Shown here: positions 1-64,000 of the stretch, in pieces
Layout of the letters: every line of letters starts with the position of its first letter
How positions within the stretch are numbered: the first letter of the stretch is position 1
DNA from: Pristiophorus japonicus
Lineage: Eukaryota
Assembly (NCBI RefSeq): GCF_044704955.1
Contig: NC_091977.1
Coordinates: 84,568,001 to 84,632,000, forward strand
DNA length: 64,000 nt
Direction of reading: 5' to 3'
Position numbers and translations under genes: made by a program
The notes under the pieces: model-generated
What the model was told of the DNA's origin: nothing
Database searches by the model: none
What the model saw: the letters and a program-made list of their open reading frames with translations, nothing else

Positions 1-240
1 ATTGCATTAGAGAAGGTGATGGTGGTGAACCGCCTTCTTGAACCGCTGCAATCCTTGTGGTGAAAGTGCTCCCAAAGTGCTGTTCGGGAGGGAGTTCCAG
101 GATTTTTACCTAGGACGATGAAAGAATGGCGATATATCTCCGTCAGGATGGTGGGGAACTTGGAGGTGGTGGTGTTCCCATGCACCTTGCTGCCCTTGTC
201 CTTCTAGGTGGTAGAGGTCAATGTTTTGGGGGGTGCTGTC
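1..240 (-). mobile_element. 3' fragment of a CR1/L2-group LINE (same family as 41115-42520)
   Basis: Reverse complement aligns with 18330-18570 and 42250-42480 (ctagaaggacaagggcagcaaggtgcatgggaacacc; cctggaactccctccc). Confidence 0.75.
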
Positions 241-1214
241 GTTTGCTCCTGTTAATCTTAATCCATTACAAAGATACAATTATACTGATTGGCACCAGTA
301 GCGAGGAGAATCCAAAACACGTAAATTATGGACAACTTTTTAAAACATTTCAGTGTTACTGTGCAAAAGCACAATGGGGTAGATTTGGTATGGTGGTTCT
401 CTGACATCGCCGTAATTTTGGGAGCAAATAGTTGGAAACTCGGAGAAACAGCGTAAACGGCTCTTTGTGGCCGAAGTGGCAGATGAACGAAATTCCAGGC
501 AAGTATCAATATCTTGCATGCTGGTACAGCTTCGAACACCTAAAAGGATCTCATAATTAGTTCTCCTTTTATTTTTCGAATGAATGGGGATGGAGTGAAT
601 ATTGTAAATAGATTTTTTTAAATAAACCCTTAACAGCAAATTGTGAGTAAAAACAATGAGGGATAATAAAGTAAGCATTAAACCAACTCCCAGTGGTCAA
701 GTCATCCAAAACAGTCATGCAGCAGTTTTTGTGGGTGAGGAGCACCAAAGGTGGTATCTCGAAATGCATCAAATTCAGCATGGGACCATTTACATTGCGC
801 TTGCATCGGACTTAATGATGCTCGCACTGGATAGCAACGCAGCCTTGTTTTTTAAATCGCACCAAACCTTGAGCACAAATAATCAGATACGCAGACCTCT
901 GTATCTGATTTCACAACCTGCGCTCTCAACCATCAAAGCTGTGTCAGGACTGAAATAGTGCAGAGTTTACCCTCATGACTCTTTGCATAAGAAATGCTGC
1001 CATATATTGTGTTTCTGTAACATTAACTAAAATAAAATCATGAACCTACAACTGCAGCTGGCAATTTCCATTTTCCATTGGTACCAAAGTCAGTCACGAA
1101 AATTAATTACTTTTAACATTTTATATATTTTTGACTGACTTGATTTAATAAAAACCTACAATGTTGCTGTTACAACTAACACTGCCAAAAAAAAAAGATT
1201 AATTGATCACTCCC

Positions 1215-1490
1215 TCATAGTAGTCTAGTAGTTAGGATGCTAGGCTAGCAAGCCAGAGATCATGAGTTCAAATCCCACCAGCGCAAGCTGTGAAAATGAA
1301 TCTGATATCCAAGAACATTTAAAATACATCCTGTTTGTGGGACTTTGCGCTGAATAAATCGGCTTCTGCCATTTGTCTACAAAAAGGACGGTGACTACAT
1401 CTCAAAAGTGACCCACTAGTTATAAAATGTTTTGGACATCCTGAGTATGTGATAAGGTGTCATATAAACCCCAAGTTCTTTTTCTTCTTA
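1215..1490 (+). mobile_element. Degenerate tRNA-derived SINE pieces (pol III head plus L2-type tail)
   Basis: A-box-like tagtctagtagttagg and B-box-like gagttcaaatccc; 1330-1490 resembles the tail of the SINE at 14113-14570. Confidence 0.5.
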
Positions 1491-1568
1491 TATGCAGGTT
1501 CAAAATCAACCAGCCACATTGCCAGTCTGTTTAAACTGACTTTTCTTTCTTGGAATGTAAAATCTGGA

Positions 1569-1883
1569 GTTCACTGAAATCACAATAAAATTGCAGCTCT
1601 ATATTTGGAGGATATAAAAACTACGCAAAGGCAACATTTATTTTTATATTTTAAAATAGCTTATAGTACAACTGGGGAAAAACTGAAATTGTCCATTATT
1701 TCATTTTGATTTTTGAGAAACTGGCATTTAAATTTAATTTTCAAATCAAGTGTTGAAATTTGAATGGCACAGAAAAGACACCTTTACAGGAAAGCTTGAA
1801 CAGAACACGCAAGTGACTATTTAATCGAAAATGTTCCTAATGAACAGGACATGCCTGCTTTAAAAACTGGAAACGAAATTCAG
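1569..1883. repeat. Arm 1 of a local inverted duplication (partner 3936-4280)
   Basis: Reverse complement aligns end to end with 3936-4280. Confidence 0.9.
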
Positions 1884-1974
1884 CTAAGGTTTCATTCCGC
1901 ATATAATTTACATGTTGCTGAAATGTGGTGTGCAGCTTTCAATGCAACTCCTTTTTTTCAAAATTGTGCTGTAA

Positions 1975-3070
1975 CAACTTGCATTTGTACAGTGCCTTTA
2001 ACGTAGAACGTCTGAAGGTGCTTAGTCACAGCAAATATTGACCCTGCACCAAAGGAGATACTAGGAGGCTGACCAAAAGTTTGGTCAAAGAGGTAGATTT
2101 TAAGGAGAGTCTTAAAGGAAGAAAGGGAAATGGAGAAAAGGAGTTCAAGGAGGGAATTCCAGAGAATGGGGGCTAGGCGGCTGAAGGCAATGCTGGGGCA
2201 AAGAAGGCTGGGCCGCAGAATGGGCAGGGGGGTTTATCGGTTGGAGAAAGTTATTGAGAAAGGGAAGGGCGAGGTCATGAAGGGATTTGAACACGAGGAT
2301 GAGGACAACTTGCATTTATATAGCGCCTTTAATGTTGCCAAAACTTCCCAAGGCACTTCACAGTAGCGTTAACAGATAAAATTCCACACCAAGCTACATA
2401 AAGAGATATTAAGATGGTGCTTGGTCAAAGAGGTAGGTTTGAAGGAGCGACAAAGGAGGAGAGCGAGGCGGAGAGGTTTAGGGAGAGAATTCCAGCCTCG
2501 GCAGCTGACGACAAGGCCACCAATGGTGGAGCAGTGAAAATCAGGGATGTGCAAGGGGCCAGAATTGGAAGAGCGCAGAAATCTTGGAGGATTATAGGGC
2601 TGGTGGAGGTCACAGAGATCAGGAGGCCATGGAGGCATTGGAACACAAGGATGAGAATTTAAATAAAAATCTATGTGTTGTCAGACAATGTAGATCAGCA
2701 ACAACAGGGATGATGGGTGAGCAGGTCTTGGTGCGGGATAGGATATGGGTAGTAGTGTTTTGGATGAGCTGAGATTTCCGGGAATTGGAGGATGGAAGAT
2801 GGTAGAAGAGCATTGAAATAGTTATGTCTGGAGGAAACGAAGGAGTGGAATATGGTTTCATTAGCAGCTGGGCTGAGGTAGGGGCAGAGGAGGGCAAAAG
2901 TACGGAAGTGAAAGTAAACGATATTTGTGATAGAGCAATTGGGTCTAAGTTCAGAATAGAGTTGCATAGGACGCGAGGTTGAAAACAGTCCGGTTCAGCA
3001 TGAGACTGTGGCCAAAGAAGGGGATGGGATTGTTGGAATGGGTACAGAGTTGGTAGCGGTGATGAAAACC
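1975..3070 (-). mobile_element. Two tandem L2-type LINE 3' fragments
   Basis: Two tails reading approximately aaaggcgctatataaatgcaagttg on minus (near 1975 and 2307); purine-rich plus strand typical of antisense L2 RT C-terminus. Confidence 0.65.
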
Positions 3071-3935
3071 AATGGCTCCACTTTATGCCCTATGAGTCCC
3101 CAATAAGTTTGAGCTGTGATGAACACATTTCATAATTTATTGTAAGCTCTGGAACCTTCCTCCTAACTGACTTTGATTACCACGACAAGTACCGTCCCTT
3201 GTACATTGGGTACAGTGAACCCGTCAAGAACATTACATTAGGGAACATCCCGTGCTGTCTCTCTTGCAGGGAAGTGCCTCAGACTGTGCTGTACTGAATT
3301 TTACCGATGTACCAAAAATAAATTATAATTCTTCAAAGTTTTAAATGTTTTTAATCATTAATATACTCATCAAATTTATAATGGAACAGTAATCACTGGT
3401 TAATGCAAGAGTCAAAGGGGGAGAAATTATCCTGGTTTTCGCCTCCCGTTAGTGCCTGCGGGAGAAGGTAACAGGGCACTAAGGGTTTACCGACGGGATG
3501 CGGAAAAATTACTGAGGGCTGCGAACTTCCCTGGTAGGTTTTGTGTTGGCGCTAATATTTACCGCCTCGCTCTCTTGCGCCCCGTAGATCATGGCGTCAT
3601 CCAGTGAGATGCACTCCATTAACGCCTTGGATGTAATATTCGTTCCGGCCCCCCTGCAGCATCGCCGGGAGTCAACAACGGCGGCTGCAGGAGGCATTGT
3701 CACTCCCGCTTGGGGAGTGATATTTAAAGACAGTGGTGGTCGGGTAGGGCAAAATTTATTTATCTCCACATTCTGGTGTCTCCTGATTTCTTTTGCCCCT
3801 GTGATTCCTCAGCCCTGCAATCTCAGAGTGCATCGGGCTGCTATGCACGTAGTGCAGGTGCCGTGGCCCAACACAGACAGCAAGAAGATTTATTTAACCT
3901 ATCATTGGCACTTCCCTTTAAGCGAGGGAAGGAAC

Positions 3936-4280
3936 CTGAATTTCATTTCCAGTTTTTCAAGCAGGCATGTCCTGTTCATTAGGAACAGCAAGTGTTCCTG
4001 TTCCTTACATTTTCGATTAAATAGTCACTTGTGTGTTCTGTTCAAGCTTTCTTGTAAAGGTGTCTTTTCTGTGCCATTCAAATTTCAACACTTGATTTGA
4101 AAATTACATTTAAATGCCAGTTTTTCAAAAATCAAAGTGAAATAATGGTCAATTTCAGTTTTTCTTCAGTTGCATTAACTTTTTTTTAGCTATTTTAAAA
4201 TATAAAAATAAATGTTGCCTTTGTGCAGTTTTTATATCCTCCAAACATAGAGCTGCAACGTTATTGTGATTTTAGTGAAC
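3936..4280. repeat. Arm 2 of the local inverted duplication (partner 1569-1883)
   Basis: ctgaatttcatttccagttttt ... ttattgtgattttagtgaac is the reverse complement of 1569-1883, with two short extra segments. Confidence 0.9.
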
Positions 4281-4324
4281 AGCAACTGAACAGCAGCAGA
4301 AAAAAGGCCATTATTTCAATAAGA

Positions 4325-4990
4325 ACAGGCGGTGAAGAATGCAAATGGTATGTTGGCCTTCATAGCTAGGGGATTTGAGTATAGGAGCAGGGAGGTCTTA
4401 CTGCAGTTGTACAGGGCATTAGTGGGGCCACACCTGGAATACTGTGTTCAGTTTTGGTCTCCTAATCTAATGAAGGATGTTCTTGCTATTGAGGGAGTGC
4501 AGCGAAGGTTCGCCAGACTGATTCCCGGGATGGCAGGACTGACATATGAAGAAAGACTGGATTGACTGGGCCTGTATTCACTGGAGTTTAGAAGAATGAG
4601 AGGGGATCTCATAGAAACATATAAAATTCTGACGGGACTGGACAGGTTAGATGCAGGAAGAATGTTCCCGATGTTGGGGAAGTCCAGAACCAGGGGTCAC
4701 AGTCTAAGGATAAGGGATAAGCCTTAAGCCCGAGATGAGGAGGAACTTCTTCACTCAGAGAATTGTTAGCTTGTGGAATTCTCTACCACAGAGAGTTGTT
4801 GATGACAGTTTGTTAGATATATTCAAGAGGGAGTTGGATATGGCCCGTATGGCTAAAGGGATCAAGGAGTACGGAGAGAAAGCAGGAAAGGGGTACTGAG
4901 GTGAATGATCAGCCATGATCTTATTGAATGGTGGTGCAGGCTCGAAGGGCCGAATGAACTACTCCTGCACCTATTTTCTATGCTTCTATG
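4325..4990 (+). mobile_element. CR1 LINE, 5'-truncated 3' end
   Basis: ORF 4332 ANGMLAFIARGFEYRSREVLLQLYRALVGPHLEYCVQFWSP nearly matches the ORF2 C-terminus at 52640+; ttctatg tail. Confidence 0.95.
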
Positions 4991-7900
4991 CAAAGACGGC
5001 AGCGCTGCACAGAACATTGTGCCCCGCTCACTCACTTTACCGCTCCAAGGGAAGTGCTGAACCGGAAGTTTTTCACCCACCGATACTTTTGCATTCCCTG
5101 AAAAGTTAGCGCTCCAAACGGGATGTTACGCAATTTCTAACCCTATATAATTAAGATAATGCAAGTGTTTTTTTGTTAATTTGTTCTTGGATTATTGAAA
5201 TAATAGCCTTTTTTCTGCTGACAATTATCCGTTCTTGAAAGTCGTCCATAAATTGTCTTCTCCACAAGAGTGCAGCAGGTTAATTTTACTTTCCTCCCAA
5301 TGTAAAGCATTTTGTCAAAAATATATATTTTTTAAATCAACTTTATTATATAAAAGCACACAAGCGGACAGCCCCCTCTCCCATTACATATTCAGAAAAT
5401 ATAAGCCAAAATAGCAATTGCTTTAATTTCCCCAAGAAACTTTCTGAAAATGCTGTAAAGAAAGCAAGTCCATAGGGTTTACATCGGTTTTCTTTGGTCA
5501 ATCAGATTGTCTGACATACAGAGAAACCAACTACCATATTACACAATCAAACTACTGAAAAATTCACGCAAGTAGAATTTCAGTTTCCCCAATATGGATT
5601 GTACCCGGTAAGGATACACCTTATTTTCTAAGCCTTGACTTTTTAAGTGTACGTTAGCAAGAGCCATGGTTTACGGAGTCCAAGTGTGCAGAGTACAGCA
5701 TAAATTTAACCAACTAGTTTATCAGCATACAGCACCATTAAGCTTCCCCACTACTTGTCTAGCTACAACCAAACGGTTCCTCAATTGATTCATAGAGTTT
5801 CATGGATCTGAGGGGGAACAATTTCAGCCCTCAGTGACAAGTCTGCCTCTCCAGATTCCATCAATTAGTCAGGCTAGTTGGTCACTCATTAGCAGCATTC
5901 CCTGTCATACCACTGCTAAAAGGGATCACACTAGGTCCAATTTCCCATCACCAGGCCTGTCATCTTGGAACTCAACCCTCAAAGACACCCGTTTACTCCC
6001 TGTTCTAGGGAGTATAGTCAGTAGTTGGGTGTTAGGCAAATGACACACACGAAACCGAGCCTTTTCTGGGGGAACAGCAGATATTCGGAACTAATACTGA
6101 GTGCCATGGTGAGCATCTCATCAGAAAATCTGAGTGTGCATTGCCACCAACCTGATGAAGTAAATCTGGAGCAAATCTTCCCCTGTTGCTCTTGGGTGAA
6201 GCAGAGAAAAATTGTGTAAGGAGGACCGCATATCCATAACAGAGCCCGTCTGATTTCACAGGAAAATCAAGCAGCCCCATTGCAGGCATACAATCCTCCC
6301 GACCCGGCTTTTCTCTGCGCACTCTGTCCGGATGACCAGTTACATCCAAGTGGAACAGAGGAAAATCCGCCCCTTTGAGCTTGTGGCACAACTGCTGTTT
6401 CCTGCCAACATGTGCTCATGTACCCACAGTTCAGTGTCTGCCCTAACTGGGCAGCAGAAAGCTAAATAATTGCTGTTGCAACTCGGAAGCTCCAACTCTC
6501 AGAACCACTTTTGGATGGGAGTGTGGTGTATGGCGACGCTGTGGTTTAACACAGCCGGGACTTCTGTTACACTAAAGAATAGTGAAAATCATAGTGTGCA
6601 GAAAAGCAACAAGAATTATATCAACTGTAAAAGAGGACAAGGTATGGAGGGTAAATTAGAGAAGCTTGAATAGAAGGCCCAGGGGAAACCTCACTGAGAC
6701 CTATAAAATATTAAATGGTGATCCCAAAATATTACTTCGAAGTAGGTCAGGCCAAATGGACCTGGAGATGTAAATTCAAACGAGTAAAAAGCAAATTTAA
6801 AATATTTTTTTTTACTCAAAGGGTACTAGAAGTTTGGAATAATCCGTGAAACAAAACAATGTAGTTAAAGACATTAAGGGAAATTCAAATTCAGTTAAAT
6901 GGTAGGCTGGGCAAGTTAAAATATTAGCTTAATTCCAATGTACTAAATTGCCTTTTCTCAGCTTTAATTTTTTATATTTATATAAAAATACTGAATTATC
7001 AAAGACATTCATGTGATAGTATATGTTATAAAATGATGTGGGTTTTTAGTGATTTTCTTATTTTATGAAATTTTAAAAATCTGCCGTAAAGCTTCAGAAG
7101 CTATAGTTATGCGACAATACCAGTTTCTGGGCTGAATGGCCGAGTTATACAGTGACACCTTTCACTGAGCTCAATGATAATGGGGCTCCGTATGTGTGTA
7201 CGGGAAGGTACGCACCAAGCTGTACTCCCTGGTGGTTAATTTGTAATGCTGCAAGAGAGCTGGTGGTAGAATTGTTTCTCTCGGAACATTAAAGTCAACA
7301 GTTAGTTTGTAAATTTCCTAGACATTGCAATAGTCCACCTGGGCACTTTCTGAATATGGCTTTGCCCTGAGCTGGAGTTACATTACACCTGGTGCAAAGC
7401 CCAACTGGTGCGCGAGAACACTGACCTCAATCTCGAATTAAACCGCCACTTCCGTGTCAACGCAACTCAAAACCTCTTTGAAAATAAAAGTGATAAGATA
7501 AACGCAGCCTTGGTCATTAATAGTTGTTCGGTAAGAAATTTGTTTTCATATTAAAGTCTTATTTGGTTGCAGCTTGGCTCAGGATGAATTGTATGGTATT
7601 GCCGACTGTATAAATATCCATTCAATAAAGTAAACATCACCAATAATAGGCGATTTGGCCCATCTATCTCTTTCTGTCATTCAGGTTGTTTCAAGCCAAT
7701 TTAAGAAATTGTTTAAAATTTTCCAAAGTGAAACGCTCATTCTTTTGCTCTTTGCTGACTCATTCATCGATCCATATCCCTTATGAGTCCTTCAACTTGA
7801 GTCAGTATCACTGTACTAGTCTATTCCATATGCCAATGAGCTGAGGCATGAAAAGTTAGTCCTCAAATTAAATTTGGTTTCTGTCTCTTTACCTTATAAT

Positions 7901-9134
7901 TATATTCTCCGCACCTTCTATCCTGGTGTTGCAAAAAATATCTTTGGATATCCAGAGTTATATCATTTTAAGTCTTGGATTTAACTGATTGCAGCTCAGG
8001 CAGAAGCTACAATGGCACCCCGGGTTTCCTGCTCTTAATTACTATCAAGTGACTCCTGCTGGGAAGTGGGCATGAGTGAAGATAAGATTGGGCCCGGCTG
8101 TGATGCCCCACATAGTTGAATCGTCTACAATGATACATTATCTGTGCTCACACATGACGAATGGCCATTAGGATGCAGCGTGCTGTTGTCTGGGGAATAC
8201 TGAGCACCCTCAAGGAAGGAGAATGTGAAAGAGGCTAAATTAAACCTTGAAGTAGGGTATTCCCTCATTTCTTTCCCGCAAGATACCAAGGTTCAGTGTC
8301 TAACCTACTATGCTAACTTTAGCGAAGTGGATAATGTAATCGGTTAGACACCAATCTTCATTTCTGGGACTTAACTTCATATACAGCTAACAGCAATGAG
8401 ATGAATTTTCTCTATATGCTGGCTGCAATGTTTTTGGACAGTCTGAATCCACTTCCCAATGGGCATGAACCCAGAGTACAAAACCAGCCTAAATTCAGCA
8501 CTAATTTACCAATCTCTCTCAGAGACCACAGGATGGCTGGTGTGGCAAATGAAAAATTGTCAAAAATTGCAGTAGAGGGTGCTCTTCTGAGATTGGGGCC
8601 AAAGTACATTGTTGGAGCAAAGCAAAGGGAGATTGAGCCTGCATCTATGATTCTATACCTAACCTGGACTGTGTGCTGCTGGATGCCCAAAATGGAGTGT
8701 GTTCCCAGACACCAATATCCCGCACCTCAATGATCAAAATAATATTTGCTGTACTAATGCAAAGAAATCATATAAAGCTTTACAAAAGTGCTATTCACTA
8801 AACTTCTTGTGTGGTATCACAGACAGTTTGAGGGACAAGACTCATCTTCCCACACCAATGAATTTACAATCTCATTCACGTGGCTATGACCTGCCGATCT
8901 GAGCTCAGACTATGTAGCACAGGTTAAGGGAAAGAAATTATGAGGTAGAACCATTCCTGGACTATTCTCGTGTGCCTTCTGGCAACTGTAGGCGGTCCTT
9001 TCCCTGGGGAGCATAGATACCAAAATTTGAAGATAAATCCTTTCGAAATGCAGTAAACAATCTTTTTGTGTGCACATATAAGTCTCTCCCCATCTCTTGA
9101 TTTCTTTACAACAGTCAGCCCCTTTATATGTACT

Positions 9135-9290
9135 AATACAGAAAATGCTGGAAACACTCAGCAGATCAAGCAGCACCTGTGGAGAGAGAAACAAAGTTTC
9201 AGCAACCTTTTTCTCTCTCCACAGATGCTGCTGTGTTACCACTGCATTTTCTGTTTTTATTTCAGATTTCCAGCATCCACAGTATTTCCC
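9135..9290. repeat. Short foldback repeat, probably Penelope-derived
   Basis: acagaaaatgctgg...cagcacctgtggagagagaaa paired with ttctctctccacagatgctg...cattttctgt; same family as 33268-33422. Confidence 0.6.
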
Positions 9291-9737
9291 TGTCGATGTA
9301 TGTCCAGTTACAGGTGTCCTTTTGTACTGCCTCAGTACATTGCAAGTACTTAATTAACGAAACGCTACAGGTACCAACTATCCATAACATTTGTAACTGG
9401 ATAAATATGCATGTATAACTGGCTTCAGTCAAAAGTTAACTGTTCATCTGCAGCGCTGTTGGGTTAAAAACAATCTATTGCACAACACAAAGGCCAAAGG
9501 AATTACAAGGCAAAGGTTCTTGGAGTTGGGCACAAAGGAGATAAACCACAAGAAAGGAAAGCAACAGACCACTAGCCAACTGCTCATGGTGTGGGAACAT
9601 TCAGTACTCCTTTTATTCTTCTAGTTCCAGTGAGCAAATCTACATCTGAAACATTTGAATGGAACAGTGCAATTGTTTTTTGTATTATAGAAATTCCAAT
9701 CAAATGAGCAAATTGATGTTTCTCTGCACAAAACTAA

Positions 9738-9911
9738 ATGGGATTATTTCCCAACTTCACTGCCTGGGCAGTAACCTGGTAGAGCAAATCGCCTGCCTTT
9801 CATAGAACCCGCGCTCTCTTCATTCCATTGAAATCAATGGGACGAACAGCGAGCGAGTTCGATCCGTTCCTCAGATTACTGGCCAGGCACAAAGTTGGAA
9901 ACTACGCCCAT
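9738..9911. mobile_element. Degenerate MITE
   Basis: Imperfect TIRs atgggattatttcccaactt / aagttggaaactacgcccat. Confidence 0.45.
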
Positions 9912-11067
9912 AAGTCCAGTATTATTTTACTTTGCATATAGCAGCTAGATATTTGTGTGTGCGCTGAAAATAAGCCAGTTAAAAACCATGCGTAGTTTTA
10001 CACGTGAAAAAAAATCAAACTAGTCTGCGCTGTGAACCAGTTTGACTATCCGGATTTTTCAAGTTCATTTTTTACACAAGCTCAGTAAACCAGCCTGTAT
10101 TGTTTCTTGTTAGATTAAGATTTGACAGCTGACAATTTTTTTTGGATACATTACTTCTACTTCAATCTCAGAAGAACATGCATTGTCAGCATCATACATG
10201 GGCTCGAGTTGGTTACAAGACAGAAATCCAACTGAGGGGTCAGATAGTTTGTTAGCTTTCAATTCCATGCTCTCAGCCAGTACTTTTTTTAATGTACATT
10301 CATCCGTGCGTTAAATTTATCCAAGAAGTAAAGCCATAACAGGCACAAGGTTCCCTTAAGATAAAGGTTATCCTCAGAGGACTTTCTGGACAACAGGAGC
10401 TTTTTAAACCTCCGCTGGTGCCGCTGCTGCTTTTTGTCTGCTGCCATTGAGTGACGACAAAAAACACAGCTTCAGCTTTTCTCAGTGATGAAACAGGAAA
10501 GGATTTAACATCCTCTATATAGGGTTGCATAGTTTCGTAAAATCCACTCTGTCTGCTGATTGTTACAGCGTTGGACTAGCAACCTTAGAGCTTGACAGCT
10601 TTCCGTCACGTAACAGGAAGATGAAATGCTATATCCTGGTGGCCTCAATGGTGGTAATAGAATCAGAAGATACAATAAAATCTGAAAATGGCCTGTTTGG
10701 ATCTGGAAAATGTAGAATTATGTATATTATTAAAATTAATTACAAAAAAACACACAGCTTGAACTTCTTTTACCAAGTGTGCAACATACTCAAGGGTTCT
10801 GGATGACACTGACAAGCTGTGCAGGTGCTATTATGTTAATGAGCCCCTCAAATGTACTGCAGCACTAAAACATGCTCCTAGCCATCTGTAACTCTGTTTT
10901 GCAATTTACAACTAGTTGATATCTACAAAACAAACCACAGATTGTATTTAGAACCAAACCACACCTAGCACTGACCATCCAGATTTACAGATGAATCTGG
11001 ACAGTTACATAAAGTAGCCTGCATTTTTGTAAAAAAAAAGACAGCTGCCAATTTTACATACTGTAAA

Positions 11068-11420
11068 ATCATCAACGTCATCATAGGCAGTCCCTCAAAA
11101 TCAAGGAAGGCTTGCTTCCACTCTTAAAATGAGTTCTTAGGTGGCTGAACTGTCCAATACGAGAGCCACAGACTCTGTCACAGGTGAGACAGATAGTCGT
11201 TGAGGGAAGGGGAGGGTGGGACAGGTTTGCCGCACGCTCTTTCCGCTGTCTGCACTTGATTTCTGCATGCTCTTGAGGTGCTCAATGCCCTCCCGGATGC
11301 ACTTCCTCCAATTAGGGCGGTCTTTGGCCAGGGACTCCCAGGTATCAGTGGGGATGTCGCACTTTATCAGGGGGGTCCGTTGCCCACCTTTGGCTCGTTT
11401 GCCGTGAAGAGGTTCCATTA
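11068..11420 (-). mobile_element. RTE-clade LINE 3' fragment
   Basis: LIKCDIPTDTWESLAKDRPNWRKCIREG matches the C-terminus of the 20109-20696 ORF; (CAT)n-type tail. Confidence 0.85.
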
Positions 11421-14112
11421 CTGTAAAATACATAGATACTGAATGGTTGGGAATAGATTATAAAGCAAAGATCAAATTGAAGGATTAGGGTTGCTTGTTA
11501 TCATATAATCCTTGTTCAAGTGTATAAAGTAAAAAGGGAGTTACTAGATTCTGAAAATATGAACGTCTGCCTGTTATTAGAAAACAAGTTACTGTTATAA
11601 TGATAGCATCAAAACACTGACATTTAGCTATTAAGCCACTGTTAAACCAACAGTAAGCAAAGTTTTAGACGTCTATAAAAGCTCATTCTATTATCCTGAT
11701 GTACCACTTTGGACATTTTTTTAATTTAAATGTCCACAGGAACAGCAAAACTCTTAAAACTTGGCGACGTTCATGTATATTTTGACTTACAGCACCGAGT
11801 GTATTACAACTTTTCAGCCGCAAAAATGTATCTGGGAAAATAAATTGGGGTTCCCCATTTCGTGGCAACTGTGTGCAAGAATCTGCAGGGGGAAAAAACA
11901 TGCTTGCCACATAAAACCTGCCAGAACTGAGTACAATTAAGTTACTGTTCAAACAGTTCCTGAATTAAGGAACAGGTCACATGGTCCTGGTATTAGACTG
12001 ACTTTACATTGGTGATATGGATCAACAAAAGAGATTTGCACCAAATCTTGAGTGTTGCACCAAGAGAAAACCATCAGCATTTGGCAATGGCGTAGGGAAG
12101 CAAAGGATGGAGCTGTTTGTTCACCATATACCAGAAATGAAAATACTCCTGAAATGTTTCTAAACCTAAGTGGCCTGCCTTGCAACATTGAGGGAACACT
12201 TGCCAAATCAGAAGGCGCTGTAAATCTCTGGTTAGAAACACTGTGTTCTGCAGCAGTGATCGGGGGCTGCGACACGATTACCCTTGAAGACGTCAAATGC
12301 TGATTCCCAACTTTTCTCAAGGATTGCATTGTCACACTATTTACTGTACTCTTGATGCAGGAAACAATAACTGCTGATTTATATAAACAAGGAAAGTGCA
12401 AGCATTCTCCGGACACAGTACACTGTTCTCTACATTGGTGATGATCACTGACTAAAGACCAGCAAAGATTACTGTACAAGTGATTCCTTAACCAAACCAT
12501 TGGGAAATATGGTCCTCATTTTACATGATCCTGAATGTGTATTATCTTTAACACTGCATTTTCCATTTAATGTGAAAGATTTGTGGTTGCTTTGATTGAG
12601 CCTTTTTACAGTCCTGATTTAAAATCAACATTACGTATGCAAATGTCATCCCACTAACTCGACCACTCTGATATGCAACATCAGTCACTTTTTTGGGTCC
12701 CAAGCTACAAATCTAAGCCTTTTTGATCCCTTTAAAAGTTTTTTATGTCTTGGCTCTATGCAGTTTGTGTCTTGAGAAAAAAAATCAAAATGACCGTATC
12801 GCGATGGTCGCATATTTTTAGATTTGAACTCTCCCTTGATCTCCCGAAACAACAGGGTTAACTGGAGAGATTGCTACCAGAGCACATCTGGAAATCCACA
12901 AGAAGTGGGTGCCCACTGCTGCTGGAACAAGGAGGGTAATTTACACTGAGGACTGCAGCATCAAGACAGTCTCAGCAGCTGTACCATCTCCCTTCCTAAA
13001 GAGGTAGAATGTCACTGTAGCTGCAAAACTATTTTAATTTATTGAGGTTTTACTCCAAAAATAAAGTAAAGATATATCAAAGTAAATTTCAATACTATTT
13101 AATGATTGGACTCTGGGCCAAGATATAGTGGAGCATGGAAATTATTAGATGTTTTGAAAGTACATTTTAATAGGCAATAACTTTTTGTAGCAGATGAGGA
13201 GAATCAGCAATTTATGTTAGCTGCCAAAATATAATGTTTACAGTAGAGACAGATATTTACAGAAGCCTCATTCAGTAATTGATATTTATTAAAAGTCTTG
13301 ATCTTCCAAAACTAAACAGGATTTAGAAAAACTAAAGCGTGTTTATAAAACAATCTTTCAGTTTCTAAAACATTTACAAAGCATTTAATGTTTAGAGTTT
13401 ATTCTGTGTAATTTGATATCTGAATCCCCGCTGTGTTTAATTTCGTATTTGTTTCTTTTCATGAAAAAAAACATAGCTCATTTCTCCGATCGTAACAGCA
13501 ACTAATCTATGAATAATTAGACTATAACTTGTTGCAACATTCTGAAATTAATAACATTGAACTCTTCGGCTATATGTTCTCTTCAACCAGTATCCACTAA
13601 ATTTACACAAAATGTAAAATTCATAAAATAAGCCATGTTGCCTTAAAAAAAATGTTACCAACATATTGACAACATTTTATCTTTTAGATAAGAATTCCAC
13701 AATAACAACAGAACTAAACATTTTTGAATAAATTCCTTCCACACATCGGCTCTTCCTGACTGGTTGATATCTACTGCTTTTTCTGTGCTAATATTAGCAC
13801 AGTATCTGTACAGGTTCTAATCTGTAATTACAGAAGGCTCTTACTACTTAAAAAAAATGAGCAAACAATAGACCCCTGCTGCAATACCCTCACACATCAC
13901 AGCCGTTGATTTAAAGGAACATTGTTTCTAACTCCCTTATTAATAGAGAAACTTTCTAAAACACCCGTCTAAACCACATTTTACCGTGAGGTTTACAAAT
14001 ACTTTCTTGTAGAAAGGAAAGGCAACACTGAATGGCACTGAACAAGAAGAAATTTACTTGCATCAGTTCAAGCTACATCAATTAACATGTGTTAAACTCC
14101 TTAAATACAAAT

Positions 14113-14570
14113 AAAAAGACTTGGATTTATATAGCGCCTTTGACGACCATCAGACATCTCAAAAGCGTTTTACAGCCAATGAAATACTTTTGGAGTGTAG
14201 TCATTGCTGTAATGTAGGAAACGCAGCAGCCAATTTGCGCACAAGCAAGCTCCCACAAACAGCAATGTGATAATGACCAGATAATCTGTTTTTTTTGTTG
14301 TGTTGATTGAGGGATAAATTTTGGCCAGGACACGGGGATAACTCCCCTGCTCTTCTTCGAAATAAGTGCCACGGGATCTTTTACGTCCACTTGAGAGAGC
14401 AGACATCTTGGTTTAACATCTCATCAGAAAGACAGCACCTCCAACAGTGCAGTGTTCCCTCCGCATTGCACTGGAGTGTCAGCCTAGATTTTTTTTTGTG
14501 CTCAAGTCCCTGAAGTGGGAACCTTCTGAAGCCAAGGCAAGTGTGCTACCCACTGAGTCACAGCTGACAA
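14113..14570 (-). mobile_element. tRNA-derived DeuSINE (SacSINE1-like), near full length
   Basis: Minus strand shows a tRNA-like head, a Deu-like core (gatgagatgttaaacc...aaagatcccgtggcactt...gaagaagagcagggg) and an L2-type tail ggcgctatataaat; family name from recognition. Confidence 0.7.
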
Positions 14571-14799
14571 CAAGATAATACAAGATAAGAAAAAGGGAAG
14601 AAAAAGGCTATTGACACCATCTGGCAAATCATATTCCTTTCTCTTGCCTGCTAGTATGCCGACACTTACTCTTCTGTTAAATCACAAAAATAAATCTATT
14701 GATGTAAACACTTCAACTGAGTCCACATTCACTGCTCTAGATGGCAGTCTATACCAAAAGTTAACAACTGGTGTCAAGCAGTATCTCAACATCATGCTA

Positions 14800-17330
14800 A
14801 TTGTGGACGAGGAAGGCCATTCAACCCATCATCCATCTATAAAGGCCTGAAAGTCTCCCCGTTACAGCATGCAATTGTTTCTTAAATAATTCCAGAGTTT
14901 GCACCTCCACTATTGCATTCAATGGAAAGGAAATTTGGGCAGGGTATATAATGGGAAGCCAATCTGTTACCGTCTGTTTTGTACCCCCACTGAAGTTGAA
15001 TTCAACTCCCTCACCCCACCCCAAGTTTCTCAAGTCTTTCCTCAAAAGTCAGACTTCTAATGTTAGAGATTAGCCTCGTTGCTCTACATTGTACTACCTC
15101 CAGAGCATGAATATTGCCCGTGTGTCTCAGTGACCAGTTGTGGAGATAGTGCTCACAATATGGTCTGACCAGAGCGATGTAGAGTTTGGTAACAACTTCC
15201 TTTGGCTTAAATTCTACTATGTTTTACCATGTAGCTCATTATGCTATTGACTTTGTTGATAGCTGCTCTGCACTGGTAAAACATGATGAGTGTTGAGTCA
15301 ACTAAGATTCTTCGGTCTGTGTCAACTTAATTCTTAGCTATTTCAACACCATTCGTGTAATGCATGCGATGCCCATATTTCCTTCCTATGTCCAATACTT
15401 TGCTCATCTGCCATTTTTCTGCTCACTTACATATTTTGTCCAACTTCTGTAATTTTTGAGCTTCCTTCTTCAGATTTGCTGTCCCTTCTAGTTTTATATA
15501 ATCTGTTAATGTTACTAATTTGCATGAATCCAAGTCCTTTATGAAAATTAGAAACAGTAGTGGTCTCAACACCACCGATCCTTTAGGCAACCTATTTCGC
15601 AATTCTCCTCCCTCAACCCAACATAACTCCTGTAACAAGTTTCTATTGTTTTCTAGCCAATTTCATATCCATTCCCAAGATTTACCCAAATCCTCACAGC
15701 TTTGAGCTTAACGTGGTCCTTTTCATGGAACTCTGTCAAATGGCAGGTTTTTCCACATCTGCTTCGGATGTCACTGCCTCAAAAAATTCATGGTCATGTG
15801 ACTGCTGTTTACCGGGTTATTATTGCACAATTCTCAAGTTTACCACTAATGATCAATTCCATTAGTTTACAGTTTTGAAATAAGACCACTGAGTCTGCAG
15901 TTGCCTGTTTCTGATTTGTCACCTTTTCTAAAAATGAACACCAAGCACATTGGGCTCAAGTTTCGTATGGAGTTACTCCTATTTTTTTGAAGCAACTAGT
16001 TTAGTATGGAGTATCTTAGAAATCGCAATTCTCGGCTTGCTCCAGTTCTAGTTGGTTAGAATAGTTTTGTTTCAATACAGTTTTTTTTCCAAATCGGGCG
16101 TTACCAGCCACTTACACCTGTTTTACAAGCTTAGGCAGTGAAAAGTTACTCCAAACTAACTTAGAACTGAATAAGTGTCGATTTCTGTATGCTCAAAAAA
16201 ACCTTGCCTACACTTTAGAAATTAGGCGCAGGTAGCAAGAGATGGGCGGGGGGGGGGGGGGGGGAAGAGTTAGGGAATTTTTACAAAGCATGAAACACTT
16301 CACTTTTACCAATAAAGAATCATCAATAATAAATGATAAATCAATAAATCAATCCAAAAAAAATTAAAATTTAAAAATTAAATAAAAATTAAATCAATAA
16401 ATAAAAAATTAAGTTTCTACTCACCTACTGCAGCACCGGGAGCTCTCCAACGGCCTGCGGAGTAGTTCGGGCGGGCCCCACCGCCGAAGAGATGCAGCTT
16501 GGGTGGGCCCCACCGCCGAAGAGGTGCTGGTCGGGCGGGCCCTGCTGCCAAGGAGGAGTTCGGGCGGGGCCCGCCACTGAAGAGCTGCTGGTCGGGCGGG
16601 CCCCACCATCGAGGAGGTAAGGCGAACAGCGCGGCGTCCCTTCAGCCACAGATAGGGTCGCCCGGAGACAGGACGCGCTGGGAGAGCCAGGAGCTACTGC
16701 ACACGAACGCAGCTGCCGGCACTCTTTTTGGCCCAAGCTGTAGCTCCGCCCTCAGCTGCTTGTGTTGCGCTGTATTGGCTGTGAAACAGGCCTGCTGGAC
16801 TCGGAGAATCGCGAGGTAAGTTTTAGGCGCTTTTTTTATTCTAAAAAAATAGGCGGGCCTCTCGGAGTGCGCCGTTCTGGGAGGACATACGAAACTTGGG
16901 CCCAATAGCCAGTTTCCAATATATTTATACCTCCCCAATGTCCAGTGACTCCCCAATAATGACCACCAGTCCTTCACAAATCTCTTTCTTGGTCTCTCAT
17001 ACTCAAAAATACATCTAATCCTGGGCATTTACTTGTTTTGAACCCTTTCAGCCTATCTCTGACTCTCATCTCATTTATATCAAAGCTGTTAATTCTGCTT
17101 AGGTGACCTCTGCCTGGGGAGGACATGTTGTTTCTGTTTACCTTTGTGGATACTTGGAGTAAACATTCAAAATATTACTTATTCTCTTTCAAGCCTGTTT
17201 GCATATTTTATGGTTCCCATTCTCGTTAAATTATGTTTAAGTTAATTCATATCATCAGTTCTCTTCTCTTGGTTCCATACAAAAAAGTACAATTCTTGCT
17301 ATTTTATTGAGGATCTAAATTGCCTTTCAG
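14800..17330 (-). mobile_element. Old, highly degenerate CR1 LINE remnants, split by the MITE at 15951
   Basis: ORF 15423-15638 PKGSVVLRPLLFLIFIKDLD...DYIKLEG is a decayed [23 protein letters not shown]. Confidence 0.55.
15951..16904. mobile_element. Non-autonomous TIR transposon (MITE-like) with internal GC-rich tandem units and a poly-G run
   Basis: 19-bp TIR tgggctcaagtttcgtatg / catacgaaacttgggccca with 1 mismatch; repeated cgggcgggcccc-accgccgaaga units 16465-16615. Confidence 0.85.
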
Positions 17331-17404
17331 GATATTAGAATTAATATATGGCCCAAAATTTTTAGAACCAATATATAACTAGGGCAAATGGTAGCAGTAT
17401 GGGT

Positions 17405-18635
17405 TATGGGTACGGTAGCATACTGGTTGTGTCACTGGACTAGAAATCCAGAGGCCTGGATTAATGATCCAGCGATTTGAGTTCAGATCCCACCACGGCA
17501 GTTTACGAATTTGAAATCATCATGGCTCGAGTCAGGAGTGTGATGGATTATTCTCCACTTGCCTGGATGAATGCAGCTCCAACAACACTGAAGAAGCTCG
17601 ACACCATCCAGGACAAAGCAGCCAGCATCCCATCGACCCACCACCTTAAACATTCACTCCCTCCACCAGCATGCACTGTGGCTGCAGTGTGTACCATCTT
17701 ATTGTAGTTGTCTTACTGCAGTTGTACAGTGCCTTCGTGAGGCCACACTTTGAATATTGTGTACAGTTTTGATCTCCTAATCTGAGGAAGGACATTCTTG
17801 CTATTGAGGGATTGCAGCGAAGGTTCACCAGACTGATTCCCGGAATGGCAGGACTGACATATGAAGAAAAACTGGATCAATTAGGCTTATATTCACTGGA
17901 ATTTAGAAGAATTTGAGGGGATCTCATAGAAACATATAAAATTCTGATGGGATTGGACAGGTTAGATGCAGGAAGAATGTTCCCGATGTTGGGAAGTCAA
18001 GAACCTGGGGTCACAGTCTAAGGATAAGGGGTAAGCCATTTAGGGCCGAGATGAGGAGAAACTTTTTCACTCAGAGAATTGTGAACCTGTGGAATTCTCT
18101 CTACCACAGAAAGTTGTTGAGGCCAGTTCGTTAGATATATTCAAAAGGGAGTTAGATGTGGCCCTTGCGACTAAAGGAATCAAGGGGTATGGAGAGAAAG
18201 CAAGAATGGGGTACTAAAGTTGTAAAAATGATCAGCAATTGAATGGTGGTGCAGGCTCGAATGGCCGAATGGTCTACTCCTGCACCTATTTTCTATGTTT
18301 CTATGTTATCTACAAGAAACAGCAGCAACTCGCCAAGGCTTCTTCAACAGCACCTGCCAAACCCACAATCTCCACTACCAAGAAGGATAGGGAAGCAGGC
18401 GCCACCACCTCCAAGTTCCTTGCCAAGTCACACACCATCCTGACTTGGAAATATATTGTGTTCCTTCATCGTCGCTGGGTCAAAATGCTGGAAGTCCCTC
18501 CCCAACACCACTGTAGGAGGATCTTCACCATGCGGTTCAAGGCAACTCACCACCACCTTCTCAAGGGCAATTAGGGATGGGCAATAAATGTTGGCCTTGT
18601 CAGCAATGCCCACATCCCATGAATGAATAAATTTA
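17405..18635 (+). mobile_element. SINE head followed by CR1/L2-group LINE 3' end, split by a nested CR1
   Basis: VRSVMDYSPLAWMNAAPTTLKKLDTIQDKA matches the 42063 ORF; resumes at 18308 and ends with the gggcaattagggatgggcaataaatg tail. Confidence 0.8.
17710..18307 (+). mobile_element. CR1 LINE 3' end nested in an older LINE
   Basis: Closely similar to 52700-53294; ttctatgtttctatgtt tail; host motif atct present on both sides. Confidence 0.9.
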
Positions 18636-18699
18636 AAGAAAAAGCTTTCATACCATCAGAAACTGGCTGATTTACTAGCTTTCAGAATTGCAGTACGCA

Positions 18700-19440
18700 G
18701 GCAGCATACGATCATATGAAATTGACGGGCAAAAGACCAGCTGGTCCATCAAGCCTGCCCCGTACAACTGCAATGCCTGGAGTATTACGATTAGGCACCC
18801 ATGCCCACCAGCTCACATACCCACCTCACACTATCAGTTGTGCAATCTCCTGGGAGAGGCAATGTAAATGAAGGCCAATCCAGGAAAAAATATCTGGGAA
18901 ATTCCTCTTCGCCCCCCCAGGCGATCGTAATTAGTCAAGGACACCACATAGACCATGCATATAGCACCTACCTTTTATAAGACGTCATCTTCTTCCCAAT
19001 CAGGAACTAGTCCAGCTCTCTCTTGAAGGCACGCAGAAAGACTGCACTCACCATGTATGCTGGTAACCTGTTACTATCCTGAGAATAGAAGAACCGTCTA
19101 ACATCTAACCTAGCACTTCCCTTATGTAGCTTATTTGCATAACCTGTGGTCTTTCCCAACCTGTCTATTTGAAATCACCTCCCAAGAGGAATGCAATCAA
19201 ACCCTTTAACAATTTATATACCTATCAAATCACCTCAAAGTCTAAATTTCTAAAGGGAAGCCTTTCTGAAAAACTGCAACCTTTTAAGCTAGTGGTCATC
19301 CTCATAATACTCTTGAACTTTTCCCACCAAGTGAGGGGACCAAAACTGGATTCAATATTTCAAATGCAGTCTAACTAGGGTCTTGTACAAGGACTTTGTT
19401 TTATATTGAATTATTCTATTTAAGCAACTAAATACCCTTG
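18700..19440 (-). mobile_element. Older CR1 3' fragment
   Basis: Minus strand encodes decayed LVRLHLKY.IQFWSP; 3' UTR resembles 56270-56480. Confidence 0.55.
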
Positions 19441-19912
19441 GCGAGGGTGCAGAGAAGATTTCCGACAATGGTTGAGGGACAAGGGACGAGGGTCTTCTGT
19501 TATGTGGAGAGACTAGAGAATATGGGATTATTCTCTTTAGAGCAAAATTAAGGGAGTTTTAATAGAGCTATTCAAAATGATGAAAGATTTTAACAGAGTA
19601 GATAGGGAGAAACTGTTTCCACTGGCAGGAAGACACAGACTTACAATAATTGGCAAACCAACTAGAGGTCAGATGAAGAGATTTTTTTTTTTACGCAGCG
19701 AGTTATGATTTGGAATTCACTGCCTGAAAGGGTGGTGGAAGCTGATACAATCGTAAATTTCAAAGGAAATGGGATATATACTTGTAAAGGAAACATTGGC
19801 AGGGTTATAGGGAAAGAGCTCAGGAGTGAAACTAATTGGATAGCTTTCAAAGAGCCGGTTCAGGCACAGTGGGCCAAATGGCCTCCTTCTGTGCTATATG
19901 ATTCTATAATAC
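19440..19912 (+). mobile_element. CR1 3' fragment
   Basis: FFTQRVMIWNSLPERVVEADTI motif and tail gggccaaatggcctccttctgtgctatatgattctat. Confidence 0.75.
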
Positions 19913-20058
19913 TGTTGCTTTGGCGATGGCTTCTCAGCATGTCACATGAACCTTTAGAAAGTTATGAACAATCAGGCCAAGATCCCTTTCTCTCTCAACT
20001 AATTTTAATCCGGTATCATGTAATGAAAATGTATATTTGGTATTGGCCCTGCCCAAGT

Positions 20059-21883
20059 CATCATCATCATCGGTAGTCCCTTGAAATCGAGAAAGACTTG
20101 CTTCCACTCTAAAAATGCGTTCTTAGGTGACCGAACAGTTCAATACAGGAATTACAGTCTCTGTCACAGGTGGGACAGACAGTCGTTGAAGGAAAGGGTG
20201 GGTGGGACTGGTTTGCCGCACGCTCTTTCCACTGCCTGCGCTTGGTTTCTGCATGCTCTTGGCGATGAGACTCAAGGTGTTCAGCGCCCTCCCGAATGCA
20301 CTTCTTCCACTTAGGACGGTCTTTGGCCAGGGACTCCCAGGTGTCGGTGGTGATGTTGCATTTTATCAAGGAGGGTGTCCTTGAAACATTTCCTCTGCCC
20401 ACCTTGCCGCGTAGGAGTTCCGAGTAGAGCGCTTGCTTTGGGAGTCTTGTGTCAGGCATGCAAACAATGTGGCCTGTCCAGCGGAGCTGGTCAAGTGTGG
20501 TCAGTGCTTCAATGCTGGGGATGTTGGCCTGATTGAGGACGCTAACTTTGGTGCGCCTGTCCTCCCAGGGGATTTGCAGGATCTTGCGGAGACATTGTTG
20601 GTGGTATTTCTCCAGCGATTCGAGGTGTCTACTGTATATGGTCCACGTCTCTGAGCCATACAGGAGGGCGGGTATCACTACAGCCCTGTCGACCATGAGC
20701 CTGGTGGCAGATTTGTGGGCCTGATCTTCGAATACTCTTCTTCAGGCGGCCGAAGGCAGGCTGGTGCACTGGAGACGGTGTTGAATCTCGTCGTCGATGT
20801 CTGCCCTTGTTGATAAGAGGCTCTCGAGGTATGGGAAATGGTCCACGTTGTCCAGGGCCACGCCATGGATCTTGATGACTGGGGGGCAGTGCTGTGTGGC
20901 GGGGTCAAACTGGTGGAGGACCTCTGTCTTACGGATGTTTAGTGTAAGGCGTATGCTTTCGTACGTCTCAGTGAAGATGTTGACTATGACTTGGAGTTCA
21001 GTCTCTGAATATGCGCAGACGCATGCGTTGTCCACGTACTGTAGTTCAATGACAGAGGTTGGGACGGTCTTGGATCTGGTCTGGAGACGACGAAGGTTGA
21101 ACAGTTTCCCACTGATTCGGTAGTTTAGTCCCACTCCAGCGGGGAGCTTGTTGAGTGAGGTGGAGCATTGCAGCGAGGAAGATTGAGAAGAGGGTTGGCA
21201 AGATGATGCAGCCCTGCTTGACCCCAGTCCGGACATGGATTGGGTCTGTAATGGATCCATTGGTCAGGATCACGGCTTGCATGTCGTCGTGGAGCAGGCG
21301 GAGGATGGTGACGAATTTTGGGGGCATCCGAAATGGAGGAGGACGCCCCATAGTTCATCGCGGTTGACAGTATCAAAGGCGTTTATAAGGTCAAAGAAGG
21401 CCATGTACATGGGTTCCCTGCATTTCTCTTGCAGCTGTCACGCTGTAAAAATCATGTCCGTTGTGCCCCGTAGAGGACGAGATGGTCGACCGCCTCAGAG
21501 ACTTCTCCTGTGGGATTAACGAATGTCTCAGGACTCTCCGACTCACCCTATCCGGGAACCAATGCGCCACAGTCATCAGTGCGTATGCCCCAACACTCGA
21601 TGCAACAGATGAGACTAAAGAGGGTTTTTACTCCAGCCTCGAAAAATCCCTGTCCCGCATCTCTACGGACAACAAACTGATCCTCCTCGGCTACTTCAAC
21701 GCCAGGATCGGCAAGGACACAGCCCTCTGGGGACGCGTGATCGGCAGAGAGGGGGTAGGGAAAACCAACTCCAGCGGTACCCTGCTCCTGACAAAATGTC
21801 TAGAGCACGACCTTGTCATCACCAACACCTTGTTCCGCCAGAGGGACAAGTACAAGGCAGCGTGGCAACACCCTCGCTCCAAG
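20059..21883 (-). mobile_element. RTE-clade LINE with inverted 5' endonuclease segment
   Basis: Minus 21476-20059: RT motifs GVKQGC, LQYVD(N), LLYGSETW, C-terminal CPTC..C..H...H, (GAT)n tail. Plus 21477-21883: APE motifs VISAYAPT, LGYFNARIG, ITNTLF, WQHPRSK. ccaagt at both ends. Confidence 0.9.
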
Positions 21884-22086
21884 TGCATTGCACTGGACTT
21901 ATGCAAGATAAAGGCCATGCTCATTTAGATCTACTTGCAGAAATGTCTTCACCTGCACAGTCCTGATACTCATACAAATGTAATTTGCTAACTTGTGGAC
22001 CATTCCCCCAACACCTACATTTAGGTTATTTATGAAAATAGTAAAAAGCAACTGCCCCAAGACTTATCCCTGCGGTACACCACTAG

Positions 22087-22296
22087 TGTTATATATGTAC
22101 ACTGGTATTTACTCTGTAAAGCCACCAGAGGGCTCATCCCCTGGAGCTCCAAGGGATCCCAAAATCCCTTGGGAGCATAGGTATTTAGGGAGGCTTCACA
22201 GGTTGGAGAGGCACTCTGGAGACCTGCAGTAAAAGACTACGGTCATACTTTACTTTGAGCTCAGTGTTCAGTCTGACTCTTTCTCCATACACAACA
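22087..22296 (+). repeat. 5' LTR of Gypsy element
   Basis: tgtta...acaaca; aligns with 26338-26548 at roughly 90% identity by eye. Confidence 0.9.
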
Positions 22297-22312
22297 ACTA
22301 GCGAACCCAAAG

Positions 22313-25300
22313 ATGCAGAGAACAGTGGGCATCCTGGAGAAATTCTCGGAGGAAGATGATTGGGAAACTTGTGGACAGATTCGACCAATACTTCGTGGCC
22401 AACGAGCTATATGGGGAACAGAGCGCTGCCAAACGAAGGGCGATCCTCCTCACTGTCTATGGGACACCAGCATATGGCCTCATGAAGAATCTGCTCACTC
22501 CAGCGAAACCCACAGAGAAATCATACGTCGATTTGTGCACACTGGTCCGAGAGCATTTGAACCCGAAGGAAAGCGTTCTGATGGCGAGATACCAGTTCTA
22601 CACCTACAAAAGGTCTGAAGGTCAGGAAGTGGCGAGTTATGTCACCGAGCTAAGACACCTTGCAGGACATTGAGAATTTGAAGGACATTTGGAGCACACG
22701 CTCAGAGACTTTTTCGTACTTGGCATTGGCCACGAAATCATACTTCACAAACTTTTGACTGTAGAGACCCCAACCTTGAGTAAGGCCATAGCGATAGCCC
22801 AGGCGTTCATTGCCAATAGGAAGAAAATCTCTCAGCACACAAGTGCTGCTACAAGTACTGTGAACAAAGTGATGTTGTTTTCGAATCGTAACGTACAGGG
22901 CAGGTCATACATACTTGCAACTGCACGTCCGCAGATGACTGAGAGTCCACCATCAAGGGTGATGAATGCAAGGCCACTAACACTTGTGTCAAAAAGAGTA
23001 CATTTGCAAGGGCTGTGGAACAATGGGACACCTCCAACGAGTGTGCAGGCAAGCTGCAAAGCCTGTTAAACCTGCAAACCACCATGTTGCAGAGGAGGAC
23101 AGATCCATGGAGGATCATGACGAACTAGAGCCTCAGATAGAGGAGGCAGAGGCACATGGGGTGCACACTATCACCACGAATTGTCCCCCGATAATGCTGA
23201 ATGCTGAATGTTGAACTAAATAGACTCCCGGTGTCAATGGCGCAGAACACGGGCATGAGCCAGTCCATCATGGGCAAAAAGACTTTCGAAAGGTTGTAGT
23301 GCAACAAGGCCTTTAGGCCAGTCTTAACTCCAGTTCGCACGAAACTAAGAACTTACACGAAAGAACTGATTCCTGTAATCGGCAGTGCTATCGTAAAGAT
23401 CTCCTACGATGGAGCGATGCACAAGCTACTACTCTGGGTGGTACCAGGCGATGGTCCCATGCTGCTCAGCAGGAGCTGGCTGGGAAAGATACGCTGGAAT
23501 TGGGATGACGTCCAAACGCTATCGCCCGCTGACGACACTTCGTGTGCCCAGGTCTTAAACAAATTTCCTTCGCTGTTCGAACCAGGCATCGGGAAATTTC
23601 AAGGAGCAAAAGTGCAGATCCAGGGGCGCAACGCATCCATCACAAGGTGAGAGCAGTACCGTACATGATGAGAGAAAGGGTAGAGATCTGCAAAGAGAGG
23701 GCATCATTTCACAGATCGAGTTAAGCGAGTGGGCCAGTCCGATTGTCCCAGTCCTCAAGGGAGACAGCACCGTCAGAATCTGTGGCGATTACAAAGTAAC
23801 TATCAATCGTTTCTCCCTGCAGGACCAATACCCACTACCAAAGCTCGACAACCTCTTTGCAACGCTGGCGGGAGGAAAGACGCTCACGAAGCTGGATCTG
23901 ACTTCAGCCTACATGACGCAGGAACTGGAAGTATCATCGAAGGCCCTCACCTGCATCAACACACACAAAGGTCTTTTTGTTTATAACAGATGCCCGTTTG
24001 GAATCCGATCAGCGGCGGCGATATTCCAGAGAAACATGGAAAACTTACTGAAGTCAGTCCCACACACCGTGGTCTTCCAGGACGACATCTTGGTCACAGG
24101 TCGGAACACAGTCGAGCATCTGCGGAACCTGGAGGAGGTTCTTAGTCGACTCAACCGCGTGGGGCTCAGGTTAAAACACTCGAAGTGCGTTTTCCTGGCG
24201 CCTGAAGTGAAGTTCCTGGGAAGGTGGATTGCGGTGGACGGCATCAGGCCCACCAACGCGAAGCCGGAGGCAATTGAGAATGCAACGAGGCCACAGAACA
24301 TGACGGAGCTGCGGTCGCTTCTGGGACTCCTGAACTACATTGGTAACTTCTTACCGGGTCTCAGCACACTGCTAGAACCACTACATGACTTACTACGAAA
24401 AGGAGGTGAATGGGTTTGGGGAAAAAGCCAAGAAAATGCCTCTGTAAAAGCGAGAAAATTGTTATGCTCAAACAAATTGCGTGTGTTGTATGATCCATGT
24501 AAGCGTTTGGTACTAGCATGTGATGCATCGTCATATGGCGCGGGTGTGTATTGCAACAAGCTAATGATTTCGGGAAACTGCAACCGGTTGCTTATGCATC
24601 CAGGAGTCTGTCTAAGGCTGAGAGAGCCTGCAGCATGATTGAAAAAGAAGCGTTAGCGTGTGTCTATGGGGTAAAGAAAATGCATCAATACTTGTTTGGC
24701 TAAAACTCGAATTGAAAACTGACCATAAGCCACTTATATCCCTGTTTTCCGAGAGTAAAGGGATAAATACCAACGCATCGGCCCACATCCAGAGATGGGC
24801 GCTCAGGTTGTCCGCATACAACTACGTCATCTATCACAGGCCAGGCACAGAAAACTGCGCCGATACTCTCAGTAGGCTGCCATTGCCCACCACGGGGGTG
24901 GAAATGGTGCAGCCTGCAGATCTAGCCATAGTTATGGAAGCATTTGAGAGTGAGCAATCACCCGTCACTGCCCAGCAGACCAAAACCTGGACAAGCCAGG
25001 GTCCCTTATTATCTCTAGTCAAAAGCTGGATGCTTCACGGGAGCTGGTCCAGTATCCCAGTGGAAATGCAGGAAGAGATAAAGCCGTTCCAGCGGCCCAA
25101 AGATGAAATGTCTATACAGGCAGACTGCCTTCTGAGGGGCAATGGAGTAGTGGTCCCCAAGGGCAGGGACACCTTCATCAATGACCTCCACAGTACTCAC
25201 CCAGGCATCATAATGATGAAAGCGATAGCCAGATCCCACGTGTGGTGGCCCTGTATTGATGCGGACTTAAGAGTCTTACATTCACAGATGTAATACATGC

Positions 25301-26304
25301 TCACAGTTAAGCAATGCACCCAGGGAGGCCCCGCTAAGTTTATGGTCTTGGCCCTCCAAACCGTGGTCTAGGGTACACGTCGACTATGCAGGCCCTTTCT
25401 TGGGTAAAATGTTCCTTATGGTTGTAGACGCGTACTCCGAGTGGATTGAATGTGAGATAATGTCGGCTAACACGTCCGCTGCCATTACTGAAAGCCTGCG
25501 GGCCATGTTTGCCACTCACAGCTTACCCGAACAACGGGCCATGTTTTACCAGTGCTGAGTTCAAAGAATTCATGACTCGTAACGGGATCAAACATGTCAC
25601 ATCTGCCCCGTTTAAACAAGCGTCCAATGGTCAGGCAGAGAGAGCAGTGCAAACCATCAAGCAAGGCTTGAAGAAGGTAACTGAAGGCTCACTGCAGACT
25701 CGCCTACCCCGAGTCCTGCTTAGCTACCACATGAGACCCCACTCACTCACTCGGATCCCACCTCCTGAACTGCTCATGAAAAGAGCGCAAGACAAGGCTC
25801 TCGTTAGTTCACCCTGATCTACATGAACAGGTAGCGAGCAGGCAGCTTCAACAAATTGCATACCATGATAGCGCAAATGTGTCATGCGAGATTGAAATCA
25901 ATGATCCTGTATTTGTATTAAATTATGGACAAGGTCCCAAGTGGCTTCCCGGCACTGTCGTGGCCAAAGAGGGGAGCAGGGTGTTTCGGGTCAAACTTTC
26001 AAATGAACTAATTCACCGGAAACACTTGGACCAAATCAAACTCAGATTCAAGGACTGTCCTGAGCAACCCACCTTGGACCCTATCTTTTTTGATTCCCCA
26101 ACATACACAACAGTGGCAACCAGCACCACGGTTGACCACGAAGCAGAACCCATTATCCACAGCTGCCCTGCAGGGCCCAACACACCAGGCAGCCCAGCAA
26201 GGCCAGCTGCACAGCAGCCCAGCGAGGGCCCAACAAATGATTCAACAACACCAGCTTTCACACCGAGAAAGGGAAGAAAGGCCCCAGATCGACTCACCTT
26301 GTAA
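22313..26304 (+). pseudogene. Disrupted gag-pol polyprotein of the Gypsy element
   Basis: Fragments: RFDQYFVAN..KRRAILLT (gag), CKGCGTMGHLQRVC, YNRCPFGIRSAAAIFQR..FQDDILV (RT), LACDASSYG and TDHKPL (RNase H), LHSTHPG and NGPCFTS..SNGQAERAV (integrase). Confidence 0.9.
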
Positions 26305-26337
26305 ATAGTTACACTGTTGACTTTGGGGGAAGAGTGT

Positions 26338-26548
26338 TGTTATGTATGTGGACTTGTATTTACTCTGTACAGCCACCAGAGGGCTCATCCCCTGGAGTCC
26401 CAAGGGATCCCATAATCCCTTGGGAGCACAGGTATTTCAGGAGGCTTCACAGGTTGGAGAGGCACTCTGGAGTCCTGCACTAAAAGACTACAGTCACACT
26501 TTACTTTGAGCTCACAGTGTTTAATCTGACTCTTTCTCCATACACAAC
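26338..26548 (+). repeat. 3' LTR of Gypsy element
   Basis: Follows the polypurine tract; copy of 22087-22296. Confidence 0.9.
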
Positions 26549-26929
26549 TAGTAACCGGCCATTAACCACAACCAAGCAGATCCATAACTATTAACCACAC
26601 GCAAATCACACTATAAGGAGCGAGAGAACAATTTTGCAGGATTGACCAAGGGTTATTATGCTGCACCAAACCACTTACCCTAATTATAACCAAGTTTAAC
26701 TAAAATCCATTTTCCTGTGTGTGTCTCTCCACTGCACTTTATTTCTCCGGTTCCAATGTTAAATAATTATTCCAAAACTATAACTAGTGTTTGGTTAAAT
26801 ATGCATACAGTAATTTAAAAAAAGATTTTTGAAACCTTTGGGAATTTCACTGGTAATATCACAGACCTTCTTGCTCAAAGTTCCTGCTCCCAACTTAGTT
26901 ACTTAGGTGGCTTTTTCTGACATAGAACA

Positions 26930-27315
26930 ATAAGGGCTGAAATAGTATGGATGTATTTAACCACAGGAACAGTTGAGGCTTTTAGCTCTAGAAAAGAGAA
27001 CGCTGAAGAGGTTTTTAAAATTATTAAGGAGTTTGATAGAGTAAATGTCGAGATGTTTCCACTTGTGGACCAAAATTAGCGGTCATAAATATAAGATAGT
27101 CACTAATAAAGCCAGTAAGAAATTCAGGAAAAATGTATTTACCCAGAGAGTGGTTTTAAGGGGAAGGTAGATAAGTACATGAGGAAGAAAGGAATAGAAG
27201 GATATGCTGATATGGTTTGATGAAGTAGAGTGGGAGGAGGCTCGTGAGGAGCATAACCCCGGCCTGAACCAGTTGGGCCGAATGGCCTGTTTTTGTGCTG
27301 TAAATTTTATGTAAA
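26930..27315 (+). mobile_element. CR1 3' fragment
   Basis: tttacccagagagtggt and tail ccagttgggccgaatggcctgtt..tgtgctgtaaatt. Confidence 0.65.
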
Positions 27316-30300
27316 TTTAAGAAGATGCTTCAGCAACTGTGTATTGAATGTCATAAGATGTTGGTTAAACAGCTTCGGAAACATCCCTGTCAAATAAGTG
27401 AATAACTTAAGACAATCGATTACGCATTTAAATTAAGGAAGGAAAAAGTTATGAGCCTACCCCACGTGTATGCATTTTTTGGAAAATTGTACAAAATGAG
27501 TTATGTTACAAAATCCAATCTCAGTGTTTAAATTCAAACTGTAAAATATCAAAAGAAACTGGGAAAGGAAAGGCTAAAAGGATCACAAATAAGTAGGTTC
27601 AACTGTAAGATACTGATTGAAAGTTTGTAACAGCCCCTTTTTCCAGTTAAGATAATAAGGCTGATTTTACAAATGAGCACGTGGGCGCATCGATCAGGAA
27701 ATCACAGGCATGCTCCTCAGGATTTTCCATCCCAGGACTGAAAATTGTGATGGTCACACTTGTGACTTCAGGATATGAGCTCCCAGCAGCTGGAGTGCAT
27801 ATTCGTAGAATCAGTCCTAATATGTTGGCTTTGGTAATGGGTTCTAAGATGCTGACACATTTTAAATTAAAAATGATATAGTGTTTATAAAAATAAATCT
27901 ATGAGTCCTTACATAATCATTAAATCACTTTGTTGCAGTTTACATTTTAGCCTGTTGTTAATGCCACTACTGCATCGATGAAAAGAAGTTTCCACTCTGC
28001 GCTGACCCAAAATCATCAAGTTTAACTCAGAAGTCACACTACTGATGTGACTCCCTCACGTATTTTGGCTCGAGTAGTAAAACAAGCTGTCGGAGGTGGT
28101 TTCACACTTCATTGACTTTGTTGGTAGTCTGGTCACTATTTAAAAACTTAAATAGAATCTTTTTACAGTTATGAGTGTAGACATTCCCACTTGCACTCAA
28201 ATTTACCAGTAGGTGTAATTGTACAATCAGCCAAGGGCAATCTTTCAATCCAGCAGTCAGGACCAGATTTCATATTGATTGAAAAAGAACCAGTGTATTA
28301 ATAATCCAATATGCTCTGCCGCAGATGCACGTTTACAAATTCTCATGCACTGCATTTCTAATCTTGAAAGTGCCATCAAACTAAGAGGGAACGTGATGCC
28401 CATATATTTCCCACAAAGACAATAATTGGCGGCAAAGTCACCCTGGGCCATTCTCAAACACAGCTTGTTGCTCGAATCACGTCGTACCGACCAGTTCACA
28501 CACCCACCCTCTCCGCAGGGGAATGATGTGTGAGCTGAAGAGACTTTAACACAAACAAGAAAAATCATATTAAAATTTTAAATGTTTTTACTATATTAGG
28601 TGTCAAAGTTCTATATTTTTTTCCCCAAATGTATTTTCGGTCTTCTTTCTGATTTAATCTTTATTGTGTACTTTATTTTTCTTTCTGCTCCCTCTTTTTA
28701 TTGTTCTTCCATTTCTGTTTCCTGTTGCTATCCTTATCTTATATCTTCTACCTTTGTCTGCAGCTTTCTACATCTGCTAATCTATGTATTTTACCTGTTG
28801 TATAATGTTGGATCTGTATGACTGTCCTATTGCTGGAAAGAGAGCTGCCCACGCTAGGCAAACTTGTACAAGCTGCTCCTGACCTTGTGCACTGTTGTTA
28901 AGGAGGACAATAGACTCGAACATGAGGTATTGCATTATGAAACCTTGAGTCCATGTTTCTCCCGATGGAAAAGGCTGATCATCATATTTCACGCAGTACA
29001 GACACAGTGGGACTTACTCCCGTTCACATTTCAAAAAGTACAACAGATTTTTTTCATTGAAATTGGTCATTTCCATTCTGTAAAATGGTATGCAGCATAA
29101 AAAAAGTGGCCAGCATTTCACGGGGCTATGTGGGAGAACCAAATGTTTACCAAGATAGATTAAAAAAGAAATTAACTCAACATTATCACTGCTCCATCAG
29201 ATACCAAATGCTAGAGAAAATTAAAGCATAAATTATCTTTGAATGTCTAAACAGCATTTCAAAAAAAGTTTGGCTGCCTCCATTTTCAGAAAATGTACTG
29301 ACATCTTCTTTCAGCCAGTCAGAACTGCCCAACATACTGCAGGTAAAGTACAGCATTTTCAAAATGGTCTGAGATAAAACTTTCAGCACTCATAGCTTAC
29401 TGTTCAGCAGATAGAGTTGGTCAATTAGTGTAAATGTTATTTTTTTAAATTATACTATTTAGCTCAACATGTAACTGACCACTTTCAGTCCACTCTCAGG
29501 TGATTTCTGCACTCAAAATTATCACTCAAATAGCAGGAAAAATTTTAATTGTGTAAGAGACCATTCATTGGCTGCTCGTAAAAGTAATCCTATAACAAGT
29601 TAAAAATAACATTTTCACTTCCTTTTGCCACTGTCAGATCAAGCTCGATAAACAAAGCAATTCTTGCACTGACTGGAATTACACCCAGACTCTTCATTGT
29701 GACCGCACGACCACAATTCTACATCTTTTACATACCAACTTCCCCTCTTTAAAAAAAACATCTTGATAAAGAAAATTCAGGAGAAGAAGGCAAAGAAAAT
29801 TGATTCAATTATACAGAGAATAATGAATACCTGGGAGTGACTGCCAGGAAATAATCTCACTAAGGGGTTCAAATATCATAAATTCTAGGAACAAACCTTG
29901 AATGATTTATAAATCAACTTCAGAATGTAAAACTGAAATTACTGCTGGGCAATAATCCCTGTGTTATTTTCTGTGTGTATTGTGCAGTTTTAGTTTGTGT
30001 GTTCTCCTTTTTCTCTCTATTGTTAGGTTTAACTGTAGACTGAACAATTAATACATAAACTACGAGATAATGTCTTTACTGAAATATTTAAATATTGTAA
30101 CAAAATCAAGAATTTATCTGAAGTTGGTTAGATGAGAATAACAGCCAGCACATATGAGACAATATTGGGATATCTGGAATTGATGACAAAGCTGATATCC
30201 AAGTATGGGGTTTAAGAACATAAGAATTAGGAACAGGAGTAGGCCATCTAGCCCCTCAAGCCTGCTCCGCCATTCAAAAAGGTCATGGCTGATGCCACAA

Positions 30301-32124
30301 GAAAACAAAGTTTCAACAGTTTACAGTTATCTTGATCCTCAAATTAGATTACAGTCTTAAAATCCTGATAATTCTTAAAATTACATATACTGCTTATGTT
30401 TCATATGGGAGGCAGGTTTTAATTCATTTCTGCAGCAATTTTGTGTCAGCATTTTCTGTCAGTATGCAAGTTAGCTGTGAGCATGCGCCCAATCAGACAT
30501 TCAAAATTAACATAGAGGGAGTAGTGAGTATAGCTTCAATCTTACACACGCAACGAGAAATAATCTGCAGTTGATAAATAGTAAATTCTATCTCCTCTAT
30601 AATATGATGTTTAAGTACATTTATTTTATGTCGCTAATTATATTGATAGAGTAACTAAGATCCATTTTCAAAACTCATAAGTAAACATTCCCAGTCATTA
30701 TTTTAAATTGTCGAATGCTCCACATCATTTCAATTAATACAATGTATTTTTCAATCATACATATGCAATGTAATTTTAATAATTTTATAAAGTTCTAATG
30801 TTATAAAGTAGGTTAACCTCAGATTTTTTCCTAGCATTTTAATTATATGCCAAATGCTCCAACTAATATAGTAATAATTCATAAATGAACAAACTGTATT
30901 ATGCATTCTTGCTGGATTCTTTGAGTAATATCAAAAGTACCTCCACAAAATATAGTTTTGTTCTGTAAATTGCCCAGACCATTTACACTGTCGATGTTAT
31001 GGTTCTACCCCTTTCGGTAATAAGAACTATATTTCCATTTACAAAACTTCACAATGAACACAAGATTAAGATCGAATTTGCAACGGGGTGCATCACGCAT
31101 CTGTATGTAGCCCCAATGTTCAGTCTGCTATTCTAACGAGTTCCCAACTTCACCATGCTGTTGTGGGAAAAAACTGAGCCTAGACCAACTCCGTCCGCAC
31201 AAGGATGTGGGCAAAATCAGAGGAGCTGAATGTAATCCACTGCGCACACCAGGATCAGAATAACTAGGGTGGAAACCTTGGTGTAGGGTTACTGCCTACC
31301 CTCTTAGCTGCAGGATGTGCATGGTCCAAGAAAACCAGGGCATTAGGAGAGGAAAAATATTTTAAATTACTTAGGGTTTCAACTTATTTTTTTCAGAACT
31401 AAAAAAATCCAGAATGCCTAAAAACTGAAAAAAAGAATGCAAGAACGCCACATGGTTATAAAGGACTTAAGGGTGCATTTATACTACAGCTATAGCATTG
31501 GTGCAAAAGAGTTTCCACTTTGCAGTGACACTACAGTTGCAGTATAACTCCAGAGTCGGAAAAGCAGTGTGCAACCTTCTAGAAGTCATTCTCACAATGC
31601 TTCGCCAACACCAGTATTGTGCCAACCCAAGTTTAAACGTGTTGTTTGCATCCCTGAATGCTCTTTAAAAGACTCATTCACAAAACTTCTACATTTTAAA
31701 GAAGCTAAATGCCTGGGCATGTGCAGGAAATTAGAATAAACGAGGTACTGCCTATCTGGAACCCATTCCGTTCCGTAAGTTTCAGTTATGAACAGTGTTT
31801 GTTTCTAGCAGGATTTTATTTATTTAAACAGCAACAACCATCATCTTAACTCCTTGATATAATGAATATCAAAAATTTGAAATTGTGTACAATAATACCA
31901 ATCATTGCTCCAGTCTAATAACAAAGTGTTGTAACATATGTTTCAGAATATATTCCTTAAATTACTGGTTAGACAAATTGGCTATTAGGAACAAAAATAC
32001 TGCTGTAGCAACATATACTTGAACATGTTTAAATGTTGCCATAAGCTATTTAACAAATTGTTTTCAAAAGATCTCTAAATAAGACCACTTACCTCAGAAA
32101 GACTCAGAAAGGATGGATATGCAG

Positions 32125-32360
32125 CATTCTCCCAAAGAACACTGGTGGTTCCAACATTCTCCCAACAGAATATTGGTAATTCCAACATTCTCCCAACAGA
32201 ACACCGGTAATTCCAACATTCTCCCAACAGAACACCGGTAGTTGCAATATTCTCCCAAAAGAACATCGGTAGTTCCAACATTCTCCCAACAGAACATCGG
32301 TAGTTCCAACATTCTCCCAACAGAACATCGGTAGTTCCAATATTCTCCCAACAGAACATT
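32125..32360. repeat. 31-bp minisatellite, about 7.5 copies, in dmrt1 intron 2
   Basis: Unit approx. ttccaacattctcccaacagaacatcggtag; ttctccca recurs at 32127, 32157, 32188, 32219, 32250, 32281, 32312, 32343. Confidence 0.95.
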
Positions 32361-32949
32361 AGTCCCAAAGTTCCATGAATAAAAGTAATTCTCCAAAATA
32401 CGGGAAATGCGTGGAAATTAGCAAAAAAATACCTGTAAAACGCTTTGGGATGTCGTGAGGTCGTGACAGGCGCTATATAAATGCAAGTCTTTTTACCGGG
32501 ACCGGTTCGCGATGGGCTCCATGAAACCGCGCTATCAACAGTTCCGTTCGATTCCTTTATTAAACGGCTGCCTTGGTTGCAATATTTTAATCGGATTTTC
32601 AAATCAAATAGGATCTTAAACCTTTTTTTCCAATTTATACAATTTTGCCTTTATTATAAACAGCTGAAATTCGACGCTAGATCTTAACCGATTTGAAATG
32701 AGTTGGTTTGACTTTTGCAACCTGCAATTAAACGGTTTCCCCCCCCGGGAGAATTCTTTTTTGCATTTTGACACAAACTGGCTGTAGAACCGTGCAGAGA
32801 AACTTGTAAACATCACAGGCTCGAAAATGTGTCCGTTACATCCATTTTTTGCAGTGCGAAAGTGATGCAAGTTGGTGCAGTGTAACCAATTTATTGCAAA
32901 ACACTGAAAACTCTTGCTCCCGCGCGGCCCCAGCCTGCTTTGAATTTAC

Positions 32950-33130
32950 CTGACGAAGTGACCGGTGTGTTGGGGTTAGACGACAACGCGGATCCTCCGG
33001 TCCCCAGCGCGCACGAGCTGTTGGGTGTTGCGTTCTCTCTCTTGATGAGCAGCTCTGCGGCTCCAGGCAGGGGAATGGGTCGGCTAATTCCCAGCTCTTC
33101 CTCCTGAGCCTGCTGTCTCCTGAGGGCCAC
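32950..33130 (-). CDS. dmrt1: dmrt1 coding exon 2 (181 nt, end of DM recognition helix)
   Basis: [22 protein letters not shown] matches vertebrate DMRT1; acceptor tttgcag|GTG at 33130, donor CAG|gtaaat at 32950 (phase 1). Confidence 0.96.
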
Positions 33131-33267
33131 CTGCAAACACAAACAGCCAATTCACATTTGGCGGCTGTCTGAACGTGGACTTGGAACAAGTGCCACTGTC
33201 TGATCTGAGTCTCAGTTTTGGCCCATGGGTGAAAATGCAGTCTGGCTTATCGAGCAGTTAAATTTAT

Positions 33268-33422
33268 ACAAAAGCAAAATACTGCGGATGCTGGAATCTG
33301 AAATAAAAACAAGAGAATGCTGGAAATCTCAGCAGTTCAGGCAGCAGCTTTGGAGAGAAAAACGTTAACTCTCTCCAGATGCTGCCTGACCTGCTGAGAT
33401 TTCCAACATTCTCTATTTTTAG
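33268..33422. repeat. Short foldback repeat (probably Penelope-derived) in dmrt1 intron 1
   Basis: gagaatgctggaaatctcagcagttcaggcagcagc ... gatgctgcctgacctgctgagatttccaacattctc forms a long hairpin. Confidence 0.7.
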
Positions 33423-34733
33423 TTAAATTTGTAAATCGTTGTTATGACTTTGTAATTTCCATTGTAAATAGATTTCTTTCAACGAAGAAATCCGCATTCA
33501 AGGTTAAATTCAAAATCGGTAAACGACGATTTTAGATAAAGTCTAAAAAAAAGTATTTGATTTAATTTAAAAACTTGGGTGAAAATGATTTGGTTCGCAA
33601 TGGCCAAACAATAATCTCACTGCAACAAATATTTGAAATTCAGTAACCCTTCAGACCCGGTCATTAAACTCAAGATAGTACATATCGGAAACTATTTCAT
33701 GATGAATATACCATATTGCATCAGTATATATATATATAACCAAACGGGGATAAACAGCAAATTAGACAAAACGGGTATAATTTGGCGACTGCTGCAAACT
33801 CTTGAAAACGGAGCTAACTGCGGCTCAATCTTTTATCGGATGTTTGATTCGCAATAATTCAATTTCACATTCACCTTAAACGGAGTTTAACAAATCGTGA
33901 CGTTTCAGTAAACTCTTTTAAACACCAATTAACTAAATTCAGAATGTGTAGTATTTCAAATTTTAGTAAAATTCATGTTGCATTCGAATTCCAATATAAT
34001 TTTAAATCCGAGAAAAATTCAGTGGCCATTTCGCGCTGATTTTTCTCCGGGACCGGGTAGAAAAATAACAGATTTTCATAAACAGCATTAAATTCAAATA
34101 GTCGAATCGACGTTTTTGTATGCAACCCCACTGTATGAAACCCCCAATTATATGTGTTAATTGCAGATTTATGAGCTGTACACAACCTTTGAATGTCCCA
34201 ACCTTCTTAAAAGTGTTGCATAGTTTGATTCCAGTGTAGTTATATTAGAGATTTTGAAGCACGGTATTTTCTGAGCGTATGAATTGCTAAAACCCGATCG
34301 CCGCAACTGTATTTAAGTGGCAGTGACGAACATAAATCACAGAAAATCCAGACTTTAAAACCATCGCAATTAACATTATGCCATAGCGCGATGTCATTGG
34401 AATCGTCCTTTAACAATCAAGTTCATTTGAAGCGCGGATTATTTTAGATGCACTATTTATTTTAGATTTATTCATAATCGAGATTTATGAAACTCTGTAT
34501 TTTTTCCGATGCAATAGTTAGTTTAGATTTATTTGAACTGATGTTTAAATATATCTGCATTCCAGTAATCGTGCTGTCAGGAGGCTCACGCCGCAACCAG
34601 GGTTTGTTTCTAACACTGACACTTTGCACACACAGAACAGAAATCAGAAGAATTTCATATTTCCGCATGTCGCAGTTCTTCCTCGAGAGATGAAGTCGCC
34701 TATTCACCCGACCAATGTTAATACTGCAGTTAC

Positions 34734-35030
34734 CTGTGCTGCCATGACTCTCTGCCTCTCTGCGATCAGGTTGCATTTCTTACACTGGCACTCTCTCCAC
34801 ATGCAGAATCTCTTGTGTCCCTTCAGAGCCGACACGTACCCGTGATTCCTGCACCGAGCACACTTGGGCAAGCGAGGCGATTTCTTCGAAGCAGGCGACA
34901 CGGCGCCGGAGTTTAAAGCCTTGGAAAAATTCCCGTTCACACTGTTGCTGTTGGTGTTGAGAACAGACTCGCCGTCGCCCACCCCGGCTGCAGCCGATGC
35001 TGAAGACTTGGACCCAGCTCCGTTTGGCAT
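34734..35030 (-). CDS. dmrt1: dmrt1 coding exon 1 (99 codons, DM zinc-binding domain)
   Basis: MPN start; [51 protein letters not shown]; donor CAG|gtaact at the conserved phase-0 position; A at -3 of ATG. Confidence 0.97.
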
Positions 35031-35400
35031 CTTCCGATAAAAGTTATTTCTATTTTGTTTGGTTATTGTAATAACTGCTTCGTTTAATTTCGTGACTCGT
35101 TACTTCGCAATAGCGAGTTGTAACAAAGTTTTGGGGCTGCTGCTGGGAGCCGGGCTGCTGGTCGCCGACACAATCCCTGCCGCCGCTCTGAGGCGTCGAG
35201 CAGCAAATTGGCGGCTTTTTTGTTACCTTCCCAGACCCAGATAGTGGGCCACGCGGCTCCACCTCCTCGCCAGCCCATTGGCTCCCCGCATTGCCGGGCT
35301 CCCGCGCTCCAGCCCCGCCGAGGGCCCTGCATTGTTTCTCACTGCCATGCAGGAAACCGAAGCAACAGCAAGCATTCACAAGGCTTCTTGGAGAAAACTT
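35031..35400 (-). promoter_or_regulatory. dmrt1 5' UTR / proximal promoter, GC- and CpG-rich
   Basis: CpG-rich block 35140-35330; CCAAT on minus at 35277-35281; GC-box-like and GATA-like sites; TSS not determinable. Confidence 0.55.
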
Positions 35401-35689
35401 AGCCTATTTTTTTTCTCCAGATGCTGCATCTCTTTAGCCCCTTCCGTTTGTAATAACAAACTGCTAGAAAATAACAGCCGATTGTAAGAGAATTGAATTA
35501 AGTCTTTGAAAAGAAAGAATATAAAAAGGGAATAGGCAAAGGAATGGATTGGACTTCCATTGAAGAACACAGATGGGCTGTAAATTATATGTGATTCTGC
35601 AAAATCTCTTCTCTCAACAAATTAGCCAGGACGATGAAGGTCGATAAATCATCAACAAAAGCAAAGACAGCATACACAATAAATGTATT

Positions 35690-35855
35690 TAGAATAATAA
35701 ATGCATTTAAGGGGAAGCTAGATAAACACGAGGAAGAAAGGAATAAAAGGATATGCTGATAGGATTCGATGAAAGGGGTGGGTGCAGCCTTATGTGGGCC
35801 AGTTGGGCCGAATGGCCTGTTTCCGCACTGTACATTCTATGTAATTCTATGTATT
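35690..35855 (+). mobile_element. CR1-type 3' tail fragment
   Basis: gcatttaaggggaagctagataa ... ggccagttgggccgaatggcctgtttcc..ctgtacattctatgtaattctatgt. Confidence 0.65.
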
Positions 35856-35937
35856 GTATCCTGAATACCCATTTAATATTTGCAGATATTTCATACTATA
35901 ATCCTGACCACCCTCTGCCAGTTCTGAACACAAACTA

Positions 35938-37165
35938 ATCATCATCATCATAGGCAGTCCCTCGGAATCAAGGAAGGCTTGCTTCCACTCCTGAAGTGAG
36001 TTCTTTGGTGGCTGAACAGTCCAATATGAGAACCACAGACTCTGTCACAGGAGGGACAGATAGTCGTTGAGGGAAGGGGTGGGTGGGACTGGTTTGCCAC
36101 ACGCTCTTTCCGCTGTCTGCGCTTGATTTCTGCACACTCTCGGCATTGAGTCTCAAGGTGCTCAGCGCCCCCTCGGATGCACTTCCTCCACTTAGGGCGG
36201 TCTTGGGCCAGGGGCTCCCAGGTGTCAGTGGGGATATTGCACTTTATCAGGGAGGCTATGAGGGTATCCTTGTAGCGTTTCTACTGCCCACCTTTGGCTC
36301 ATTTACCGTGAAGGAGCTCCGAGTAGAGCACTTGCTTTGGGAGTCTCGTGTCTGGCATGCGAACTATGTGGCCTGCCCAGCGGAGCTGATCGAGTGTGGT
36401 CAGTGCTTCAATGCTAGGGATGTTAACTTGGACGAGGAGGCTCATGTTGGTGCACCTGTACTCCCAGGGGATTTGTGGAATCTTGCGGAGACATCATTGG
36501 TAATATTTCTCCAGCAATTTGAGGTGTCTGCTGTACATGGTCCATGTCCCTGAGCCATACAGGATGGCAGGTATTATTACAGCCCTGGAGGCCATGAGCT
36601 TGGTGGCAGTTTTGAGGGCCTGATCTTCAAACACTCTTTTCCTCAGGTGGCCGAAGGCTGCACTGGCACACTGGAGGCGGTGTTGAATCTCGTCGTCGAT
36701 GCCTGCTCCTGTTGATAGGAGGCTCCCGAGATATGGGAAGTAGTCCACAGTGTCCAGGGCCACGCCGTGGATCTTGATGACTGGGGGGGGGGGGGGAGTG
36801 CTGTGCGGTGAGGACAGGCTGGTGGAGGACCTTTGTCTTACGGATGTTTAGCGTAAGGCCTATGCTTTCGTATGCCTCAGTAAATACGTCGACTAGGTCC
36901 TGGAGTTCAGCCTCTGTATGTGCGCAGACGCAGGCGTCGTTCGCGCACTGTAGCTTGACGACAGAGGTTGGGGTGGTCTTGGACCTGGCCTGGAGATGGC
37001 GCAGGTTGAACAGGTCCCCACTGGTTCTGTAGTTTAGTTCCACTCCAGCAGGGAGCATGTTGACTGTGAAGTGGAGCATGGCGGTAAAAAAGATTGAGAA
37101 GAGGGTTGAGGCGATGGCGCAGCCCTGTTTGACCCCAGTCCGGACGTGGATTGGATCTGTGACAA
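35938..37165 (-). mobile_element. RTE-clade LINE, 5'-truncated
   Basis: TDPIHVRTGVKQGC..LFSIF, FPYLGSLLS, ILYGSGTW; (CAT)n tail at 35938-35951; about 0.9 kb upstream of dmrt1 ATG. Confidence 0.92.
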
Positions 37166-37466
37166 AGCCACACAAGCTAAATTTAGATGATGATGGCCTT
37201 TGGGCACATCTTAGTTCATTAGTCCAGAAAAACTCTACAGTCCCTCCTTGCAGCATCCAATTGTTTCTTAAATAATTCATGGCCATGTTCCACCACTACT
37301 CCATCATGAAAGCCGATTCGATATATTGATCACACTCTGTCAAGAACTTCCTGATACCTGTCTAAAATATTTCCTTTACTAGTATCAATTTATGTTCTGA
37401 TAAGGGTCTGCATCCAGAATGTTAATCTGTCTTTTTCAGAGGCTAGTTTGTATTTCTAACATTTTA

Positions 37467-38020
37467 AGCCCTGAAATTCCTGGGACTGGAAAGGGCAAAA
37501 AGTCTGATTTCCACCAGGAGGAGGGGCAGGAATTTGTGGCCGAACCTGGTTCCTCCACGATTCTGACCCATTTAATTTGGCCTTTTAAATTCCAGTAGGG
37601 AGCTTGCAGCTCACATCAAGAAACGTTTCAGGGAAATTCCTGGGATTCCATGGGTATTTCTATTAGGCCAGCCAGTCCCTTGGAAGACTTCTGAAAGGCC
37701 CCAAACCTCTACTGAACTACGGCGATCAACCCTGTAGGGAATTGATTATCTTGTCTAGAGGTTAAATTGCTCCTTTCGGAGCTGAAGACTGGAAAAAAAT
37801 GAAATGTCTTTGGACCTGTTGGGCCTCGGGGGACCTCAGGTGGAGCGGTTGTTGGCTGCTCTGCCTTACAAGTCGGCTCAGGAGCCACTTATGCACCCTT
37901 CTAGGCCTTGTCGGCTCATCCAGCCATGTCATTGATTTCCATCCTTGGGATTTGGGACAGGATTTTTAGCTTTTGGATAGGGTGGACAGGAAATCCTCTC
38001 GACCATGAAATTTGGGGTCT
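37467..38020. mobile_element. Degenerate GC-rich TIR element
   Basis: Imperfect ends agccctgaaattcc / gaaatttggggtct. Confidence 0.4.
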
Positions 38021-39104
38021 CTGTATTTGCATCAGATTTTGGTTTAATTTCTAGCTATAGCCAATGTTACATACATTGTTGGTTAATTTCTGCAGTGAAA
38101 ACACTGAATTGTATGAACCAATTGACTGTGCTATATAAAAATAGTTACAACACATGGTTGCAGTTATACAGCACAATATGACTGTATTCTAACATTGTAG
38201 TAACAATAATTGATGCGGATTTCTCCCTTTATTTTACAGAATTTGCTGAGAACTTAAGATTGGGGCTATGCTCTGTTTATGGATTGTACCAATTCTTGGG
38301 ATGTAATTGGGAAGGCTTCAGAAAGTTAATATAAAAAAATCTTTGTTATATTAGCTAACAATACACTGCAAAAGTTACTGACTTCACATTAGGACTCATT
38401 GATGGACTTTGTTAAATGCGCCTCTATGACAGCATGTTTCATGTTAATGCTGTTTAAACTGTATCAGAGCTAGTTCAACAAGCACTATCTTGTACAACTC
38501 AAGAGAATGATAATTTATAGATCCGAACAATTGAGTTGTTTTGAACATTGATTGGATTAAAGACATATTTTGAACCAAGTTCAGCCAAAGTCAGGGAATA
38601 AGTTGTTTCTGAATTTTTTGTGTTTAGCAACATTTTCAGTTGTGTTTTACATGTGTTATTATACCTGTGTACATCTGAATATAATGCTTAAACATTTGTT
38701 ATTCTTTCAACTGTTTAATGTCTATATTTTTGTAATATGATTCATAGTGACAAAAGAATAAACAAGAAGTATGTTTTGATCAGATCAGGGGCTATTTACA
38801 GACATGACAATAATTAAGTAATTCAAACTGTTTATGTGGTTGTACCTTAAAAGTGTTGCATGTCATTTCCATACTAAGTTTATTAATTTGCCTGCACCCA
38901 ACCTGCTATTTGATTGCTGATGAAGTCAATGTGGTGCTACATGAGCTAATAGCTGTTGAGTAACACTCAACAGTCCTTACGTTGGTTAGTATTGCAGCTT
39001 AATTGCAAGGGGGTGCAGCCAAGTTTCAGATCATAATTCACTATTACTATCTCTTCTTGTGCCAACCCTCTGCTACATAATAGCTGCAGGTGTCTTTGCA
39101 GCAG

Positions 39105-40800
39105 TTGTGTGGGACCTTGTCAAAAGCCTTTTGAAAGTCCAAATACACCACATCCACTGGTTCTCCCTTGTCCACTCTACCAGTTACATCCTCAAAAAAT
39201 TCGAGAAGATTTGTCAAGCAGGATTTCCCTCTCATAAATCCATGCTGACTTGGACCAATCCCGTCACTGCTTTTCCAAATGTGCTGCTATTTCATCTTTA
39301 ATAATTGATTCCAACATTTCCCCCACTATTGATGTCAGGCTAACCGGTCTATAATTACCCATTTTCTCTCTCCCTCCTTTCTTAAAAAGTGATGTTACTT
39401 TAGCTACCCTCCAGTCCACAGGAACCGATCCAGGGTCGATAGACTGTTGGAAAATGACCACCAATACATCCACTATTTCTAGGGCCACTTCCTTAAGTAC
39501 TCTGGGATGCAGACTATCAGACCCCGGGAATTTATCGGCTTTCAATCCCATCAATTTCCCTAACACAATTTCCTGACTAATAATGATTTCCTTCAGTTTC
39601 TCCTTCTCACTAGACCCTCGGTCCCCTAGTATTTCCAGAAGATTATTTGTGTCTTCCTTCGTGATAACAGAACCAAAGTATTTGTTTAACTGGTCTGCCA
39701 TTTCTTTGTTCCCCATTATAAATTCATCCCTGAATCTGACTGCAAGGGACCTATGTTTGTTTTTAATAATCTTTTTCTATTCACATATCTATCGAAGCTT
39801 TTGCAATCAGTTTTTATGTTCCCAGCAAGCTTCCTCCCAAACTCTATTTTCCCTCTCCTAATGAAACCCTTTGTCCTCCTCTGCTGAATTACAAAATTCT
39901 CCCAGTCCTCAGGTTTGCTGCTTTTTCTGGCCAATTTATATGCCTCTTCCTTGTATTTTACACTATCCTTAATTTCCCTTGTTAGCCACGGTTGAGCCAC
40001 CTTCCCCATTTTATTTTTACTCCAGACAGGGATGTACAATTGCTGAAGTTCATCCATGTGATCTTTAAATGTTTGCCATTGCTTATCCACCGTCAACCCT
40101 TTGAGTATCCTTTGCCAGTCTTTTCTAGCCAATTCACGTCTCATACCATCAAAGTTACCTTTCCTTAAGTTCAGGACCCTAGTCTTTGAATTAACTGTGT
40201 CACTCTCCACCTTAATAAAGAATTCTACCATATTATGGTCACTCTTCCCCAAGGGGCCTCGCACAACAAGATTGCTAATTAGTCCTTTCTCGTTACACAT
40301 CATCCAGTCTAGGATGGCCAGCTCTCTAGTTGGTTCCTTGACATATTTGTCCAGAAAACCATCCCTAATACACTCCAGGAAATCCTCCTCCACCGCATTG
40401 CTACCAGTTTGGTTAGCCCAATCAATATGTAGATTAAAGTCGCCCATGATAACTGCTGTACCTTTATTGCACACATCCCTAATTTCTTGTTTGATGCTGT
40501 CCCCAACCTCACTACTACTGTTTGGTGGACTGTATACAACTCCTACTAGCATTTTCTGCCCTTTGGTATTCCGTAGCTCCACCCATACCGACTCCACATC
40601 ATCCAAGCTAATGTCCTTCCTTAGTATTGCATTAATTTCCTCTTTAACCAGCAACGCCACCCCACCTCCTTTTCCATTCTGTCTATCCTTCCGAAATGTT
40701 GAATACCCCTGGATGTTGAGTTCCCAGCCTTGGTCACCCTGGAGCCATGTCTCCGTGATGCCAATATCCGTTAACTGCTATCTGTGCAGTTAATTCGTCC
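39105..40800 (-). mobile_element. CR1 LINE ORF2 fragment (endonuclease to RT N-terminus)
   Basis: ORFs 39716-40660, 39264-39716, 39047-39235: GDFN, GKSDHN, NYRPVSLTS, YLDFQKAFDKVPH. Confidence 0.95.
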
Positions 40801-41070
40801 ACAGATTTAAGATGATTAGCAAAAGAACCAAAGGTGACATAAGAAAAAGCATTTTTTACACAGCGAGTGGTTAGTATCTGGAATGCACGGCCTGAAGGGT
40901 GGTGGAGGCAGACTCAATCATGGCTTTCAAAAAGGAATTGGAGAAGTACCTGAAAGAAAAATATTTGCAGGGTTACGGGGAAATGGTGGGGGAGTGGGAC
41001 TAGCTGAGGTGCTCTTGTAGAGAGCTGGCATGGGCTCGATGAACCGAATGGCCTTCTTCCATGCTGACTG
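40801..41070 (+). mobile_element. CR1 3' fragment of another subfamily
   Basis: ttttacacagcgagtggttagtatctggaatgcacggcctg and tail ccgaatggccttcttcc. Confidence 0.7.
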
Positions 41071-41114
41071 TCCTCAATTAATCCACTTCTTTCCAAATGA
41101 ATATTTATCCTGTC

Positions 41115-42520
41115 CCTTAGGATGTTGTGCTGAAGACTTGTGCCCCAGAACTAGCCGCGCCTCTAGCCAAGCTGTTCCAGTATAGCTACAACACTGGCAT
41201 CTATCTAACAATGTGGAAAACTGCTAAGGTATGTCCTGCCCACAAAAGCAGGACAAATCCAATCCGGCCAAATAGCACCCCATCAGTCTACTCTCAATCA
41301 TCAGCAAAGTGATGGAAGGTGTAGTGAACAGTGCTATCAAGCGGCACTTACTCACCAATAACTTGCTCACTGATGCTCAGTTTGGGTTCCGCCAGGACCA
41401 CTCATCTCTAGATCTCATTAGAGCCTTGGTCCAAACATGGACAAAAGAGCTGACTGCCCTTGACATCAAGGCAGCATTTGGTCGAGTGTGGCACCAAGGA
41501 GCCCTAGTAAAACTGAAGTCAATGGGAATCGGGGGAAAACACTCCACGAGCTGGAGTCATACCTAGCACAAAAGAAGATAGTTGTGTTACTGGGAGGTCA
41601 ATCATCCCAGCCCCAAGACATCACTGCAGGGGATCCTCAGGGCAGTGTCCTCGGCCCAACCATCTTCAGCTGCTTCATCAATGACCTTCCTCCATCATAA
41701 GGTCAGAAGTGTAGATGTTCGCTGATAACTGCACAGTGTTCTGTGCCATTTGCAACTCCTCAGATAATAGAGCAGTCCATGCTTGCATGCAGTAAGATCT
41801 GGACGACATTCAGGCTTGGGCTGATAAGTGACAAGTTACATTCGTGCCACACAAGTGCCAGGCAATGACTATCTCCAACTACCATCGCCAAATACTCCAC
41901 CATCAACATCCTGGGGGTCACCATTGACAAAAAACTTAACTGGGCCAGCCAATAAATACTGTGGCAACAAGAGCAGGTCAGAGGCTGGGTAATCTGCAGT
42001 GAGTATCTCACCTCCTGACTCCCCAAAGCCTTTCCACCATCTACAAGGCACAAGTCAGGAGTGTGATGGAATACTTTCCACTTGCCTGGATGAGTGCAGC
42101 TCCAACAATACTCAAGAAGCTCGACACCATCCAGGACAAAGAAGCCTGCTTGATTGGCACCCCATCCACCACCTCCCTCCATCACCGATGTATAGTGGCT
42201 GCAGTGTGTACCATCTACAAGATGCACTGCAGCAACTCGCCAAGGTTTCTTCGGCAGCACTTCCCAAACCCGCGACCTCTTCCACTTAGAAGGACAAGGG
42301 CAGCAGGCGCATGGGAACACCATGGTTACACATCATCCTGACTTGGAAGAATATTGCCGTTCCTTCATTGCTGGGACAAAATCCTGGAACTCCCTAACAG
42401 CACTGTAGAAGTACTTTCACCACAAGGTATCTGCAGCAATTGAAGAAGGCAGCTCACCACCATCTTCTCAAGAGCAATTAGGGATGGACATTAAATGCTG
42501 GCAACGCCCACATCCCAGGA
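41115..42520 (+). mobile_element. CR1/L2-group LINE, 5'-truncated, frameshifted RT
   Basis: [59 protein letters not shown]; tail gcaattagggatggacattaaatgctgg. Confidence 0.85.
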
Positions 42521-43384
42521 TCAAATAAGAAAAAAGACAGAATGGTGTACTTGTGCATGCTCTTCCCAGGTTGGGAATCAGGCACGTTGTTGTGCAGGGT
42601 AGAGGGAACTTTACTTTGCATCTAGATATGCTATACCTGACCTGGGAGATATTAATATTGATGCTTATGTGCATGTGCTCATAAAAGAGCAAGAGACAGA
42701 CATTAGACACTAAATGCAGGTAAAGTGTAATTATGGGCTGTTGTATAAAGGGCTTTCATTCCCCAACACCAACATCCCCAGCTTGGCTCAGTGGTAGTAC
42801 ACTCTCATCTGAGTCAAAAGGTTATAGGTTGAAGTACATAATCTAGGCTGATAAGTCAGTACAGTACTAAGGAAGTGCTGCACTGTCAGAGGACCATCTT
42901 TTTGATAAGGTTAAACTGAGGTCCTGACTACTGGAAGTTACATAATAGATCCTATGGGCTAGATTTTACACTTTTGTGCAAAAATGGACGTTATTTCCAG
43001 TATGGGCGGTAAAAATGGGTTTCCAGATTGCTGGCTTCTCGCCCATTCTCAAAGCCCCTAGTCTCCATTTTTTAAATTGGGCGTTACCGCGAGTGATATG
43101 AAATGGGCAGTAGCGTTAAATCTCTCTGACCTTCTGCCATAAAGTGTCGCCATCCTTAGCAACGGCATGGCAATACTCGGTTCCCGTGATTCAGGAGGTC
43201 AAAGGTCATCATGACATGCGCAGAAGAGGAGACAGAGAAAGAGGGAGCTGAGAGGGACTGAAGGCGTGTGTGGGTGTGGTGTGGCTGCTTTGGGAGGAAG
43301 GAGGGAGAGTTTAGAGCTTTAGAGCAAATAGGGAAATAAAAATGAGCTGTTACCAGCCACATATTTGCCCAAATTTGGCCTATA

Positions 43385-45165
43385 ATGGAGGGAGGGGAGG
43401 AGGTGTCACAGCACGCTGTGGAGAGTGATGCTGGCAAGAGCAGTGAGCTGGGAGAGGAGCACATTGGAGGGCGCAAAGGAACGAGGAGATTCTCGGATGA
43501 GGCAAATGCCTCCCTCCTGCAGGAGGTCGAGTTACGCTCGGGTGATTTGACACAGGGAGGGCATGGGAAGCCCACCCCAAAGGTCTACCAGAAGATATGG
43601 GCCAAGATAGCAGAGGTGGTCTCGTCGGTGACCAATGAGATGCATGAGGGCAACCAATGCCGCAAACGATGGAATGACCTTGTGGGATCTGCAAGAGTAA
43701 GTATTATATTTATTTACGTGTACTTACGTATTTATATAATTTGATTTGTAACAGTCATGAGTGACTATCAGCAGATGTGAGGTCTTTCACTTTTACCGGG
43801 AATGTTGTACTCAAAGCCTGCATTCACGGTGCATTCACGTGCACGTCTTTAGGTAAAGAATGATAATTATCATAATAATTATGATTACATCTGTCGGTTA
43901 TGTGTTGTATCAGTCTCTGTGACAGTACCTAGCAATGATATCACGAAATGATCTCATGCCATGTCGTCCTGTCACCTTTCACAGAAGAAGCTATCGACGA
44001 TGAGGTCCGACAGAGGCAAACAGGTGGGGGCCACCAATTGTCAGCGACATCACTAAGATGGAGGAGCGGGTGCTCACACTCATGGGGAAGCACCCCCGGA
44101 CAGCCACACAAGCATCTATAGACCATGAAGTGAAACGAAGTGAGTAAAGTTTACACCATTGCGTGATGTAAAATCAATAGATGCCACACCCACTCATATC
44201 CGAACAATCATATATGATATATGATTTCTAATTGTTGATGGTCAGGAAATATGATGTCAGTGATGATCATGATAGCGGTGGTGCTTTTGTCATGCATATG
44301 CTGTGTGTAGCGCTGGACTCACCTTGTGACCCTAGCATCCCTTTCTCCTCTAATAATCTCATTTGTGTTTTGCAGCTCAGCCATCAGCGTGGCCCAAGCA
44401 AGACCACAGAGGCCAGAAGGGGGGGGGGGGCGCAGGGCCAGACGCACCAGACGATCCTACATCTGGCGCTGAGGAGCTCCGATTCTCGCCCGTCAATCCG
44501 CTGGGTCTGTTCTCTACGAATGAGAGCGCCGACTTCGAGGAACCTGTATCACCATGCTCCAGAAGTCATTCCACCCCAAGGCCATCTAGTGTTCCTCCGG
44601 TCATTCCTGCCTCCATTCTGGAGGTACCGGCCCCAAGCACCTTGCCACAGGGCACCCCATTTGTCCCCAGGACGGCGGCGACCCACGGAGGTTTCGTGGA
44701 TGAGGAAGGTCTGGTCCACGAGTGCGACATGAGCGCGCAGCGATGGTACAGTTGTCTAGGAGGACCGTAGACATTGGTGACCAGCTCCTCGATGCATTGG
44801 GGGGCATATCCCGACAGCTGGCTACCATGACTGAGTACGTTCCACGGGTGGTGGAGGCCTTGGAGGCGATAGCCAGGAACACTGCTGGCACAGGCCTCCC
44901 AGTGGTCCCGGAGCGCGGCACTCCTCCCCTTGGTTCCGCACCACCACTGCGATCGACAGATGAGAGGCAGAACCAAGATCCTGCTTCTGGATCAGAGAAT
45001 GTTCCCCTCTCGGCATCCCCCCTCCCGTACCCGTGCAACCACCCATCTGCCTTCATCCCCTCCCAATGAGGCACCGCCGGAGGAGCTCCTCGGCCAGGCG
45101 CCATGGAGCGAGGAGGGGAAGGCATAGAGGTGAGGAGAAGAAGGAGAGGGGGGAAGGAAAGTGAG
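43385..45165 (+). pseudogene. Harbinger Myb/SANT-like DNA-binding protein gene (3 exons, frameshifted)
   Basis: RRFSDEANASLLQEV...KIWAKIAEVV...QCRKRWNDL; donor gtaagt 43697; acceptor ttcacag 43984; donor gtgagt 44140; acceptor tttgcag 44375. Confidence 0.8.
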
Positions 45166-45601
45166 GTGCATGTCCGCAGGTGATGGCTGTGTTATATCTC
45201 CATCTGGGTGTATGCAATTTGTTGTAATGTATGGGGGAAGAGGACCACCTTCCTGCTTTGCATTTGTAATCTGTGTTGCTGGACATGTTGAACATTTGAT
45301 TGATGTTAATGGTGGAAAAAGTGGGGTATGGGTGGGGGTTGGGGGTTTTTGCCCGTGATACTTATGATTTCAGATCAATGTTAGGATAAACAATTTTTTT
45401 ATTGAACATAACCTTGTTGCTCATTGTTTCAGATAGCTGGACCGTTACACACTGGTGATTCCTTAACATGAAAGGGTTAAATAAAACTTAACTTCAATCA
45501 TCGTAAACTTTAACTGGCACCAAGGTGATGGGCACCATTGATGTCTAAGCTGCACACACACACAGCAGTGTGTCAGTGTTGTCACTCACAGCAATGTTCT
45601 T

Positions 45602-46805
45602 TCAGGCAAATCGTTCAGATATCAGCTCCTCGTGTAAGAGTCTTGCAGCTACGTAGCCACCACAGGCCCTTTCCTGTGGTCTGGAGGGAGGCGTGGACAT
45701 GGTTGCACAGCCAGCCTGATTGTTTGGCCCTAGGTCAGCATCCAGCCCCTCGTAGTCCTCTTCCTCTTTCTCCTGAGGTGGAGCATCAGTCCCTTCTGGC
45801 AATTATTATCCCCTCCTGATAGCCAGGTTGTGCAGCATGGAGCACACGACCACGAATTTAGCTACTTGCTCAGGGTTATATTGTAGCTCCCCTCCTGAGT
45901 GGTCCAGACATCTGAAGCATTGCTTAAGCACACTAATTGTTTTCTGGACCACATTGCATGTGTCTCTATGCCTCTCGTTATATCACTTCTCGGCCTCGGT
46001 GTGGGTGTCACGCCGGGGGTGGGGTCATCAGCCAGGTGGCTAGGCCATATCAGTTGTCACCAAGCATCCAGCATTGTCCTTGTGGCTGACTCTTAAACAT
46101 GTCAGAGACAGCGCTCTCACACAGGATGTGATCCTCATCGAAGCTGCCCGGACATTTGGCATTCACTGCCATTATGATCTGGTTGTGGTCGACAATTAGT
46201 TGGATCTTCAGGGAGTGAAATCCTTTTCTGATACTAAAAAGGTCTGGGTCCTGAGAAGGTGCCCGCATGGCGATGTGAGTGCACTGTATTCCTCCCTGCA
46301 CCCTGGGGAACTTAGCAATGAGGTAGAATGCTCCAGCCCTCACAGTCTGACTCCGTAGTCATGGGGAAGCTGATAAAGTCCATCCTTCGTGCGTACAGGG
46401 CCTCCATGACCTGTTTAATGCAGTAATGTGTGGCATGATGAGACAGAGGGGAAATCTCGACCTTGGAGGCCCGAAAGGAACTGGACGCATAGAAAGACAG
46501 TGCCGTGGTGACCTTGACCTCGACCGACACTGATGTCCTGATGGCAGGCTGCATATGTGGCCTGATGAGTATTTCATTGATCACCACTTTGTGGAAGCGC
46601 AGTCTCCGAAGGCAGGTGTTCTCGAACACGTCGAGGTAAGACCTCTTTTCCCTGTACGTGCGGGGTGTGTATGGTCTGGCCCTCCTCCTCATTCTTGCAT
46701 GACTTAAATTGGGCACATAATGATGTGCATCACACATTGAGCCATCTGCACTCTGTAGCATCTCCGTGTTAATTGACGCAGGCTGAGTAGTGGCTGGCCC
46801 CATTG
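45602..46805 (-). pseudogene. Harbinger (HARBI1-like) DDE transposase, frameshifted
   Basis: CLRRLRFHK, VEVKVTTALSFYAS, FPRVQGGIQCTHI (first catalytic D replaced), RKGFHSL, WMLGD, CSMLHNLA. Confidence 0.88.
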
Positions 46806-48429
46806 CAATGAAAGTATAATAGCGATTGATCAGAAGCAGTAATTTCCTCACTAAAGTAATCAACCCCCAATAGTCCAGAGTCTGAAAATATGTCTGTTGA
46901 GATGGTCACTTCACCTGTGAAGAACTCCAGAAGTCAATCCAAACTCCCCCAAAGTTGAAGCAGCCTTTTGAATGAAGCGACTTGCGATTTTAAAAATGAC
47001 ACTCACACCGCTGGGATTAGTTCCACTTTTCCCGGGCGTTTTTTTGGGGGCGAGCAATATTGTGGGTGATGTATGTGCGAGGTGGTGAAAGTGACGCTGG
47101 GCGATCTCCTGGGCGTTAGTTTCAGCAAATATGATCTTTACAACAAAAAAAAGTGGGCGGGCAATATTATTGAATCTCTGCATTAATTCAGTGCGTAAAC
47201 TAATGCCGGGCGATATTTTGGCCACTGATTTCACCCATTCTGATGATTCCGCCCAAAAAAAGTGGCCGAACGGTATTATTTTTTCCTAGCGTTACACACA
47301 TGGGGAAAGGAACGCTCAGCGATAAGTGTCCGAAAAATGCCCATCAGTTTCCATTTTGTGGCTAAATGGGCGATATCTGGGCGTTATGCGTCATTTCAGC
47401 GGTAAAATGGACGTTAAGTGGGAATTAAGCATGCAAAAAAAGTGGAAAATCTAGCCCATTGCATTATTCAAAGAAGAGCAGAAGAGTTCTCCCCATGACC
47501 TGGTCAGCATTTATCCCTCAACCAACACAACCAAGCATAGGTTAACTGGTCATTATCTCATTGATGTTTGTGGGACCTTGCTGTGAGCAAAATGACTGGT
47601 GCATTTGCCTACAATATAACAATGACTACACTTCAATGCAATAATTGATTGGCTATGAAATACATTGGCATTTCTCAAAAATATGAAAGGCAATATATAA
47701 ATGTAAGTTCTTTATTTTTATTGAACAGAAAAATAAGTTTATTGCTATAATTAAAATAAACAGATCACTAATGATGCAAATGAATGTGATATCATAGGAC
47801 GCTGGTAATATTAAATTTAAAAGGCATCCAGAGGAAGTAATGGCATCAAAATTATATGTCAATGTATCTAAATACTTTTGGAACATCCGTAACACTTCAA
47901 AGAAAATGAATATGACAGCTAAAAAGAACTCAAATTCCTAACATAATTGAATACTACCAAAATGGCAAAAAGGGAATTCGTGCTCCAAAGAGGGTTGAGA
48001 ACAGAGATGGATTTCAATGTTCAAAGATTTAAAGAACATCATAAAGGTGCATTGTTGTAAAAAAAAAAGACTTGCTGAAGGGCAAGGTCGAAAGGATCTT
48101 GGAAATAACTCCAGAGGCAAACACTTCCCAATATCTATGCTGTTATCAAACAGATGGCTGGGTGTTGTGCCCCGCTCCATTGCTTGCTCACGCATTCTGC
48201 TCATTCCTCCACATTGGGTTTGCCTCACTTCATTTTTACCTCTTCTTGCTTTGAAAAACTTTGAGAAACTGTTTAAAATCCATTTTGAGCCTTTGAAAAT
48301 ATTTTTTCCTTCCATATGTGGCCACTTATCTTTGAATCTGGACATTGCAGTGTTCACGGGGAGGCTATCCTATCTGGCACTAGTTGTGAATGCATGATTA
48401 TTTCCGATAGATAAATGTATGTTTAAAAA

Positions 48430-48810
48430 AATATATTCATTCTCTGGATGTGGGTGTCACAGACACAGCTGGTATTTATTGCCCATCCCTCGTGGCCCTG
48501 AATAGCTGGTACTGGATGGGTTTCTTGAACCAAGGCAGTTTGATTCCACTGTGTGGCTTTCTAAGCCACTTCAGAGGGAGGTAAGTGTCAACCACATTAA
48601 TGAATCAGTTGGGTTTTTATAACAATCAGAGAGCTTCATAATAACTTTTACTGATCACTTTTATTGATACCAGTTTTTTATTTCCAGATTTTTAAAACTA
48701 AATTCAAATTCTCACACTGACATAGTAGAATTTGAACTTTAATTCTCTGGATTATTAGTCCAGGCTTTATGGATTATTAGTAACATAATTACTACACTGC
48801 TGTACCCATG
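48430..48810 (-). mobile_element. tRNA-derived SINE (second family), antisense copy
   Basis: Reverse complement colinear with 49020-49405; tail ggatgtgggtgtc..ctggtatttattgcccatccct. Confidence 0.65.
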
Positions 48811-49019
48811 TGTATCAATTTAGTAAATACATTCTGAATAATGTGCATAAATGCATAATAATCCATGATGCAATTCTAAGCACTTAGAGCAATGTTCGAC
48901 AATATGTTCACCACTCTGTTGCATGATTATTATACATGTTTCCGTACAGCATAGTTACTCATTTTCACTGATACATTTTACATCAAAATAAAATTCTACT
49001 TGCTAACATTGACAATCTA

Positions 49020-49405
49020 ATGGCAGCATAATCATAGCATAGTGGTTATGTTACTGGTAATCCAGAGGCCTAGACTAATGATCCGGAGACAAGAGTTCAA
49101 TCATAGCAGCTGGGGAATTTAAATTCAGTTAATTTAATACATCTGGAATTAAAAAGCTAGTATCAGTAATGATGACCATGAAACTACTGGATTGTTGTAA
49201 AAACTGGTTCACTAGTGCCCTTTAGTGAAGGAAATCTGCCATCCTTACTTGGTCTGGCCTATATGTGACTCCAGACCCACAGCAATGTGGTTGACTTTTA
49301 ACAGCCCTCTGAAATGGCCTAGAAAGGAACTCAGTTAAGGGCAATGAGAGATGGGCAATAAATGCTGTCCTTGCCAGTGACGCCCATATCCTACAAATGA
49401 ATTTT
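49020..49405 (+). mobile_element. tRNA-derived SINE with 3' tail shared with the 41115-42520 LINE family
   Basis: Head tagcatagtggtta..gagttcaa; tail aagggcaatgagagatgggcaataaatgctg..cttgccagtgacgccca..tcc. Confidence 0.75.
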
Positions 49406-49449
49406 TTAAAAGCATAAACTGAAGCCCTAGTCTTAGTGTGACTTATAAG

Positions 49450-50226
49450 GATGCTGAGAATGACGTGAGTATCACGTGTACTGAGTTGGTCTTACCGCAG
49501 GGAAAGGGTCCACAGCCAGATAGGGAATGGAAGACCAGCAGGAAGAGTAGTGCAAGGAAGGTAGTGCAGGGGTCCCCTGCGGTCATCCCCCTGCAAAACA
49601 GATACACCGTTTTGAGTACTGTTGAGGGGAATGACTCATCAGGGGAGGGCAGCAGCAGCCAAGTTCATGGCACCGTGGCTGGCTCTGCTGCACAGGAGGG
49701 CAAGAAAAAGAGTGGGACAGCAATAGTGATAGGGGATTCAATGGTGAGGGGAATAGATAGGCGTTTCTGCGGCCGCGACAGAGACTCCAGGATGGTATGT
49801 TGCCTCCCTGGTGCAAGGGTCAAGGATGTCTCGGAGCGGGTGCAGGACATTCTGAAATGGGAGGGAGAACAGCCAGTTGTCGTGGTGCACATTGGTACCA
49901 ACGACATAGGTAAAAAAAGGGATGAGGTCCTACGAAACGAATTTAAGGAGCTAGGAGCTAAATTAAAAAGTAGGACCTCAAAAGTAGTAATCTCGGGATT
50001 GTTACCAGTGCCACGTGATAGTCAGAGTAGGAATCGCAGGATAGCGCAGATGAATACGTGGCTTGAGCAGTGGTGCAGCAGGGAGGGATTCAAATTCCTA
50101 GGGCATTGGGACCGGTTCTGGGGGAGGTGGGACCAGTACAAACCGGACGGTCTGCACCTGGGCAGGACCGGAACCAATGTCCTAGGGGGAGTGTTTGCTA
50201 GTGCTGTTGGGGAGGATTTAAACTAA
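49450..50226 (+). CDS. CR1 ORF1 (5'-truncated) with SGNH/GDSL esterase domain
   Basis: IVIGDSMVR, LPGA, VHIGTND, DGLHL: SGNH blocks I, II, III, V. Confidence 0.85.
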   Translation, partial: DAENDVSITCTELVLPQGKGPQPDREWKTSRKSSARKVVQGSPAVIPLQNRYTVLSTVEGNDSSGEGSSSQVHGTVAGSAAQEGKKKSGTAIVIGDSMVRGIDRRFCGRDRDSRMVCCLPGARVKDVSERVQDILKWEGEQPVVVVHIGTNDIGKKRDEVLRNEFKELGAKLKSRTSKVVISGLLPVPRDSQSRNRRIAQMNTWLEQWCSREGFKFLGHWDRFWGRWDQYKPDGLHLGRTGTNVLGGVFASAVGEDLN

Positions 50227-50411
50227 TATGGCAGGGGGATGGGAACCAATGCAGGGAGACAGAGGGAAACAAAAAGGAGGCAAAAGCAAAAGACAGAAAG
50301 GAGATGAGGAAAAGTGGAGGGCAGAGAAACCCAAGGTAAAGAACAAAAAGGGCCACTGTACAGCAAAATTCTAAAAGGACAAAGGGTGTTAAAAAAACAA
50401 GCCTGAAGGCT

Positions 50412-53210
50412 TTGTGTCTTAATGCAAGGAGTATCCGCAATAAGGTGGATGAATTAATTGTGCAAATAGATGTTAACAAATATGATGTGATTGGGATTAC
50501 GGAGACGTGGCTCCAGGATGATCAGGGCTGGGAACTCAACATTCAGGGGTATTCAACATTCAGGAAGGATAGAATAAAAGGAAAAGGAGGTGGGGTAGCA
50601 TTGCTGGTTAAAGAGGAGATTAATGCAATAGTTAGGAAAGACATTAGCTTGGATGATGTGGAATCTATATGGGTAGAGCTGCAGAACACCAAAGGGCAAA
50701 AAACGTTAGTAGGAGTTGTGTACAGACCTCCAAACAGTAATAGGGATGTTGGGGAGGGCATCAAACAGGAAATTAGGGGTGCATGCAATAAAGGTGTAGC
50801 AGTTATAATGGGTGACTTTAATATGCACCTAGATTGGGCTAGCCAAACTGGAAGCAATACGGTGGAGGAGGATTTCCTGGAGTGCATAAGGGATGGTTTT
50901 CTAGACCAATATGTTGAGGAACCAACTAGGGGGGAGGCCATCTTAGACTGGGTGTTGTGTAATGAGAGAGGATTAATTAGCAATCTCATTGTGCGAGGCC
51001 CCTTGGGGAAGAGTGACCATAATATGGTGGAATTCTGCATTAGGATGGAGAATGAAATAGTAAATTCAGAGACCATGGTCCAGAACTTAAAGAAGGGTAA
51101 CTTTGAAGGTATGAGGCATAAATTGGCTAGGATAGATTGGCAAATGATACTTAGGGGGTTGACTGTGGATGGGCAATGGCAGACATTTAGAGACCGCATG
51201 GATGAAGTACAACAATTGTACATTCCTGTCTGGCGTAAAAATAAAAAAGGGAAGGTGGCTCAACCGTGGCTATCTAGGGAAATCAGGGATAGTATTAAAG
51301 CCAAGGAAGTGGCATACAAATTGGCCAGAAATAGCAGAGAACCTGGGGACTGGGAGAAATTTAGAACTCAGCAGAGGAGGACAAAGGGTTTGATTAGGGC
51401 AGGGAAAATGGAGTACGAGAAGATGCTTGCAGGGAACATTAAGGCGGATTGCAAAAGTTTCCATAGGTATGTAAAGAGAAAAAGGTTAGTAAAGACAAAC
51501 GTAGGTCCCCTGCAGTCAGAATCAAGGGAAGTCATAACGGGGAACAAAGAAATGGCAGACCAATTGAACAAGTACTTTGGTTCGGTATTCACTAAGGAGG
51601 ATACAAACAACCTTCCGGATATAAAAGGGGTCAGAGGGTCTAGTAAGGAGGGGGAACTGAGGGAAATCTTTATTAGTCGGGAAATTGTGTTGGGGAAATT
51701 GATGGGATTGAAGGCCGATAAATCCCCAGGGCCTGATGGACTGCATCCCAGAGTACTTAAGGAGGTGGCCTTGGAAATAGCGGATGCATTGACAGTCATT
51801 TTCCAACATTCCATTGACTCTGGATCAGTTCCTATCGAGTGGAGGGTAGCCAATGTAACCCCACTTTTTAAAAAAGGAGAGAGAGAGAAAACAGGAAATT
51901 ATAGACTGGTCAGCCTGACCTCAGTAGTGGGTAAAATGATGGAATCAATTATTAAGGATGTCATAGCAGTGCTTCTGGAAAATGGTGACATGATAGGTCC
52001 AAGTCAGCATGGATTTGTGAAAGGGAAATCATGCTTGACAAATCTTCTGGAATTTTTTGAGGATGTATCCAGTAAAGTGGACAAAGGAGAACCAGTTGAT
52101 GTGGTATATTTGGACTTTCAGAAGGCTTTCGACAAGGTCCCACACAAGAGATTAATGTGCAAAGTTAAAGCACATGGGATTGGAGGTAGTGTGCTGACAT
52201 GGATTGAGAACTGGTTGTCAGACAGGAAACAAAGAGTAGGAGTAAACGGGTACTTTTCAGAATGGCAGGCAGTGACTAGTGGGGTGCCGCAAGGTTTTGT
52301 GCTGGGGCCCCAGCTGTTTACATTGTACATTAATGATTTAGACGAGGGGATTAAATGCAGTATCTCCAAATTTGCGGATGACACTAAGTTGGATGGCAGT
52401 GTGAGCTGCGAGGAGGATGCTATTAGGCTGCAGAGTGACTTGGATAGGTTAGGTGAGTGGGCAAATGCATGGCAGATGAAGTATAATGTGGATAAATGTG
52501 AGGTTATCCACTTTGGTGGTAAAAACAGAGAGACAGACTATTATCTGAATGGTAACAGATTAGGAAAAGGGAAGGTGCAACGAGACCTGGGTGTCATGGT
52601 ACATCAGTCATTGAAGGTTAGCATGCAGGTACAGCAGGCGGTTAAGAAAGCAAATGGCATGTTGGCCTTCATAGCGAGGGGATTTGAATACAGGGGCAGG
52701 GAGGTGTTGCTCCAGTTGTACAGGGCCTTGGTGAGGCCACACCTGGAGTATTGTGTACAGTTTTGGTCTCCTAACTTGAGGAAGGACATTCTTGCTATTG
52801 AGGGAGTGCAGCAAAGATTCACCAGACTGATTCCCGGGATGGCGGGACTGACCTATCAAGAAAGACTGGATCAACTGGGCTTGTATTCACTGGAGTTCAG
52901 AAGAATGAGAGGGGACCTCATGGAAACGTTTAAAATTCTGACGGGTTTAGACAGGTTAGATGCAGGAAGAATGTTCCCAATGTTGGGGAAGTCCAGAACC
53001 AGGGGTCACAGTCTGAGGATAAGGGGTAAGCCATTTAGGACCGAGATGCGGAGGAACTTCTTCACCCAGAGAGTGGTGAACCTGTGGAATTCTCTACCAC
53101 AGAAAGTAGTTGAGGCCAATTCACTAAATATATTCAAAAGGGAGTTAGATGAAGTCCTTACTTCTCGGGGGATCAAGGGTTATGGCGAGAAAGCAGGAAT
53201 GGGGTACTGA
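50412..53210 (+). CDS. CR1 ORF2: APE endonuclease plus reverse transcriptase (932 aa open)
   Basis: NARS, ITETWL, GDFN, SDH; YLDFQKAFDKVPH, GVPQG(F)VLGP, FADD; true start lies upstream, with a TAA at 50337. Confidence 0.93.
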   Translation: MCLNARSIRNKVDELIVQIDVNKYDVIGITETWLQDDQGWELNIQGYSTFRKDRIKGKGGGVALLVKEEINAIVRKDISLDDVESIWVELQNTKGQKTLVGVVYRPPNSNRDVGEGIKQEIRGACNKGVAVIMGDFNMHLDWASQTGSNTVEEDFLECIRDGFLDQYVEEPTRGEAILDWVLCNERGLISNLIVRGPLGKSDHNMVEFCIRMENEIVNSETMVQNLKKGNFEGMRHKLARIDWQMILRGLTVDGQWQTFRDRMDEVQQLYIPVWRKNKKGKVAQPWLSREIRDSIKAKEVAYKLARNSREPGDWEKFRTQQRRTKGLIRAGKMEYEKMLAGNIKADCKSFHRYVKRKRLVKTNVGPLQSESREVITGNKEMADQLNKYFGSVFTKEDTNNLPDIKGVRGSSKEGELREIFISREIVLGKLMGLKADKSPGPDGLHPRVLKEVALEIADALTVIFQHSIDSGSVPIEWRVANVTPLFKKGEREKTGNYRLVSLTSVVGKMMESIIKDVIAVLLENGDMIGPSQHGFVKGKSCLTNLLEFFEDVSSKVDKGEPVDVVYLDFQKAFDKVPHKRLMCKVKAHGIGGSVLTWIENWLSDRKQRVGVNGYFSEWQAVTSGVPQGFVLGPQLFTLYINDLDEGIKCSISKFADDTKLDGSVSCEEDAIRLQSDLDRLGEWANAWQMKYNVDKCEVIHFGGKNRETDYYLNGNRLGKGKVQRDLGVMVHQSLKVSMQVQQAVKKANGMLAFIARGFEYRGREVLLQLYRALVRPHLEYCVQFWSPNLRKDILAIEGVQQRFTRLIPGMAGLTYQERLDQLGLYSLEFRRMRGDLMETFKILTGLDRLDAGRMFPMLGKSRTRGHSLRIRGKPFRTEMRRNFFTQRVVNLWNSLPQKVVEANSLNIFKRELDEVLTSRGIKGYGEKAGMGY

Positions 53211-54457
53211 AGTTTCATGTTCAGCCATGAACTCATTGAATGGCGGTGCAGGCTAGAAGGGCTGAATGGCCTGCTCCTGCACCTATTTTCTATGGATAAA
53301 TTCTCCACTCTCGTGTTCCTAATGCAGATTCTCACCCGCTGGGATTGCATGTTGATAAATTGCATGAATGCAGCCTACGATTTTCTGTCAATTAATTTCA
53401 ATGGGCAGAAGATCATTTGACTGCATATGCGTAATTTCTTGATGTATTAGGTTTTAGAATCATCTATATTCTTAAAATATTTTATGCTCTTTTTTTCTGC
53501 AAAGCTACATTTCTCTGCAAAGCTACAAAATACTAGCTGCTGAGCTTCAGAAGGATCCGTTACTTAAAGGGTCTTCCACAGTGTGGTACTCTGGATCAGA
53601 GGCCACCTCAGCCACAGCAGAACTGCCAGTTGAACCTAGAATTCCTGCAGAAAGGGCTTCATATCACTTGAGGCATCAAAACAGCAACATTCTTGAGTTG
53701 GCTTCCTCCTAATGGGCTGAGCAGATTCACGAGATAGCCAACATGCTCCACCAACTGCACCCTGCCCGTTTCTTACAATGCAACTATATCAGTGCATCTG
53801 GCGGTTACCAGACTGACACCAGTTCGGAGATTTCCAACGCCCTGAGGAAGCAGGCTCATGCCCTCTTCGAAAAGTTCTAGATTGCTGGTGAGCTGCCGGT
53901 ATGCCATAATCTACCTTGTGTGACTCACACTCCCCTGGATATGATTTTCTATACTAGTGGCTTACATGGTTTACCATAGAGAAGGTCCCAGTGGAGATCT
54001 AGAGAGAAGGTACAACTTCCAATAGCCTGGGTGTCACACGTTTGTTCGTGGCATCCAGGTTCCAGATGCCACACAGTTGTTTCCCCATTTGCCACAGATT
54101 TTAACTTCTTCCTGTGCATTGTTACTGATCTCTACGATGTGTGTTACCTTTAGCAGACCTGGATGAAGATGACTTATCTATGGAGAACAGGGGATTGTTC
54201 TTCACTGCAATTCCTTTGAAATAAACATTCATTGGAGATAGCTGAAAGATAAAAGCAAATACCAGAGAGGCACAGAAGAAGTTATGACGTGCAGGATTAT
54301 GGACATGGAATGGACAAGAACAATATATTAAAAAATTCACATTTAGCAAAAGAGGTACTGCCTCCTTTGTTCAGAAATTTAAAATGATTGGCACTTGTGT
54401 GCTCAAGCCAACTGCCAACTAAGTGTATTTGCTTTGTGGTTTCCTTGCTGGGATGTG

Positions 54458-54836
54458 AATTCTACTCGGAATTCCTTCACGGCAAACGAGCCAAATGTGG
54501 GCAGCGGAGACGTTACGAGGACACCGTCAAAGCCTCCCTGATAAAGTACAACATTCCCATTGACACCTGGCAGTCCCTGGCCGAAGACTGCCCTAAGTGG
54601 AGGAAGGCGCTGAGTTCCTCAAGTCTCGCCACCGAGAGTATGCAGAAATCAAGCGCAGGCAGCGGAAAGAACATGCGGCAAACCAGTCCCACCTACCCCT
54701 TCCCTCAGCCACTATCTGTCCCACCTGTGACTGAGACTGTGGTTCTCATATTGGACTGTACAGCCACCTAAGAACTCATGTTAAGAGTAGAAGCAAGTCT
54801 TCCTCGATTCCGAGGGACTGCCTATGATGATGATGG
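54458..54836 (+). mobile_element. RTE-clade LINE 3' fragment
   Basis: YSEFLHGKRAKCGQRRRYEDTVKASL; tail gagggactgcctatgatgatgatg. Confidence 0.85.
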
Positions 54837-55869
54837 GATGTGGACCATTTATTGCAATCAGTTTTCATCTTTGCCATGCTCTTTGGGTCATTGATTCATT
54901 TACAGGAATTTTGTACATTTCTGGGAATTGTAGAAATGTTGTTGACTTTATGTGCTTTCATGGTGCAAACTTTATTTTTGGTGTTTGGGAGAAAATGTTA
55001 TGCCAGAAGGGCATCTTTCTATTGAGAATATGTTAGACAATTTTAAAAAAAATGTTATTTAAAAAAAATCAGGATATTTTCTGATTATATATATTCAGTC
55101 CTGTGCCAATGTCTAACACTCTTCCACTAAATTTCTCTGCTTTCTTAAACATTTATTTTATAAATTATATCCCAGAGTCACCTTTGCATCTTGGTTTTGA
55201 TCTCTATTTTCCTCAGTTTGCTGCCGCTAGCAGACATTGTCATGTTTGTTATCATGCCTCATATCAGCTTGTTGACGTGGTAACATTGCATGATTTCAAC
55301 TAGCAACTGATTGAATGTCATACTGCCAAGAGGAAGTTCGGATGCTGTGTATTAGAATATGTTGCGCAGAAAATGGTTTCCTTTACTACTGCATAAGTGT
55401 CTAAAATACCCCAATGCCCAACACGATGAAAATTGCCCTCACCCCTCAGCCCATATTTGTAATAAAATCAAAGGAAGAAAGAAATTATGGTTGCCAACTC
55501 TGGTTGGATATATTCTTGGTGTCATCACAGGATTACCTGCCTCCAATTGCCCCACCCCCATACTTCTGCCATTGGTCGCCCAATATATCTATACTTGCAG
55601 CGCCCCGCCTTCCCACGGCCAATCGGAAAGCAGTTCGACTCTTCAATAACCAATTAGATTTTTTTGACTGTCAGTCAAACAGCCTTTTTAGCCATTCCAG
55701 ATATTTTTATGACTAATAACCAAAGTATTCATGAATTTTTTTTTTTATTCCCCTCTGATTTTTCTCCTTGGTTGCTCGCAGCAGAGTCCTTTGGGTTAGT
55801 CTTTCATTCCTGGAGACTCCAGGGCAACTCTATAAGAAATGGATGCAATAGAATTTTCCTCACATCTCC

Positions 55870-56110
55870 CAACCTACGTAAATTTCAGCTCATCCAGAAC
55901 TCTGCTGCCCGTATCCCAACTTGCACCAAGGAACATTCACCCATCACCCTTGTGCTCGCTGACCTACATTTGCTCCTGGTCCAGCAACACCTCGAATTTA
56001 AAATTCTCATCCTTGTGTTCAAATCCCTTCATTGTCTCACTCTTCCCTATCTCTAACCTCCTCCAGCCTTACAGCCCACTGAGATCTCTGCGCTCCTCCA
56101 ATTCTGGCCT
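55870..56110 (+). mobile_element. L2 LINE RT C-terminal fragment
   Basis: KFQLIQNSAARI..PITLVLADLH...FKIL.LVFKSLH. Confidence 0.75.
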
Positions 56111-56700
56111 AGAAACATAGAAATATAGAAACATAGAAATCTACAGCGCAGAAGGAGGCCATTTTGGCCCATCGTGTCCACGCCGGCCGACAAAGAGCCA
56201 CACGGACCTTGGTCAGCAGCCCTGAAGGTTACATATAAACCTATGAACAATGAACAATGGCGGAAAGATAAAAAGCATCCGGCCCAACCAGTCCATCCCA
56301 GACAACTGCAACACCTCTTGCACCGCAACATTTTACAGTCCACCCCAACCGGAACCATGCGATCCCCCGGGAGAGGCAAAAAAACAGATAAAATCCAAGA
56401 CCAACTGGGGAAAAAGATCTGGGAAAATTCCTGTCCGACACATCCAGGTGATTGAAACTAGTCCAGGAGATCACCCTGGACATATTCGATTCCCTGCAGT
56501 ACTTACCTTTGTATCTGCGCCAACCAACAAGAAGTTATCCAGTCCAATCCCACTTACCAGCCCTAGGTCTGAAACCCTGCAGATTAAGGCACTTCAAGTG
56601 CCCATCCAAGCACCTTTTAAATGTGGTGCAGGTTTTTGCATCCACCACCCTTCCAGGCAGTGAGTTCCAGACTCCCACAACCTTCTGCGTGAAGAAGTTC
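56111..56700 (-). mobile_element. CR1 subfamily B 3' end with long 3' UTR
   Basis: NFFTQKVVGVWNSLPGRVV; (CTATGTTT)n tail at 56111-56140; inverse homolog of 61040-61580. Confidence 0.88.
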
Positions 56701-56975
56701 GAGCAGGAGATGGGAGTTCGAGCAGCCAGCGACCTATAATGGCCCAGCAATCGGGAGTCGGGGAGTTCGAGCAGTAGGTGGGAGTTCGAGCAGCCAGTGG
56801 CCTATAAAGACCCAGAAGTCGGGAGTCGGGGAATTCGAGCAGGAGGCGGGAGTTCGAGCAGCCAGCGGCCTATAAAGGCCCAGCAGTCGGGAGTCGGGCA
56901 GGAGGCGGGAGTTCGAGCAGCCAGCGGCCTATAAAGGCCCAGCAGTCGGGAGTCGGGAGTTCGAGCAGCCAGCCA
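56700..56975 (+). repeat. CR1 5' UTR tandem repeats with TATA-like motifs
   Basis: About 4.5 units of gggagttcgagcagccagcggcctataaaggcccagcagtcgggagtcg. Confidence 0.85.
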
Positions 56976-59900
56976 GTGCAGCTGCAGCAGGGTGAGAAGG
57001 CAAAAAAGAAGTAGAAAGAAATCGAAAGGTGACGTCACAGTCAAGGGGGTAAGTAATTGGTGACTAGTTTTTCTTTTTCTTTTCTTTATCAGTAAGTAAT
57101 CTTTAGCATTATTGTTGCCAAATTAAGTTAATCTAGGGGTTAAGTCATGGCAGGAGAGCTCGGACACGTGTTATGCTTCTCCTGTACTATGTGGGAAATC
57201 AGGGAAGCTTCCAGTGTCCCTGACGACTACATATGTGGGAAATGTATCCGGCTGCAGCTCCTGACAGACTGCATTGTGGCACTGGAGCTGCGGGTGGATT
57301 CACTCTGGAGCATCCACAATGCTGAGAATGACGTGAATAGCACGTTTAGTGAATTGGTCTTACCGGAGGTAAAGGTTACACAGCCAGATAGGGGATGGGT
57401 GACCAACACGAAGAGCAGTGGAAGGAAGGTAGTGCAGGGGAACCCTGTGGCCATCCCCCTGCAAAACAGATACACCGCTTTGGGTACTGTTGAGGGGGAT
57501 GACTCATCAGGGGAGGGCAGCAGCAGCCAAGTTCATGGCACTGTGGGTGGCTCTGCTGCACAGGAGGGCAGGAAAAAAATGGGAGTGCTATAGTGAAAGG
57601 GGATTCGATTGTAAGGGGAATAGATAGACGTTTCTGCGGCCGCAACCTAGACTCCAGGATGATACGTTGTCTCCCTGGTACAAGGGTCAAGGATGTCTCG
57701 GAGCGGGTGCAGGACATTGTGAAAAGGGAGGGTGAACAGCCAGTTGTCGTGGTGCATATAGGTACCAACGATATAGGTAGAAAGCGGGATGAGGTTCTAC
57801 AAGATGAATTTAGGGAGCTAGGAGCTAAATTAAAAAATAGGACCTCAAAAGTAGTAATCTCAGGATTGCTACCAGTGCCACGTGCTAGCCAGATTGAAAT
57901 CGCAGGATACCTCAGATGAATACGTGGCTTGAGGAGTGGTGGGAGGGATTCAAATTCCTGGGACATTGGAACCGGTTCTGAGGGAAGTGGGACTAGTACA
58001 AACCGGACGGTCTGCACCTGGGCAGGACCGGAACCAATGTCCGAGGGGGAGTGTTGGCTAGTGCTGTTCGGGAGGAGTTAAACTAATATGGCAGGGGGAT
58101 GGGAACCTATGCAGGGAGACAGAGAGAAGTAGAATGGGGGCAGAAGCAAAAGATAGAAAGAAGAAATGTAGAAGTGGAGGGCAGAGAAACCCAAGGCAAA
58201 AAGCAAAAAGGACCACATTACAGCAAAATCCTAAAGGGGCAAAGTGTGTTAAAAAGACAAGCGTGAAGGCTCTGTGCCTCAATGTGAGGAGTATTCGGAA
58301 TAAGGTGGACGAATTAACTGCACACATAGCAGTTAACGGATATGATTTCATTGGCATCACGGAGAAATGGCTCTATACATAAGACAAACTTTTTAGTTCT
58401 TATTCACATTTTACTTCAATTACTGAAGTTAAAAAATTATGGGTAACTCAACATCCAGGGGCATTCAACATTTAGGAAGGATAGATAGAAAGGAAAAGGA
58501 GGTGGGGTGACGTTACTGATTAAAGAGGAAATTAATGCAATAGTAAGAAAGGACATGAGCTTGGATGATGTGGAATCTATATGAGTGGAGCTATGGAATA
58601 CCAAAGGGCAGAAAACGCTAGTGGGAGTTGTGTACAGACCACCAAACAGTAGTAATGAAGATGGGGACAGCATCAAACAAGAAATTAGGGATGTGTGCAA
58701 TAAAAGTACAGCAGTTATCATGGGTGACTTTAATCTACATATTGATTGGGCTAACCAAACTGGTAGCAATGCGGTGGAGGAGGATTTCCTTGAGTGTATT
58801 AGGGATGGTTTTCTAGACCAATATGTCGAGGAACCAACTAGAGGGCTGGCCATCCTAGACTGGGTGATGTGTAATGAGAAAGGACTAATTAGCAATCTTG
58901 TTGTGTGAGGCCCCTTGGGGAAGAGTGACCATAACATGGTAGAATTCTTTATTAAGGTGGAGAGTGACACAGTTAATTCAAAGACTAGGGTCCTGAACTT
59001 AAGGAAAGGTAACTTTGATGGTATGAGACGTGAATTGGCTAGAAAAGACTGGCAAAGGATACTCAAAGGGTTGACGGTGGATAAGCAATGGCAAACATTT
59101 AAAGATCACATGGATGAACTTCAACAATTGTACATCCCTATCTGGAGTAAAAATACAACGGGGAAGGTGGCTCAACCGTGGTTAACAAGGGAAATTAAGG
59201 ATAATGTTAAATCCAAGGAAGAGGCATATAAATTAGCCAGAAAAAGCAGCAAACCTGAGGACTGGGAGAATTTTGTAATACAGCAGGGGAGGACAAAGCA
59301 TTTAATTTGGAGGGGGACAATAGAGTATGAGAGGAAGTTTTCTGGGAACATAAAAACTAACTGCAAAAGCTTCTATAGATACGTGAAGAGAAAAAGATTA
59401 GTGAAAACAAACGTAGGTCCCTTGCAGTCAGATTCAGGTAAATTTATAATGGGGAACAAAGAAATGGCGGACCAGTAAAACAAATACTTTGGTTCTGTTT
59501 TCATGAAGAAAGACTCAAATAACCTTCCGGAAATATTAGGGGACCAAGAGTCTCATGAGGAGGAGGAACTGAAGGATATCCTTATAAAGCGGGAAATTGT
59601 GTTAAGGAAATTGATGGTATTGAAGGCCGATAAATCCCCAGGGCTTGATAGTCTACATCCCAGATTACTTAAGGAAGTGGCCATAGAAATAGTGGATGCA
59701 TTGGTGATCATTTTCCAACAGTCTATTCACTCTGGATCAGTGCCTATGGACTGGAGGGTAGCTAATGTAACACTGCTGTATAAAAAAGGAGGGAGAGAGA
59801 AAACGGATAATTATAGACTGGTTAGCCTGACATCAGTAGTGGGGAAAATGTTGGAATCAATTATTAAAGATGAAATAGCAGCGCATTTGGAAATCAATGA

Positions 59901-60347
59901 GAGTCTCAGTCCAAGTCAGCATGGATTTATGAAAGGGAAATAATGCTTGACAAATCTTCTGGGACTTTTTGAGGATGTAACTAGTAGAGTGGACAAGGGA
60001 GAACCCGTGGATGTGGTGTATTTGGACTTTCAAAAGGCTTTTGACAAGGTCCCACACAAGAGATTGGTGTGCAAAATCAAAGCACATGGTAACGGGAGTA
60101 ATGTACTGTTTGGATAGAGAACTGGTTGGCAGACAGGAAACAGAGAATCGGGATAAACGGGTCCTTTTCAGAATGGCAGGTAGTGACTAGTGGAGTGCCG
60201 CAGGGCTCAGTGCTGGGACCCCAGCTATTTACAATATACATTAATGATTTAGATGAAGGAATTGAGTGTAATATCTCCAAGTTTGCAGATGACACTAAAC
60301 TGGGTGGCAGTGTGAGCTGTGAGGTGGATGCTAAAAGGCTGCAGGGT
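56700..60347 (+). mobile_element. CR1 subfamily A with 5' UTR, ORF1 and disrupted, 3'-truncated ORF2
   Basis: Tandem 5' UTR units; ORF1 CFSC..CGKC zinc finger, coiled coil and GDS/GTND/DGLH esterase (57147-58086, frameshifted); ORF2 ends at [14 protein letters not shown]. Confidence 0.93.
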
Positions 60348-60371
60348 GTCATCTACAAACTTCTTAATCAT

Positions 60372-61580
60372 ACACTAAAATTGGCTGTGTGGTTGATAAT
60401 GAAGAGGAAAGTCATGGGCTGCAGGAGGATATCAATCTACTGGTCAGGTGGGCAGAACAGTGGCAAATGGAATTTAATTCAGAGAAGTGTGAGGTGATGC
60501 ACTTTGGGAGAGCTAATAAAGAAAGGGTATACACATTAAGCGGTAGGCCACTTAATAATGTAGATGAACAAAGGGACCTTTGCGTGTTTGTCCACAGATT
60601 CCTGAAAGTAGTAGGCCAGGTGGATAAGGTGGTTAAGAAGGCATAAGGAATGCTTGCCTTTATTGGCCGAGACATAGAATATAAGAGCAGGGAGGTTATG
60701 CTTAAATTGTATAATACTTTGGTTAGGCCACAGCTGGAGTACTGCGTGCAGTTCTGGTCGCCATATTATAGGAAGGACATGATCGCACTAGAGAGGGTGC
60801 AATGGAGATTTACTAGGATGCTGCCTGGAATGGAGAATCTTAGTTATGAGGATAGGCTGGGTTTGTTCTCATTGGAACAGAGCAGGTTGAGAGGAGACCT
60901 CATTGAGGTGTACAAAGTATTGAGGGGCCTGGACATAGTGGATAGTAAGGGCCTATTTCCATTGATGGAGGAGTCTATTACGAGGGGACTTAGTTTTAAG
61001 GTGGTTGGTGGAAGGTTTAGAGGGGATTTGAATGGGGGCTTCTTTACGCAGAGGGCTGTGGGGATCTGGAACTCGCTGTCTGGAAGAATGGTGGATGCAG
61101 AAACTCTCACCATTTTTAAGGGATGGTTGGATGGGCACTTAAAGTGCCGTAACCTGCAGGGCTATGGACCTGGAGCTCGTAATTGGGATTAGACTGGATG
61201 ACCTTTTGTTGGACGGCGCAGACATAATGGTAAGTACTGCAGGAATCGAATACAGCCAGGGTGATCTCCTCGAAACACTTTCGATCACCTGGATAATTCG
61301 GAGAGGAATTTTCCCAGATTTTTTCCCCCCTAAATCGGCCTGGGTTTTTATCTGGTTTTTGACTCTCCCAGTAGATCACATGGCTCCGGTTGGGGTGGAG
61401 TGTAGAATGTTTCAGTATAAGGGATGTCACAGTTGTGTGAGGTAGACTGGTTGGGCTGGGTACTCTTTGCCTTTCCGTCATTGTTCATAGGTTTATATAT
61501 AACCTTCAGGGCTGCTGACCAAGGGCCGTGCGGCTCTTTGTCGGCCAGCGTGGACAGCTGTAAATTTCTATGTTTCTATG
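60372..61580 (+). mobile_element. CR1 subfamily B 3' part
   Basis: [47 protein letters not shown], long 3' UTR, ttctatgtttctatg tail. Confidence 0.92.
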
Positions 61581-63255
61581 CTCCCTATATTCAAATCTAG
61601 ATCATTGACGTATACCACAAAAAGCAAGGGACCCAGTAATGAGCCCTGCGGAACCCCACTGGAAACATCCTTCCAGTCACAAAAACATCCATCAACCATT
61701 ACCCTTTGCATCCTACCTCTAAGACAATTTTGGATTCAACTTGCACTTTGCCTTGGATCCCATGGGCTTTAACCTTCGTGACCAGTCTACCATGTGGAAC
61801 CTTATCAAAAGCTTTGCTAAAGTCCATATACACTACATCATATGTACTACTCTCATCGACCCTCCTAGTTATCTCCTCAAAAAATTCAATCAGGTTAGTC
61901 AAACACGATCTTCCCTTAACAAATCCGTGCTAACTGTCCCTAATTAACACTTGCCTTTCCAAATGGAGATTTATCCTGTCTTTCAGGATTTTTCCAATAA
62001 TTTTCCCACCACTGAGGTAAGGCTGACAGGACTGTAATTACTCAGCCTATCCCTTTCTCCCTTCTTAAACATTAGCAGTACTCCAGCACCATGCCCAAAT
62101 CCAAAGAGGACAGGAAAATGATGGTCAAGGCCTCTGCTATTTCCTCTTTTACTTCGCTCAACAGCCTTGGATGCATTTCGTCCGGGCCTGGGGACTTTTC
62201 TATTTTCAAAGCTGCTAAACCCCTTAATACCTCCTCTCTCACTATGTTTATTTCATCCAGAATTTCACACTACTTTTCAATAGCAGTATTTGCATTGCCC
62301 CTTTCCTTTTTTGAAAACAGATGCAAAATACTTATTAAGAACCATACCAGCATCTTCCGCCTCCACACAGAGATTACTCTCATGGTCTCTAATAGGCCCT
62401 ACCCTTTCTTTGGTTATCCTCTTGCTGTTAATATACTTATAGAACATCTATGGGCTTTCCTCAATTTTACTTGTCAAGAATTTTTCATGCTCTCGCTTAG
62501 CATTCCTAATATCCTTTTTAATTTTACCTCAACGTTCTATATTGCTCGAAAGATTCTATAGTATTTAGCCGATGGTATATGACATAAGCTTCCCTTTTTT
62601 CTTTATCCTCACCTTTAAGTCCCTAGACATCCAGGGGGCTCCAGAATTGTTATTACCACCCTTTTTCTTTCAGGGCACACGTTTGGCCTGAGCCCTCCGG
62701 ATTGCCTCCTTGAATACCTGACACTGTTCCGACACTGATTTACCTACAAGTAGCTGTTTCCAGACCACTGTGTCCAAATCACTTCTTAGCTTAGCTTTTC
62801 TCCAATTTGGGACTTTTATTCCTGGTCTATCCTTGCCTTTGTCCATAACTACCTTGAATCTGACTGAATTATGGTCACTGGCACCCAAGTGCTCTCCCAC
62901 TCATATCCCTTCCACCTGCCCAGCTTCATTCCCCAAAACTAAATCCAAAACCGCCCCCTCTCGTGTTGGGCTTGTTATATACTGACTAAAAAAGTTCTCT
63001 TGAATACATTTTAACAATTCCGCACCCTCTATACCCTTCACTCTATATTTTTCCCAATCAATATTTGGAGACTTAAAATCCCCTACTATTACTGTCCTAC
63101 AGTTTTTGGACTTCACAGAAATTTGCCTACATATTTGCTCTTCATCTCCCTCCCACAGTTTGGAGGTCTATAATACATGCCCAGCAGTGTGGTCGTCCCT
63201 TTTTTATTTTTTAATTCCACCCATATGGCCTTATTTGATGATCCCTCTAACATAT
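61578..63255 (-). mobile_element. CR1 ORF2 fragments (endonuclease to RT) with internal deletions
   Basis: VGDFK.PNIDW, LGASDHNSV, TNLIEFFEE..YMDFSKAFDKVPHGRL, VYVNDLDLNIG. Confidence 0.88.
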
Positions 63256-63660
63256 TGTTATGTATGTAAACTTGTATATACCTTGTACAGCCACCAGAGG
63301 GCTCATCCCTGGAGCCCCAAGGGATCCCACAATTCCTTGGGAGCACAGGTACTTAAGGAGGCCTCACAGGCTGGAGAGGCACTCTGAAGCCCTGCATAAA
63401 AGACTAAGGTCACACTTTACTTTGAGCTCACAGTATCCAGTCAGACTCTTTATTTATATATAACAATTGGCAATGAGATACAGATGACGAACCCAACGAT
63501 GCAGAGAACAGTGGACATCCTGGAGAAATTTTCAGAGGGAGATGATTGGAAAACCTTCATGGAGCGATTCGACCAATACTTTGTGGCAAACGAGTTGGAA
63601 GGAGAAGCGAACGCAGCCAAACGAAGGGTGATTCTCCTCACCGTCTGCGGGGCACCAACG
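63256..63660 (+). mobile_element. Second Gypsy copy: 5' LTR (63256-63465), PBS region and gag N-terminus
   Basis: LTR homologous to 22087-22296; attggc PBS-like; MQRTVDILEKFSEGDDW..RFDQYFVANEL. Confidence 0.9.
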
Positions 63661-64000
63661 AAGGAAGACACAAATAATCTTCTGGAAATACTAGGGGACC
63701 GACGGTCGAGTGAGAAGGAGGAACTGAAGGAAATCCTTATTAGGCGGCAAATTGTGTTAGGAAAATTGATGGGATTAAAGGCCGATAAATCCCCGGGGCC
63801 TGATAGCCTGCATCCTAGAGTCTGCATTAAAGATGAAATAGCAGCGCATTTGGAAAGCAGTGACTGGATCGGTCCAAGTCAGCATGGATTTATGAAAGGG
63901 AAATCATGCTTGACAAAACTTCTGAAATTTTTTGAGGATGTAACGAGTAGAGTGGACAAGGGAGAACCAGTGGATGTGGTGTATTTGGACTTTCAAAAGA
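63658..64000 (+). mobile_element. CR1 ORF2 fragment joined to Gypsy gag, running off the window
   Basis: KEDTNNLLEIL..KSPGPDSLHPRV / IKDEIAAHL..QHGFMKGKSCLT..YLDFQK. Confidence 0.9.

Follow-up and report, generated by a model that had tools for sequence, protein, structure and literature searches.

A candidate signal for programmed -1 ribosomal frameshifting between ORF1 and ORF2 of vertebrate CR1 retrotransposons

How ORF2 is translated from the bicistronic RNA of LINE retrotransposons has long been debated. Mammalian L1 and silkworm SART1 both have such an RNA with low ORF2 output, and the preliminary description of the locus presented here had ascribed reinitiation to both. For SART1, the accessible part of PMC3708506 confirms this and names a UAAUG overlap; for L1, the accessible part of PMC11485995 confirms AUG-independent translation of ORF2 and qualifies reinitiation with a "perhaps". 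Dictyostelium TRE5-A and TRE3-A, likewise APE-type LINEs, are said in the accessible part of PMC5911963 to require a -1 frameshift for ORF2, although they reside in amoebozoan hosts and have unrelated ORF1s. Among viruses, the accessible part of PMC5009743 lists U_UUA_AAC, used by coronaviruses, among the most shift-prone sites, and gives G_UU(A), in the form G_UUA_AAC, as the site of equine arteritis virus (EAV), in agreement with the preliminary description; the same source describes the retroviral Gag-Pol arrangement of an upstream structural ORF and a polymerase ORF in the -1 frame.

According to the accessible part of PMC13343379, CR1 is the dominant retrotransposon group of most vertebrates and makes up 22–34% of elasmobranch genomes, and canonical vertebrate CR1 elements (ScyCan_CR1-1a, AllMis_CR1-6a) have the same esterase ORF1 and APE-RT ORF2 as the elements described here. 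The window, that is, the whole 64-kb stretch of Pristiophorus japonicus DNA that was analysed, contains two copies, both of which mark the ORF1/ORF2 junction of a CR1 LINE. ORF1 matches the SGNH esterase family (Pfam PF13472, E=1.5e-13), and PDB 4C1B, the ZfL2-1 ORF1 esterase, matches a close ORF1 relative (P0001, E=9e-30). ORF2 carries an APE endonuclease (EN) followed by a reverse transcriptase (RT) (PF03372, PF14529, PF00078), and no protease domain was found in a Pfam search of both ORFs. The closest named ORF1 relatives by protein are those of sharks and rays; by eye, the catshark consensus ScyCan_CR1-1a, classified as LINE/CR1 (accessible part of PMC13343379), is nearly identical in sequence across the junction. 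The 3' end of copy 1 reads ...TTTTCTATG near 53295, with one imperfect unit resembling the TTCTRTGA repeat given for the 3' end of bird CR1 in the accessible part of PMC2612034. One shark-type CR1 ORF1 with 57% identity (P0007) is filed under Pseudomonas aeruginosa at NCBI and likely represents host contamination of a bacterial assembly.

ORF reading and Pfam searches of the 64-kb window showed that both copies are dead: copy 1 is truncated at its 5' end and has its ORF2 frame interrupted by a TAA at 50337, and copy 2 has frameshifts and stops; the coordinates of their features are collected in the table. The likeness of copy 2 to copy 1 ends at 60348, and positions 60349–61580 belong to the 3' portion of another, more distantly related CR1 family (67% identity), copy 2 and this segment together being a nested or chimeric element. 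Tandem repeats of 59–68 bp with TATAAA occupy positions 56696–56968, at the apparent 5' end of copy 2. Elsewhere, the window holds a DMRT-family gene, with an exon encoding a DM DNA-binding domain at 34704–35099 on the minus strand (PF00751, E=1.5e-22), and, at 22277–26304 on the plus strand, a broken LTR-retrotransposon-like gag-pol remnant with RT and RNase H-like domains, which we take to be Gypsy. Positions 43346–46905, with a Myb/SANT-like domain (PF13873) on the plus strand and transposase-like fragments on the minus strand, the second ORF being without a Pfam match, presumably resemble a Harbinger-type DNA transposon.

Table. Features of the two CR1 copies in the window
Feature	Position	Strand	Remarks
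Copy 1 ORF1	49441..50226	+	5'-truncated, from about residue 55 of 315; C-terminal SGNH esterase; ends ...GEDLN*
TAG closing the -1 frame	50199..50201	+	18 nt 5' of the heptamer; same place in lineages A, A2, B, C, D, E
Candidate -1 slip site T_TTA_AAC	50217..50223	+	From reading and lineage comparison
ORF1 stop TAA	50224..50226	+	Adjoins the heptamer; TAG instead in lineage C
G-rich element GG-CA-GGGGG-AT-GGG and two further GGG	50230..50266	+	Candidate stimulator
-1 frame linker	50223..50420	+	68 codons, heptamer to EN NARS motif; K/R-rich, fast-evolving
In-frame ATG, codon 30	50304..50306	+	Lineage A/A2 only
Sporadic TAA (family: CAA)	50337..50339	+	Breaks copy 1 ORF2 frame
ORF2 remainder, APE endonuclease and reverse transcriptase	50340..53210	+	956 open codons
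Copy 2 ORF1, lineage B	57147..58086	+	Frameshifted, degenerate
Copy 2 slip site G_TTA_AAC and TAA	58077..58086	+	Heptamer 58077–58083, stop 58084–58086
Copy 2 ORF2 frame: linker, EN, part of RT	58083..60348	+	Several stops; insertion near 58374–58441

Re-reading of copy 1 bore out the junction as first described: ORF1 ends in GAT TTA AAC TAA, with T_TTA_AAC, a canonical X_XXY_YYZ heptamer, in zero-frame register, and the EN-RT frame (mod3=0, against mod3=1 for ORF1) lies in -1 relative to ORF1 and is open upstream only to the TAG, which leaves an overlap of 25 nt. The same geometry was found again in copy 2, where GTTAAAC, the EAV-type exception to the canonical heptamer, precedes TAA and the -1 frame, closed upstream by a TAG at 58059, is open to 58380, inside EN. 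At the other codon positions of the copy 1 ORFs, a canonical in-register heptamer occurs at 1 of 1,217.

The preliminary description had omitted the TAA at 50337–50339, which breaks the ORF2 frame of copy 1. Exact genome 26-mers over this site number 95 with TAA and 18,072 with CAA, which rules out this stop as the mark of an active sub-lineage needing no fusion; it is present in 16 of the 30 loci nearest copy 1, a share that arises because those loci were ranked by likeness to copy 1. An exact 26-mer taken from the 5' half of the CR1 family of copy 1 is found in at least 18,072 genome copies, and 5 of 25 lineage A2 loci have an intact ORF1 with the -1 frame open to the end of the locus; this family is a very large, recent expansion with long copies.

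To compare junctions within the genome (5.9 Gb), it was searched with six queries, one of which ended 5' of the junction while the other five contained the junction or the final LN. The searches returned 170 loci, or 169 after removal of one duplicate; both window copies are among them, as are some nine near-identical lineage-C loci from contig C23. When the esterase tails were clustered with the last eight codons left out, they fell into four deep lineages, A/A2/B, C (with a side group, C2, of two loci, uninformative for frame), E, and D, with 56–76% nucleotide identity between groups. The comparison was made between source lineages because dead copies escape selection. Loss of the heptamer across copies had been named beforehand as an observation that would speak against frameshifting; (T/G)TTAAAC followed by TAA or TAG is present in the majority sequence of every lineage, and the exact heptamer is kept in 142 of the 169 loci, which are not independent counts because the lineages share ancestry. 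A lower within-family mismatch at the heptamer was not used as support, since dead copies are unselected and the queries bias it. The lineage-C loci L065–L067, L072–L075, L080, and L084 on contig C23 are near-identical and clustered together, and are probably segmental or tandem duplications rather than retrotranspositions.

The preliminary description had called for a comparison of the heptamer with neighbouring synonymous sites, and the last 68 ORF1 codons provided this control. With Met, Trp, and the final two codons set aside, 19 columns have one and the same amino acid in lineages B, C, E, and D. One codon is common to the four lineages in 3 of these 19 columns, all three two-fold degenerate; none of the 12 columns with three or more synonymous codons is fixed, nor is any of the four Leu columns. 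The last two ORF1 codons are TTA and AAC in every lineage, while TTA accounts for 4 of the 32 other Leu codons and AAC for 5 of the 18 other Asn codons. Since TTA-AAC is fixed and 0/12 control columns are, the constraint acts on nucleotides.

The same LN* ending would also be expected if the two residues were kept for the C-terminal helix of the esterase and the heptamer were an inherited by-product, with ORF2 translated through internal entry or from a spliced or shorter RNA. The LN lies 26 residues from the DGxH motif in most proteins with this ending, a point in favour of this explanation, but protein constraint does not fix synonymous codons, LN also ends tails of 22–39 residues, and the solved ZfL2-1 esterase construct stops at I302 (accessible part of PMC3905857). 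With regard to splicing, the stop that closes the -1 frame supplies, 18 nt upstream in all shark lineages, an AG readable as a splice acceptor; by eye, the crocodilian consensi in the accessible part of PMC13343379 read TGA, not AG, at this position, and no joint at 50201/50202 is among those listed, a weak observation from contigs only. Protein constraint is further opposed by proteins in which Leu gives way to Gly or Lys, always with a compatible preceding residue (Q or S), as described below, and we regard this explanation as very unlikely. The -1 frame stop itself, exactly 18 nt 5' of the heptamer (TAG in A, A2, B, C, D, and E, and TGA in the crocodilian consensi, by eye), may end the translation of prematurely shifted ribosomes or be a by-product of the ORF1 codons.

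Among 53 close matches, all 37 complete ORF1s end in LN, preceded by G, T, A, D, S, E, or C. A profile search yielded 150 distant ORF1 representatives, 91 of them with a complete C-terminus, of which 46 end in LN, 9 in QGN (all of the GN enders), and 2 in SKN (both of the KN enders). At an X_XXA_AAC site, the residue before N can be L, G, K, or P and the one preceding it is restricted, in agreement with the observed ends, and the QGN and SKN ends would correspond to G_GGA_AAC and A_AAA_AAC, respectively. Together with the fixed TTA-AAC codons, which contrast with 0/12 control columns, these variants show conservation of the site beyond amino-acid constraint. The C-terminal tripeptide fits a canonical heptamer in 56/91 distant ORF1s versus 3.9% of internal tripeptides. 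A heptamer-compatible end is absent in the other 35/91 and present in 10/23 after 50% dereplication; therefore, the site is not universal among esterase ORF1s. Five distant ORF1s (P0142, P0144, P0175, P0187, and P0196) keep xKN at a distance of 10–15 residues from the stop, in line with an internal A_AAA_AAC and a longer overlap.

The preliminary description had also called for a look at reptile and bird CR1s: crocodilian consensi carry the motif, and named LN-ending ORF1s include those of a snake, a turtle, three lizards, and a swallow, in addition to a frog, sharks, and rays. One ray protein (P0033) and one turtle protein (P0097) are naturally joined, with the esterase running into FKL, which is the -1 reading of TTT AAA CT. 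The opening 400 letters of every consensus in the accessible supplement of PMC13343379 were scanned for the motif TTTAAACTAG/TAA. Judged by eye, 17 of 20 matches fall at the end of ORF1; because the motif itself was the query, they speak for its presence and not for its frequency. The carriers in this supplement are alligator, crocodile, bowfin, bullfrog, coelacanth, elephant shark, two rays, catshark, dogfish, and one teleost 'Crack' element, and the alligator consensus AllMis_CR1-6a has GGGGGATGGG at +11, the same offset as in the window copies. Contigs of three other organisms show variants at 50216 and 50227 and, among the variants listed, none at 50217–50226; they lose coverage in the linker, and a fourth run gave only 3 contigs. 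No relative was confirmed in viral, metagenome, and prokaryote collections, and the neighbouring stretch L061 yielded no further junction. A search for longer fused proteins, a weak test, gave among 8,000 scored candidates one weak match that is not a fusion.

The region between the heptamer and EN bears on how ribosomes reach ORF2. From the heptamer to the NARS motif, the linker has 68 codons in A, A2, and B, 57 in C, 60 in E, and 71 in D, and the linkers are mostly unalignable past the first dozen codons; the -1 register is nonetheless found in all four, for which the chance expectation is 1 in 27. Except for the TAA sampled in A, the -1 frame of the majority sequences is free of stops; each of the other two frames contains 1–10. 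The chance of the -1 frame staying open to the first Met is 0.22, 0.011, 0.012, and 0.046 for the four lineages.

If ORF2 were instead translated by termination and reinitiation of the L1/SART1 type, ribosomes would resume translation within the linker, with or without a lineage-specific AUG, and release a free ORF2 protein. AUG-independent translation of L1 ORF2, perhaps by reinitiation (accessible parts of PMC11485995 and PMC5009743), and the UAAUG of SART1 (accessible part of PMC3708506) provide precedents, and in-frame AUGs are present in the linkers of A, B, E, and part of D. Their positions had been noted to differ between the window copies (50304 in copy 1 and 58134 in copy 2), which was confirmed, and a conserved in-frame AUG, which would have spoken against frameshifting, was not observed among the lineages: the first in-frame ATG is at codon 30 in A and A2, 20 in B (strong context, 30/30 copies), 58 in E (17/25 copies), and 44 in D (12/30 copies), these AUGs are non-homologous between lineages, and C has none. 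In lineage C, 14/27 copies are open to EN and all 14 have a linker without Met; in copies with the catalytic ETW in frame (codons 83–85), the first Met lies 3' of ETW, the frameshifted L062 being the exception. No near-cognate start codon before EN is common to the lineages.

The ATG just 3' of the stop (50228 and 58088) is out of frame, as the preliminary description had stated, and lies in the +1 frame in both copies. In A and B, this first AUG has a strong context (AAT ATG G) and would capture scanning ribosomes; A2 has lost it. A UAAUG overlap with the AUG in the ORF2 frame is absent from the window copies (TAATATG, AUG +1) and from all lineage majorities. In the accessible part of PMC13343379, two Squalus consensi (SquAca_CR1-17a and -6c) have the heptamer followed by TAATG, so that stop and start overlap in SART1 fashion and the AUG is in frame with ORF2; they count in favour of reinitiation and possibly reflect a switch of mechanism or dual use. 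Reinitiation leaves unexplained the fixed TTA-AAC codons and the switch to QGN and SKN, as well as the constant -1 register and the frame that is open 5' of any AUG, and we consider it improbable. For -1 frameshifting, the four lineages share a downstream ORF in the -1 frame that is open from the slip site and has no common start codon.

Of the elements of a frameshift signal, the stimulator is the least certain. The accessible part of PMC5009743 gives spacers of 5–9 nt, or 12–15 nt for factor-bound elements, and describes quadruplex-stimulated frameshifting in synthetic constructs only, with no natural case as of 2016. At the usual distance of 5–9 nt downstream of the heptamer, no stable fold common to the lineages was found; structure prediction gave neither a stable hairpin nor a pseudoknot stem 3' of the heptamer (MFE -8.1, z -1.6 and -0.4), and only weak folds were obtained in all lineages with folding tools that are blind to pseudoknots and long-range pairing. 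Hairpin stimulators were rejected as weak and not common to the lineages, and the negative z-scores of lineage A were discounted as an artefact of purine-rich shuffles around a fold of -8 kcal. A search for Rfam frameshift elements gave no match apart from a single chance snoRNA match (E=0.26). The absence of a strong stimulator fold is a further point for reinitiation.

The preliminary description had proposed four G-tracts as the stimulator, and their positions (50234–38, 50241–43, 50254–56, and 50264–66) and the alteration of the fourth in copy 2 were confirmed. A G-run that begins 9–11 nt 3' of the heptamer is present in all lineages, so this part of the proposal stands, while only A, A2, and B have all four GGG tracts, which excludes a four-tract G-quadruplex as the general stimulator. 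The G-rich stretch spans +7 to +20 downstream of the heptamer; a two-tier quadruplex is predicted 7 nt 3' of the heptamer in B, C, C2, and E, and not in A, A2, and D, and one Squalus and one Aldrovandia consensus in the accessible part of PMC13343379 lack the G-run. The stimulator is likely the G-run, acting as a two-tier quadruplex or a protein-bound linear element, possibly aided by a pause at the adjacent stop.

The same fusion could be made by ordinary translation if transcriptional slippage at the T3-A3 runs added a base in a minority of transcripts, which would produce the same frame relation and conserve the same short motif. The runs are just three bases long and the first base varies (T or G), the X_XXY_YYZ register of codons, which ribosomal slippage alone requires, is preserved, and the QGN and SKN variants match ribosomal slip classes; moreover, no insertion at the site is among the listed variants of contigs, which drop rare variants. 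Transcriptional slippage thus appears exceedingly unlikely.

Altogether, comparative sequence data indicate that a real, conserved, and likely functional -1 frameshift signal is present at the vertebrate CR1 ORF1/ORF2 junction, and that CR1 ORF2 is probably translated by programmed -1 frameshifting at (U/G)_UUA_AAC, giving an ORF1-linker-EN-RT fusion. The Gag-Pol-like fusion suggested in the preliminary description is in this respect supported by the comparison of lineages and species. In the proposed mechanism, the majority of ribosomes would stop at UAA or UAG and release free ORF1p (315 aa), while in a minority tRNA-Leu on UUA and tRNA-Asn on AAC would slip back to UUU or GUU and AAA. The post-slip product would read ...GEDLN-LIWQGDGNQCR..., with TGTNVLGGVFASAVGEDLNLIWQGDGNQCR as the predicted tryptic junction peptide, and the fusion would comprise about 1,310 aa (315 plus 995 codons). 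With no protease domain detected, the fusion would likely remain uncleaved, and its coiled coil could bring it into ORF1p multimers. The heptamers and their register are the same as in the coronavirus and EAV sites, while CR1 differs from the viral sites in that no pseudoknot or strong stem-loop was found, the stop adjoins the heptamer, and there is no protease domain; unlike the proposed CR1 fusion, L1 and SART1 yield a free ORF2p (accessible parts of PMC11485995 and PMC3708506).

A full-text literature search found no proposal of CR1 frameshifting; an earlier mention in older CR1 papers or Repbase notes is possible. The accessible part of PMC13343379 names no mode of ORF2 translation; the term 'frameshift' does not occur in its main text and visible supplement, nor 'CR1' in the first 300,000 characters of PMC5009743, and the motif has no match in the readable supplements of PMC2734521, PMC4120745, and PMC3708506. 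Frameshifting in CR1 would be a known mechanism that is new for vertebrate LINEs as far as this search shows, with the Dictyostelium TRE elements as the precedent among LINEs. A broader scenario is doubtful as a whole and is offered tentatively: -1 frameshifting could be ancestral in esterase-type CR1 of jawed vertebrates and some distant hosts, with slip sites switching between UUUAAAC, GUUAAAC, GGGAAAC, and AAAAAAC, driven by a short G-quadruplex or a G-run-binding factor in place of a pseudoknot, and an unprocessed Gag-Pol-like protein of 1,310 residues could tie EN-RT to a membrane-binding esterase oligomer.

The frameshift reading would account for the invariant LN* at the end of ORF1 from sharks to birds, which is otherwise odd, and the conserved slip site makes ORF2 translation in CR1 testable. 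If the reading is true, CR1 ORF2 starts placed at the first ATG are wrong, screens for intact elements should score the heptamer and the linker, and engineered CR1 assays would need the native junction. Slippage would then set the ORF1p:ORF2p ratio of CR1, as it does in retroviruses.
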